From: a virus
Taxonomy: Duplodnaviria; Caudoviricetes
Virus record (IMG/VR): IMGVR_UViG_3300012667_000578
Span: 1-38,310 of that record
Reading direction: 5' to 3' (one strand)
DNA: 38,310 nucleotides
Shown here: in pieces, positions 1 to 38,310 of the stretch
Numbering within the stretch: position 1 is the stretch's first letter
Layout: each line of letters opens with the position of its first letter
Notes under the pieces: generated by a model
What the model was told of the DNA's origin: nothing
The model's database searches: none
Seen by the model: the letters and a program-made list of their open reading frames with translations, nothing else
Made by a program: the position numbers and the translations under genes

Positions 1-400
1 TAAACGACAGCTTGGCTACCTCCACGATCACGCCGGGGGTTGATAAGGCTCAAGTCTTTTCCGGGGTGCGGAAGCTGAGTGATGCGGCGCAGGGCATTTT
101 TCTTGAGTTTAGCACGTCTATCGGCGCAAACAACGGGACACTAGCTATTCAAAGCCCCAGCGCATCTTTAAGTGACTTCCACTTCACAAGCAAAGGCACA
201 ACCCCAAGAAGCGCCTCAACTGCTATCTCTGCGCCTGCTACAAGAGTTTTGACAGGTCTTGGCGATATTGCGAACGACAACGTAACGCTCCGCATCAACG
301 GCGCTCAGGTTGCGGAGACTTTGACCGACCAAGGCACAGGGAACTTCCTCGCCTATCCGCTCTACATTGGCGCACGGGCAGGCACGTCCCTGTTCTTCTC
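1..400 (+). repeat. Imperfect terminal repeat with 37911-38310
   Basis: The first 55 bp are identical and the middle is divergent. The last ~70 bp (GACCAAGGCACAGG...TGTTCTT) are again nearly identical. Confidence 0.9.
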
Positions 401-506
401 CGGCCACCTCTACGGCTTGATCGCCCGCTTTGGCCCCAACCTCGCCGCCGGGCAAATCTCCTCCACAGAAACTTGGGTCGCCAGCAGAACAGGGATCACA
501 ATCTAA
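1..506 (+). CDS. C-terminal part (allele A) of the modular LamG/lectin-like virion protein that starts at 36728
   Basis: Bases 1-55 are identical to 37911-37965 and in the same frame as the ORF open from 36728. The sequence LRINGAQV...LYIGAR...FFSGHLYGLI is LamG/concanavalin-like. Confidence 0.75.
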   Translation, partial: NDSLATSTITPGVDKAQVFSGVRKLSDAAQGIFLEFSTSIGANNGTLAIQSPSASLSDFHFTSKGTTPRSASTAISAPATRVLTGLGDIANDNVTLRINGAQVAETLTDQGTGNFLAYPLYIGARAGTSLFFSGHLYGLIARFGPNLAAGQISSTETWVASRTGITI

Positions 507-895
507 TGCCACGTATCACAGCAGCAGCACCGCAAGCCCTCGTCTCTGACGCCAACAACTTCGCCATGTGCTTGGGTTACTCCTTGGCGGATGGCCTGAC
601 CTTCTCCAACCTTAACTGGCAGGACGCCAACGGTGGCCTCTACGGATGTGCCTCGTGGGAAGCTTCAGAGGAGTGGCTGGGGAAGGCACAGGAGCCTCTA
701 GAGCGCCCCTCATGGGACGTGGACGAGGTTATCGACATGGTGGCCGCAGAACGCGCGCAAGCAGCCTTGGTGGTCAGCACCGAGGCTCTCCTTGCGTCCC
801 CTGCGGCCCTCACGGCTATCACTGGGATGCAGGCTCTGGACGCCATCGCGGCAATGGGGCTGGTTGTGAAATCTGAACCTGAACTTGAGGCATGA
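506..895 (+). CDS. Hypothetical protein (129 aa), probably associated with the preceding virion protein
   Basis: The ATG at 506 overlaps the TAA of the previous gene (TAATG). Translation begins MPRITAAAPQALVSDANNFAMCLG. Confidence 0.7.
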   Translation: MPRITAAAPQALVSDANNFAMCLGYSLADGLTFSNLNWQDANGGLYGCASWEASEEWLGKAQEPLERPSWDVDEVIDMVAAERAQAALVVSTEALLASPAALTAITGMQALDAIAAMGLVVKSEPELEA

Positions 896-903
896 GGACG
901 GCG

Positions 904-1134
904 ATGGAAGGCATTTTCGCATATTGGCCAGTGGCAGTTAGCTTCGTCGCAATCATTGTGTGGCTGGTGCGCCTTGAGGCCGGAAGTGCCGAGAACACCA
1001 AGGAGATCAAGCGGCTTTGGAACCAGCGCCGGGAAGATCTGGAAGCCTCGCGCCAAGCCCGTGACGAGACCAACAAGATGCTTGGCGAAATCCGCGACGA
1101 CATAAAGTCCCTCATTGCGAAGGTCGGCAAATGA
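904..1134 (+). CDS. Putative holin-like membrane protein (one TM segment plus coiled coil)
   Basis: TM segment WPVAVSFVAIIVWLV followed by a charged helix. GAGG SD upstream and ATGA overlap with the endolysin. Confidence 0.55.
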   Translation: MEGIFAYWPVAVSFVAIIVWLVRLEAGSAENTKEIKRLWNQRREDLEASRQARDETNKMLGEIRDDIKSLIAKVGK

Positions 1135-1754
1135 CCCGGAAATACAGCGCACGCAGCCTGAAGAACCTGAACGGCATCCACCCGGATCTGCGTCGGGTTG
1201 TTGACCGCGCCTTGCAGGATAGCCCGCTTGACTTCGTGGTGATCGAGGGCCTGCGAACCCGCGAGCGGCAAAAGCAACTGTTGGCCAGCGGGGCTTCCAA
1301 GACGCTCAACAGCCGCCACATAACTGGCCATGCTGTTGACCTTGTGCCGATTGGGCCCAATGGCAAGGCGGCCTTCGATTGGCCTCTCTATGACGTTCTT
1401 GTGCCTGCTGTGAAAGAAGCCGCTGCCAAGGAAGGCGTGGCAATCGTCGCCGGAGCTGACTGGCCGAAATTCCGCGATGGCCCGCACTTTGAGCTGGACC
1501 GCCGCGTGTATCCAGAGGGCGATTGGACAAGCAAGGCCAAGCCGCCTGCGGAGCGCACCAGCCCAGCGCAATCCAAGACCGTGCAGGCATCCGCCGTGCA
1601 GATCGCATCCGGGGCAGGCGCAGGCATTGCGGCCGTGGGCGCGTTGGATGGCATGGCGCAGATCGTTCTGATGGCATTCATCGGCATCGGCATCTTGGCT
1701 GCCGCCTGGGTGATGAGGGAACGCATCCGCAAGTGGGCCGAGGGCGACAGATGA
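1131..1754 (+). CDS. Endolysin, M15-family L-Ala-D-Glu peptidase with a C-terminal hydrophobic (TM) tail
   Basis: Motifs HPDL, EGLRT.ERQ, SRHITGHAVD and WPKFRDGPHFEL. The C-terminus AQIVLMAFIGIGILAAAWVMRER is hydrophobic. Confidence 0.9.
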   Translation: MTRKYSARSLKNLNGIHPDLRRVVDRALQDSPLDFVVIEGLRTRERQKQLLASGASKTLNSRHITGHAVDLVPIGPNGKAAFDWPLYDVLVPAVKEAAAKEGVAIVAGADWPKFRDGPHFELDRRVYPEGDWTSKAKPPAERTSPAQSKTVQASAVQIASGAGAGIAAVGALDGMAQIVLMAFIGIGILAAAWVMRERIRKWAEGDR

Positions 1755-1936
1755 TCTGGTCCCTCGTGCTTTTGGTATGCGACCCGGCAACATGCGTTGC
1801 CATGAGCGGGCCGCTGGCCAAGGCCGAGGACGAATGCCACGCCGCGCTTGTCGATGCTGTTGGCCTGATCGCGCTGAAGTATCCGCAGGCTCAGGTGGTC
1901 GCATACAAGTGCATTCCGTGGGGAGCGCCGGCATGA
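1751..1936 (+). CDS. Small Cys-containing, possibly exported protein (61 aa) in the lysis cassette
   Basis: ATGA overlaps at both ends. Sequence MIWSLVLLVCDPATC...ECHAA...YKCIPWG has a hydrophobic N-terminus and 4 Cys. Confidence 0.65.
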   Translation: MIWSLVLLVCDPATCVAMSGPLAKAEDECHAALVDAVGLIALKYPQAQVVAYKCIPWGAPA

Positions 1937-2151
1937 TTTTTGCGCGTTTGAAAATGTGGGCGATGGGCATTGGCCTTATCGTGGCCGCGCTGGCAGCAAG
2001 CTGGCTTGGCGGCAGAAAGTCGGCCCAAACTGACGCCAAGCAAGAGGAGCTTGAAGGATATGTCGAAACCCGCAAACGCATGGACGAGGTTGATGCTGGC
2101 GATGATCCCGCTGTGCTTCGCGAGTGGCTGCGTGAACGCGGTAAGCGGTGA
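1933..2151 (+). CDS. Rz: Inner-membrane spanin (Rz-like)
   Basis: N-terminal TM (MGIGLIVAALAASWL) plus a helical domain. It overlaps a lipoprotein gene in the +1 frame. Confidence 0.7.
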   Translation: MIFARLKMWAMGIGLIVAALAASWLGGRKSAQTDAKQEELEGYVETRKRMDEVDAGDDPAVLREWLRERGKR

Positions 2152-2287
2152 GGCACTCTGCGCCGGGACCGAACAGGCGCGGGCTGAACATGCGGCGGCA
2201 TTGGCGAGCGATGGCGGGCCTCTTTCGCTGGTCACGGGATCGAGGCTGATCCGGCTCGTGGATGCGGGCTGTGCCAATGACACCTAG
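2060..2287 (+). CDS. Rz1: Outer-membrane lipoprotein spanin (Rz1-like), overlapping the i-spanin
   Basis: Signal peptide and lipobox LMLAMIPLCFASG|C, with an SD-like GAGGAG upstream of ATG 2060. Confidence 0.7.
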   Translation: MSKPANAWTRLMLAMIPLCFASGCVNAVSGEALCAGTEQARAEHAAALASDGGPLSLVTGSRLIRLVDAGCANDT

Positions 2288-3419
2288 ACAGCAACAGGCC
2301 ATCGAGGCGTTCAAGCGCACGGGAAACGTGGCCGAGGCTGCGCGCGAGATCGGGATAAATCGGCGCGACATGCAGCGGATGTTGGACCGCGCCGGTCTGA
2401 CCGGGGATGTCAGGGAAAAGTATCGCGTAGATCCGGCCATCGCTGACAGCATGGCGGCCGCCGGGACAAACATGGTGCCATCACTGGCTTGGGTGAAGGT
2501 GCAGCCGACCGATGACCAGCCCGGCTATTCCGTCATGCTGCGCCCCGATGCACAGCCGCCAGAGGCCGTTGCAGAGCGCATACGAGCGGCACTGGAGGGG
2601 CTTGTGCCGTCTGAGCCAGTGGTGGCCCCTGAAAGCGTCATGGCCGACCTGTGCGCCGTATATCCGCTCATGGACGCGCACGTTGGCATGTTGGCATGGG
2701 GGCGAGAGACGGGCGCGCAAGATTATGACCTAGAACACGCCGCGAAAGACATGCGGCACGCCTTCGCCAAGGTGCTGGCCATGACGCCAGCGGCCCAGCA
2801 GGCTGTTCTCCTGATCGGCGGCGATTACTTCCACAGCGACGATACGCGGGCCGAGACGCCAGCCAACCGCCACAGGCTGGACGTGGACGGGCGGTTCTGG
2901 AAGATCGTTGACGTTGGCATTGGGATCATCGCTGAAACAGTGGCACGTTTATTGGCAAAACATGCCAAATTGCATGTGCGCGTGCTGCGCGGCAACCATG
3001 ACCCACACTCCAGCATGACGCTCAACTTCGCGCTGGCCGAGCGTTACCGCAACGAGCCACGGATCACGGTCGAAAAAGAGCCGCGCGACTTGTTTATGAT
3101 GCAGTGGGGCAAGTGCGCCATCTTTGCCCACCACGGCGACAAGGGCAAACCGCAACAGATGGCGCTTTATTTGTCGGATGTCTGCCCGTTTTGGTCGCAA
3201 ACACGCCACAGGCACTACCTGACTGGCCACGTCCACCACGACCAAGCGAAAGACCTCGGGCCGCTGCGTTTTGAGAGCCTGCGCGCATTTTGCCCACCTG
3301 ATGCATATGCCGCTGGCATGGGCTACGGCGCGCGGCGGGCTTTGCAGTCAATCACCTTTCACAAGCAGGACGGTCTGGTGCTGCGCGCGCTAGATCCGAT
3401 TGATCGAGATGAAAGATAA
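2277..3419 (+). CDS. Calcineurin-like metallophosphoesterase with an N-terminal HTH
   Basis: Motifs DAHVG, GGDYFH, RGNHD, HHGD and GHVHH. The N-terminal GNVAEAAREIGINRRDMQRML is HTH-like. Confidence 0.85.
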   Translation: MTPRQQQAIEAFKRTGNVAEAAREIGINRRDMQRMLDRAGLTGDVREKYRVDPAIADSMAAAGTNMVPSLAWVKVQPTDDQPGYSVMLRPDAQPPEAVAERIRAALEGLVPSEPVVAPESVMADLCAVYPLMDAHVGMLAWGRETGAQDYDLEHAAKDMRHAFAKVLAMTPAAQQAVLLIGGDYFHSDDTRAETPANRHRLDVDGRFWKIVDVGIGIIAETVARLLAKHAKLHVRVLRGNHDPHSSMTLNFALAERYRNEPRITVEKEPRDLFMMQWGKCAIFAHHGDKGKPQQMALYLSDVCPFWSQTRHRHYLTGHVHHDQAKDLGPLRFESLRAFCPPDAYAAGMGYGARRALQSITFHKQDGLVLRALDPIDRDER

Positions 3420-3579
3420 CCTGCCCATCGCATCCTGGCGCGTTACGCGCGATGGCCTGATGGTGTCGATAAACCAGTATCATGGCGTGATACCATTCGG
3501 CCAATTCGGCGGGCTTGTGCTGGCGCTATTGCGGATGATGAAGGCTCGCGAGGGAAGCTATGGTGAAAATGAGCCGTAG
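3409..3579 (+). CDS. Small hypothetical protein (56 aa, hydrophobic segment), not in the ORF track
   Basis: Translation MKDNLPIASWRVTRDGLMVSINQYHGVIPFGQFGGLVLALLRMMKAREGSYGENEP. Its start overlaps the end of the phosphoesterase gene. Confidence 0.5.
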   Translation: MKDNLPIASWRVTRDGLMVSINQYHGVIPFGQFGGLVLALLRMMKAREGSYGENEP

Positions 3580-3647
3580 CGCAGTCTGATTTTCGACCAA
3601 ACACAAAGCCACCCGTGACGGTTTCTTGGATGTGTTGCTTCCCTCGC
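3548..3647 (-). ncRNA. Candidate ~100-nt structured RNA (three-way junction, C4-antisense-like architecture)
   Basis: Perfect 11-bp closing stem GCGAGGGAAGC/GCTTCCCTCGC enclosing two hairpin arms. A promoter is positioned to initiate at its first base. Confidence 0.6.
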
Positions 3648-3652
3648 AAATC

Positions 3653-3681
3653 GTTTTATCCAATCAGCTTCTGGCCTGCAA
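3653..3681 (-). promoter_or_regulatory. Putative sigma70-type promoter for the candidate ncRNA
   Basis: Minus strand reads TTGCAG-N17-TAAAAC, then 5 nt to the G at 3647. Confidence 0.55.
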
Positions 3682-3972
3682 TGGCCTTTTGTTCTCAAAC
3701 TCCTTTAACGCGCGTTCAATCGCACCGGGCTTGCAGGACCAGATAGCTTTCGTCTTTGGCTTTGCATCGGCCTCTTTCCAAAAGCGGCTTTTGGTCGATG
3801 GCATGTGCGGGTTGAACTTGGACAGCGCCAGGACAATGCCGAACCGCTCACATGCGGCCGCGATGCTGGAGCGGTGCATCTCGTAATGGTTGGCTGTCTG
3901 CGTGATGTTCCAGCCTTTTTCCTTAGCTGCGGTCAGCATGTCTTTGGTAATAATCCTGCGTTTCGGTGCCAC
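3664..3972 (-). CDS. Hypothetical HTH-like DNA-binding protein
   Basis: The segment GWNITQTANHYEMHRSSIAAACERFGI has an HTH pattern. Confidence 0.6.
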   Translation of the reverse strand: MAPKRRIITKDMLTAAKEKGWNITQTANHYEMHRSSIAAACERFGIVLALSKFNPHMPSTKSRFWKEADAKPKTKAIWSCKPGAIERALKEFENKRPLQARS

Positions 3973-4138
3973 GTGTTCTCTCCTTGATGGCGTTGATGGT
4001 GTCTAAGTTTTGCTGGAGCATATAAAGGATCAGATCCAGTTGCTCCTGAGTGGCCCAAAGCCCACCCGGCACGCGCACAAAGCCGGCGGCGCGGATGGCC
4101 TGTGCTTGGGGGCTTGTGTCGTGCCGGGCGCGGGTCAT
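3923..4138 (-). CDS. Hypothetical protein
   Basis: ATG at 4138 overlaps the upstream stop (ATGA). Begins MTRARHDTSPQAQAIRAAGFVRVP. Confidence 0.6.
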   Translation of the reverse strand: MTRARHDTSPQAQAIRAAGFVRVPGGLWATQEQLDLILYMLQQNLDTINAIKERTRGTETQDYYQRHADRS

Positions 4139-4317
4139 TCCATGTTCACATTCGTCCGCAGATACAGCCGCTTCGACCTGGCCCCGCAGTTCGGGCATTT
4201 AATTTCACGGACCAGCTTGTTCAGTTTCCGCACGTCCATCGGGAAGACAGGACCGGTGCTGAAGTCTGTCTTGCAGTCTCCGCAGCGGAAATGCATGTGT
4301 TTGTCTAGATTGGTCAC
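4135..4317 (-). CDS. Small zinc-ribbon protein
   Basis: CGDC...CPNC motif; translationally coupled on both sides. Confidence 0.7.
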   Translation of the reverse strand: MTNLDKHMHFRCGDCKTDFSTGPVFPMDVRKLNKLVREIKCPNCGARSKRLYLRTNVNME

Positions 4318-4649
4318 GGCTGTTTCCCCTTCACCGCCACAATGAGCGGCGTAACTTGTGCGGCCTTTCGTGGCGCGTAGAGTTGGTGGTGGCGGGTTCG
4401 AATATTGCCGCCGACCGTGTCAAACCTCGCGTTCAGAACGGCGTCCATTGCAGCTCGACCTCCTGCCCACCCCTCTGTGTCGCCTATACCAATGGTTTCA
4501 AATTGCGATGCACCCATGAGGCACATGAGTATGCCGTGCGGTTCTGTTTCGGCCTCGTCAGCCTCGATGATCGCAGCAAGTTCTCGAAGTTGGCGCGCAA
4601 GCGTTCTTCGCGGGGCTGGGATGCCATGAAAGCCCACAATCTTGCTCAT
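4314..4649 (-). CDS. Hypothetical protein
   Basis: 111-aa ORF with ATGA overlaps within the operon. Confidence 0.65.
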   Translation of the reverse strand: MSKIVGFHGIPAPRRTLARQLRELAAIIEADEAETEPHGILMCLMGASQFETIGIGDTEGWAGGRAAMDAVLNARFDTVGGNIRTRHHQLYAPRKAAQVTPLIVAVKGKQP

Positions 4650-5200
4650 CCCTTCTCTCCCTCAACCTCGGCCAGCGTGGCGCGGGCTTTTTCGTAGGCT
4701 TTTCCAGCTTCAACAGGACATGAAAAATATCCCAAGCTTTTACGCTTCCCGTTGATCATAATTCGGGCTTGATATGGAAGGTTGCTCCTGCTTGTGTGAA
4801 CCGTCACGCCGGGCGGCTGACCATTTGATCTCGCAACCTTAAATGTCCGAAACGCTCGGCAGTTTTGAGCATGCGTCACATCTCTAAGATTAGAGATTCT
4901 ATTGTCAGACTTTACACCGTTAATGTGGTCAATTGTGTATTGCGGCCATTCGCCGTAATGCAATGCCCAGCAAACCCTGTGCGCAGGATAGAGTGTGTCA
5001 AAAATTGCTCCACACATATAGCCTCGCCTATTTGTATTTAAGGCAAGCGCGTTGACGTTCTGAGCGTTCCAAGTTTTGTATGCGCGAAGGCTGGAAAACA
5101 TTTCTTTAGGCCTCGGCAGCCAGAATAGCTTTCCAGTGTCAGGCTCATAGCGCAACAGTTGCCGCAACAATTCGGGTGTGATATTTGGATGGTCAGGCAT
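4646..5200 (-). CDS. HNH homing endonuclease (HNH_3 domain plus AP2-like C-terminus)
   Basis: Motifs LRYEPDTGKLFW, AHRVCWALHYG, IDHINGVKSDNRISNLR and SLGYF. The segment is lower in GC than its flanks. Confidence 0.9.
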   Translation of the reverse strand: MPDHPNITPELLRQLLRYEPDTGKLFWLPRPKEMFSSLRAYKTWNAQNVNALALNTNRRGYMCGAIFDTLYPAHRVCWALHYGEWPQYTIDHINGVKSDNRISNLRDVTHAQNCRAFRTFKVARSNGQPPGVTVHTSRSNLPYQARIMINGKRKSLGYFSCPVEAGKAYEKARATLAEVEGEKG

Positions 5201-5287
5201 TGGCGAACTCCAGTCGCTGATGTTGGGCCGGTCGAGGGTGCAACCTCCCGGCCCTTACTTTTTGCGCTATTTTGGCTAAGATTGCAA
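5198..5287 (-). promoter_or_regulatory. Promoter + 5' hairpin + SD leader of the HNH gene (paralogous to 19039-19131)
   Basis: Minus strand reads TTGCAA-N17-CAAAAA-N4-GGGCCGGGAGGTTGCACCCTCGACCGGCCC-AACATCAGCGACTGGAGTTCGCCA-ATG. Confidence 0.6.
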
Positions 5288-5650
5288 GCAACGTCGCAAT
5301 TCATCCCGCTCCCGCTCCAACTCAGCAACGGTGTTGTCCATCACGGTCTGCGCCATGCGGCAGGTCTTGAGGTCACGTTCCAACCCCTCCGCATAAGCCT
5401 CGGCCTCCTTGGCGTCAGCACGGGCGGCTTCGAGTTGCTCGGTCAGGGTTTGGATGCGGTCCTCATGCAGCTTCCGCTCGGCTTCCATTGCGTTGGCATA
5501 ACCCCGTTGCTCGGCAAGAGTTAACTCGGCGGTCAGGGCTTCGATGCGGTCGGCGGCTTCACGCATAGTCTCATCCATAGGCACACCAAACCTTGCGTCA
5601 ATGTCACTCCATGACAAAGGGCGCAACCGTTTCACCAGATCGTCACTCAT
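5276..5650 (-). CDS. Coiled-coil hypothetical protein (MSDDLVKRLR...EAADRIE type)
   Basis: GGAGG SD before ATG 5650; repeated RIE.LTA/RIQ.LTE heptads. Confidence 0.7.
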   Translation of the reverse strand: MSDDLVKRLRPLSWSDIDARFGVPMDETMREAADRIEALTAELTLAEQRGYANAMEAERKLHEDRIQTLTEQLEAARADAKEAEAYAEGLERDLKTCRMAQTVMDNTVAELERERDELRRCLQS

Positions 5651-5665
5651 TTCGGCCTCCATCTC

Positions 5666-5851
5666 TTACCTGCGGACGACGCTGCTTGCTGTCCTTGCTG
5701 AATAGCCTGTCTTGGTTCTCTTCACATACCACAGGCTGTTGTCCTCAAACCCAATAATGGCATCTTTGTTTCCGTCCCTGATGCTGCTCCTGATGGCCTT
5801 CATACCAAGGATGATGTCTGTCGGATCGTCACACTCAATGATGTATCTCAC
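5666..5851 (-). CDS. Hypothetical protein
   Basis: 61-aa coupled ORF in the leftward operon. Confidence 0.6.
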   Translation of the reverse strand: MRYIIECDDPTDIILGMKAIRSSIRDGNKDAIIGFEDNSLWYVKRTKTGYSARTASSVVRR

Positions 5852-6255
5852 CGTGGCCTCCGCTGTTTAGACTCGGTCCAATCGCACGTCCCGGGGAACA
5901 CGATGCCGGGGAAGTCGTCGATGCGGCGGAATCTTACCACCATCGCCCATTTATCATCTCGACTTTTTGGCTCAAAATCGTAGCCAAAGACGCCTCCATC
6001 AGAATCCCGCGCCACCCACTCAACCCAATCAGGCAACCGATCCCATGCGATCACGTCTTGGGTCTTGGGCAGGGGGACGGTGCGGTAGATGCTTTCGTCG
6101 CACCACTCAGGGATGCTGTAACACCACCCACCAAGGTCTACTGGAGCATAGCGCTCAAACTCCCCACCCGCCTTCTCATGCTCATGCAGCGCAGCCTTTT
6201 CCTCGTCGGTCAGCAGGCCATACGGCACTCGGTTGTTGGTCATGTCGATGGTCAT
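5848..6255 (-). CDS. Hypothetical protein
   Basis: 135 aa with ATGA coupling; contains WDRLPDWVEWVARDSDG. Confidence 0.7.
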   Translation of the reverse strand: MTIDMTNNRVPYGLLTDEEKAALHEHEKAGGEFERYAPVDLGGWCYSIPEWCDESIYRTVPLPKTQDVIAWDRLPDWVEWVARDSDGGVFGYDFEPKSRDDKWAMVVRFRRIDDFPGIVFPGTCDWTESKQRRPR

Positions 6256-6458
6256 TTGCGGGCCTCCAACATGGCGTCGGCGATTTCGTAGGCGATCACA
6301 GCGGAAGATTTGCCGCGACGGTCAGCAGGATGCCAACCCTTGACACTGGCAATAACCTGCCCCGCAAACCAATCGCGCAGGGACATGCCGGGGGCGTAGG
6401 GCGTTGCTGTCGTCTCAATGGGAAACGCAGGCCCGCCATCGTCTTTTGTGTTGGTCAT
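6252..6458 (-). CDS. Conserved small phage protein (GGPAFP...GMSLRDWFAGQ...AY..ADAML family)
   Basis: Recognisable widespread phage motif. ATG 6458 has a GAGG SD. Confidence 0.8.
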   Translation of the reverse strand: MTNTKDDGGPAFPIETTATPYAPGMSLRDWFAGQVIASVKGWHPADRRGKSSAVIAYEIADAMLEARK

Positions 6459-6532
6459 TTCCCCCTCCTCGCCGGGCAGTCGCGCCCTTGGTTGCAGTTG
6501 TTGTTGCAGGGTGGGCAGGTCTGTTGGGTCAT
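6455..6532 (-). CDS. 25-aa Cys-rich microprotein MTQQTCPPCNNNCNQGRDCPARRGK
   Basis: Exactly fills the gap, with ATGA overlaps at both ends; 4 Cys. Confidence 0.65.
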   Translation of the reverse strand: MTQQTCPPCNNNCNQGRDCPARRGK

Positions 6533-6717
6533 GGCTCCACCTCCACATGCACGGGCAGCGTCTCGCACTGGAAATTATAGTCATAATCCAGCGTATCGCC
6601 GACCGGCTTCATCGCGGCCATGCAGGCGGCTTCGGTGACGTAGGGGATGCCAAACACATCCCCCGCCATCGGCCCGGATAAAGCAGTCACCCATAAAATA
6701 GTCATATAGATTGTCAT
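6529..6717 (-). CDS. Hypothetical protein, hydrophobic N-terminus, 2 Cys
   Basis: 62-aa coupled ORF. Confidence 0.65.
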   Translation of the reverse strand: MTIYMTILWVTALSGPMAGDVFGIPYVTEAACMAAMKPVGDTLDYDYNFQCETLPVHVEVEP

Positions 6718-7292
6718 GCTTTTCCCTCATGATGCCCGTGAAAAAACTCGCCATGCAGCACTTCTGCGGCGTTAGAATATGCTGCCGCAGCAATTGTTTC
6801 GTCTGAAAAGTAACCAAGGAATTTATACTTCTTGTTTACTTTTATTTGCGCCTGCCACTTCTGGGCGTGCTTGCACCATGTCACGCCCTTAAACCCCGAA
6901 GTGTTGTCTGCCCGCTTCCCGGTGTTGTGCCTGTTTTGTCCTGAGGTTGCCAATCGCAAGTTGCTTGCGCGATTGTCGCTCTTCACGCCGTTGATGTGAT
7001 CAATTTGCATTCCTATTGGAATGTCTCCATGCAGCAAAGTCCACACGACTCTATGTGCAAGATACTTTGTGCCGGAAATACTCCCAACTTTATGCCCCTT
7101 GTTGTTGGCCGTTGCGAAGGCCTCCCTTCCTGAAAAGCGTGCGCTCCAAGCGCGCCATGCCTGGGTAGATTTAAACATGCCCTGTGATCTTGACCGCCAA
7201 AACAAATTCCCAGTTTGGTGGTCATAACGCAGGATCTCGCTTAAAAACTCTTGGCTTGGCAATTCTGTGAATTTTTCCATCGTTGCGGTCAT
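6714..7292 (-). CDS. HNH homing endonuclease with AP2 DNA-binding domain
   Basis: Motifs LRYDHQTGNLFW, LAHRVVW, IDHINGVKSDNRASNLR and NTSGFKGV...WQAQIKVN...LGYF. ATG 7292 overlaps the upstream stop. Confidence 0.9.
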   Translation of the reverse strand: MTATMEKFTELPSQEFLSEILRYDHQTGNLFWRSRSQGMFKSTQAWRAWSARFSGREAFATANNKGHKVGSISGTKYLAHRVVWTLLHGDIPIGMQIDHINGVKSDNRASNLRLATSGQNRHNTGKRADNTSGFKGVTWCKHAQKWQAQIKVNKKYKFLGYFSDETIAAAAYSNAAEVLHGEFFHGHHEGKA

Positions 7293-7705
7293 TGTGCCAC
7301 CTGCATCAGCTCGTCCATCTCCAAAGCCCAAAGATCGGTGCGCGGCAACTTCATTGCCTCCAGCGCACGTTGCATCTCTGACGAGTTGACCTTCAGAAAG
7401 TGGGCCAGCTCATTCGTCGTCGCTGGCCCGCTCTCCAGTTCCTCGCGGATCTTGTCGGCCAGTGTCTTCTGCTGCGTCTCCGGAGCCGGCAGGCTGTCGT
7501 GCAGGGCGATGGCCAGCCACGGCGTCTTCTCGGGCTGCTGTGCATTCGGCACTACGCTGGCCATCACCTTCTGGCCGGGGCGCAGGCCTGTCTCCAAGGC
7601 AAGTTTGGAGGGGATAAAAACGTTCTGCGTCATGTCGCTGGCCAGCACGCCGAAGCTGGTCCCTGTCGGCAGGATATTCGTCACGATAACTTCAGTCGGT
7701 TCCAT
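7289..7705 (-). CDS. Putative OB-fold (cold-shock-like) plus winged-helix protein
   Basis: Beta-rich N-terminus (TSFGV...VFIPSKL...LRPGQKV) and an HTH-like C-terminus (LESGPATTNELAHFL). Confidence 0.55.
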   Translation of the reverse strand: MEPTEVIVTNILPTGTSFGVLASDMTQNVFIPSKLALETGLRPGQKVMASVVPNAQQPEKTPWLAIALHDSLPAPETQQKTLADKIREELESGPATTNELAHFLKVNSSEMQRALEAMKLPRTDLWALEMDELMQVAQ

Positions 7706-7877
7706 TGGCTTCTTCCATTTGCTTCAGTTGCTGTTCGGCGTCCTGTTTGTAGAAGTAGAGGATCGTGATTTCTTCCCCCACCCAACCCGGCCGGACGCCC
7801 GTGCCGTATCTCTTTTCCAGATCCTCGATCTGTTGTTGCTTGCGTGCGATGTATTCGCGGCATTCTTCGATGGTCAT
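7692..7877 (-). CDS. Hypothetical protein
   Basis: Begins MTIEECREYIARKQQQIEDLEKRYGTGVRP. Confidence 0.65.
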   Translation of the reverse strand: MTIEECREYIARKQQQIEDLEKRYGTGVRPGWVGEEITILYFYKQDAEQQLKQMEEANGTD

Positions 7878-7879
7878 GC

Positions 7880-7978
7880 TCACCACCCCATCCCGTGTCC
7901 GATGAGCAGCAGGCCGTAGGCCGCTGCGAACAATGCGATGACTGCGAGGGCCTCGGCGAGAATTTCTCTGATCTTCAT
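7880..7978 (-). CDS. 32-aa single-TM microprotein MKIREILAEALAVIALFAAAYGLLLIGHGMGW
   Basis: AAGGAG SD upstream; fills the gap between neighbours; hydrophobic helix. Confidence 0.65.
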   Translation of the reverse strand: MKIREILAEALAVIALFAAAYGLLLIGHGMGW

Positions 7979-7988
7979 GTCATTCTCC

Positions 7989-8678
7989 TTATTTTGTTGG
8001 TTCTGCGGGGCAAAGCGCGATGGTCTGGAAAATCCAGTCCTTGTATTTCTGCCACCGAGCCAAGGCCTTCACCCCGTCCATCGCGCGAATTTGCGCGTCA
8101 CTGAACGAGGCCCATTCTGCAATCGTGTGGCGCTCGCAACCGATCTGCATCACGTCGCTGGTGTAGGTGATGGCGTAAGTGTCAATCTGGATGCACTTGA
8201 TGTGGGGATTTGCGCCATGCGCACCGCTCAGGTTGGCACCGCGCAGGTTGGCATCGCTCAGGTCGGCACTGCGCAGGTTGGCACCGCTCAGGTTGGCACC
8301 GCGCAGGTTGGCATCGCTCAGGTCGGCACCGCTCAGGTTGGCACCGCGCAGGTTGGCACCGCTCAGGTTGGCACCGATCAGGTCGGCACTGCGCAGGTTG
8401 GCACCGCTCAGGTTGGCACTGCGCAGGTTGGCACCGCTCAGGTTGGCACCGATCAGGTTGGCACCGCTCAGGTTGGCACCGCGCAGGTTGGCACCGATCA
8501 GGTTGGCACCGCGCAGGTCGGCACCGCTCAGGTCGGCACCGCTCAGGTTGGCACCGTTTTCAATCCCCCACCGAACGGCTAGTCCGATCTTGATTGATGT
8601 GGCGGTATCGTCTGCGCAGTCAATTTTGGCGGTAAACTGCACCGCGCCGGTCCATCTGTTTTTAATTTCGAATTTCAT
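7989..8678 (-). CDS. Pentapeptide-repeat protein with a DUF5758-like C-terminal domain
   Basis: 22 A(N/D)L(S/R/I)(G/S/D) repeats followed by [21 protein letters not shown] before ATG 8678. Confidence 0.9.
8223..8556 (-). repeat. 15-bp tandem repeat array encoding the pentapeptides
   Basis: About 22 near-identical units of the GCACCGCTCAGGTTG type. Confidence 0.95.
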
Positions 8679-8689
8679 CTGGGTTCTCC

Positions 8690-8863
8690 TCAAAACGGCG
8701 GTTCTTCGCCGGGGTAAGTTGGTTTCCACTGTGGCGGCGCGTAGGCCGCCGGCTGCGGGCGGGGTGCTGGCCGGGCTATGACGCCCAGCCGGTCGAGTTC
8801 ATCATCTTTGAGCTTGTGATAAAGCCAATCGCCGTATTCGTCGTCGTCGAGGTGGCGTGTCAT
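8690..8863 (-). CDS. Hypothetical 57-aa protein ending [12 protein letters not shown] (not in the ORF track)
   Basis: ATGA overlap with the upstream stop. Its own stop overlaps the SD of the next gene. Confidence 0.65.
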
Positions 8864-9057
8864 GCTGCCCGCCGACGAAGAGCCTCAACCCTGGCAAACG
8901 CTGCCGCCATATCGTCGGCAATCTCAATTGTGCCGTGGTCGTCGGCAATGGCGATAAACGTGTCGCCAAAGCGCGAGGTGCGCTCGATCAGGCGGAGCGT
9001 GCCGCGCTCATCGGCCAGAGCGATTGCGAGGCAGGCAGAAGAAAGAGAAACAGTCAT
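8860..9057 (-). CDS. Hypothetical protein, first gene of the leftward early operon
   Basis: GGGAGG SD before ATG 9057. Confidence 0.65.
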   Translation of the reverse strand: MTVSLSSACLAIALADERGTLRLIERTSRFGDTFIAIADDHGTIEIADDMAAAFARVEALRRRAA

Positions 9058-9143
9058 GGGAACCTCCCGGTTCATGCGCTGCGGGGCAGGATTGCCGCGC
9101 TCTGCGCTATGTTTGCTTGATTGCTTTCCTAGTTCGTATCCTC

Positions 9144-9171
9144 ACCATACAACCTGCCGCACCGCGTGCAA
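9144..9171 (-). promoter_or_regulatory. Putative leftward early promoter
   Basis: Minus strand reads TTGCAC-N16-TATGGT, at the divergence point of two operons. Confidence 0.5.
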
Positions 9172-9185
9172 GCAAATAATTGCGC

Positions 9186-9214
9186 TTGACGCATCTTTTT
9201 TAAACACATAAGCG
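9186..9214 (+). promoter_or_regulatory. Putative rightward promoter
   Basis: TTGACG-N17-TAAGCG with an AT-rich spacer, upstream of the HTH gene. Confidence 0.5.
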
Positions 9215-9244
9215 TAAAGCACCGAAACAAGGGAGAGCGCGAAC

Positions 9245-9463
9245 ATGATGGCTCAGAAACAAATACGGGAGTGGTGCGCCAAGGACGGGCGCAAGCTGGG
9301 CTGGGTCGCCCAGCATATCCCGGTGGCATCGTCCAGCTTCAGCCGCTGGATGACGGGCCGCATCGTGCCGTCCGCAGTCTACCGCCACCGCCTGGCAGAC
9401 ATCACCGGGATCGAGGATCTGCGGTTTGAAGAGGAATGGATCGCGGAAGGAGCAATGTCGTGA
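9245..9463 (+). CDS. Cro/XRE-like HTH regulator
   Basis: HTH_3-like pattern LGWVAQHIPVASSSFSRWMTGRIVP. Confidence 0.75.
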   Translation: MMAQKQIREWCAKDGRKLGWVAQHIPVASSSFSRWMTGRIVPSAVYRHRLADITGIEDLRFEEEWIAEGAMS

Positions 9464-9930
9464 ATGCACATCAATCAAAGATGCTGCCAGAGGAAAACAA
9501 ATTCCACAAAGGCAATGGCGGCGATGGGAAGCACTACTGGCTAACTCCGCCAGAAACATATGCGCCCCTTAACGCCGAGTTTGGGTTTGACTTTGACCCA
9601 TGCCCGTACCCCTTGCCGGACGGCTTTGACGGGCTGACATGCGAGTGGGGCAAGAGCAGCTACGTCAATCCGCCTTTTGGGTCGATCATCCACAACGGCA
9701 AAAAGAAAGGCCCAACAGCTTGGGCACGAAAAGCCATTGAGGAGAGCCAGAAGGGCAAAGACGTGGTGTTGGTTTATCCAGTCGATAAATGGATATTGAT
9801 GCTGATCGCTGCTGGCGCCGAAGTCAGAAACCTTGGTGATGTGAAGTGGCTGGCCACAGAAGATGGAAGCCAAGGCAAAGGCACAGGGCGGCACATTGCG
9901 GCCTTCGTTTTCAAGGGGAAAAAGCCATGA
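9460..9930 (+). CDS. Phage DNA N6-adenine methyltransferase (Dam-like family)
   Basis: Motifs WLTPPE, FDFDPCP, DGL...W and catalytic NPPF. The GTG start overlaps the upstream TGA. Confidence 0.8.
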   Translation: MNAHQSKMLPEENKFHKGNGGDGKHYWLTPPETYAPLNAEFGFDFDPCPYPLPDGFDGLTCEWGKSSYVNPPFGSIIHNGKKKGPTAWARKAIEESQKGKDVVLVYPVDKWILMLIAAGAEVRNLGDVKWLATEDGSQGKGTGRHIAAFVFKGKKP

Positions 9931-10241
9931 ACCGTTCCGAGATCCTCGACACCGCCAAAGAGTATGTCACGCGAGACCGTGCTGCTACTCATGGGGATGC
10001 GGAACAAAACTTTAATATGGTGGCGCTATACTGGAGCGCCCACCTCGGGCGCAACATCAAGCCGCACGACGTGGCCGTGATGATGACCCTGCTGAAGCTG
10101 GCCCGCGCCAAGTCGAACCCGGCCCACGCGGACAATTGGGTCGATGGCTGCGGCTATCTGGCCTGCGGCGGCGAGATTGCGGACAAGGAGAAAGACATGC
10201 AGGCCAAGATGCTGGTCGGCTTGAGGGGCGAGGCTCTCTAA
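9927..10241 (+). CDS. DUF6378-type protein (all-alpha NTP pyrophosphatase-like)
   Basis: Pattern ILDTA...DRAATHGDAEQNF...W...VAVMMTLLKLAR...HADNWVDGCGY. Confidence 0.8.
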   Translation: MNRSEILDTAKEYVTRDRAATHGDAEQNFNMVALYWSAHLGRNIKPHDVAVMMTLLKLARAKSNPAHADNWVDGCGYLACGGEIADKEKDMQAKMLVGLRGEAL

Positions 10242-10247
10242 ACACTC

Positions 10248-10272
10248 AGACCGTCCATTTTGTGGACGGTCT
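10248..10272. terminator. Hairpin between convergent operons
   Basis: AGACCGTCCA-TTTTG-TGGACGGTCT forms a perfect 10-bp stem. Confidence 0.7.
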
Positions 10273-10628
10273 CACTTTTTGTGCGCTTTAATCCACTCGA
10301 CGATCTGCGCGCTGGCATCTTCGGCACCTTTGCCAACGACAACCTTGTGGCCCAGGCCCTCAAGGTGCAGGATCATTGCTTCCTGCTCGGCCGATAGTTT
10401 CCCGCCCTTCACGCGCTTCATCTCAATCCACAGCCGCCACGCCGGGACATGAAGATCTGGGATGCCAGGCACAACGCCTTCGGCCTTCAGCCGTTTGGCT
10501 GTGCTGATGGCGCGATGCCCGCCGTTTGGAATAGCAAAGATCAACACCCCCGGAAACTTGGCGCGAAACCAGTTTACAAAGCCCTCCTGCTCTTCCGTTT
10601 CAGAAGGGTGGGTCTTGCGTCCATTCAT
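10272..10628 (-). CDS. VRR-NUC domain nuclease (resolvase-like)
   Basis: Motifs FAIPNGG, GVVPGIPDL and IEMKRVKGGKLSAEQ. Confidence 0.85.
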   Translation of the reverse strand: MNGRKTHPSETEEQEGFVNWFRAKFPGVLIFAIPNGGHRAISTAKRLKAEGVVPGIPDLHVPAWRLWIEMKRVKGGKLSAEQEAMILHLEGLGHKVVVGKGAEDASAQIVEWIKAHKK

Positions 10629-10758
10629 TGCATCCGTCCTCCTGTGCTTCATCTGGCACGATGTCGCGCCACTTCATGCAATACCGTTCATCAACCAAGT
10701 GCGTGCATGTGCGGCAGCTAGAACCCGTCTGCGAACATTTCTGCGGCAATTCGTTCAA
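10600..10758 (-). CDS. 52-aa Cys-rich protein (CRTC...C...VP...GCNEW...PPF), not in the ORF track
   Basis: TTG start after GAGGAG; bridges the helicase and VRR-NUC genes; Cys spacing suggests metal binding. Confidence 0.5.
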   Translation of the reverse strand: MNELPQKCSQTGSSCRTCTHLVDERYCMKWRDIVPDEAQEDGCNEWTQDPPF

Positions 10759-12439
10759 GACGCATCTCCTCTTCTGTCTTTTCTTTTGGTGCGCGTGGTT
10801 TGGCTGCGCTGTAGTCTAGCTGCACGATCTCGTTAAACTTCGGGTTATCGGCCCGAGGCTTTATCCTGATCCGGCTGGGCCAGTTCCACATGGTGCATTG
10901 CCCAAGAGCGTCTGCCGTGGTCATGGCGGTGCTGTCCAGCGCCTTCATGCGCGCCTGATAGCGGCTTGCGGCATATCCCCCGTGATCCGGGCAGAGCCAC
11001 TCGCTTTGCCGCACCAGCCCGCAAACGTAAGTGACCTTCACGCTGTCGGGCTTTCCTTCTTTCTGGTGCAGGGCATACTCCACCGAATCAACGTCAAGCC
11101 ACTCAGCTTCGACCTGCGTCGATAGCATTGCACCGCTGTAGCTTTTGGTTGAGTGGTTCAGGGCCGGCGCTGGGAACTCAAAGCCGCACTCGATGCAATT
11201 TCTCACGGCTGCGTGATTGACCGTCTGGCAGGCCTCGCAAACCTTCACCGGCGCATCACCGCCTTTGCCTTCGCCTTTGGGCTTGACCTTGATCGCGTCA
11301 ATGAACCCGTGCCGCTCGACGTTCTGGCCATAGTCCAGGATCAGGCAATTCGGCTTCGGGCCTTTGGCGATGTGCGCCAACCGGCTTTCCTTGCTTTCCA
11401 TGTCCACGCCAGCCGCATAGACGGGCCGTGTGCCGCGCCCAACGATCTGAACGTAAAGCCCGGCGCTTGCCGTGGCTCGGACCAAGGCCACCAGATCGAC
11501 GGCCGGGTGGTCAAAGCCAGTGGTCAGAACCCCGCAATTGATAAGCCCGCGCCGCTCACCGCGCTTAAAAGCCTCAATCTTGCCAGTCCGCTCACCCATC
11601 GGATCTTCTCCCGACACGACCTCGATGTCGAAGCCTTCCCGTGCAAAGGCTTTTCGGATCATGTCAGCATGACCAAGGCCAGATGCGAAGATCAGCCAAG
11701 CCTTGCGGCTTTGACCAAGCGCAACGATCTCTCTCACGGTTGCCTCGACCAAGGCGGGGTCGCTGGCGGCCGTTGCAAGGTCGGTCTCGTTAAACTCGCC
11801 GCCGCGCATCTTCACGTTTGTCAGGTCGATCTTGTTCAGGCTGCCCTTTGATATGACCGGGGACAGATAGCCCTCATCCATCAACATCCCGACCGGGATG
11901 TCGTATGCGATGCCGTCAAAAATAGCCTCATCGCCTTTGTGCAAAAATCCGCTGTCCAGCCGGTAAGGCGTGGCGGTCAGGCCGACAATCTTCACCATCG
12001 GATTGCATTGCTTCAACTCGCTGATGAAGCGGCCATATCGCGTTTCGCTGTTCTTCGGGATCAGGTGCGCCTCGTCCACCAGCACCAAATCCGGCGCTGG
12101 AATCATATTGGGCGCCTCACGATAGACAGATTGAATGCCGGCAAAGGTGATCGGCTTGTCCAGCCGCTTCTGGCCGATGCTGGCGCTGTAAAAGCCAATG
12201 TCCGCGTGGGGAACAATCCGCAGCAACGTCTTGGAGTTCTGCTGCAAAAGCTCCATGACATGGGTCAAGATCATCACGCGCGTGCCGGTATACTCCATAG
12301 CGTCCTCAACCAGCTTGGCCAGAATGGCGGACTTTCCTGCGCCGGTCGGGGCAACGATCAGAGGGTGTTCACCGCGACCATCGGCCCAATATTGATAAAG
12401 CGCGTCGATGGCATCTTCCTGATATTTGCGGAGCTTCAC
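10718..12439 (-). CDS. Superfamily 2 DEAH helicase (RadD/YejH-like) with Zn finger
   Basis: Motifs APTGAGKS, DEAH, TATP, TTGFD, QIVGRGTR and CEAC...CIEC. Confidence 0.95.
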   Translation of the reverse strand: MKLRKYQEDAIDALYQYWADGRGEHPLIVAPTGAGKSAILAKLVEDAMEYTGTRVMILTHVMELLQQNSKTLLRIVPHADIGFYSASIGQKRLDKPITFAGIQSVYREAPNMIPAPDLVLVDEAHLIPKNSETRYGRFISELKQCNPMVKIVGLTATPYRLDSGFLHKGDEAIFDGIAYDIPVGMLMDEGYLSPVISKGSLNKIDLTNVKMRGGEFNETDLATAASDPALVEATVREIVALGQSRKAWLIFASGLGHADMIRKAFAREGFDIEVVSGEDPMGERTGKIEAFKRGERRGLINCGVLTTGFDHPAVDLVALVRATASAGLYVQIVGRGTRPVYAAGVDMESKESRLAHIAKGPKPNCLILDYGQNVERHGFIDAIKVKPKGEGKGGDAPVKVCEACQTVNHAAVRNCIECGFEFPAPALNHSTKSYSGAMLSTQVEAEWLDVDSVEYALHQKEGKPDSVKVTYVCGLVRQSEWLCPDHGGYAASRYQARMKALDSTAMTTADALGQCTMWNWPSRIRIKPRADNPKFNEIVQLDYSAAKPRAPKEKTEEEMRLERIAAEMFADGF

Positions 12440-13386
12440 AGCATTCTCCCCTTATGCAGATCGGCGCTGTTGCATTCGTTCCGCATAACCTCGCCCGTGT
12501 CCTTGTCCAGATATTCAACCCAATCCTCGCCTGTGTCGCTCACCTCAAGGTCTGGCGGCATGATGTGCGGGATGAACAGATGCGCTGTGCAGCCGGGCTT
12601 CATGTCGCGCCCCTTGGCGCAACTCCACGCCCCATCACCGCCGCGCTCAGGCGTTGCGTGCGCGCAGGTGCGGCAGTTGGCTTCTGGGATCTTGCAGCCG
12701 TGGCAGACGGGCTTGTAGGGGCAGAAACGGCACTTAAAGAATGACGGATCGTCTGACAGGCGCGAAGGCGGCGTGGCTGCAAACACAACACGCTCGGCCT
12801 TAGCCATCAGCATCAAGGCCTCGGCCGCATCGTATTTGATCCGCTCCATGTAAAGCTCGTCGGTGTTCTTGTTCACCGCCAGAAACACGCAACGGTCGAT
12901 CTCGGCCAAGTGCATCCCGATCTGGCATTGCGCCCAATAGACCGGCTTGGTCTCCTTCACGCCTTTTGCCTTCAGCGCGGCAAAATTCTTCTCGTTCATC
13001 GTCTTGAACTCAAGCGTGTGCGGCTTGCTGCTTTCTGCAAAGCCCTCGCCCACCCCATCCAGCGACAAAGCAAAATGACCATCGCAGGCGGTGAAGCGGA
13101 TCTGCTTTCCCGTCTCTGGATCGCGGTCCCAAACTGTTACGCCAACGGCGCGCAGGTTTGACACAACACGCTCTTCCTCCCGGTCGCCCGTCTCAAACAG
13201 GCGAAGCTGGCGCCCTTCGAAGTCCGGCGACCAAGCCCAGCGGAATTGATACCAAAGCGCCCTCTCGCACTCGTTCCCGATCTGGGAGCCACCGAGGTGC
13301 GGCCTATGCTCGTTCTTTCGCTTGGCAATATAATGGTCATAGATCGCCTTGACCGTGGCCGGGGTGACATATTGCTCCAGGTTCAA
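12436..13386 (-). CDS. PD-(D/E)XK exonuclease, Cas4/AddB-like
   Basis: Motifs LGGSQIGNECER, SLDG, LEFKT, YWAQCQ and CRFCPYKPVC. TTG 13386 overlaps the upstream stop and has a GGAG SD. Confidence 0.85.
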   Translation of the reverse strand: MNLEQYVTPATVKAIYDHYIAKRKNEHRPHLGGSQIGNECERALWYQFRWAWSPDFEGRQLRLFETGDREEERVVSNLRAVGVTVWDRDPETGKQIRFTACDGHFALSLDGVGEGFAESSKPHTLEFKTMNEKNFAALKAKGVKETKPVYWAQCQIGMHLAEIDRCVFLAVNKNTDELYMERIKYDAAEALMLMAKAERVVFAATPPSRLSDDPSFFKCRFCPYKPVCHGCKIPEANCRTCAHATPERGGDGAWSCAKGRDMKPGCTAHLFIPHIMPPDLEVSDTGEDWVEYLDKDTGEVMRNECNSADLHKGRML

Positions 13387-13733
13387 AGCATATACTCCAA
13401 AATCCACGCCTTTAATTCTTCGACCGTCTCTGCGTTCTTAAACTGCCATTGCTTAATGGCCTCTCGCTTTTCTTGACGGTCAAGTTCGTCTGCCAGCTCT
13501 TCGCAAAAATGACAAACATCCTTGCCGATGCTTGCGCGATATTCGCCGACTTTACCAAGGCAACTAGGTGAAACTCCGCTCGCGCAGTCTGGCATATTTG
13601 AGCGAACTTTTAGCGCCGCATCACGTTTATCAGCGTATGCATGGCCGTGTGTTTCACAATATCTTTTGTGTCCCCATTTTCGGTGATAAATTGCAGTTTC
13701 TTTGCATCCGTCTTTTTTGCACTGCGGCATCAC
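13383..13733 (-). CDS. Cys-rich hypothetical protein (lower GC)
   Basis: Contains C.KDGC...YCETH, C...C and CHFC. Confidence 0.65.
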   Translation of the reverse strand: MMPQCKKDGCKETAIYHRKWGHKRYCETHGHAYADKRDAALKVRSNMPDCASGVSPSCLGKVGEYRASIGKDVCHFCEELADELDRQEKREAIKQWQFKNAETVEELKAWILEYML

Positions 13734-13924
13734 TCGGCCACCCCGCGCGGAGATCCTATGTTGAATGTCACAAAGGCACTAAACCCCACGCTAACCCTAT
13801 AGCTTGTCAAATCACCCACGCCAGTTTTGCGGGACGATTTTTGATACATGAACGTCGTTATGGCATCCGGCCCATGCAATTCATGCACGCTGTCAATAAT
13901 CCGCTTCAACTCTCCGATAGTCAT
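13730..13924 (-). CDS. Hypothetical protein (lower GC)
   Basis: GGAGG SD; begins MTIGELKRIID. Confidence 0.6.
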   Translation of the reverse strand: MTIGELKRIIDSVHELHGPDAITTFMYQKSSRKTGVGDLTSYRVSVGFSAFVTFNIGSPRGVAE

Positions 13925-13946
13925 TTCAGCCTCCATCTATCCAGCA

Positions 13947-13968
13947 CTAAGCCCCCGCAGGGGCTTAG
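13947..13968 (-). terminator. Hairpin downstream of ssb (terminator or stabiliser)
   Basis: CTAAGCCCC-CGCA-GGGGCTTAG forms a 9-bp stem; there is no strong U-tract. Confidence 0.5.
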
Positions 13969-13981
13969 GTCTTGATTGACG

Positions 13982-14446
13982 TTACTTGCGCTTCCAAGGC
14001 GGCGTAGCGCCGCCAGAAGAGGTTGCTGTTGCCGTCTCTTGCTGAACAGCCTTGCCAGGCGCCTCGTATCCGGCCACCTCGTTGGAGGCGCTGTATTGGC
14101 CGTCTGCGGGCTTCACCTTGACCTTCACCATCAGCGGCTTGTCATGCAAGTCCTGCGACGAGCGGGGTGTCATGACGCCCACAGCGTGGCAGATTGCCGA
14201 GAGCGTGCGATAGGCAATCTCCGAGGCGGTTGCGTTCGGGTTGTTCAGATTAAGCCGGTCAGTCAGCTTACGCCCTTGCATCGGCCCATCGATAACCTCA
14301 AGGCTCAGTTGCAGATAGCTGCCCGTCTGTGCCTTGGTGGTCTTTTCTTCGGAGGTGGTGATGACAGCCTTATACCATCCGGCGGGTAGGGGTTCATAGA
14401 CCACATTCGGGTCAACTTGGTTCGCGTCAAATCCGTTGAATTGCAT
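13982..14446 (-). CDS. ssb: Single-stranded DNA-binding protein, DUF669 family
   Basis: Motifs YEPLPAGWY, GSYLQL, GRKLTDRLNL and PPW terminus; adjacent to Sak4. Confidence 0.8.
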   Translation of the reverse strand: MQFNGFDANQVDPNVVYEPLPAGWYKAVITTSEEKTTKAQTGSYLQLSLEVIDGPMQGRKLTDRLNLNNPNATASEIAYRTLSAICHAVGVMTPRSSQDLHDKPLMVKVKVKPADGQYSASNEVAGYEAPGKAVQQETATATSSGGATPPWKRK

Positions 14447-14458
14447 GGTGTTTTCTCC

Positions 14459-15214
14459 TCACTTCGCTGCAAATTTTTCGAAAGGGTTGCCAGTCTCAAA
14501 GCTGAACGGCAGTGCGGCCGTGATGCCAAAGCGGTTCTTTGAGACGTTTGATGCCACCGGGTGGCAGATGATTTCCCGCTCGCCGGTGCTTATCGCGCGC
14601 TTTTTATCGCCATCGCCGCGCGTGAAGGTTTTAAGGCGGATGAAGCCGACCAAGTCGACGTTATCCGTATAGTGCGGCAAAGACTTCTTGTGCATCCTCA
14701 CCGTATAACGGGCATAGGCATCAAGGTCTGGCAGGTCCAGCGTCTCAGTATCGGCATGGCCGATGAACACCACGTTCATGCCCTTCTCATAGGCCAAAGC
14801 GCCGATCCACTCGCGCACCTGCCGATGCTTTTCTGCGGCCGCAGCGTAGCCAGCCCCATAACCCCCACCGGCCTGATTGATGCTCTTGGCCTTTGGGTCG
14901 GCCGCGACAATCTCGGCCTCAATCATGGTGGCAAGCTGCGTGATGCTGTCCAGCACAACGGTCTTATAACCATGCTCTTGCGTGGCCAGCGCCTCGATCT
15001 GGTCCAGCACTTCTTTGGTGCTGGTTGCCACATCAAAGAGCGCCACATCGTCATTGCCAATCAGGCTCATCGTGCCATCTTCGGTGCGAATGAACACCGG
15101 GTTTGGCATCATCGCGGCGAGCGTGGTCTTGCCCAAACCAGCCTCACCGAAGATCGTCATGATGACCGGCCTATCGCCCTTGGGCTTTGATAGGCTTTTC
15201 AGATCAATTGCCAT
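14459..15214 (-). CDS. sak4: Sak4-like AAA_24 ATPase (single-strand annealing recombinase)
   Basis: Walker A GEAGLGKTT, Walker B TVVLDSIT, plus GGYGAGY and SKNRF. Confidence 0.85.
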   Translation of the reverse strand: MAIDLKSLSKPKGDRPVIMTIFGEAGLGKTTLAAMMPNPVFIRTEDGTMSLIGNDDVALFDVATSTKEVLDQIEALATQEHGYKTVVLDSITQLATMIEAEIVAADPKAKSINQAGGGYGAGYAAAAEKHRQVREWIGALAYEKGMNVVFIGHADTETLDLPDLDAYARYTVRMHKKSLPHYTDNVDLVGFIRLKTFTRGDGDKKRAISTGEREIICHPVASNVSKNRFGITAALPFSFETGNPFEKFAAK

Positions 15215-15215
15215 C

Positions 15216-15593
15216 TCACACCTCCTCCACTTTCACGCCGATCTTGCCCGGCTTGGTTTCAAATGCCGGCGCGATCTTGCGCCAGGTTTTCGCGTCATGC
15301 TCGGCCAACCATTTGCAGCCGGTGGCGTCAGGCTCCAGCTTTACTTTGATTGGAGCCAAATCGGGCGAAACATGCTGCTTCACCTTTTCCCAAGCGGCAG
15401 CATCCAGCTTGCGCGTCACGGGCTGCGTGAGCGTAACCTTGAATCCGTCAATCTTGTGGGTCTTGCTTCCTTCGTCGGGAACATCCAGCGCTTGGGCCAG
15501 TTGTGTCTCGATCTTGATACGGGCCGCATTGGCCGCGTTTTCTGCGCGCTTGGCTTCAAGCCAGTCCCGCGCAAGTGCTTGCACGTTGGTCAT
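15216..15593 (-). CDS. Conserved phage recombination-module protein of unknown function
   Basis: Pattern WLEAKRAE...EGSKT...TRKLD...TKPGK; position upstream of Sak4. Confidence 0.7.
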   Translation of the reverse strand: MTNVQALARDWLEAKRAENAANAARIKIETQLAQALDVPDEGSKTHKIDGFKVTLTQPVTRKLDAAAWEKVKQHVSPDLAPIKVKLEPDATGCKWLAEHDAKTWRKIAPAFETKPGKIGVKVEEV

Positions 15594-15625
15594 TCGAACC
15601 TCTCTTTTTCACTTCCAACACCGAC

Positions 15626-15659
15626 ACACTTGCAGAATGTTTCAGCATGTGCAAGATGT
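15626..15659. promoter_or_regulatory. Inverted repeat in a divergent promoter region (operator or overlapping promoters)
   Basis: ACACTTGCA...TGCAAGATGT lies between the divergent recombination and replication genes. Confidence 0.45.
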
Positions 15660-15689
15660 TTTTTATGATTTCAAAAAAAGAGGCCAAAA

Positions 15690-15866
15690 ATGCTAGAACT
15701 GCACAAGATACAGGACATGCTTAAGGATCGGCGACTAACTGTTGTGGCCGAGCGATGCGGGCTGTCCTATCCGACCGTCAAGCACGTCGCCGATGGCGGA
15801 AAAAACGTGACGCTGGCAACGCTGACCAAGCTGTCAGACTACCTGAAAGGCGAAAGCAATGAGTGA
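15690..15866 (+). CDS. Cro-like HTH protein (58 aa), not in the ORF track
   Basis: Translation MLELHKIQDMLKDRRLTVVAERCGLSYPTVKHVADGGKNVTLATLTKLSDYLKGESNE; overlaps the primase start. Confidence 0.75.
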   Translation: MLELHKIQDMLKDRRLTVVAERCGLSYPTVKHVADGGKNVTLATLTKLSDYLKGESNE

Positions 15867-18159
15867 CGCAGCATCATTTGCGCGGCGCTACACATCGGAG
15901 CTTGGGTGGTTTCTTGTTGCCATGCCGGCCGGAACAAAGGGGCCGACATCTTTTGGCTGGCAGCAACCAGAGCGCGCCATCTCTGACCCAGAAAATGCCG
16001 AGGCATATTTCACCGCCAACCCATCGCACAACATGGGCCTGTTGCACGGGCCTTCTGGCACCTGCGCCCTTGATGTGGACAATGTGGCCCACACCCGCCT
16101 GATCTTTGAGGCCCTCGGCATTGATTATGATGCAATCATTGCATCCGCGCCAAAAATCGTCGGCCGTCCTGACCGCGGCAAGGTGCTTTTCCGCGCGCCA
16201 GAGGGGCTGAAAACTCACAAGATCAGTTGGCCGGTGCAGGGCGACCCCCGCAAAACCGAGGTGGTGTTTGAATTGCGCGCTGGCGCTGTTCAGGACGTTC
16301 TGCCGCCGTCGATCCATCCCGACACAGGCAATCCATACACTTGGGCCGGGCCGAGCGTCTTTGATGGTCTGCCCGAGATCCCCGCGCCGCTGCTCCTCCT
16401 TTGGACCGAGTGGGACCGCTTCCGGCCGCAGCTTCAGCAGATCTGCCCTTGGGCGCCCGTCAAAGAGTTTCAGCCGCCACGCAAACCACGCGCGCCGAGC
16501 GAGCGCACCAGCGTCATAGATGCCTTCAATGATGCCCACGACATGCACGAGCTTCTTGTGCGCTATGGATACCGACCAACCGCGCGCAGTCGCTATCTAT
16601 CGCCGAACAGCAAGAGCGGTCTTGCCGGGGTGGTCTTGTTTGATGACGGCCGGGCCTACAGCCATCACGCATCCGATCCTTTCGACAGCGCCCACACCTT
16701 TGACGCCTTTGAACTTTGGTCGTATTACGAGCATGGCGGGGACATTACCAAGGCCGTCAAGGATGCGGCCGATTTTCTAAACGTCTCTTCCGACCCGGTG
16801 CATGATTACGAGCCTGAAAAGATCGAGCATGGCCGCAAGGTGGCTGCCCAGATCCTGGCCAAGCCAAAAGAAGCATCCGGGCCGCTGTCAGACATCCCTG
16901 AGCATCTGCTTGGCGTTCCCGGCGTGCTGCAAGAGGCCGTCCATTATTACAACACGACTGCCCCAAAGGAGCAGCCGCAGTTTGCCGTTCAGGCGGCTCT
17001 GGCCTTTGGTTCCGTTGTCATGGGCCGCCGCTGGGTCACTGACCAGTCCAATATGTCCGGCCTTTACTTCGTCAACGTCGGCAAGTCGGCCGCTGGAAAG
17101 GAACATGCCAAGACGGTTTTGGAGCGACTGCTTGAAGCCGCCAAGCTGGAACACCTGATTGGCCCAAGCGGATACACCAGCGCCAGCGGCGTCTTTTCCG
17201 CCCTTGTCTCGCAGCCAACGCATCTGAGCATCATTGACGAACTTGGCCGCGTCCTCCAAACAGCCCAAGCCGCAGGCAACCACCACAAGACAGACGCCCA
17301 GACCATCCTGATGGAAGTGTTCGGCCGGCAGACCAGCACGCTCCGCCCGCAAGGCTATTCCAAGATGGGCATCACCGAAAAGCAGGCCAAGGAGTTGGAC
17401 AAGGTGGTGCGCTGCCCCAGCCTGACCCTGATGAGCATGACCACGCCCAGCACGCTCTATGACAACCTCTCAAGCCGATACGTCACCGACGGCTTCTTGG
17501 GCCGGTTCGTGATCGTGGAAAGCTACATCGGCCGCCAGCCCTCGCGCATGGTCCGCAGCGTTGATCCTGGCGAGAAGCTTTGCGAATGGGCGCAAGAGTG
17601 CGCCGCCGCATCGGATGGAAACTTTGGGCCGGGCGAGACATTCGACATCGCACCCGCGCCGATCACCATTCCATTCGCGCCGGAGTGCCACGACCTTCTG
17701 CGCGCCTGCGACATCGATCTGCTTCGCAAGATGGACGAGCATGAGCGGTATGGGCTTGAGGCGATGTTTGGCCGCACAAAGGAGATCGCCCAGCGCATCG
17801 CCTTGATCGTCGCCAGATCCCGCCGCGAAGAGCAGATCAGCGCCACAAGCCTTCAGTGGGCCATAGACTACGCGACCTTCTATTCTGGCCGTGCGGTGGC
17901 CGCGCTTCGCAGGTCGCTCGCTGACGGGCCGTTTGAGGCAGCGTGCAAGGCCGTCTATTCCAAGATCGAGGCGGCAGGCCTTCGCGGCTGCACAGCCAGC
18001 GAGCTTTCAGAAAATGTCCGGGCCTTTGCAAACCTTGAGCCGCGCAAGCGGCAGGAGGTTCTGGACGCGCTGGTGCAAGACAAAGGCATCGCTTGCCGCA
18101 ATGTGAATGAGGGACAGAAGGGCAGGCCGAGGATGGCTTGGTTTGTGCCGGGGGAATAA
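15859..18159 (+). CDS. Bifunctional primase-polymerase (Prim-Pol) fused to a DUF3987-like helicase/ATPase
   Basis: N-terminal motifs KGP...WQ, NMGL, ALDVD and VLPPSIHPDTG. C-terminal motifs GKSAAGKE, IIDELG and DGFLGRF. Confidence 0.85.
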   Translation: MSDAASFARRYTSELGWFLVAMPAGTKGPTSFGWQQPERAISDPENAEAYFTANPSHNMGLLHGPSGTCALDVDNVAHTRLIFEALGIDYDAIIASAPKIVGRPDRGKVLFRAPEGLKTHKISWPVQGDPRKTEVVFELRAGAVQDVLPPSIHPDTGNPYTWAGPSVFDGLPEIPAPLLLLWTEWDRFRPQLQQICPWAPVKEFQPPRKPRAPSERTSVIDAFNDAHDMHELLVRYGYRPTARSRYLSPNSKSGLAGVVLFDDGRAYSHHASDPFDSAHTFDAFELWSYYEHGGDITKAVKDAADFLNVSSDPVHDYEPEKIEHGRKVAAQILAKPKEASGPLSDIPEHLLGVPGVLQEAVHYYNTTAPKEQPQFAVQAALAFGSVVMGRRWVTDQSNMSGLYFVNVGKSAAGKEHAKTVLERLLEAAKLEHLIGPSGYTSASGVFSALVSQPTHLSIIDELGRVLQTAQAAGNHHKTDAQTILMEVFGRQTSTLRPQGYSKMGITEKQAKELDKVVRCPSLTLMSMTTPSTLYDNLSSRYVTDGFLGRFVIVESYIGRQPSRMVRSVDPGEKLCEWAQECAAASDGNFGPGETFDIAPAPITIPFAPECHDLLRACDIDLLRKMDEHERYGLEAMFGRTKEIAQRIALIVARSRREEQISATSLQWAIDYATFYSGRAVAALRRSLADGPFEAACKAVYSKIEAAGLRGCTASELSENVRAFANLEPRKRQEVLDALVQDKGIACRNVNEGQKGRPRMAWFVPGE

Positions 18160-18186
18160 AAAGGGGGCCAATGGCCCCCTATTTTT
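18158..18186. terminator. Bidirectional intrinsic terminator
   Basis: AAAA-GGGGGCC-AAT-GGCCCCC-TATTTTT between convergent genes. Confidence 0.75.
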
Positions 18187-18727
18187 GTTCCATCAATGCG
18201 CGGAGCTTTTGAGTTGTCGCGCGCGATGGTGTCGCAACCCCGCGAAGCCAATCATAGACAGACTTGCTTGCGTTCTTGGTGCTTGCACCAAGCGCCCGGC
18301 CAAGCTGCGCCGGGGTCATGTCCAGATCAGCCATGATCGCGTTTATCTCGTCAATTGTTGCCCTCGGCGGCAGGTCTTTTTTAGCCTCCTTCGGCAGTTG
18401 TGGCGCGGGCGGGATGATGACAATCCTGCCGTCATATAGCTCATAAACATGCAGCCCACCGATGTAGTTTAGCGTCTGATCAATTGCAGCCATAACGCTG
18501 GATGCCGGCCACTCTGCGGCAAGTGCCGCGCAGATGGCAGAATGCTCTATTCCGAAAACTTGGTCAGCCTCCAAGATTACATCTGCCACCGCGCGGAGAA
18601 GATCATGGGCGGCCAGAGTCCCCAAGCCTGTTTTGGCCAAGAAGTCTGGCCATTCCAGTGGCTCAGGCCGATCTAGGCGTGTCGCTGGGACTTGGATGAA
18701 GGCGCGCATGGCTATTTCCTCGGACAT
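18179..18727 (-). CDS. Protein with a C-terminal XRE-type HTH
   Basis: C-terminal segment IMADLDMTPAQLGRALG...SVYDWLRGVATPS. Confidence 0.65.
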   Translation of the reverse strand: MSEEIAMRAFIQVPATRLDRPEPLEWPDFLAKTGLGTLAAHDLLRAVADVILEADQVFGIEHSAICAALAAEWPASSVMAAIDQTLNYIGGLHVYELYDGRIVIIPPAPQLPKEAKKDLPPRATIDEINAIMADLDMTPAQLGRALGASTKNASKSVYDWLRGVATPSRATTQKLRALMEQK

Positions 18728-19035
18728 TTAGGGTCAAATTTCTCGGGACAAAAATAAAAGCAATTGAATCAAATGGTTATGGCCAGAAATCTCGCCACAT
18801 TTGATTTTTGCCATTATTTTCCCCGCGATTAAAGATAACACCATAGAAAGTAGGACACAAGGGGAAGGTCCTACTTTATACAAGAAAAGAAAGAACTGGT
18901 GGGGGAAGAAGTGTATATATATACCCCCCATCCCCCCCCCCTTTACTATTCTCCTAAGAAAACAAGAGGTTAGTGATTGCTATTTCTTCGGACAGGCATT
19001 GTCCGCATAAATGGGAGAAAAGGAAATTAAATCAT
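18711..19035. other. AT-rich non-coding region, putative replication origin
   Basis: Direct repeats GCTATTTCYTCGGACA at 18711 and 18979. IHF-consensus AATCAAATGGTTA at 18767. Palindrome GTATATATATAC at 18913-18924 between G and C runs. Confidence 0.55.
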
Positions 19036-19038
19036 TCC

Positions 19039-19131
19039 TTCCCCAAGCGCGGCTGATGATGTAAAAGAAACGGGCCGGGAGGTCTGCAAACCTCAACCGG
19101 CCCAAGCATCAGCGAGGGAGGATCGCCAATG
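19039..19131 (+). promoter_or_regulatory. Promoter + hairpin + SD leader, paralogous to 5198-5287
   Basis: TTCCCC-N17-TAAAAG-N4-GGGCCGGGAGGTCTGCAAACCTCAACCGGCCC-AAGCATCAGCGAGGGAGGATCGCCA-ATG. Confidence 0.6.
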
Positions 19132-19389
19132 ACTGACACCAGAAATACCACGCCGCCAGACGTGCGGCAACCGGCCACCATCTACATCACAGGCGAAACC
19201 AAGCCCGACGCCTTTGAGCGCGCACTTGGCGAGGCTGAGGAGGGCGACCGCATCGTCTACCACATCGGCCAGCATTGCGGTGGGCTGCATCGCTTTGCCG
19301 CCGCACGCGCCGAAACCGAAAAGCGGTGCTTCCTGTTTTGTAAGCGCGAGTATGGATCAACCTTTGCTTATCTGGCGGTGAAGAGATGA
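19129..19389 (+). CDS. Hypothetical protein
   Basis: 86 aa with a GGAGG SD; contains GDRIVYHIG...YLAVKR. Confidence 0.7.
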   Translation: MTDTRNTTPPDVRQPATIYITGETKPDAFERALGEAEEGDRIVYHIGQHCGGLHRFAAARAETEKRCFLFCKREYGSTFAYLAVKR

Positions 19390-19631
19390 CCAGCCCTCAT
19401 CATCCCAACGGCTCACAGCCCCGCCCCATCGGAAAATATGGATCGGTGAGCGAAGCAGCCCGCAAGCTGAACATCACGCGCCAGGAAGCAAAGCGCATCC
19501 TCGATCCGTCGCGCTTTCAATCCGAGCCGCAAAGGCGTATAATGCGCGATAGACAATCTGCACCGGGAAGCGACAGAGCGAGGACGAAATGCCAGCAGGC
19601 AGGCCAACAATCTACGGCGACAACATCCTGA
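19386..19631 (+). CDS. Small HTH-like protein
   Basis: Contains KYGSVSEAARKLNITRQ and has an ATGA overlap. Its C-terminus overlaps a promoter and terS. Confidence 0.5.
   Translation: MTSPHHPNGSQPRPIGKYGSVSEAARKLNITRQEAKRILDPSRFQSEPQRRIMRDRQSAPGSDRARTKCQQAGQQSTATTS
19515..19543 (+). promoter_or_regulatory. Sigma70-type promoter upstream of the terminase genes
   Basis: TTTCAA-N17-TATAAT. Confidence 0.6.
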
Positions 19632-19984
19632 AAATGGCGCGCGGATACCTCACATCATTCAAGGATATGGGCGACGTTGTTCCATCCATCGCTGGCCTTG
19701 CTTGCGTCCTCGGGGTCACGCGTGAGACATGCCGAGCATGGAGAAATGACCCAAGCAAAGCAGAATTTTCTGCCATCTTAGAGGAATTGGCCCAACGCCA
19801 AGAAAGAGAATTGCTAAATAATGGTCTTGCTGGCAACTTTAATGCGCCGATAACCAAGATGATGCTGACCAAGCACGGCTACTCCGACAAGGTGGAGCAA
19901 GATCACACCTCCTCCGACGGCAGCATGACGCCGCATGTGATCGAACGCGTTATCGTGCAGGCAAAGCCTGATGGCCAAGAATAG
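19589..19984 (+). CDS. terS: Terminase small subunit (P22 gp3-like)
   Basis: Motifs GRPT, PSIAGLA..LGVTRET and GNFNAPITKMMLTKHGYSDK; directly precedes terL. Confidence 0.85.
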   Translation: MPAGRPTIYGDNILKMARGYLTSFKDMGDVVPSIAGLACVLGVTRETCRAWRNDPSKAEFSAILEELAQRQERELLNNGLAGNFNAPITKMMLTKHGYSDKVEQDHTSSDGSMTPHVIERVIVQAKPDGQE

Positions 19985-21269
19985 GCTGCAAATCCCAACG
20001 GCGGCCGCGTTCATGCCGCTGTTGAACCCATCACGCTACAAGGGCGCGTGGGGAGGCCGTGGAAGCGGCAAGTCGCGCTTTTTCGCAGGGCTGCTGGTCG
20101 AGGAACACTTGCGCTTCCAAGGCCACCGCAGCGTATGTATCCGCGAGGTGCAGAAGTCGCTCAAGCAATCCGCCAAGAAGCTGATCGAGGACACGCTGCA
20201 AGCCTATAACCTTGGCGAAGCCCAAGGCTTCAAGGTTTTCCGCGAGGTGATCGAGACGCCGTGCGACGGCCTTATCATCTTCCAAGGGATGCAAGACCAC
20301 ACCGCCGACAGCGTGAAATCGCTGGAAGGCTTCGACCGGGCTTGGGTCGAAGAAGCGCAGAGCCTGTCCGACAGATCGCTGTCTCTCCTGCGACCGACCA
20401 TCCGCGCCGAGAACTCTGAACTTTGGTTTAGCTGGAACCCATCGCGCCCGACCGATCCCATTGACCAGCTTCTGCGCGGTGCAGTCACGCCGTCTGGCGC
20501 TGCCGTCGTGCGCGCCAATTGGTCTGATAACCCGTGGTTCCCGGCTGTCCTTGAGCAAGAGCGCATGGATTGCCTCGTCAACCAGCCAGAGCGATACGGC
20601 CACATCTGGGAGGGCGAGTATTCAACCGTCCTTGAGGGTGCATACTATGCCCGCCACCTGACGGACGCCCAGCTTCAAGGCCGCATTGGCTTTGTGCCGC
20701 GCGACCCTCTGATGAAGATCTACGCCTTCTGGGACATCGGCGGCACATCGTCAAAGTCTGACGCCACATCAATCTGGATCGCTCAGTTCGTCGGCGCCGA
20801 GGTTCGCGTGCTGGACTATTACGAGGCCGTGGGCCAGCCCTTTGAGGCGCACGTCAACTGGCTGCGCGCCAATGGCTATGAGGACTGCATCTGCGTGCTG
20901 CCGCATGACGGCCGCAAGCACGATCAGGTCTACGCCGTAACGCCGATGGGCTACCTGGGCGAGGCTGGCTTTGCGGTCGAGATTGTGAAGAACCAGGGCG
21001 CTGGCGCTGCATTGCAGCGTATCGATGCTGCACGTCGCCTATTCCCGGCAATGCGGTTCAATGAGACAACAACGCAAGGCGGGCGGGATGCCTTGGGATG
21101 GTATCACGAAAAGCGGGACGAAACACGCGGCATCGGGCTTGGGCCTGAGCATGACTTTGCATCACACGGAGCCGACGCGTTTGGTCTGATTGCGGTGTTC
21201 AAGGCCGGCATGGCTTCGCAGGACGACTGGGGCCAACCTTTGCGGCGTGGGCTAAAGGGCGTCCTTTAA
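19971..21269 (+). CDS. terL: Terminase large subunit (PBSX/Terminase_3-like)
   Basis: Motifs GGRGSGKS, WVEEAQ, SWNP, nuclease WDIG and SHGADAF. Confidence 0.95.
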   Translation: MAKNRLQIPTAAAFMPLLNPSRYKGAWGGRGSGKSRFFAGLLVEEHLRFQGHRSVCIREVQKSLKQSAKKLIEDTLQAYNLGEAQGFKVFREVIETPCDGLIIFQGMQDHTADSVKSLEGFDRAWVEEAQSLSDRSLSLLRPTIRAENSELWFSWNPSRPTDPIDQLLRGAVTPSGAAVVRANWSDNPWFPAVLEQERMDCLVNQPERYGHIWEGEYSTVLEGAYYARHLTDAQLQGRIGFVPRDPLMKIYAFWDIGGTSSKSDATSIWIAQFVGAEVRVLDYYEAVGQPFEAHVNWLRANGYEDCICVLPHDGRKHDQVYAVTPMGYLGEAGFAVEIVKNQGAGAALQRIDAARRLFPAMRFNETTTQGGRDALGWYHEKRDETRGIGLGPEHDFASHGADAFGLIAVFKAGMASQDDWGQPLRRGLKGVL

Positions 21270-21283
21270 GCATCCACCAGTCA

Positions 21284-21312
21284 TTTGCCCGCGATGCAAA
21301 ATGTGCTAGGGT
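21284..21312 (+). promoter_or_regulatory. Putative promoter for the structural operon
   Basis: TTGCCC-N16-TAGGGT with an extended TG, followed by an AGGAGG SD. Confidence 0.45.
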
Positions 21313-21337
21313 GCATCAACCCTCAGGAGGATTTCCC

Positions 21338-21514
21338 ATGAAAAAACCCAGCAAAGCAGACGCAAAAGTTGCTAAGGTGATGGGGGAATACAAGCGCGGG
21401 ACGCTTCACGGCGGCGCAGATCCGGCTGGCCCGAAGAAAGCGCCCGTCGTCAAGTCTCGCAAGCAGGCCATCGCAATCGCTCTCAGCCAAGCAGGAAAGG
21501 CGAAGAAGAAATGA
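21338..21514 (+). CDS. Small basic protein, DUF6496-like
   Basis: Contains KVAKVMGEYKRGTLH...VKSRKQAIAIALSQAG. Confidence 0.75.
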   Translation: MKKPSKADAKVAKVMGEYKRGTLHGGADPAGPKKAPVVKSRKQAIAIALSQAGKAKKK

Positions 21515-21606
21515 AAAAGCCAGTCAAATTCACCCCGTGCAAGGGCTGCCCGAACCCCGCCAAGTGCAAGGCTATGGGCAAGTGCATGATGAAGGGCAAG
21601 AAGTAA
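21511..21606 (+). CDS. 31-aa Lys/Cys microprotein MKKPVKFTPCKGCPNPAKCKAMGKCMMKGKK
   Basis: ATGA and TAATG overlaps at its ends; 4 Cys. Confidence 0.65.
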   Translation: MKKPVKFTPCKGCPNPAKCKAMGKCMMKGKK

Positions 21607-21752
21607 TGCCCGGCGGTCTCTATGCAAACATTGCAAAAAAGCGTGAGCGCATCAAAGCCGGATCGGGCGAAAAGATGCGGAAGCCCGGCGCCAAGGGCGC
21701 GCCGACTGCGGCCGCATTCAAGGCTGCGGCAAAGACGGCCAAGAAAAAATGA
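21606..21752 (+). CDS. 48-aa basic protein (GLYANI.KKR.RIKAGSGEKMRK type)
   Basis: TAATG coupling; Lys/Ala rich. Confidence 0.7.
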   Translation: MPGGLYANIAKKRERIKAGSGEKMRKPGAKGAPTAAAFKAAAKTAKKK

Positions 21753-22051
21753 AGACCCCCGCTTGGACTAGGGCTGAAGGCAAGTCAAAATCCGGCGGGC
21801 TGAACGCCAAAGGCCGCGCGTCTGCCAAGGCCGAGGGCATGAACCTGAAAGCCCCGGTCAAGGCGGGCGACAACCCGCGCCGGGCGTCTTTCTTGGCAAG
21901 AATGGGCGGGATGCCTGGCCCAGAGCGCGATGACAATGGAAAACCCACGCGGCTTCTGTTATCACTGAACGCATGGGGCGCATCCAGCAAGGCGGACGCC
22001 AAGGCAAAGGCCAAGGCCATTTCGGCCCGCAATGAGGCGAAGAAGAAATGA
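21749..22051 (+). CDS. Small basic protein, DUF6321-like
   Basis: Motifs AWTRAEGK...GGLNAKGRAS, RRASFLARM and PTRL..SL.AW. Confidence 0.75.
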   Translation: MKTPAWTRAEGKSKSGGLNAKGRASAKAEGMNLKAPVKAGDNPRRASFLARMGGMPGPERDDNGKPTRLLLSLNAWGASSKADAKAKAKAISARNEAKKK

Positions 22052-22272
22052 TTTCAGTCGCAAAGCTGCAAAAACCAATCTGCCAAGAAACCGTTGATAT
22101 TCTCAGCGAGTGCTTAGAAATGGCAAAGCGTGGTGAGTTTTGTGACGTGGTGGTGGTTGGCAATGTCAATGACAACGACGGGCCAGGCTTCTATCGCGCT
22201 TCAAAGTTTGAAGATCGGTGGCGGCTCTTGGGCGCTCTGGAATACGCCAAGGATGGAGTTAATCGGGCATGA
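22048..22272 (+). CDS. Hypothetical protein (lower GC)
   Basis: 74 aa, ATGA-coupled on both sides. Confidence 0.6.
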   Translation: MISVAKLQKPICQETVDILSECLEMAKRGEFCDVVVVGNVNDNDGPGFYRASKFEDRWRLLGALEYAKDGVNRA

Positions 22273-22880
22273 CCATCACCAACTTCGGCACGCTGAAGAC
22301 AGCCATCGCAGACACTTTAAACCGGGACGATCTTGCGTCTGCGGTTCCGACGTTTGTCAAGCTGGCCGAGGCGCAGTTCAACCGCAAGATCCGCTCGCAT
22401 CGCCAGATCACGCGGGGCAGCCTGACGCTGGACAACCGCATCGAGGCGCTGCCAGCTGACTGGCAAGAGACCATCCGCATCACGTCGGACGCAGGCCCAG
22501 TGGTCGCGCTGACCCAGATCAGCCTTGACGACATCACGCGGTTCCGCACCTCGCGCGATGACACGGCAGGCTCGCCGATCTACTTCGCGCACACCGGGAC
22601 TGACATTGAGCTATTCCCAACGCCGGGCGAGGCTTACACGGCCGAAATCACCTACTACGCCAAGATCACCTCGCTCGCCGCTGACGGTGACACCAATTGG
22701 CTTCTGACCAATCACCCGGACGCCTACCTTTACGGGTCGCTGGTGCATTCGGCGCCGTATCTGAAGGACGACGCCCGGCTTGTCGTTTGGGCTGGCCTCT
22801 TGGCGCAGGCCATGAATGAGATTGAAGAAGAAAGCACGGCCGCCCGCTTTGGCTCGCCGCTCCGCATGAGGATGAGATAA
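22269..22880 (+). CDS. Head-tail adaptor protein (podoviral)
   Basis: Pattern LKTAIAD.LNRDDL...FVKLAEA...TNWLLTNHPDAYLYGSL. Confidence 0.75.
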   Translation: MTITNFGTLKTAIADTLNRDDLASAVPTFVKLAEAQFNRKIRSHRQITRGSLTLDNRIEALPADWQETIRITSDAGPVVALTQISLDDITRFRTSRDDTAGSPIYFAHTGTDIELFPTPGEAYTAEITYYAKITSLAADGDTNWLLTNHPDAYLYGSLVHSAPYLKDDARLVVWAGLLAQAMNEIEEESTAARFGSPLRMRMR

Positions 22881-23726
22881 ATGGGCACGACGACCACAAC
22901 CTTTGCGCTGAACAAGCCGACAGTCGGCGGTGACGACAACGCTTGGGGCGCGGACCTCAACTCCAACGCTGACAAGCTGGATGACCTGCTTGACGGAACG
23001 ACTGCCATCAAGCCCAACCTTGACGCGGGCTTGTGGAAGGTGGGCGGCGTTGCCGTCACATCTTCGGCGGCTGAGTTGAACATTCTTGACGGCGTGACGG
23101 CCAGCACCACTGAGTTGAATTATGTTGACGGCGTGACTTCGGCCATTCAGACCCAACTTGACGCCAAGCAGGCATCTGACGCCGATCTGACGGCCATTGC
23201 AGGGCTTTCATCTAACGGGATTGTTGCGCGCACCGGCGCAGGAACGGCGGCTGTTCGCACTGTGACGGCAGGCACAGGCATCACGGTAACAAATGGCGAT
23301 GGCGTATCTGGCAACCCAACAGTGGCGGCCACTCTCGCATCGCAAGCCGAAGCTGAGGCCGGGACCGACAACACCAAGCTCATGACGCCTCTGCGGGTGG
23401 CGCAAGCTATTGTCTCAGATCTTAACGCTTCTGGATCTGCCCCGCTTTACGCTTGTCGCGCATGGGTAAAGTTTGACGGGGTTGGCACAGTGGCGATCCG
23501 AGGATCTGGAAACGTCTCGTCTATCACTGATAACGGGACAGGGAATTATACTGTGAATTTCACAGTTGCCATGCAGGATACAAATTATGCTGTCATTGGA
23601 ACAGCGCCAGTTGGCTATTCGCTTGGGTATGAGACAATAACATCTGGATCTGTGCAGGTGTGGACAGTCAACTTTAACAACGCCGGAGTTGATACAGACC
23701 CGGTTTGTGTCACCGTTTTCCGCTGA
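22881..23726 (+). CDS. Tail fibre protein
   Basis: Motifs KPTVGG...[13 protein letters not shown] repeats, [18 protein letters not shown] and C-terminal RAWVKFDG...[11 protein letters not shown]. Confidence 0.8.
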
Positions 23727-23738
23727 GAGGACACCATC

Positions 23739-23948
23739 ATGCAGGTCATCATTTTCCCGCAAGACGACAATAAGGTGTCTGTTATCATCCCGGCACTTGA
23801 GTTCGCGAGCCAAATAGAAGCTGTGGCTGAAAAGGATGTACCAGAAGGCAAGCAATGGCGCATTATTGACGACAGCGAGCTGCCTTCCCGCGAGTTTCGC
23901 GATCAATGGCGTTGGACCGCATCTGGGCCATTGGAGATTGTCCAATAA
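23739..23948 (+). CDS. Putative tail fibre assembly/accessory protein
   Basis: Motif KDVPEG..WRIID..ELP.REFRD.W, directly after the fibre gene. Confidence 0.6.
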   Translation: MQVIIFPQDDNKVSVIIPALEFASQIEAVAEKDVPEGKQWRIIDDSELPSREFRDQWRWTASGPLEIVQ

Positions 23949-25420
23949 TGCCTCTTGTCCCGCTCCAGATCCCGCCTGGCGTTTACCGCAACGGCACAGA
24001 CATGCAGGCCGCAGGGCGCTGGCGTGATGCCAGCCTTGTGCGCTGGGCTGACGGCACCATGCGACCCGTGGCGGGCTGGGAAGCGCGGTTTGACATCAAC
24101 GATGCCGTGCCACGTGGGATGCACGCTTGGCGTGATTTGAGCAACAACCGATACATTGCCGCTGGTATGTGGGACAAGCTCTATGCCATTTCGCAGGCCG
24201 GAACTGTCACCGACATTACGCCTTCGGGCCTGACCACTGGCAACGTCGCTGCAACGCAGAATCTTGGCTATGGTGGCGGCCTTTACGGCGTTGGCGCATA
24301 TGGCACGCCTCGCGCCGACACGGGTAGCTTTACTGAGGCCACCACTTGGAGTCTAGACAACTGGGGCGAGGAGTTGGTTGCGTGCAGCAATGCGGACGGT
24401 GATCTGTATGCATGGGATCTGAATGTTGCGAACAATGGCGTGACCATCCCAAACGCGCCCACAAGCAACCTCGGTCTAGTTGTCACCGAAGAACGGTTTC
24501 TGTTCGCTCTGGGCGCAGGCGGCAATCCCCGCAAGGTGCAGTGGTCTGATCGTGAAGATCGGGAAATGTGGACCGCAGCCGCAACAAACGAAGCGGGCGA
24601 TCTGGAGTTGCAAACCAGCGGCCAGATCATGCAGGGCGTCCGCACGCGAGGCCAAACGCTGATCCTGACCGACATTGACGCGCATACGGCAACCTACCAA
24701 GGTCCGCCCTTTGTCTATGGCTTTGAGCGCGTTGGCTCGGCCTGCGGCACCATCTCGCGCAAGGCGGCGGCTGTTGTCGATGCGGGCGTGTTCTGGATGG
24801 GGCTTGGCTCGTTCTTTGTCTATGCCGGCGGCGCGGTGCAGGAAGTTCCGTGCGAGGTGGTGGACTATGTTTTCACCGACTTCAACAACAGCTACCGCTC
24901 GCACGTCTGGGCCGTGTCAAACGCACAGCATTCAGAAATCTGGTGGTTCTATCCGTCAAGCAGCGCGACGGAATGCGACCGCTATGTGTCGTATAATTAC
25001 CTTGAGCGGCATTGGTCCATCGGCACGCTTTCCCGCACGGCTGGCGTCGATCGAGGCGTGTTCGCCACGCCGATCTGGCTTGACGCCACCGGGCAGGCCT
25101 ACAACCAAGAGACCGGCACGGCTTACGGCGGCGACAGCATTTTCGCAGAAAGCGGCCCGATCAGCATCGGCGTGGGCGACAATGTTGCCGTCTGCACCAT
25201 GCTTATTCCCGACGAAAAGACCCAGGGCCAAGTCACGGCCACGTTCAAAACGCGCTTCCATCCGAATGACACTGAGCGGTCTTATGGGCCTTACAGCATG
25301 GCAAACCCGACCGATGTGCGGTTTACCGGGCGGCAAATCAGAATGCGGATCAACGGCACGGCAGCCGATTGGCGCGTTGGCATTCCGCGCCTTGATATGA
25401 AGCCTGGAGGCCTGCGGTGA
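23948..25420 (+). CDS. Tail hub/nozzle (P22 gp10-like DNA stabilisation protein)
   Basis: About 490 aa, beta-propeller-like, with WSLDNWGE, VQWSDRED, FWMG and EIWWFYPS. Confidence 0.75.
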   Translation: MPLVPLQIPPGVYRNGTDMQAAGRWRDASLVRWADGTMRPVAGWEARFDINDAVPRGMHAWRDLSNNRYIAAGMWDKLYAISQAGTVTDITPSGLTTGNVAATQNLGYGGGLYGVGAYGTPRADTGSFTEATTWSLDNWGEELVACSNADGDLYAWDLNVANNGVTIPNAPTSNLGLVVTEERFLFALGAGGNPRKVQWSDREDREMWTAAATNEAGDLELQTSGQIMQGVRTRGQTLILTDIDAHTATYQGPPFVYGFERVGSACGTISRKAAAVVDAGVFWMGLGSFFVYAGGAVQEVPCEVVDYVFTDFNNSYRSHVWAVSNAQHSEIWWFYPSSSATECDRYVSYNYLERHWSIGTLSRTAGVDRGVFATPIWLDATGQAYNQETGTAYGGDSIFAESGPISIGVGDNVAVCTMLIPDEKTQGQVTATFKTRFHPNDTERSYGPYSMANPTDVRFTGRQIRMRINGTAADWRVGIPRLDMKPGGLR

Positions 25421-26067
25421 GGGTTCCGCCTGTCATTGGTGGCGAATGGAAGGTGTGGGCCGAGGATTTGCGGCGCTATCTCGGCAAGGCTCTTTCGCAG
25501 CTTTCTGCAAAAGAAGCCAACGCATCGGCCAGCGAAGATGGCGTTATTCTTTGGGACAGGGCAAACGGCTATCCCGTCGTCTCCAAAGATGGCGTGTGGC
25601 GGCAGATCGTGCTGGCGGATGGATACGCAATCTTCGGTCAGGACGTGGATATCACGGCGGCCTCTGCCAACACGGCTTACAAGATTGCGCTGGACAACAT
25701 CGCATCGGCCGGCATCACGCTGACAGGCTCCCCGGCGACCGAGATAACCTTTGTTGAGGGCGGGCTGTATGAAATCGCCTTCACGGCCCAGATTACAAGC
25801 TCGTCGGCCAGCGCCGTCAACTTCCGCTTCTGGCCGCGCGTGAACGGATCTGACGTGACGGGCAGCACGATTGTCGCCAGCCTGCATAACAACGGCGCGA
25901 CCATCACCGTCAGCCGCACGGCGATCTTTTCCTTCGCTGCGGGCGCTGTTCTCAATGTCATGTGGGCCACAGACAGCACAAGTGGCAGCCTGAAGGCGCA
26001 CGCGGCCACGGCTTACGCCCCAGCGGCCCCATCGGTAACGCTGGCCATCACGCGGGTGCAGGCATGA
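25417..26067 (+). CDS. Tail-associated protein with a C-terminal beta-sandwich
   Basis: Contains EITFVEGGLYEIAFTAQI...FWPRVNGSDVTGS; follows the hub gene. Confidence 0.6.
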   Translation: MRVPPVIGGEWKVWAEDLRRYLGKALSQLSAKEANASASEDGVILWDRANGYPVVSKDGVWRQIVLADGYAIFGQDVDITAASANTAYKIALDNIASAGITLTGSPATEITFVEGGLYEIAFTAQITSSSASAVNFRFWPRVNGSDVTGSTIVASLHNNGATITVSRTAIFSFAAGAVLNVMWATDSTSGSLKAHAATAYAPAAPSVTLAITRVQA

Positions 26068-26426
26068 GGCCGAACATCCACGACTACCGCGAGATGATCG
26101 AGGCCGCGCTGGCCTACGGCGGCGGGACGCACACCTTTGAGGACGTTGTGGACTTGGTGCTGTCAGGGCGGGCGCAGTTGTGGCCAGCCCCGCGTGGCGT
26201 TGCAATAACGGAGATTGTGGAGTATCCTCGCAAGCGTGTGCTTCACTGTTTTCTCGCAGCAGGCGAGATGGACCAGATCCTCGACATGATCGACAGTGCG
26301 GTTGAATGGGGCAGGACGCAAAGTTGCACTAGCCTTACGCTGTCAGGCCGATCAGGATGGCAACGTGTATTGGACAAGCATGGTTTCAAGCCTGTGCTGG
26401 TCACGATGGAAAGGGAATTTGGATGA
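26064..26426 (+). CDS. GNAT-fold virion-assembly protein preceding the ejection proteins
   Basis: Pattern AITEIVEYPRKRVLHCFLAAG...GRSGWQRVL..GF. Confidence 0.65.
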   Translation: MRPNIHDYREMIEAALAYGGGTHTFEDVVDLVLSGRAQLWPAPRGVAITEIVEYPRKRVLHCFLAAGEMDQILDMIDSAVEWGRTQSCTSLTLSGRSGWQRVLDKHGFKPVLVTMEREFG

Positions 26427-27154
26427 GCGGCGGCGGAAAAGGCGGAAGCACATCAACATCGGTTCAGGTTCCGGCATGGCTGGAAGGCGCGGCGCAACAG
26501 AATCTTGCGCGTGCAGACCGTGTGGCGCAACTTGGTTACACGCCTTATTACGGGCCGGACGTGGCCGCGTTCTCTCCGATGCAGCAGGCGGCAATGCAGG
26601 GCACCAATCAGGCGGCTTTGGCCTTCGGAATGCCGAGCGTTGACGCGATGGCCGGAATGCCGCAAGCGCAAACCTTCGCGGGTGGCGTTCAGGGATATTC
26701 GTCGGCGCCACTGTATCAGCAGAGCGTTGAGGCTTTGGCCGCAAATGATCCCGGCTTGTATCGCGCCATGGGGCAGATGTTCATCGACCCTAACACTGGC
26801 GCGCAGCCGGGTTCGCCGTTTGGAAGTGGGGCCGGAACAGGCAGCATGGGCGGCAAGGGTGGTGGGTCAGTTTCGCCTGCCGTGGCAATGGCCATTTCAG
26901 ATCAGTTCGGCGGTCGCAATCGTGACAGTGGCGGCATGGCCGTCGGTGGCGGTAGTCGCAGCACTACGTCAATGGCAACGCTTGGATCTTACATGCCTGG
27001 TGGCGTGAATACGAACAACCCGGCAAGCCTCGGCAATCGCGTAGCAGCGGCTGCCACATCTAAATCTGGAAAATCTGGCGGGTCGGCCGCGCCTACCGGG
27101 GGTCGCGCAGCCAGCGCACCGCCCGGTCGCAGTGACGCGAACAAGAGGAGATAA
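26423..27154 (+). CDS. DNA ejection (pilot) protein
   Basis: MSGGGKGGSTSTS start, G/S/A/Q-rich composition and position after the GNAT gene. Confidence 0.6.
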   Translation: MSGGGKGGSTSTSVQVPAWLEGAAQQNLARADRVAQLGYTPYYGPDVAAFSPMQQAAMQGTNQAALAFGMPSVDAMAGMPQAQTFAGGVQGYSSAPLYQQSVEALAANDPGLYRAMGQMFIDPNTGAQPGSPFGSGAGTGSMGGKGGGSVSPAVAMAISDQFGGRNRDSGGMAVGGGSRSTTSMATLGSYMPGGVNTNNPASLGNRVAAAATSKSGKSGGSAAPTGGRAASAPPGRSDANKRR

Positions 27155-27156
27155 TC

Positions 27157-27852
27157 ATGGCAGGCGGAGCAAACCCACAAAACGTGGCGCAACCCGGTCA
27201 AGGCGCATTTACCTCTGCGGTTCCCGGCGCAACGGCCGCTGCACCCGTGACGTTTAACCAGCCCACAGCCCCCGGCGTTTTCGGGCAGGCTGCCGGCGCT
27301 TACAACGCGGCGCTGCAAGGGCCTAACATTGGCCAATTCATGAACCCCTACACCTCCGAGGTAATCGGGCGCACGGGCATGGACATGGCGCGTCAGGCGC
27401 AGATGCAGCAGAACACGCTAGGCGCGCAAGCAACGGCCGCTGGAGCCTTTGGCGGTTCGCGGCATGGCGTGGCCGAAGGCACGATGATGGGCGACTATGG
27501 GCGCGCGTTTGGCGACATTGCAGCCCAGCAGCGCCAACAGGGCTTTAACACCGCATTGCAGGCCGCACAGGGCCAACAGGGCATCCAGTCTGGCCTCGCC
27601 GGGCAGGGTTTTGGCTTTGGTCAGGCGATCAACCAACAGCAGATGCAGCAGGGCGGCTTGCAGCAAGGCTTGATGCAGCAACTCATTGACGCGGCGCGCG
27701 GGCAATACGGCGGCTATACGGGCGCCCCGATGGCTTCGCTGTCCGCTCCTATGGCCGCGCTTGGTGCGGCGAACATGGGCCAGAACACGCAGACGCAGAC
27801 GCAGAAGCCTGGCCTTCTGCAATATATGTCAATGCTGCTCGGGGCTATGTAA
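27157..27852 (+). CDS. DNA ejection protein
   Basis: Motifs FMNPY and AGAFGGSRHGV; Q/G rich. Confidence 0.65.
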   Translation: MAGGANPQNVAQPGQGAFTSAVPGATAAAPVTFNQPTAPGVFGQAAGAYNAALQGPNIGQFMNPYTSEVIGRTGMDMARQAQMQQNTLGAQATAAGAFGGSRHGVAEGTMMGDYGRAFGDIAAQQRQQGFNTALQAAQGQQGIQSGLAGQGFGFGQAINQQQMQQGGLQQGLMQQLIDAARGQYGGYTGAPMASLSAPMAALGAANMGQNTQTQTQKPGLLQYMSMLLGAM

Positions 27853-28514
27853 TGGAACAAGAGATCATCGCCGGATTGCTTGCACGGGGCGTGTCTCTGC
27901 CAGTAGCGCAGGGCATCGTTGCAAACATGAAGGCGGAAAGCAACTTGCAGCCCGGCATCAACGAGATTGCTCCCGTTGTTCCTGGCTCGCGTGGTGGCTT
28001 TGGTCTCAATCAATGGACAGGTCCAAGGCGCGTTGCATATGAGCAGTTTGCGGCAGAGCGCGGCGCACCGCTGGACGATCTGCAAACGCAGCTAGACTTC
28101 ACCATGTATGAGTTGCAGGGGCCTGAGAAAGCCGCATATGCAGCCTTGCAAGGCGTGCAAGATCCGCTTGAAGCCGCGCGCATTTACTCTGAGCGGTTTT
28201 TGCGGCCCGGCATCCCAAACATGGACAAGCGGCTTGGCTACGCGGCAGATATTGCCGGGATGCCCATGCCCAGCTCATCCACACCATTCGGCCCGGGCAC
28301 GCCTGTGGCTGCCGCAACGCCAATGATGCAGCCAGCCGATCCGTTCGAGGGCATGGGCCTGCTGTCGCGCTTTGCGGCAAGCCGTGGCATTGCCCAAGAC
28401 GCAGAGGCTGCGCCGTTGGCGAACCTGTTAAACATCATCACGCAGAAGAAAGACCCGCGCCTGGCCCAAGCGGCACAGCAGCGTGGCGGCTTCTTCGGGC
28501 TTTTGGGGGAATAA
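27852..28514 (+). CDS. Virion peptidoglycan hydrolase (Phage_lysozyme2 family)
   Basis: Motifs GIVANMKAESNL.P..NE, GFGLNQWTGPR, QLDF..YEL and FLRPG. Confidence 0.85.
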   Translation: MEQEIIAGLLARGVSLPVAQGIVANMKAESNLQPGINEIAPVVPGSRGGFGLNQWTGPRRVAYEQFAAERGAPLDDLQTQLDFTMYELQGPEKAAYAALQGVQDPLEAARIYSERFLRPGIPNMDKRLGYAADIAGMPMPSSSTPFGPGTPVAAATPMMQPADPFEGMGLLSRFAASRGIAQDAEAAPLANLLNIITQKKDPRLAQAAQQRGGFFGLLGE

Positions 28515-29486
28515 ATGGCTGATCCTATCACCCAACCTGGCGGCGGCCTTCTCGGTGGCTTCTTCGGGCCTAGCGGCCGTGACAGCCGCCAGCGTCTTGC
28601 CATTGCATTGGAAGGGCTGGCCCTCAATCCAAACCAAGCCTTAATCGGTCAGTTGCAAGGCGACATTCAAGGGCGCCAAGAGCAGCGCCAGCAGAATGCA
28701 ACATTGGACTGGCTGCGTTCACGCGGCCGTGATGATTTGGTGCAGGCTGTCATGGGCGGCCTTCCGATTGCCGACGCGATGAGATCAGCAACGGCTCCTG
28801 CGCCCGGTCCTGAGCGTGGTGTCGTGGTCGGCGGCAACATCGTCAACCCGCTCACGGGAGAGGTGATTTACCAAGGCCCAGAAGCCGAAGCCATGACGCC
28901 CGCCGCATTCGTCGCCCTTGATATGCAGGCACAAGCTGCTGGCTTCAGGCCCGGAACGCCTGAGTATCAGGAATTTATGGCAACCCGTGGATCTGGCTTG
29001 GCGGCAGAAGCACGCGCTATTGGAACGGCTACGGGTGAGGCTGTGGTCGCAGCGCCGGTTGATGTCGCTACGGCAGACACCACGTTGCAATTGATTGCAG
29101 ATCTGAAAACTGATCCGGGCCTTGAACTTGCCACTGGCGCATCATCAGTCCTTAACGTGGTCCCCGGAACACCCGGCTATGACTTCCAAAACCGCCTTGA
29201 CCAGCTTTTGAGCGGTGGGTTCCTGACGGCTATCGACCAACTGCGCGGCATGGGCGCACTGTCCAACGCAGAAGGCCAGACCGCAACAAGAGCAATCAGC
29301 CGCATGGACAGTGCAACAAGCACTCCAGCTTTCCGAGAAGCTCTTGCGGACTATGAAAAAGTTGTTCGCACTGGGCGAGAACGCGCTGCCAAGCGCATTG
29401 AGGCCCCTGCTGCCGGATCGGTTGAGCCTCAAGGCGCACCTAAAACCCGTTTGCGCTACAATTCGGAAACAGGAGCTTTTGAATGA
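28515..29486 (+). CDS. Internal virion/ejection protein
   Basis: Motif LRGMGALSNAEG and terminal RLRYNSETGAFE; position in the ejection module. Confidence 0.6.
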   Translation: MADPITQPGGGLLGGFFGPSGRDSRQRLAIALEGLALNPNQALIGQLQGDIQGRQEQRQQNATLDWLRSRGRDDLVQAVMGGLPIADAMRSATAPAPGPERGVVVGGNIVNPLTGEVIYQGPEAEAMTPAAFVALDMQAQAAGFRPGTPEYQEFMATRGSGLAAEARAIGTATGEAVVAAPVDVATADTTLQLIADLKTDPGLELATGASSVLNVVPGTPGYDFQNRLDQLLSGGFLTAIDQLRGMGALSNAEGQTATRAISRMDSATSTPAFREALADYEKVVRTGRERAAKRIEAPAAGSVEPQGAPKTRLRYNSETGAFE

Positions 29487-31231
29487 TCGAGGTCGAACTC
29501 TCCGACGGCCGCATTCTGGAGTTTCCAGAAGGCACCGATCAGGCAACCATGAAGCGCGCCATTGACGGCCTGCTGATGCGTGACCGTGTTGCCGCTGCTA
29601 AGGCTGGCACGCTGGAAATGCAGCCCGGATCGGCTGAACGTGCTGCGGCTGCAAACGAGCAGGCGACCGCCATGATGCAGCCTGAGCGCACCATCGGCCA
29701 GACGATCTATGAGAACGTGGTTGGCAGCGGAGCCGTTGACACCCCCGGCGAGCGGTTTGGAGAGTTGTTGCGTGGCGCGGGCGCTGGCTTTCAGCGTGGC
29801 AGCGCCCAACTTGCTGGCCTTCCCGGCACGATTGGCGATCTGCTGAACATGGGCGCGGTCAGTGGCGCAAACGCCTTGCTCGGCACCAACTTGCAAACCA
29901 CGCAAGAAGCCACTGGGGCGCCGGGCCTGCTCTCAGGCCAGAGCATTCAAGATGCACTTGCATCCGCCACTGGAGGCGCAAGCGAATTCCGCGCGCCCGG
30001 AACTGCTGGGGATTATGCCGCTACGATTGGCGAGTTTCTGCCGAGTGCAATGGGCGGGCCAAGCGCAATGTTGCGCTATGGCGTGCTTCCCGGCGCCGCC
30101 AGCGAGGCGGCAGGGCAGGCGACGGAAGGCACAGCCCTTGAGCCTTACGCACGTGCTGCGGCCGCTATCGGAACGTCGTTGCTTGCCTCTCCTCGTCCAG
30201 GCGCATTTGTTGGTGACGACGAAACCGCGCGCATGGCCAACGTGCTGCGTGAAAGCGGCGTTGATGTTTCCACTGGTCAAGGTCGCGGCTCGCAAGCCTT
30301 GATGCGAATGGAAGGCCGCTTGCAGGCGACGGACGATCAGCTTGCGGACTTCACCGCTGCCACCATGCGCCAGCTTGGAAGCACGGCGAAAACAGCCACC
30401 CCCACAAACCTTGCCGCAACGCAGCGCGAAATCGTCAAGCAAATGGACGATGCTGTGAGCGGGGTGAACATCATTCCAAATCGCACGCAGGCTCAGGCTG
30501 CGGTGAAGGTGGCGACGGATTACATTGACCGCGTTCCAGCGGGTCAACTGACGCCACGCATTCGCGGTATTGCCAACGAAATCAAGGCATTAGCTTCAAG
30601 CGGCAAAGACGTTCCATTGTCGCGTCTCAAGGAGTGGCGCTCTGACATTGGCGGTTTTACCGTTTCGTCCGACACTGCGACCAGAAACGCGGCACACTCG
30701 TTGCGAACCTTGATTGACGATATGACCGATCAGGCTCTTACCGCTGCTGGGCGCGCTGACGACATTGCTGCACTTGCAAAGGCCCGCGAGGCCTACCGCA
30801 ACTTTATCGGCGTCCGTGATGCGGCCACTCGGGCAGCAGCAGAAGGCGGCATACTTTCTCCCACCCAACTCAATCAATCCATGATCCGCGCGCAGGGCCG
30901 TGAGGCATATGCAACCGGCCGATCCACGCCAATGACTGACTTCACCCGTTCGGCGGCAGCAACCCTGCGCCCTGCGCCTGCAACGCTTCCTGGCGGCGTG
31001 CGGTCTATCTCTGAGGCTCTACCGGCTGCACTTGGGGCAGCAGGGGCTGGTGGCGCGATTGGGGCCGGTCTTGGCCCGCTCGGCGCAATTATCGGTGGTG
31101 TTGGCGGTGCTTTGGCCCCGGCTGTTGGCCAAATGGTAATGCGGAGCAACCCCATGCAGGCCATGCTTCGTGACCCGCTCCGCACGCTAACGCAAGCTGG
31201 GCGCACCGTCCCCGGCCTTCTCGCACAATAA
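29483..31231 (+). CDS. Large internal virion/ejection protein
   Basis: N-terminus MIEVELSDGRILEFPEGT; A/G-rich helical composition; 582 aa. Confidence 0.65.
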   Translation: MIEVELSDGRILEFPEGTDQATMKRAIDGLLMRDRVAAAKAGTLEMQPGSAERAAAANEQATAMMQPERTIGQTIYENVVGSGAVDTPGERFGELLRGAGAGFQRGSAQLAGLPGTIGDLLNMGAVSGANALLGTNLQTTQEATGAPGLLSGQSIQDALASATGGASEFRAPGTAGDYAATIGEFLPSAMGGPSAMLRYGVLPGAASEAAGQATEGTALEPYARAAAAIGTSLLASPRPGAFVGDDETARMANVLRESGVDVSTGQGRGSQALMRMEGRLQATDDQLADFTAATMRQLGSTAKTATPTNLAATQREIVKQMDDAVSGVNIIPNRTQAQAAVKVATDYIDRVPAGQLTPRIRGIANEIKALASSGKDVPLSRLKEWRSDIGGFTVSSDTATRNAAHSLRTLIDDMTDQALTAAGRADDIAALAKAREAYRNFIGVRDAATRAAAEGGILSPTQLNQSMIRAQGREAYATGRSTPMTDFTRSAAATLRPAPATLPGGVRSISEALPAALGAAGAGGAIGAGLGPLGAIIGGVGGALAPAVGQMVMRSNPMQAMLRDPLRTLTQAGRTVPGLLAQ

Positions 31232-31242
31232 CGGAGACACAA

Positions 31243-33324
31243 ATGCAGCCGAAGAAGCTCACCCGCGACCAGATCCAGAACACGATCAAGAACGCCATCA
31301 CCGAGGCGGTTGACTTCGTTGAGTCCGAAATCGCACCCCAGCGGATCAAGGCGCAGAAATACTTTGACGGCCAAGTGGATCTGGAGGCCGAGGACGGTCG
31401 CTCGCAGGTTGTCGCCACAAAATGCCGGGACACCATCCGCGCGGTGAAGCCGTCGCTGATGCGCGTGTTCTTGCAGTCTGGCCGCCCGGTTGAGTTTGTG
31501 CCGCGCAAGCCACAGGCCGTGCAGGAAGCCGAGCAAAAGACCAACTATGCGGCCTATGTTTTTGAGCGCAACAACGGCTTCCAGATCCTGTCTGACGCAA
31601 TTGATGACGCGCTTAAGAAAAAGGTCGGCATCTGGAAAGTCTACGTTGACGAGCCTGCCACGGTTGAAATCGATGAATACAGCGATCTGACCGAAGATCA
31701 GGTGCAGTTCCTGCGGATGGACCCCGAGATTGAAATTCTTGATGAAGAAATCACGCAAGAGGCCACCATTGACGAAATGGGCATGACCATCATGCCGGCC
31801 GTCTACGAATTGAAGGTCGCCAAGGAAACACGCAGCAAGGAAATCCGCATTGATGCGGTGGCCCCGGAAGATTTCTTTGTGGACCGCAATGCCAGCGGCA
31901 TCCAAGACGCCTATGTCTGCGGTCATAGCGCGGACATGCGCGTGGGCGATGTTGTAGCTATGGGCTACGATTTCGAGACCGTCTACAATATGGCCGGGAC
32001 CACAGATGGCCGCGTTGACGAGGAAGAAACGCTCCAGCGACTTGGCTGGGATGCCAGCGATACCGACGAGGACGCCAACGATCCGTCCATGCGGAAGATC
32101 ACGCTGACCGAAGCCTACATGAAGATGGACATTGAAGGCACGGGCATTCCTCGCCTTTACAAGTTCCTGTGCGGCGGCGGCAGCTATGAAATGCTGGACT
32201 ACGAACTTTGCGACGAGATGCCGTTTGCCATCTTTGAGGTTGACCCGGAAGCGCACGCCTTCTTCGGTCGGTCGCTTGTTGAAATCATCATTGACGACCA
32301 AGACGCGGCCACGTCGCTTCTGCGCGGTTTGCTCGATAACATGAGCCTCATCAACAACCCGCGCATGGTGGTCAATTCCCAGCTTGTGAACATGGACGAC
32401 GTTCTCAACAACGAGATCGGCGCCATCATCCGCACCAAGGACGTGAGTGCCGTCCGTGAAATCACCATCGGCGGCATGGCTGCTGGGCTTTTGCCTGCCA
32501 TCACTTACTACGACGAGGCTATCCGGGCTAAGACGGGCGTCTCTGGCGCTGGCATGGGCCTCGATGCCAACGTGCTGCAATCCCAGACCGCTCAGGGCGT
32601 CAATGCCGCCGTGCAGGCCGCCAATCAGGTGTCAGAACTTATCGCCCGGCACTTGGCCGAGGGCGGCATGAAACAGGCGTTTAAGATCATCGCCAAGCTG
32701 GCCAAGCAGCACATCGGCAGCCAAGAGATGATGCGCGTCAATGGCGAGTTTGTGCCGGTTGATCCGCGTTCTTGGTCGGCTGACAGCGACATGGCTGTGA
32801 ACGTCGGCATCGGCACAGGCAAGCACGAAGAGCGCGCAATGGTGCTGCGTGAGACGCTCCAGACGCAAATGGGCATCTGGCAGGCTTACGGCCCGCAGAA
32901 TGGCATCGTGACCATGAGCAACATCCGCGCCACCTTGGCCGACATTCTGCGTCACAGCGGCCTCCACAACGCAGAGCGCTATTATCAGCCCATGAACCCG
33001 CAGATTGAGAAGATGCTCATGCAGCAGGCCGCTATGGCCGCGCAGGCGCAACAGGGCCAGCAGATGGGCAGCGATCCAAACGCGGCCTTCTTGCAGGCTG
33101 AGCAAATGAAGACATCGGCCCGCGTTATGGCTGACCAGCAAAAGACGCAGTTGGACTATCAGAAGGCGCTGATGCAGGACGACCGCGAGCGGGATAAGAT
33201 GGCGCAGGATCTGGCCATCGAGGCCGCCAAGATCCTCGCCAACAGCGGCATTCGCCTGAACGAGCAGGCAATCAAGGCCGAGCAGGCGATGACGCGACCG
33301 ATGGGGATGATGCCGAATGCTTGA
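31243..33324 (+). CDS. Portal protein (P22-like, long Q-rich C-terminal barrel)
   Basis: Motifs GRSQVV...DTI...PSLMRVF, DAL.KKVGIWKVY, PEDFFVD, HAFFGRS and VNVGIGTG. Confidence 0.9.
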   Translation: MQPKKLTRDQIQNTIKNAITEAVDFVESEIAPQRIKAQKYFDGQVDLEAEDGRSQVVATKCRDTIRAVKPSLMRVFLQSGRPVEFVPRKPQAVQEAEQKTNYAAYVFERNNGFQILSDAIDDALKKKVGIWKVYVDEPATVEIDEYSDLTEDQVQFLRMDPEIEILDEEITQEATIDEMGMTIMPAVYELKVAKETRSKEIRIDAVAPEDFFVDRNASGIQDAYVCGHSADMRVGDVVAMGYDFETVYNMAGTTDGRVDEEETLQRLGWDASDTDEDANDPSMRKITLTEAYMKMDIEGTGIPRLYKFLCGGGSYEMLDYELCDEMPFAIFEVDPEAHAFFGRSLVEIIIDDQDAATSLLRGLLDNMSLINNPRMVVNSQLVNMDDVLNNEIGAIIRTKDVSAVREITIGGMAAGLLPAITYYDEAIRAKTGVSGAGMGLDANVLQSQTAQGVNAAVQAANQVSELIARHLAEGGMKQAFKIIAKLAKQHIGSQEMMRVNGEFVPVDPRSWSADSDMAVNVGIGTGKHEERAMVLRETLQTQMGIWQAYGPQNGIVTMSNIRATLADILRHSGLHNAERYYQPMNPQIEKMLMQQAAMAAQAQQGQQMGSDPNAAFLQAEQMKTSARVMADQQKTQLDYQKALMQDDRERDKMAQDLAIEAAKILANSGIRLNEQAIKAEQAMTRPMGMMPNA

Positions 33325-33565
33325 TATTCGACAGCGCGCAACTCAGGCCCGGCAGTTGGCTGATTACGAGCCTTTCAAGGCAATTGCCGACGAAATCCGC
33401 GATGAAGCTGTTCAATTGTTTTTGAACCCGGCGTCTGATATAAATGCGATAGCTCGGGCGCATGAGGCGATCCGGGCGGTTGAAACGTTCATCGCGGCAA
33501 TTCAAACGCGCCTCGACGCCGAGAAGGTCGCAGACAAAAAGGCTCAGGACCGTGGACGCGACTGA
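33317..33565 (+). CDS. Small helical head-module protein between portal and scaffold
   Basis: 82 aa, overlapping both neighbours. Confidence 0.65.
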   Translation: MLDIRQRATQARQLADYEPFKAIADEIRDEAVQLFLNPASDINAIARAHEAIRAVETFIAAIQTRLDAEKVADKKAQDRGRD

Positions 33566-34496
33566 CAAAATGGAAGCAGCAGTAAATTCGCTGCTGATTA
33601 TGGACGAACCATCCCAGCCGGATGAGGCACCGCAGGAAAATTCTGCGCCCGAACCGGAAATGGAAGCGCAAGAGACTGAAGCGCCGGAGGCTGAGGAGTA
33701 TGAACCCGAGGCGTCCGAAGATGTCGAAGCCGTGGAAGAAGATACAGCACAGGAACAAGCGCCCTCAAAATACACCGTCAAGGTTGACGGCAAGGAAGTT
33801 GAGGTAACGCTGGACGACCTTAAGCGTTCGTTTTCCGGTCAGGCTTATATCCAGAAGGGGATGCAGGAGGCAGCCGAGGCTCGCAAGGCCGCGACTGATC
33901 TTTTCCAGAACCTTCAAGCCGAACAAGCGAAGTTCATGCAGGTGGTGCAAACCATTCAAGAGCAGGGCTTCAAGGCACCCCCGCAAGCGCCTGACATGGC
34001 GATGATGGACAAAGACCCCATCGGATACATGCAGGCTGATGCGCGTTACAGGAAAGAGCTTGGTGAGTATCAGGTTCAGCAACAGCAGATCCAGCAAACG
34101 GCGATGGCACATCGTCAAATGCAGGACCGGCAGATGGCTGAATTTGTTGCTGAACAAAGCAAGCTCCTGCAATCGCGCATCCCAGAGTTTGCCGACGCGA
34201 ATAAGGCCCGTGAAGTCACGGGCAAGATCCGCGCGACAGCCACTGAGGCTTACGGTTTTTCGGACCAAGAAATTGGCGGCATCGTTGATGCCCGTCAGGT
34301 TCAAGTCCTTTACGACGCGATGAAGTGGCGTGAATTGCAGGCTGCGCGGACCAAACAGGCACCCGCTGCACCCAAGTCAATCAAGCCAGTTGCGCGCCGT
34401 GCGGAGCCGCAGCCACTTGTTCGGAAAAAGCAGATCGACGCAGCGCGGAAGACTGGTGGCAAGCCTGAGGCTTTCATCGATCTTCTGTTTAAATGA
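33552..34496 (+). CDS. Capsid scaffolding protein
   Basis: Acidic N-terminus, YTVKVDGKEVEVTLDDL motif and coiled coil; precedes the capsid gene. The start (GTG 33552) is approximate. Confidence 0.85.
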   Translation: MDATDKMEAAVNSLLIMDEPSQPDEAPQENSAPEPEMEAQETEAPEAEEYEPEASEDVEAVEEDTAQEQAPSKYTVKVDGKEVEVTLDDLKRSFSGQAYIQKGMQEAAEARKAATDLFQNLQAEQAKFMQVVQTIQEQGFKAPPQAPDMAMMDKDPIGYMQADARYRKELGEYQVQQQQIQQTAMAHRQMQDRQMAEFVAEQSKLLQSRIPEFADANKAREVTGKIRATATEAYGFSDQEIGGIVDARQVQVLYDAMKWRELQAARTKQAPAAPKSIKPVARRAEPQPLVRKKQIDAARKTGGKPEAFIDLLFK

Positions 34497-34516
34497 ACCC
34501 CTAAGGAGTTTGGATC

Positions 34517-35473
34517 ATGGCACAGCCGACCAACACCCTGGATAGCTACGACGTCCGTGGCATCCGCGAAGACCTCCAGGATATCATCTATGATATCTCC
34601 CCCGAAGAAACGCCGTTCTACACCAAGTCCGGCAAGGCAAAAGCGACCAACACGCTGCACGAGTGGCAGACCGACGCTCTGCGTTCGTCCGCTGACAACG
34701 CGCACATCGAAGGCGGCGACACTGCCCCCGAAGCGCGCTCGGTCACGACCCGTCTGGGCAACTACACCCAGATCTTCAAGAACTCGGTCGCCATCCCTGG
34801 CACCGATGATGGCCTGAACAAAGCCGGTCGCGCACGCGAAATGGCCTATCAGGTTCTGAAGATCGCCAAAGAGCAGAAGCTCGACATTGAAAAGGCCCTG
34901 TTTGCCAATCAGGCACGCTCGGCTGGCTCGTCGGTTGCTGCTCGTCGTTTGGCTGGTGCGCCCGCTTGGCTGACCACCAACACCAACTTCCAGTCTGGCA
35001 ACGGCGGCGCTGACCCGACCGGCGACGGCACCAACGCCCGCACGGACGATGGCACCCCGACGGCTTTCGATCAGACGAAGTTCGACAGCGTGATGCAGCA
35101 GATCTGGGTTGCCGGTGGCAAGCCCGACACCGTTTATCTGTCGGCGTTCCAGATGAACAAGGCCCTGACCTTTACCGGCAACAACAACCAGCGTTCCAAC
35201 GTGACCGCTGAAGCTGAGAAGGTCATCAAGCACATGTCGGTCTATGTGACCCCGTGGGGCACCGTGGAATTCATGCCTTCGCGTGAAAACCGCAGCCGCG
35301 ACGTGTTCATCATGCAGGACGATATGTGGGCTGTTGGCGTTCTGCGCCCGACCCGCAACACCGAGCTTGCCAAGACCGGCGACAGCGAAAAGCGCCAGAT
35401 CATCACCGAACTGACCCTCATTTGCAAAAATGAAAAGTCGTCCGGTGCGGTCTATGATTCAACCGTTTCGTAA
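34517..35473 (+). CDS. Major capsid protein, DUF5309 family
   Basis: Motifs GIREDLQDIIYDISPEETPF, HEWQTD, NYTQI and LAKTGD. TAAGGAG SD and strongly biased codons. Confidence 0.9.
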   Translation: MAQPTNTLDSYDVRGIREDLQDIIYDISPEETPFYTKSGKAKATNTLHEWQTDALRSSADNAHIEGGDTAPEARSVTTRLGNYTQIFKNSVAIPGTDDGLNKAGRAREMAYQVLKIAKEQKLDIEKALFANQARSAGSSVAARRLAGAPAWLTTNTNFQSGNGGADPTGDGTNARTDDGTPTAFDQTKFDSVMQQIWVAGGKPDTVYLSAFQMNKALTFTGNNNQRSNVTAEAEKVIKHMSVYVTPWGTVEFMPSRENRSRDVFIMQDDMWAVGVLRPTRNTELAKTGDSEKRQIITELTLICKNEKSSGAVYDSTVS

Positions 35474-35485
35474 GGAGGGTCAGAC

Positions 35486-35923
35486 ATGGCTTCGGAATAC
35501 AAACCCAACCTCGGCGTGATTGCGATCACGGCCGCCACCACGCTTGATGATGATGCCTACGCTGGCCGCACCATCAACCTGAACTCCACCACGGGCCGCA
35601 TTGTGACGCTGCCCGCTGCCACGGGTTCGGGCGCCAGCTACACGATCTTCGTGGGCGCAACCGTCTCCAGCGGTTCGCACGTGATCCGTGTGGCATCGTC
35701 GGCCGACGTGATCCAAGGCACCGTGGCGATTGCCACGGACATCGCCGGCGTAACCGTTCCCACGGCTTCGGACACCGACACCATCACCCTCAGTGGCTCG
35801 ACCACTGGCGGCGTGCGTGGCTCGCTGCTTGAGCTTCAGGACGTTGCATCGGGGATCTGGTCCGTGCGCGGCTCGCTGGTGTCGACCGGCTCTGAGGCAA
35901 CCCCGTTCTCGGCGGCTGTCTGA
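35486..35923 (+). CDS. Putative capsid decoration protein
   Basis: Beta-rich, highly biased codons and AAGGAGG SD; lies between the capsid gene and a terminator. Confidence 0.55.
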   Translation: MASEYKPNLGVIAITAATTLDDDAYAGRTINLNSTTGRIVTLPAATGSGASYTIFVGATVSSGSHVIRVASSADVIQGTVAIATDIAGVTVPTASDTDTITLSGSTTGGVRGSLLELQDVASGIWSVRGSLVSTGSEATPFSAAV

Positions 35924-35929
35924 TAATGC

Positions 35930-35958
35930 TGGGGGCGGCTTCGGTCGCCCCCACTTTT
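35930..35958 (+). terminator. Intrinsic terminator with UUCG loop
   Basis: TGGGGGCGGC-TTCG-GTCGCCCCCA-CTTTT. Confidence 0.85.
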
Positions 35959-35972
35959 AACGCGGGGAAATC

Positions 35973-36293
35973 ATGACGCAGGTCTGGGTTAAAACCAACG
36001 AAGGTGCTATCATGCGCCTCGGGGACGCGCAGAAGGCGCGCAAAACGAATGAGGCGCTGACCTATGAAGTTGTCGGAGAGAATGACGGTCGAGGATGGGA
36101 CGCTGCACATTCAGCAGACCCACGACTTCACGCCGGTGGCCGAGAAGTCAAAGGCGATGCAGTCGGCGGGGATGTGGGACCTGGGCGAGAGCCGGTTGGT
36201 GGCCAACATTCCGATGAAGTTGTGGGCGGAGTGGGCCAAGAAGCACGGCGTCCGCGCGGACGACCACGGCGCGATGAAGGAAGTCGTGCATAA
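35973..36293 (+). CDS. Hypothetical protein largely overlapping the next gene
   Basis: ATG after GGGGA; needed to fill 35973-36063. It overlaps 36064-36366 by 230 bp. Confidence 0.35.
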   Translation: MTQVWVKTNEGAIMRLGDAQKARKTNEALTYEVVGENDGRGWDAAHSADPRLHAGGREVKGDAVGGDVGPGREPVGGQHSDEVVGGVGQEARRPRGRPRRDEGSRA

Positions 36294-36366
36294 GGAATTG
36301 ATGAACTCGGACAACGCACATTTCCGGGTTTGGAATGGCAACCTCGGCCGCTTCAAGGCCAAATAA
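36064..36366 (+). CDS. Conserved head-module hypothetical protein
   Basis: Motif LVANIP...W...L.NSDN..FRVW.G.L. Confidence 0.7.
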   Translation: MKLSERMTVEDGTLHIQQTHDFTPVAEKSKAMQSAGMWDLGESRLVANIPMKLWAEWAKKHGVRADDHGAMKEVVHKELMNSDNAHFRVWNGNLGRFKAK

Positions 36367-36378
36367 AGGATCGAGCAG

Positions 36379-36723
36379 ATGGCAACGATTATCCCCACCA
36401 CGGTTGAGGAGCAGGTTCGGGCTGCTGCTTATCGCTGGACCGACTACAGCACGGCCGACACGGCAACGCCTGTGAAGCTGCAAAACATGCAGGGCCTGGC
36501 TGGCGCCGTGCAGGTGACCGGCACCTTTGGCGGGGCGACGATTACGCTGCAAGTGTCGAATGACGGCACCAACTTTGTGACGCTGAAGGATGGCACGGGC
36601 GCTGCGATCTCGTTCACGGCCGCTGGCTTCGCTGAGTTTTCGACTGCCGCTCTGTTCATCAAGCCGACGTCCTCGGGCGGCACGGCTGACAATGTGACTG
36701 TGACTGTCGTCCTCCGGGGGTAA
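36379..36723 (+). CDS. Small beta-sandwich virion protein
   Basis: Contains VQVTGTFGGATITLQVSNDGTNF; TAAGGA SD. Confidence 0.65.
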   Translation: MATIIPTTVEEQVRAAAYRWTDYSTADTATPVKLQNMQGLAGAVQVTGTFGGATITLQVSNDGTNFVTLKDGTGAAISFTAAGFAEFSTAALFIKPTSSGGTADNVTVTVVLRG

Positions 36724-36727
36724 TCCA

Positions 36728-38310
36728 ATGAATATGCCGCTTGCTCTGTTGAACCGTCGTCGCAGGGGTGGCGGCTTTTCCCCGAATGCCCTCTTTGCTC
36801 TTGCCGAACCCGGCGTCTGGTTCGACCCGTCTGACCTGACCACTTTGTTCCAAGACACCGCAGGCACGACGCCTGTGACGACGACTGGGCAATCCGTGGG
36901 CCTCATGCTGGATAAGTCCAAGGGGCTGGTGCTGGGGCCGGAGTTGCTTGCTGACCCTACGCTCGAAAACCCATCTTCTTGGACAGCTTCTGCTGTTAGT
37001 TTGGTCGTGACTGGTGGAAACGCGGTCTGGACCTCTGCTGCATCTGGGGTAAATCTACAGCCCTCTACTGGTCTGACCCCTGTAAGCGGTAGGTGGTACT
37101 ATGTAGAGGTGACCATTGCGTCGATTTCGGCAGGTGCTTTGCGCTTGAGCAACGAGGCAGGAACCGCCCTGTCTTCTGACTTCACTACGGCAGGGAAGAA
37201 GACCTTCTACGTTTTGGCTCCGTCCACCAGCAATCTTTCCCTGCGATCTGTTGGTACAACAACTGCATCTGTCTCTGATTATTCCGTCAAGGAACTCCCC
37301 GGCAACCACGCCGTGCAGGCCACCACTGCCAACCGCCCGATCTATGGTGTTCATCCTTTCGGTGGGCGTAGGAATTTGCTGGTGCGGACGGAGGATTTTG
37401 AGAATGCGAGTTGGTTAAAGCAAAGCGCAGGGACAGGTGTCGTTCCTGTTGTGACCACCAATGCAGCAATTGCCCCAGATGGCACAACTACTGCTGATCT
37501 CGTCTCCTTTAACCGTGGCGCGGGGAACCTTGTCGCTGACCGCAGCGTCCTCGTGCAGGCACCCAGCGGGATTACGTCTGCCACTTACGTTGGCAGTATT
37601 TGGCTTAAAGCTGCTACATCTGGTGACATCGGAAAGCAGATAGGTGTTCGCACTGTTGGTGGTTCTACCTACGGTGTTGAAACGCTTACTGCCGATTGGG
37701 TGCGCGTTACGAGGGTTGAAACAGGCTCATCTTCAAACTTTGAACTTGCGTCTCGTGGAACAATCACGGCAGACAATCAGGTATCTGTCCTCATCTGGGG
37801 CGCACAACTCGAAACAGGCTCCACCGCCACGGCCTACCAGCGCGTGACCGACCAATACAACGTCACCGAGGCTGGTGTGTCGTCTGTCAGCTACCTGTTC
37901 TTCGACGGGGTAAACGACAGCTTGGCTACCTCCACGATCACGCCGGGGGTTGATAAGGCTCAAGTGTTCGCCGGGGTGCGGAACCTGCAAACTTTAGCTG
38001 TTGGAGCTATTGTCGAACACTCAGCGTCTACTGCTACCAATAATGGCGCATTTATCCTCGCCGCCCGCGAAGGTGTCTCAAACTACTTCTTTGGCCCAAA
38101 GGGAACTGTTGGCGCAGAGGTTAGGTCTCCAGCAAGTTACCCGGCCCCCATTACCAACACCCTAACAGGCATCGGTGACATCTCAGGGGACAGCGCCGCG
38201 TTGCGCGTAAACGGCACCCAAGTTGCCACATCGACCACTGACCAAGGCACAGGCAACTTCCTCGCCTATCCGCTCTACATCGGCGCACGGGCAAGCACGT
38301 CCTTGTTCTT
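36728..38310 (+). CDS. Modular LamG/lectin-like virion spike or receptor-binding protein (open to the window end; C-terminal allele B)
   Basis: Translated by hand with no stop. Segments: WFDPSDLTTLFQDTAGTTPV...LMLDKS; insert GPELL...SVKELPGNHAVQ; insert RNLL..TEDF...WGAQLETGSTATAYQ; then YLFFDGVNDSL plus a LamG-like region. About 562 aa if joined to 1-506. Confidence 0.8.
   Translation, partial: MNMPLALLNRRRRGGGFSPNALFALAEPGVWFDPSDLTTLFQDTAGTTPVTTTGQSVGLMLDKSKGLVLGPELLADPTLENPSSWTASAVSLVVTGGNAVWTSAASGVNLQPSTGLTPVSGRWYYVEVTIASISAGALRLSNEAGTALSSDFTTAGKKTFYVLAPSTSNLSLRSVGTTTASVSDYSVKELPGNHAVQATTANRPIYGVHPFGGRRNLLVRTEDFENASWLKQSAGTGVVPVVTTNAAIAPDGTTTADLVSFNRGAGNLVADRSVLVQAPSGITSATYVGSIWLKAATSGDIGKQIGVRTVGGSTYGVETLTADWVRVTRVETGSSSNFELASRGTITADNQVSVLIWGAQLETGSTATAYQRVTDQYNVTEAGVSSVSYLFFDGVNDSLATSTITPGVDKAQVFAGVRNLQTLAVGAIVEHSASTATNNGAFILAAREGVSNYFFGPKGTVGAEVRSPASYPAPITNTLTGIGDISGDSAALRVNGTQVATSTTDQGTGNFLAYPLYIGARASTSLF

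Follow-up and report, generated by a model that had tools for sequence, protein, structure and literature searches.

A predicted RNA of about 100 nt encoded by the 38.3-kb virus record IMGVR_UViG_3300012667_000578 belongs to a conserved, undescribed family with covarying stems, and its partner is very probably a host tRNA-Pro. The whole record, 38,310 nt in length and referred to here as the window, was analysed; the RNA lies on its minus strand (3548..3647). From its sequence complementarities we consider the RNA to be, probably, a dedicated anti-tRNA of Rhodobacteraceae phages: a caged two-part antisense RNA that would invade a single isoacceptor from both ends, track host variants of this tRNA, and either reprogram proline decoding or feed the opened tRNA to an enzyme.

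Structure, promoter pattern and family of the RNA

The plus strand of the window carries the capsid, portal, terminase and lysis genes and the minus strand carries most of the early and replication genes, with the element at the convergence point of the late and early operons. The late operon ends with a gene for a calcineurin-like phosphoesterase (phrog_704; 2262..3419, plus strand), which is a frequent, non-obligatory neighbour of the RNA; the last ORF of the early operon, with a weak HTH, is found at 3664..3972 on the minus strand. A small ORF on the plus strand (3400-3579) has its last codons within the element. This ORF is missing at some of the RNA loci, so coding does not explain the conservation of the element.

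The first-pass annotation of this DNA had described a three-way junction in which a perfect 11-bp closing stem encloses two arms, and this architecture is confirmed in the sequence and in the minus-strand fold. The closing stem, P1, is formed by a 5′ strand at 3637..3647, supported by the covariation of aligned pairs, and a 3′ strand at 3548..3558, supported by the minus-strand fold and covariation. Arm 1 (3600..3636) is a variable hairpin, long in the window and much shorter in many relatives, and likely has a structural role. Arm 2 contains the segment UGGUCG (3594..3599), the complement of the tRNA-Pro 3′ end CGACCA (nt 71-76), and a guide segment (3571..3591) with 21 contiguous pairs, two of them G-U, to nt 2-20a of tRNA-Pro(GGG); the numbering of these tRNA positions (nt 2-20a, 71-76) is the one that we assume throughout. 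Within the guide lie an exact 16-nt complement of tRNA-Pro(GGG) (3573-3588) and an exposed pentaloop, CGCUA (3577-3581). The 3′ strand of arm 2 (3561..3570) ends in ACCA and, in the predicted fold, keeps the guide and UGGU caged as long as the RNA is free. The minus-strand fold of the element, a three-way junction, has an energy of -42.9 kcal/mol (z -5.56), with equally stable structures in 0 of 200 shuffles; the plus-strand fold is weaker (-40.0, z -3.89). The fold and the alignment are accompanied by a score of 79.8 bits with model R1, a value that is not independent, as R1 was built from the family sequences that it scores.

A named RNA family had not been assignable at first reading, and the Rfam search agrees: there was no match in the window at the gathering score, and the loose cut-off gave only chance C/D-box matches (E 0.75-5.9) and no C4 even at E 10. 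The RNA had also been said to lack tRNA hallmarks. This stands in so far as ARAGORN finds no tRNA in the element, a cloverleaf with D, anticodon and T arms is absent, and the Rfam tRNA model has 0 matches in G000; what was overlooked is the match of arm 2, in reverse complement, to both ends of tRNA-Pro. The window RNA contains no AUG-initiated ORF.

A promoter pattern precedes the RNA on the minus strand. The -35-like box TTGCAG (3676..3681), inside the last codons of the ORF at 3664-3972, is separated by 17 nt from the -10-like box TAAAAC (3653..3658), as had been described; the predicted +1 at about 3646 is a start site derived from box spacing. A generic sigma-70 scan omitted this promoter because it requires T at position 6 of the -10 box. 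The combination of TTG and TA with a spacing of 16-18 nt, 33-40 nt upstream of the RNA, is kept in 60 of 60 distinct flanks, while it occurs in 0 of 64 on the opposite side and at 0.8% of random window positions. The presence of the pattern on one side only places the RNA on the minus strand, with +1 near 3646. A consistent U-rich terminator was not found 3′ of the RNA (12 of 56 flanks), and its 3′ end is therefore taken from the closing stem. RNA data from four runs contributed one 154-nt contig from a relative; it spans the promoter and thus shows no discrete RNA. The earlier proposal of a stand-alone minus-strand RNA is borne out as regards a conserved structured gene with covarying stems and its own promoter pattern, and fails as regards a C4/CI mode of action, which is considered below.

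Fifteen loci came from a pattern scan of IMG/VR, and 14 of them are homologs with sharp borders amid unrelated flanks. A further 80 loci were fetched via the neighbouring phosphoesterase protein; this was meant to lessen selection on the loop, although recognition of the RNA at these protein-anchored loci still depended on the loop core. The RNA was present 11-234 nt downstream, on the opposite strand, at 48 of the 80; two were too short and 30 gave no hit. Three of these 30 were later found to carry the RNA, which brings the count to 51 of 78 neighbour-anchored loci, and two more of the 30 records hold it at another place. The final alignment consists of 69 distinct variants, with nine chance-level rows and the mis-trimmed L064 left out and rows from the later finds put in. 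Pairing holds in 95.9% of the cells of 21 named pairs, and changes on either strand occur together in 11 of these pairs, so that the covariation foreseen for homologs of the RNA was observed; 0 of 500 shuffles reach this level, and slid controls give 38-57% pairing. For the nine aligned pairs of P1, 97.6% of cells pair, with both-sided changes in six. Arm 1 was excluded from the pair counts because it aligns poorly, and, as 51 of the 69 variants have an identical closing stem through kinship, the cells are not independent events.

The capsid and replication genes of the RNA-bearing phages have little or no tblastn match to those of the window. A scan of GTDB found, among 34 matches, three genuine copies of the RNA in MAG contigs, and BLAST of the element against cultured phages gave chance matches only. 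The closest cultured phages, Octadecabacter virus OADV2 by capsid (69.6%) and Sulfitobacter phage pCB2047-A by phosphoesterase (55.6%), have no copy of the RNA; their identity points to a Rhodobacteraceae host. A search for a chromosomal homolog in the host family, made with 30 candidates scored per genome and without a positive control, was negative in 146 of 146 genomes.

The slot beside the phosphoesterase gene is occupied differently in some relatives. A clade without the tRNA-Pro RNA (L081, L086, L087, L088, L092, L095 and L096) has a different conserved structured element of about 60 nt, on the opposite strand and just downstream of the phosphoesterase. In the same slot, L090 and L095 have a third hairpin with a pyrimidine-rich loop resembling an anti-Shine-Dalgarno sequence, and L090 has more hairpins. 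No long tRNA complement was found in the other same-slot elements, the longest being at most 11 nt. At L048:3515-4270 the phosphoesterase and a complete copy of the RNA are separated by an HNH-like gene, with a duplicated RNA 3′ piece beside the phosphoesterase; this looks like an insertion at the RNA 3′ end. Elsewhere in the window, the early operon includes two HNH endonuclease genes and a pentapeptide-repeat gene with a 15-nt period (4646-5200, 6714-7331 and 8146-8640), and a palindrome composed of a G-run, TA-repeat and C-run (18898-18939), possibly an origin or packaging signal, is situated between the primase and terminase genes. The window ends (1-397 and 37911-38310) have common stretches of 77 nt and 74 nt with 95% and 93% identity, 37,910-37,913 apart, which represent either an imperfect overlap of the termini or the duplication of a tail-gene segment.

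Complementarity to Rhodobacteraceae tRNA-Pro

The reverse complement of arm 2 was presumed to be tRNA-Pro-like before any genome was tested, and tRNA targets were tested on genomes from the family of Paracoccus sp. JM45 (201 sampled). A 14-nt core matches 40 places in 32 of the 201 genomes, against 12 for a reversed-pattern control. Thirty core-matching loci were fetched, of which 27 are tRNA-Pro according to ARAGORN, one is a truncated tRNA-Pro-like gene and two are outside tRNAs. In the complete genome G046, with 43 distinct tRNAs, the longest exact antisense matches (16, 14 and 14 nt) are to three tRNA-Pro, and the remaining 40 tRNAs reach at most 7 nt. When the window was divided into 765 tiles, a 16-nt match was reached only by two tiles over the element. 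Among the G046 tRNAs, tRNA-Pro(GGG) alone co-folds with the RNA (ddG -10.3), in a predicted complex with 21 pairs to nt 2-20a and six pairs to CGACCA; the only tRNAs of the 43 ending in GACCA are the three tRNA-Pro, and the match to this Pro-specific end is a second one, independent of the guide.

The pairing is maintained across the family. The 3′-end segment is UGGUCG in 50 of the 69 variants (a script count, with one further row mis-picked), UGGUCA in 12 and CGGUCG in three. UGGU itself is near-invariant, while its own 3′ partner varies (ACCA, AUCA, ACCU, CCCA); were the tRNA end the true partner, the RNA's ACCA should vary more than UGGU. For 66 of the 69 variants, Pro(GGG) scores best of the 43 tRNAs. 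Among 25 distinct guides without gaps, a set that leaves out 10 rows needing gaps, pairing at nt 2-20a holds in 518 of 525 cells. Base-level trans-covariation is weak: compatibility is kept by nine of 14 alternative bases where 4.7 would be expected, and all nine are transitions, in a test where most of the guide core was fixed by the search patterns.

Divergent lineages, which are more informative than the single bases, show further forms of the same complementarity. In L074 and L137 the pairing is stretched toward tRNA nt 22-24, and a lineage with UAACCA has an altered middle and still forms 13 bp plus 6 bp to the D-loop. The three exceptional variants form 13 bp plus 7-8 bp with another tRNA-Pro 5′ type, a tRNA-Pro(CGG) that occurs in two of 301 alphaproteobacterial genomes (G342 and G493) and was looked for after these RNAs had been seen. 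A pattern with the D-loop side left free gave 47 hits, 16 of them with closing stem and promoter and mostly from known lineages; one new lineage (L519/L548) has one A missing and matches the D-loop type without U20a. A Pro-best score does not discriminate among the hits of this pattern (it is reached by 21 of 30 chance-looking ones), because the pattern forces Pro. Full 21-bp pairing requires a tRNA with a CGGGCCG start, U16 and a GGUUAG D-loop, and all three are present in nine of the 201 family genomes; with a C16 mismatch allowed, the type with this start and D-loop is present in 32. Most genomes of the family have the tRNA-Pro start CGGGCUAU instead.

Two other tRNA-like features were noted in related records. 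At L104:10500-10612 a tRNA-Val-like fragment (17-nt sense match) adjoins a weak remnant of an anti-tRNA-Pro loop, on which model R1 gives no score. A long conserved hairpin with an 11-nt tRNA-Pro 5′-like stretch in its arms is found at L083:11382-11468, L098:20885-20971 and L105:9611-9697; it was seen in one of 17 records scanned and is absent from the window.

Proposed mode of action and alternative readings

We lean towards a mechanism in which the RNA would bind host tRNA-Pro(GGG), open its acceptor stem and D arm, and so remove the tRNA from translation. Host RNA polymerase would transcribe the RNA from about 3646, and in the free RNA the guide would be caged by its own 3′ strand, ending in ACCA. 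Pairing could start with the free ACCA end of the tRNA displacing the RNA's ACCA from UGGU, or with the CGCUA loop meeting nt 8-12 of a nascent or unfolded tRNA; branch migration would then produce a complex of 21 bp plus 6 bp that could not be charged and would perhaps be degraded. Because the predicted complex would destroy the acceptor stem, the reading is one of sequestration or destabilisation, possibly of the nascent tRNA. Decoding of CCC and CCU would slow or pass to tRNA-Pro(UGG), and host genes, being richer in CCC, would be hurt more than those of the phage.

In energetic terms, opening arm 2 costs 14.7 kcal/mol, and a rough additive estimate for Pro(GGG) puts the 5′ duplex at -15.9, or at about -29 once the 3′ helix is included, compared with -5.3 (UGG) and -3.6 (CGG) for the 5′ duplex only with the other isoacceptors; these estimates ignore tRNA tertiary structure and modifications. 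As tRNA nt 2-13 are buried in the folded mature tRNA, the kinetics would be doubtful without a chaperone or a nascent tRNA. Median use of CCC relative to other NNC codons is 0.465 in 14 RNA-bearing phages and 0.59 in six without the RNA (p 0.035), a weak comparison that is phylogenetically confounded because the phages are not independent; the corresponding values are 0.74 and 0.68 in two host-family genomes. A cruder codon pass, in which two records were misclassified, gave no difference (0.217 vs 0.199), and the RNA-bearing phages still encode 10-35% of their prolines with CCC. No replacement tRNA-Pro was found in 36 RNA-bearing records, one of which has a tRNA gene, for tRNA-Met.

The first-pass annotation had drawn an analogy to C4 and CI RNAs, with control of the phage's own mRNAs through exposed elements of 7-8 nt. 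We now regard this as extremely unlikely. The complement of the loop, TAGCGCA, does occur in two leader-like stretches of the early operon, near 9105 and 5265, but these sites are not conserved at corresponding positions in relatives, and TAGCGCA is unevenly distributed between the strands (47 vs 25) much as TAG itself is (3299 vs 1925); the early leader near 9105 was rejected as a target. The best exact matches inside the phage genomes are 8-12 nt long and scattered at unrelated places, and with G-U pairs allowed they extend to 12-16 nt, likewise at unrelated places; the tRNA reaches 21 in most records. No conserved internal target emerged from 17 RNA-bearing records, in a search that ignored the G528 row in its G-U version (wrong site) and missed G517 and G536 with the exact-match pattern, and Rfam gives no C4 match. 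It is also unlikely that the tRNA serves as a signal, with uncharged or unprocessed tRNA-Pro switching the RNA in a T-box-like manner to free its 3′ strand or a protein and thereby tune phage development. Such a sensor would account for a near-invariant UGGU facing the tRNA ACCA end beside a variable partner strand, and for an avoidance of CCC that is only partial, and T-boxes are described in PMC9111926 as pairing with uncharged tRNA 3′ ends. Against it, the window has no same-strand gene downstream of the RNA, Rfam gives no T-box match, a freed strand has no conserved internal target, and a 21-bp duplex is nearly irreversible, which fits a trap better.

A quite unlikely reading makes the RNA a guide or template, by which the opened tRNA is cut, modified, or lengthened at its 3′ end with arm 1 as the template, in the manner of retroviral tRNA priming. 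The co-fold is compatible with this, in that binding of nt 2-20a would free the tRNA 3′ strand for UGGUCG, beside arm 1, and the window encodes a Prim-Pol as well as the adjacent phosphoesterase. However, an RVT_1 match was found in 0 of 36 RNA-bearing records, nine of them at least 90% complete, a search that leaves a host enzyme possible; tblastn matches to any one window protein never extend to all 18 other records, and for the window's primase gene there are none at all. Arm 1 furthermore varies widely in sequence and length, and the 5′ leaders of the tRNA genes do not prolong the pairing into an RNase P guide register. We find it highly unlikely that the tRNA match is a relic, an inverted tRNA-Pro fragment or att site, in an element that now serves as a protein-binding RNA or bidirectional terminator. 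The position between convergent late and early operons and the folding of both strands would suit a terminator of this kind, and part of the variation is accounted for by the internal pairing of arm 2 itself. Yet the matched pieces (nt 2-20a, then 71-76) do not form an att-like contiguous end, new tRNA complementarity has been gained in divergent lineages, the promoter pattern is on one side only, and no integrase is present among 29 window proteins scanned.

Sequestration of tRNA-Pro(GGG), the reading that we prefer, would bear on the phage-host conflict over tRNA, which to our knowledge involves nucleases, toxins and replacement tRNAs. If true, the disabling of one particular host tRNA by base pairing with a phage RNA would add a new layer to this conflict, as a protein-free switch-off of a chosen tRNA, and would belong to a wider class of phage RNAs targeting host housekeeping RNAs. 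In E. coli, according to PMC4519876, tRNA-Pro(UGG) is a weak reader of CCC and prone to frameshifting; by analogy, loss of tRNA-Pro(GGG) could alter both the fidelity of the frame and the speed of decoding, with the proviso that the E. coli behaviour may not hold in alphaproteobacteria. The guide sequence would in turn predict the tRNA type of the host, and could be seen as a natural design for programmable tRNA knock-down.

Comparison with known systems

Like P1/P7 C4 and P4 CI, the RNA comes from a phage, is short with several stems, and has a closing stem and a promoter of its own. Paired target boxes of C4 and CI RNAs are conserved in the phage's own transcript, and these RNAs are processed by RNase P out of a longer precursor. 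Here, by contrast, neither a conserved target among phage mRNAs nor an Rfam C4 match was found, and the predicted target is a host tRNA; the +1 predicted from promoter spacing falls on the closing stem itself. T-boxes have a UGGN bulge, and the specifier loop of their Stem I reads the anticodon. The likeness to them is one of sequence complementarity only, a UGGN-type element opposite the tRNA NCCA end, whereas an Rfam match, an anticodon contact and a downstream operon are all absent; a T-box reads the shape of a tRNA, while the RNA described here would unfold it. At 51 of 78 anchored loci the element is directed at the end of an operon on the other strand, and it is not the leader of a regulated gene. 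The primer-binding sites of retroviruses and LTR elements are complements of a tRNA 3′ end that begin with UGG, and they make additional contacts with other parts of the tRNA. The RNA differs in having 6 nt at the 3′ end and no reverse transcriptase in 36 records, and in being a small stand-alone gene of a DNA phage.

CreT RNA toxins, which act by way of a mini-ORF with consecutive rare codons (PMC8501985), resemble the proposed mechanism in that a small RNA takes one tRNA species out of use. The match here is to the tRNA body and 3′ end and not to the anticodon, and there is no AUG ORF; in the alignment, the conserved core is the anti-tRNA sequence and not a mini-ORF. The nearest printed case (bioRxiv 10.64898/2026.09.02.748885) is the heterodimer of E. 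coli tRNA-LysT and tRNA-ArgU, a weak pairing (-8.64 kcal/mol) in which an RNA sequesters a tRNA by pairing with regions normally inside the cloverleaf. Both partners in that case are host tRNAs, whereas here a dedicated phage gene would supply a caged guide of 21 bp plus 6 bp.

The literature searched, which consisted mostly of non-subscription papers, contained no report of a phage RNA pairing with a host tRNA. The guide core has no match in the searched supplements of Fremin 2023 (PMC10690425), which exclude files 1 and 2, and the motif may be among the unannotated candidates in these two files. Membership of the C4/CI, T-box, CreT and tRNA-primed retroelement classes fails on the features tested. 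Taken together, its own promoter pattern, conserved structure and conserved complementarity to a host RNA, each found computationally, are those of phage base-pairing sRNAs and sponges, and the sequence suggests that the RNA would work most like a sponge, with a tRNA as its target.
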